Shown: one piece after another, positions 1 to 6,985 of the stretch
Layout of the letters: each line of letters opens with the position of its first letter
Numbering within the stretch: the stretch's first letter is position 1
Assembly (NCBI RefSeq): GCF_006345805.1
Contig: NW_021829066.1
Span: forward strand, 1-6,985
Length of the DNA: 6,985 bases
Origin: Octopus sinensis
Lineage: Eukaryota
Direction of reading: 5' to 3'
The notes under the pieces: generated by a model
Seen by the model: the letters and a program-made list of their open reading frames with translations, nothing else
Database searches by the model: none
Told to the model about the DNA's origin: nothing
Program-made: the position numbers and the translations under genes

Positions 1-38
1 TATAATATAGCAGCATTTTCGAACTTCATTTTTTACAA

Positions 39-85
<47 letters not shown>
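39..85. repeat. (TA)n microsatellite
   Basis: Near-perfect TA dinucleotide run. Confidence 0.97.
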
Positions 86-310
86 CAGATACATTATATG
101 TATACATTATCTTTTATCTTTTACTTGTTTCATTCATTAGATTAGAGCGCGGCCATGCTGGTGCACCACCTTGAATAATTTGTTTTAGTCGAATGAATCG
201 ACCCCATTCCTAAGCGTAGTACTTATTCTATTGGTCTCTTTGTCGAACCGCTAATGTTGCGAGAGCATAAATACACCAGCATCGGTTGTCAAGCGGTGGT
301 GGCGAACAAA

Positions 311-521
311 TACACACACATATATATAATATATATATATATATATTATATATATATATATATATGGGTGTTGTTGTGGGTGTGTATGTGTATATATGTA
401 TGTGTATATATGTATATATATATATATATATGATTGATTGATTGATTCTAGTTTCAGCTCATGAGCTGTGGCCATGCTGGGGCATATATATATATATTTA
501 TATATATTTATATATATATAT

Positions 522-580
<59 letters not shown>
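311..580. repeat. Compound (CA)/(TA)/(TG)n microsatellite inside the family-A SINE
   Basis: Dinucleotide runs at the position where other family-A copies (about 3716-3758 and 6470-6550) also carry a TA/TG tract; interrupted by a 53-bp insert at 432-484. Confidence 0.95.
432..484 (-). mobile_element. Very short 3'-end fragment of a LINE or SINE sharing the family-A tail, ending in (AATC)n
   Basis: Minus strand reads tgccccagcatggccacagctcatgagctgaaactagaatcaatcaatcaatc, similar to the family-A end (gctccagcatggccgcagtcaaatgactgaaacaag) but with a different terminal repeat. TA runs flank both sides. Confidence 0.75.
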
Positions 581-963
581 GTACGACGGGCTTTTATTTC
601 AGTTTCCGTCTAGAAAATCAACTTAAAAGGATTTGTTCGGTTCCGAGAGTAAAAGACACTTGCCAAAGTGCCACGTAGTGGGACTGAACTCGGAACCATG
701 TGGTTTGAAAGCAATCTTCTTACTACACGGTAGCAGAGACTTTAAAAAAAAAAAAAATTCTGTTGTCGATTTGTTCGTCAAATAATCTTTCAATCTTGCA
801 GGGTGGTACCCCTCTATATCCCGCCCCCTCCCCCTGGCTGAAACAAGCAACAGTTAAAAAATGGATAAGAAGAAAATGAGGAAAAGAAAGAATAGAAGTA
901 AGGTGCTCAGAGTATATCTAGATATTGAAATTCCGACTGATTTTTATTCGGGATAAATTGCTC

Positions 964-1506
964 AAGGCAGCAAGCTGTGGAAGCGCAATGGCTCAGTGGT
1001 TAGGGCAGCGGACTCGCGATCGGAGGATAGCGGTTTCGATTCCTAGACTGGGCGTTGTGTGTGTTTATTGAGCGAAAACACCCAAAAGTTCCACGAGGCT
1101 CCGACAAGGGGTGGTGGCGACCCCTGTTGTACTCTTTCGCCACAACTTTCTCTCACTCTCTCTTCCTGTTTCTTGAGTAACGCTGCGATGGACTGGCGTC
1201 CCGTCCAGCTGGGGGGAACACATACGCCACAGAAACTGGGAAACCGGGCCCATGAGCCTGGCCAGGCTTGAAAAGGGCGCATAAAAAAAAAAAAAAAAGG
1301 TGGCAAGGTGGCAGAATTATTAGCACGCCGGGAAATATGCTAAGCAGCATTTCATCCGTCTTTACTTTCTGAGTTCAAATTCCACCGTGGCCGACTTTGC
1401 CTCGAGTTCGATTAAATTAATACGAGTTGGACATTAGGGTTGATGTAATCGACTCATCAATTCCCTGAAATTGCTGGCCTTGTACCAAAATTTGAAACTG
1501 TTATTA
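964..1506 (+). mobile_element. SINE family B copy, interrupted near its 5' end by a family-C SINE (body at 1297-1506)
   Basis: 1297-1506 matches the reverse complement of 2306-2519 and 3125-3358: aaggtggcaaggtggcagaattattagcacgccggg, B-box-like GTTCAAATTCC at 1373-1383, gatgtaatcgact, tail ctggccttgtaccaaaatttgaaac. The first 14 bp are duplicated at 964-977. Confidence 0.88.
978..1298 (+). mobile_element. tRNA-derived SINE, family C (tRNA-Arg-like head), full length with poly(A) tail and target-site duplication
   Basis: Pol III A-box TGGCTCAGTGG at 989-999, B-box-like GTTTCGATTCC at 1033-1043, A16 tail at 1283-1298, flanking imperfect direct repeats 964-977 and 1297-1310 (11/14 identical). 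The 3' part is related to 5776-5899. Confidence 0.9.
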
Positions 1507-1517
1507 CAAAACTGGCT

Positions 1518-1742
1518 AAGGCGGCGAACAGACATAATCGTTTGCAGTTCGTCCGTATTGTACGTTCTGTGTTCAAATTCCGCCAAGGTCGACTTTACTT
1601 TTCGTCCTTTCGCGGTGGGTAAAATTGTTACGGGGTCGATGAAAACAAGTGCCAGTTGAACACTGAACTCGATGTAATCGACTTTACCTGCTCACAAACC
1701 ACGCAATTGCTGGCCTCGTATCAAAATGTAAAACTGATAATT
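1518..1742 (+). mobile_element. SINE family B copy, diverged, in tandem behind the previous copy
   Basis: aaggcggcg head, gttcaaattccgccaaggtcgacttt, ggggtcgat, gatgtaatcgact, tail ctggcctcgtatcaaaatgtaaaac. Confidence 0.88.
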
Positions 1743-2305
1743 TTGCTTCTCCTACCTTCATTGTCCAGGTAAAACTAAAAGAGGTGAAACTCTTACTCAA
1801 GTTAGATAAAGAACGAACAAGTATTAAAAAAAGCCAGAAAATGTAAGAAGGAAGAAAAAAAATAAAACACTGAAGAAAGAAGCACAAAAACAACCTGACA
1901 CCAGCCCCAGTATTATACAAGATAAATATTAAGCTGTACAAATGATAAATTGCTTCGTTTCAATATCAAAATCTTTTTCTCGTTTTCCTTAGCTTTTGTT
2001 TTGGTATGAAGAAATAAAAGATACATTAAATGTTCCTATTTACGAAACACATAAATAGAATGAGAACTGGCTGGCTGGTTGAAGAGATAAGCTTTTTCCC
2101 TTTGATCTTCAGGCTGTAAATATAAACCATTACATGATTTTGGTGTTTCAGGCATATGTCTAAGAGAACACGTGTTAGAGATAAGCGAAATTCCCATTAT
2201 TATTGGCATTCTCATTACGTATAGGCATCGAGTTGATAGCATACGTAGGCTCCTCGTTCTTCCGTGTTCTAATCTCGGAAAAGTCAACTTTCCTTGAGTT
2301 TCATA

Positions 2306-2519
2306 TTCTTTTCTACTCTAAGCACAAGGCCCGACATTTTTGGGGAGGGGCCTAGTCGTTTAGATCAGCACCAGTACACAACTGGTACTTAATTTATCGA
2401 CCCGAAAGGATGAAAAGCAAAGTCGACCACGCAGAATTTGAACTCAGAACGTAAAGACAGACGAAATACCGCTAAACACTTCGCTTGGCATGCTAACGTT
2501 TCTGTCAGCTTGCCGCCTT
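2306..2519 (-). mobile_element. SINE family B copy, full length
   Basis: Minus strand starts aaggcggcaagctgacagaaacgttagcatgcc, contains gagttcaaattc and ttcatcctttcgggtcgataaattaagtaccag, and ends gccttgtgcttagagtagaaaagaa. Confidence 0.92.
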
Positions 2520-2527
2520 GGTTGAGT

Positions 2528-2746
2528 CTTATTTTTTTTTATACTCTAGGCACAAGGCACGACATTTTTGGGGAGGGGCCTAGTCGTTTAGATCGACCCC
2601 AGTGCGTAACTGGTACTTATTTAATCGACCCCGAAAGCATGGAAGGCAAAGTCGACCTCGGCGGAATTTGAACTCAGAACATAAAGAAAGACGAAGGTCG
2701 CTAAGCATTTCAACCGCCGCGCTAACGATTCCACCAACACACCTCT
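2528..2746 (-). mobile_element. SINE family B copy, tandem neighbour of 2306-2519
   Basis: Same order of motifs (gtcgacctcggcggaatttgaactcagaac on the + strand); the head at 2700-2746 is more diverged. Confidence 0.92.
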
Positions 2747-2769
2747 GAATCAAGAATGGAATGAAATAA

Positions 2770-3358
2770 TCTTTTCTGCTATAAGCACGAAGCCTGAAAT
2801 TTGGAGGGTGGGTGTGAGGATAGTCGACTACATCGACCCTAGTACTCAACTGGTACTTCATTTATCGACCCCAAAAGGATGAATGGCAAAGTCGACCTCG
2901 GCGAAATTTGAGCTGAGAACGTAGCGACGGTCGAAATACCTATTTCTTTACTACCTACAAGGGGCTAAACACAGAGGAGACAAACAAGGACAGACAAACG
3001 GATTAAGTCGATTACATCGACCCCACTGAGTAACTGGTACTTAGTTTATCGACCCCGAAAGGATGAAAGGCAAAGTCGACCTCGGCGGATTTTGAACTCA
3101 GAACGTAAAGATAGCCGAAATACCTATTTCTTTACCACTCACAAGGGGCTAAACGCAGAGAGGACAAACAAGGACAGACAAACGGATGAAGTCGATTATA
3201 TCGACCCCAGTGCGTAACTGGTACTTATTTAATCGCCCCCGAGAGGGATGAAAAGCAAAGTCGACCTCGGCGGAATTTGAACTTAGAACGTAACGGCAGA
3301 CGAAATACGGCTACGCACTTCGCCCGGCGTGCTAACGTTTCTGCCAGCTCGCCGCCTT
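2770..3358 (-). mobile_element. Composite family-B SINE: one head followed by three tandem bodies (~184-bp period)
   Basis: Single head at 3310-3358. The junction motif cgaaatac recurs at 2932, 3116 and 3301. Units 2941-3124 and 3125-3309 share an alternative tail (tatttcttta...caaggggctaaac...gacaaacaaggacagacaaacgga on +). The last unit (2770-2940) has the ordinary tail. Confidence 0.92.
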
Positions 3359-3557
3359 GTTTGGGTCTCATATTGATAAAATAACATAAGTATTCACTTA
3401 ATGGTTTTTCGACTCTATTCTCCTTGAAAAGGAGCTTCTTACTTCGGCAAAATAAATAATCACTGAACAAGCGATAACAATTAATATGACGTAGAAAATA
3501 ACTCTAACTAACTACGAACTGATAATAGCAAATAGAGATATATACTTTTGATGTTAA

Positions 3558-3990
3558 GGGAGGCTTGGAAGTGCAGTAAGACGTCTGCTTCCTGATCATA
3601 TGGTTCCGGGTTCAGTCCCACTGTGTGGCACCTTGGACAAGTTTATTCTATTACAGTTTTGCGCTGACCAAATCTTTGTAAGTGGATTTGACTGAAAACT
3701 GAAAGAAGCTCATCGTATATACATATACACACACAGACATATATATGTGTGTGTGTATCTGAATGTTGTCTGTGTGTCTTCGTGTTTGTCCTTCCTTGCC
3801 GCTTGACAACCGTTGCTGGTTTGTTTATGTTCATATAACTTAGAGGTTCTACACAAAAGATCGATAGAATAAGTACCTGACTTCAAAAAGAAATTAAGTA
3901 CTAGTGGGGATGGGGATCGATGTTTTCCTTTAAAATGGTCATGGTGGTGCTCCAGCATGACCACAGTCTTGTGATTGAAACAAGTAAAAG
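3558..3990 (+). mobile_element. SINE family A copy, diverged, near full length
   Basis: tggttccgggttcagtcccactgtgtggcaccttgg head (3601-3636), aaactgaaagaagc, internal TA/CA tract, cgcttgacaaccg, tail gtgctccagcatgaccacagtc...gaaacaagtaaaag. Confidence 0.92.
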
Positions 3991-4089
3991 CATTGTCTCC
4001 CGAGACACGTCACATAGAGGCATACATAAGAACATGCAGGTATTGGGGTCAACGACCCTTAAGGAAAGAAAAGTCGAAGGCCGCTGGAG

Positions 4090-4255
4090 GGACAATGATT
4101 GAATCCCCTTTATGTCTGCAGAACATGTCGGTTTGTGTCTCATGCGCAGCCTTCGAAGTTTCTGTCCACAAGGGTTTTTGAATATTTGAATACCAGTATT
4201 TACGTGCCGTTATTTATAGAATTTGTAGGCTTTGCGATCTAGTCCTAACAAAGAA

Positions 4256-4304
<49 letters not shown>

Positions 4305-4435
4305 TAGAAAGTTTGTTTGGTAAAGCACGTGGGTGAATATATAAGAATAATAGTAAATGTGAAAAACGACAGAAGGCTTAAATGTTAAAAAATATATATA
4401 TTTGTGTCAAATGTCTGGAGAATATTGGAAAAATT
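4090..4435 (+). repeat. Probable third, direct and degraded copy of the unclassified unit at 5180-5756
   Basis: Colinear anchors shared with that unit: atgattgaa 4095/5303, tgcagRacat 4117/5331, tttgtaggctt 4222/5399, aatgtgaaaaa 4356/5616. Aligned by eye, with large indels and a (TA)n insert. Confidence 0.55.
4257..4302. repeat. (TA)n microsatellite
   Basis: Perfect TA run. Confidence 0.98.
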
Positions 4436-4475
4436 TTTTTCCCTTTCCTTAAAATGACATAATGACAAAATACAT

Positions 4476-4478
<3 letters not shown>

Positions 4479-4536
<58 letters not shown>
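4479..4536. repeat. (AT)n microsatellite
   Basis: Perfect AT run abutting the tail of the SINE at 4540-4863. Confidence 0.98.
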
Positions 4537-4539
<3 letters not shown>

Positions 4540-4863
4540 TACTACTCTTTTACTCTTTTTACTTGTTTCAGTCATTTGGCTGCGGCCATACTGGAGCATC
4601 GCCTTTAGTCGAGCATATCGACCCCAGGACTTATTCTTTGTAAGCCCAGCACTTATTCTACAGGTTTCTTTTGCCGAACCGCGAAGTTACGAGGACGTAA
4701 ACACGCCAGCATCGGTTGTCAAGCGATGTTGTGTGTGTGTGGGGAGGGACAAACATACATACTCACCGGCCCGAGGCTATAGTAGAAGACAAGGTACCAC
4801 GCAGTGGGACTGAAACCGGAACCATGTGGTTGGTAACCAAGCTACTTACCACACAGCCACCCC
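4540..4863 (-). mobile_element. SINE family A copy with internal deletions, sitting within a (TA)n tract
   Basis: Minus strand: gtggctgtgtggtaagtagcttgg...atggttccggtttcagtcccactgcgtgg head; tail gctccagtatggccgcagccaaatgactgaaacaagtaaaaagagtaaaagagta. The segment ggatttggtagacg...gaagctcgtcg and most of the internal TA tract seen at about 6435-6550 are missing near 4760. Confidence 0.93.
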
Positions 4864-4887
4864 TATATATATATATATATATATATC

Positions 4888-4920
<33 letters not shown>

Positions 4921-4928
4921 TATATATA

Positions 4929-4990
<62 letters not shown>

Positions 4991-5015
4991 GTATATATAT
5001 GTGTGTGTGTGTGTG
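4864..5015. repeat. Compound (TA)n/(TATG)n/(TG)n microsatellite
   Basis: Visible dinucleotide and tetranucleotide runs. Confidence 0.97.
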
Positions 5016-5229
5016 ACAAGAAAATATAAGGACACAGATCGTGTCGTATAGTCAGCTGGAGACGATGTCTCCTGGGGCTAAATTTCAGAAACATTCATCC
5101 TAAATCAGGACTGCCATGTAATGTTTGCAAACCATCTTTACTACAAAGTACTGTTACTGAATATCTCACGTTGTGAGATTTAAAAATAGTAATTTTTTAA
5201 AGAATTTCAATTGTTCTATGTTGAATTTA

Positions 5230-5237
5230 TGACGTCA
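5230..5237. promoter_or_regulatory. Perfect CRE/ATF palindrome TGACGTCA (function unproven)
   Basis: Exact consensus; lies in the 19-bp block that is identical in both inverted arms. Confidence 0.4.
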
Positions 5238-5364
5238 CAATATCGTAAACGTTTCTCCGGATTTTGCTTTCAAGATTTTTCAGTCTGTTTCCCCCTCTCA
5301 CGATGATTGAAGTCCTCGAAAATGTGTGGGTGCAGGACATCAGCCAAGCATACAAAGGCTAGTA

Positions 5365-5372
5365 TGACGTCA
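5365..5372. promoter_or_regulatory. Second perfect CRE/ATF palindrome TGACGTCA (function unproven)
   Basis: Exact consensus, 135 bp downstream of the first, in the same tatgacgtca context. Confidence 0.35.
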
Positions 5373-5775
5373 GTGTCGTCTGCGTTATGCTTTTAGCGTT
5401 TGTAGGCTTACTTTATACACCTTTGCTTTCTTAAACACCGTCTGTAAATGTTGATTGATATTATAACATACATACAAGGTGTAGACCAGTGATGAGTTTT
5501 CGTATGAGCTTTTAATTATGCATTTTCAGGAAAGAAAACCAGTGACTACCAAGCAGACATATACTTCACTCTTGATACATTTACACAGAATATTTTATTG
5601 TAAACGCGTGACTATAATGTGAAAAAGACTTTAAATTAGTATGAAATAATGGTTACTAAACTTGTAGTCACACATATGTCAACAGAAGAAAATTATGAAT
5701 GTGATAAGTCTTTTAATAAAAATATATGAAATGGTTGCAATTTAAATCTTTGAGCCACAGTTTAAGATATTTCTA

Positions 5776-5899
5776 TGTTGTGTGTTCCTTCTCGAGCCAT
5801 GCCTGGCTCATAAGGGCCAGTTTCCCGGTTTCCTTGTCGTATAGGTTCCCCATCTGGATGGGACGCCGGTCCGTCACAGGTGAGCTGCAAGAGGAAAAG
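5776..5899 (-). mobile_element. 3' fragment of a SINE related to family C
   Basis: Minus strand ctgtgacggaccggcgtcccatccagatggggaacctatacg...gaaaccgggaaactggcccttatgagccaggcatggctcgagaagg aligns with 1183-1278 (ctgcgatggactggcgtcccgtccagctggggggaacacatacg...gaaactgggaaaccgggcccatgagcctggccaggcttgaaaagg). Confidence 0.88.
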
Positions 5900-6092
5900 T
5901 TTGTGTGTTTGGCATCCACTACCGCTTGGCAACCGGTGTTGGTGTGTTTACTTCCTAGCAAAAGACACCGATAGTATGATTATCAGGCTTAAGAAAGAAT
6001 GTCTTGGAGTCGACTCATTCGACTAAAATTCCTTTAAGAGGTGCTTCAGCATGGCCGCAGTCTAATGACTGAAATAAGTTAATAATTAAAGA
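5900..6092 (+). mobile_element. 3' half of a family-A SINE (no head)
   Basis: ccgcttggcaaccggtgttggtgtgtttac ... gtcgactcattcgactaaa ... gtgcttcagcatggccgcagtctaatgactgaaataag. Confidence 0.9.
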
Positions 6093-6310
6093 GACGCTCA
6101 AAGATTTAAACAGCAACAAACTTATATACTTATTAAAATACTCACCATCTTTATATTCGCTTGACTTTTAAATGGCTAACACAGTACTTGATTAAAAGCT
6201 CATACGTTGACGGTATATAGCCATACACATTGAGCTGTTTCAGAAATCAGTGGTGCGAAAACCAAGCCCACAACACAGTAAACAACGGAAGTTGGAGCTG
6301 ACTGTATACA

Positions 6311-6486
6311 GGCGTAGGAGTTGCTGTGTGGTAAGTAGCTTGCTTACCACATGGTTCCGGGTTCAGTCCCGCTGCGTGGCACCTTGGCTAAGTGTCTTCT
6401 ACTATAGCTTCGGGCCGACCAAAGCCTTGTGAGTGGATTTGGTAGACGAAAACTGAAAGAAGCTCGTCGTATATATGTATACATAC

Positions 6487-6535
<49 letters not shown>

Positions 6536-6756
6536 GTGTGTGTGTGTGTGTGGTGTCCTAACATCGCTTGACAACCGATGCTGGTGTATTTACGTCCCTG
6601 TAACTTAGCGGTTCGGCAAAAGTGACCTATAGAAAAAAAAATTTTTTTTCACAAAAAATAAGTCCTGGGGCCGATTTCCTCGATTAAAGGCGGTACTCCA
6701 GGATGGCCACCGTCAAATGACTGAAACAAGTAAATGCGTAAAAGAGTAAAGAGTAA
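6311..6756 (+). mobile_element. SINE family A copy, full length
   Basis: ggcgtaggagttgctgtgtggtaag (A-box-like), B-box GTTCAGTCC at 6361-6369, internal (TA)/(TACA)/(TG) tract at 6470-6550, tail gtcaaatgactgaaacaagtaaa...aaaagagtaaagagtaa. Confidence 0.95.
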
Positions 6757-6884
6757 GTGTTTAGATGTTTCACTCAGCCCTTCATTGCGAACGCATTCCT
6801 TAGATTAGATTCTACTCGCGTTGAGAAGATGAAATAAACGGGGAAGTTTTTGAAACCAGATTCGGGAGAAGGTTAAAGATATTG

Positions 6885-6892
6885 TGACGTCA
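6885..6892. promoter_or_regulatory. Perfect CRE/ATF palindrome TGACGTCA in the right arm (function unproven)
   Basis: Mirror copy of 5230-5237. Confidence 0.4.
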
Positions 6893-6947
6893 TAAACAGA
6901 ATAGAAAATAGTTGAAATTCCTTTGGAATAAAGAAATAATTCTTAAG

Positions 6948-6985
6948 CACACATATACACATACACACGGACACACACACATATA
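6948..6985. repeat. (CA)/(TA)n-rich microsatellite running off the window end
   Basis: cacacatatacacatacacacggacacacacacatata. Confidence 0.85.

What the first reader, a model, noticed from the sequence alone, without database searches (positions are those of the whole stretch)
5180..6947. Hidden ~1.75-kb inverted repeat built from a non-SINE unit and masked by later SINE insertions
Seen: five exact reverse-complement anchors (9, 19, 16, 9 and 15 bp) in nested order link 5180-5756 with 6096-6947. By my count the ungapped stretch 5226-5300 matches its mirror at 53/75 positions. The symmetry axis shifts by 449 bp exactly where a ~446-bp SINE (6311-6756) sits, so that SINE is younger than the duplication. 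The right arm also lacks about 144 bp present in 5517-5710. Inference: this is either an old foldback/MITE-like element with very long terminal inverted repeats, or a tail-to-tail inverted duplication of a regulatory or ncRNA unit. It matches none of the three SINE families here, and I do not recognise it.
Basis: partly seen in the sequence, partly recalled or inferred. Interest (0 to 1): 0.72.

Follow-up and report, generated by a model that had tools for sequence, protein, structure and literature searches.

The report
Worn inverted pair of dispersed repeat
The mirror image is real but ordinary: it is two worn, shortened copies of a non-coding repeat scattered in dozens of single copies across this genome, likely duplicated back-to-back once long ago and later split by short jumping elements, not a fold-back transposon family.

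Summary
The inverted repeat is real. All five exact anchors and the 53/75 count reproduce, and the arm alignments beat 500 of 500 dinucleotide shuffles. But each arm is a copy of a dispersed, non-coding repeat of about 0.8-1.1 kb with dozens of copies in the own genome (42, 51 and 39 hits, lower bounds). None of 44 other neighbourhoods holds a mirrored partner; one holds a 55-75 bp opposite-strand scrap. So this is not a long-TIR foldback or MITE family. The arms are only 63% alike, lack the family's 3' end, and have SINE pieces between and inside them. A one-off old local inverted duplication is likely; a sister relationship of the arms is only weakly supported. The family stays unclassified: no ORF, Rfam hit, TIR, Helitron end or coding partner. 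It has a ~290-bp core that is conserved while its flanks diverge, a conserved TGACGTCA upstream, and it seeded a ~100-copy 117-bp satellite. DNA-level (rolling-circle-like) copying fits best. Dfam and Repbase could not be searched. Low interest.

The parts
5172..5776 (+). Left arm: copy of the dispersed non-coding repeat, ~27% diverged from the family majority, cut before the family's 3' end
   Evidence: Profile built without this copy: columns 50-648, E 1.7e-87; divergence 0.274; 3'-end motif absent
5230..5237 (+). TGACGTCA octamer (CRE/ATF-type site, label recalled), conserved in the family
   Evidence: Exact in 21 of 29 aligned copies, both arms included
5280..5556 (+). Left-arm remnant of the family's conserved ~290-bp core, starting at TCAGTC (initiator-like, label recalled)
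   Evidence: Core 89-97% alike among 8 near-majority copies; between their subgroups 5' flanks 55-72% and 3' flanks 64-80%; this copy 64-68%
5770..5879 (-). Spacer piece 1: tail fragment of the SINE family seen at 1183-1292
   Evidence: 74% over 112 bp, E 7e-16
5899..6092 (+). Spacer piece 2: 3' half of the abundant SINE family (as at 6311-6756)
   Evidence: 63-67% over 187-219 bp to four window copies
6090..6178 (-). Right arm, inner piece (profile columns 540-633)
   Evidence: E 1.5e-5; score 66 vs shuffle maximum 43
6191..6206 (-). 16-bp island identical to 5501-5516, in a variant state not found elsewhere in the genome
   Evidence: 2 exact hits in 2.72 Gb, both in this window
6231..6305 (-). 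Right arm, middle piece (profile columns 224-293)
   Evidence: E 2.4e-6
6311..6756 (+). Full-length SINE inserted into the right arm
   Evidence: 71-83% to other window copies; profile continuous on both sides
6758..6967 (-). Right arm, outer piece (columns 2-210), with TGACGTCA at 6885-6892 and the family's alternating purine-pyrimidine tract at its outer end
   Evidence: E 7.9e-23; alternation 0.92 at 6946-6985

Best explanation
The feature is a tail-to-tail pair of two decayed, 3'-truncated copies of a low-copy, dispersed, non-coding repeat, likely made by a single old local inverted duplication and likely without function today. Shown: both arms are family members; other copies are single or in direct orientation; SINE pieces fill the centre and a younger SINE splits the right arm. 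Inferred: one copy was duplicated in inverted orientation (or a second copy landed next to it), the centre with both 3' ends was lost, SINEs inserted, and the arms drifted to 63% identity. The family is likely a non-autonomous mobile element copied at the DNA level; rolling-circle-type copying is my single best guess (about 45%; retroposon with a CA-rich tail about 20%, duplicated promoter or ncRNA gene about 20%, solo LTR about 15%).
For: Dispersed copies: 42 hits with the left arm, 51 with a better copy (some are pieces of one copy), 39 exact-to-2-mismatch hits of one 22-mer against 0 for the reversed control. No mirrored partner in 44 neighbourhoods, 708,747 bases, nor in the 50-kb C23 stretch. 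Flanks differ between subfamilies; no shared non-generic block outside the unit among near-majority copies of different subgroups. Local origin: both arms stop at nearly the same profile column (648 and 633) against the spacer; private 16-mer; arms are sisters in two trees, UFBoot 79 and 95; separate same-strand neighbours in 5 of 42 neighbourhoods (C6a, C3, C10191, L158; L169) show that local copying is common in this family. DNA-level copying: 8 of 42 neighbourhoods share one palindromic insertion at the same column, 6 of them also a Helitron-like block, and further blocks lie upstream in 4 and downstream in 2; internal tandem arrays in two copies; no poly(A) tail or tRNA-like head seen in the aligned ends (by eye).
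Against: The left arm is not the right arm's best pairwise match (rank 7, 19 and 3 of 33 for three pieces). Shared derived bases are 24 of 98, no higher in proportion than with L008 (13 of 52). The tree grouping joins the two longest branches and may be long-branch attraction, and the 16-mer was chosen after the fact. No Helitron-type ends were found, so the rolling-circle guess rests on indirect traits. The core is much more conserved than its flanks and TGACGTCA survives in both worn arms, which plain decay does not fully explain, though the searches favour copies with intact words. The contig is only 6985 bases long, so any host gene is out of view.
Confidence: 0.72

Rival explanations
1. 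The whole 1.75-kb palindrome is one old foldback/MITE-type DNA transposon with ~600-bp terminal inverted repeats, moved by cut-and-paste.
For: Nested anchors and similar inner end points of the arms. One other locus (L169) has a 55-75 bp opposite-strand piece in the same tail-to-tail geometry, E 5e-4. Searches score only the best candidates, so palindromic copies as worn as this one could be missed.
Against: 0 of 44 neighbourhoods have a mirrored arm. Single copies run past the point where the arms stop, to a 3'-end motif found in 14 of 42 neighbourhoods against 3 of 83 control stretches. The centre is SINE-derived. The outer ends differ: the right one abuts a TG/CA tract, the left one does not; no target-site duplication is visible.
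Confidence: 0.05
2. The unit is a multi-copy Pol II promoter plus ~290-nt non-coding RNA or first exon, spread by duplication; the window holds two dead, convergent pseudogene copies.
For: Core 89-97% alike across subgroups whose flanks are 55-80% alike. TGACGTCA about 50 bp before TCAGTC at the core start; a GGTAAGT donor-like word downstream in 6 of 21 copies. Contigs of other coded organisms cover the core at far higher summed depth than the flanks. One run guessed to be RNA holds contigs with no letter differences to one copy. Fold z-scores -1.7 to -2.3.
Against: No Rfam hit on the core in the window or in 6 better copies. Covariation term +0.44, 4 of 41 pairs with any two-sided change. 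Paired and unpaired columns are equally conserved, and the G-U excess appears for folds of either strand. A subfamily multiplied with an insertion in mid-core. The RNA-guessed contigs run across both the TCAGTC start and the donor word. No codon periodicity (p 0.61 and 0.94) and 0 Pfam families in 12 frames.
Confidence: 0.15
3. Whatever its origin, the pair is kept as a long hairpin in a transcript and serves as an ADAR editing substrate or small-RNA source.
For: If transcribed, the arms are predicted to pair: 194 (+ strand) or 236 (- strand) arm-arm pairs, all in register; outer duplex -115 vs -55 +/- 6 kcal/mol for base-shuffled controls. Octopus has very high hyper-editing (PMC5625713, passages).
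Against: The arms are 63% alike with large deletions and a SINE in one arm. An inverted SINE pair in the same window forms a far stronger duplex (-239 kcal/mol). No transcript of this locus was seen or tested.
Confidence: 0.06
4. The arms are inverted terminal (pLTR) repeats of a Penelope-like retroelement, or solo LTRs.
For: Earlier AI notes report inverted Penelope end repeats in this genome (unchecked). Promoter-like motifs and a donor-like word fit a pLTR or LTR (recalled). An 8-bp TGTGTGAA/TTCACACA likeness at the two ends of some copies (by eye).
Against: No core in 25 GIY-YIG loci; Penelope-type protein hits in 3 of 45 neighbourhoods and Gypsy-type pol in 3 of 45, at no consistent place or strand. 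No recurring terminal inverted repeat in 10 full-length copies. The stretches between two direct pairs showed only an RTE-like scrap and simple repeats (translations printed, read by eye).
Confidence: 0.08

Closest known systems
HINE (non-autonomous Helentron) elements, e.g. Cg_HINE of Crassostrea gigas (PMC7492417, passages) and DINE-1 (PMC4067079, search listing only)
   Same: Non-coding, dispersed, microsatellite-associated, carry internal tandem repeats that can grow into satellite-like arrays, can stand head-to-tail, no target-site duplication seen.
   Different: No 11-12 bp subTIR pair and no 3' palindrome recur in 10 full-length copies; the conserved part is a ~290-bp centre rather than short end modules.
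Foldback / long-TIR MITE-type DNA transposons (recalled)
   Same: Two long inverted arms around a non-coding centre at this one locus.
   Different: The arm sequence exists as single copies elsewhere; no other palindromic copy in 44 neighbourhoods; the centre is SINE debris; arms 63% alike.
Neighbouring inverted copies of one interspersed repeat, the usual source of dsRNA for ADAR (PMC5625713, passages)
   Same: Two opposite copies of one repeat within 2 kb that are predicted to pair if co-transcribed.
   Different: Very old, low-copy family and a weak duplex; transcription not shown.
Octopus tRNA-derived SINEs (tRNA-Core, tRNA-Deu; PMC8967140, passages)
   Same: Dispersed, non-coding, conserved central core, simple-repeat borders.
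   Different: No tRNA-like head (ends by eye), T-runs inside the core on both strands, only tens of copies here.

Membership tests
Foldback/MITE with long TIRs | Multiple dispersed copies with both inverted arms | tested here: not met
   0 of 44 neighbourhoods; one 55-75 bp scrap
Foldback/MITE with long TIRs | Sharp matching outer ends with a target-site duplication | tested here: inconclusive
   Outer ends are blurred; the right end lies in a simple repeat next to the contig end
Helitron / HINE | 3' hairpin followed by CTRR, or subTIR pair plus 3' palindrome | tested here: not met
   No recurring inverted repeat or CTRR position in 10 full-length copies; true ends may be hidden in microsatellites
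Helitron / HINE | Internal tandem repeats, head-to-tail copies, carried cargo | tested here: met
   these traits are not exclusive to the family
Helitron / HINE | Autonomous Rep/helicase partner sharing the ends | tested here: inconclusive
   Helicase remnants in 4 of 45 neighbourhoods (two are the probes' own sources), no shared position
tRNA-derived SINE | tRNA-like head with Pol III boxes | tested here: not met
   No tRNA or Rfam hit on the unit, though ARAGORN also misses the window's real SINE heads; ends inspected
Penelope-like element pLTR | Adjacent RT plus GIY-YIG ORF in some copies | tested here: not met
   0 of 25 GIY-YIG loci hold the core; 3 of 45 neighbourhoods hold unlinked scraps; only 25 of 147 listed loci were fetched
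Solo LTR | TG...CA ends with 4-6 bp target-site duplication, or a copy flanking gag-pol | tested here: inconclusive
   Ends fade into simple repeats; one Gypsy-type probe family only
Known structured RNA family | Rfam match and covarying structure | tested here: not met
Described repeat consensus (Dfam/Repbase/RepeatModeler) | Sequence hit to a library entry | not testable with these tools

The most novel reading that the evidence does not exclude
The repeat is an undescribed octopus-lineage multi-copy unit in which a CRE-driven Pol II promoter makes a ~290-nt RNA whose sequence has been held constant across subfamilies and species while the flanks turned over; it is amplified in at least one related species and has seeded a satellite. 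The window pair would then be two dead convergent copies.
Probability: 0.12. Interest if true: 0.6.

Novelty: new member of a known kind. Interest (0 to 1): 0.2.

Why it matters
As found it matters little: neighbouring inverted copies of interspersed repeats are common, and unclassified repeats are a large share of cephalopod genomes (PMC8967140, passages). The family has modest value as a clear case of a mobile repeat seeding a ~12-kb satellite from an internal piece, and as an uncurated element with an unusually constrained core. It would matter more only if that core proved to be a transcribed functional RNA or a mobile promoter.

Tried and rejected
Coding exon: no codon periodicity, stops in all frames, 0 Pfam families in 12 frames. 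Zinc-finger gene-family promoter: no strict C2H2 motif in any stretch fetched up to and no shared downstream exon-like block. Structured RNA or hammerhead; two CUGAAGA words lacked the other hammerhead stems by eye. Helitron 5' part: the Helitron-like block after some copies is an independent high-copy element (1341 candidates); 0 of 11 other such loci had the core within 1.5 kb. Viral or metagenome source: 0 exact hits of a 33-base pattern in viral and in metagenome contigs. Sequencing-run search: no RNA holder listed; of three runs guessed to be RNA, one gave 4 contigs, one 1, one 0. A sigma-70 scan was at chance level and is not relevant to this host. Earlier-findings look-ups by sequence and by nearby place found nothing. 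Four paper searches showed no description of this unit in their listings; they cannot match by sequence. A profile search of the whole genome with the DNA alignment was not available, so copy numbers are lower bounds. A Pfam scan of the stretches between direct pairs was not completed.

Full report
Observation. The window is a whole unplaced contig (G000:C5537, 6985 bases) of a 2.72-Gb animal genome. The five exact anchors, the 53/75 count and the ~144-bp gap reproduce. Arm alignments score 96 and 66 against shuffle maxima of 47 and 43 in 500 shuffles each. The shift across the SINE at 6311-6756 is about 448 bp by gapped alignment and 415 bp between exact anchors. Over 314 shared profile columns the arms are 63% identical.

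What the arms are. The left arm finds 42 places in the own genome at 67-79% for the longer hits. A better-preserved copy finds 51 (some are pieces of one copy), and one 22-mer with up to 2 mismatches finds 39 against 0 for the reversed control. These are lower bounds. A profile built from 14 copies without the window hits the left arm at E 1.7e-87 and the right arm in three collinear pieces (columns 2-210, 224-293, 540-633), with the SINE sitting between columns 210 and 224. Both arms are about 27% from the family majority, at the top of the range (11-28%). The centre, 5770-6092, is two SINE fragments. A 3'-end motif lies about 670-700 bp after the TGACGTCA in uninterrupted copies (14 of 42 neighbourhoods vs 3 of 83 controls); it is missing from both arms. 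The left end of the unit abuts an alternating purine-pyrimidine tract in 15 of 22 copies (background 11%).

Is the palindrome a family? No. In 44 neighbourhoods of 8-30 kb (708,747 bases; two are segmental duplicates of each other, a few are cut by contig ends) a sensitive scan of the opposite strand gave one hit below E 0.05, a 55-75 bp piece at L169, and five at E 0.06-0.34. The 50-kb C23 stretch, left out of that scan, had 101 hits, all on one strand. Same-strand neighbours occur in 5 of 42 neighbourhoods.

Did the arms arise from each other? Probably, but the support is mixed. For: adjacency in a family of this size, near-equal inner end points (columns 648 and 633), a 16-mer variant found only in these two arms in the whole genome, and sister position in two trees (UFBoot 79 on 32 rows cut to right-arm columns, 95 on 34 rows). 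Against: the left arm ranks 7, 19 and 3 of 33 as match to three right-arm pieces; the share of shared derived bases (24 of 98) equals that with L008 (13 of 52); and the two longest branches may attract. The 19-bp anchor is simply the family's conserved motif, with 10 exact copies outside the window.

What the family is. It is non-coding: no codon periodicity, stops in all frames, 0 Pfam families in 12 frames. It has a ~290-bp core, 89-97% alike among 8 near-majority copies whose flanks are only 55-80% alike between subgroups. Contigs of three other coded organisms cover mainly this core, at summed depths up to the thousands in organism E (depth is not a copy number). TGACGTCA is exact in 21 of 29 copies and TCAGTC at the core start in 21 of 29; reading them as a CRE and an initiator is from recall. 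Structure tests were negative: no Rfam hit, no covariation, equal conservation of paired and unpaired columns; single-sequence z-scores are mild on both strands. One run guessed to be RNA holds contigs without letter differences to one copy, but they cross both putative transcript borders. No TIR, subTIR or CTRR end recurs in 10 full-length copies. Penelope, Helitron and Gypsy-type coding remnants occur in 3, 4 and 3 of 45 neighbourhoods with no common position.

Mechanism. Shown: dispersed single copies with different flanks; a subfamily spread to several chromosomes together with the same palindromic insertion (8 of 42 neighbourhoods) and a Helitron-like block (6), with further blocks upstream in 4 and downstream in 2; and two independent internal tandem arrays ending at column 415, about 100 units of 117 bp on C23 and 4 units of about 167 bp on C2. 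Inferred: copying at the DNA level, most like rolling-circle non-autonomous elements, which capture sequence, stand in tandem and carry satellite-like arrays (PMC7492417, passages). The defining ends were not found, so I do not file it as a Helitron or HINE. For the window: one copy was likely duplicated in inverted orientation, lost the centre, gained SINEs and decayed. If transcribed, the arms are predicted to pair (194-236 pairs in register), but a plain inverted SINE pair in the same window pairs about twice as strongly.

Literature seen. PMC8967140, PMC5625713 and PMC7492417: passages. PMC4067079: search listing. Four searches showed no description of this unit in their listings; supplements and repeat libraries were not seen and may hold it. 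Earlier AI notes on Penelope end repeats prompted the negative test.

Verdict. Real, explained as an old inverted pair of an unclassified low-copy repeat; not a new fold-back element. Interest 0.2.

Noticed in passing
G000:C23:26475875-26488065 (L058:5875-10000, L059:1-8065): About 100 tandem 117-124 bp units derived from the core (profile columns 285-415), nested inside one copy of the repeat: a satellite born within the element.
   Followed up: partly
L154:6470-7637 (G000:C2, near 53.67 Mb): A second, independent internal array of four ~167-bp units (columns 253-415) ending at the same core boundary.
   Followed up: no
G000:C13:758001-778000, 23748001-23768000, 26123001-26143000; C10191; L152, L153, L159, L160: Subfamily sharing a ~400-bp palindromic insertion in mid-core and a Helitron-like block; two further blocks lie upstream in four loci and downstream in two, suggesting a circularly permuted ~5-kb unit.
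   Followed up: partly
L071:60-420: 5' part of an abundant Helitron-like element (1341 first-look candidates, 83-85% alike); at G000:C13 near 763-765 kb a Rep/helicase remnant lies further on.
   Followed up: partly
L077:1622-1919 and L107:4784-5091: In contigs of organism E the core, but not the flanks, has summed depth in the thousands, hinting at a recent amplification there.
   Followed up: no
window 2294-3374: Five head-to-tail copies of a 184-240 bp unit of a SINE-like element, three of them at exact 184-bp period.
   Followed up: no
window 4543-4865 and 6311-6756: Inverted pair of SINE copies, 82% alike, predicted duplex about -240 kcal/mol; a stronger dsRNA candidate than the reported arms.
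   Followed up: partly
G000:C10952, C12541, C1280, C6359, C8846, C8689, C2365: Seven unplaced contigs carry the same copy with 93-99% identical flanks next to Gypsy-type pol remnants: a segmental or tandem duplication.
   Followed up: no
L169:6023-6077: Short opposite-strand piece centred on the TGACGTCA motif, about 330 bp beyond the 3' end of a copy.
   Followed up: partly
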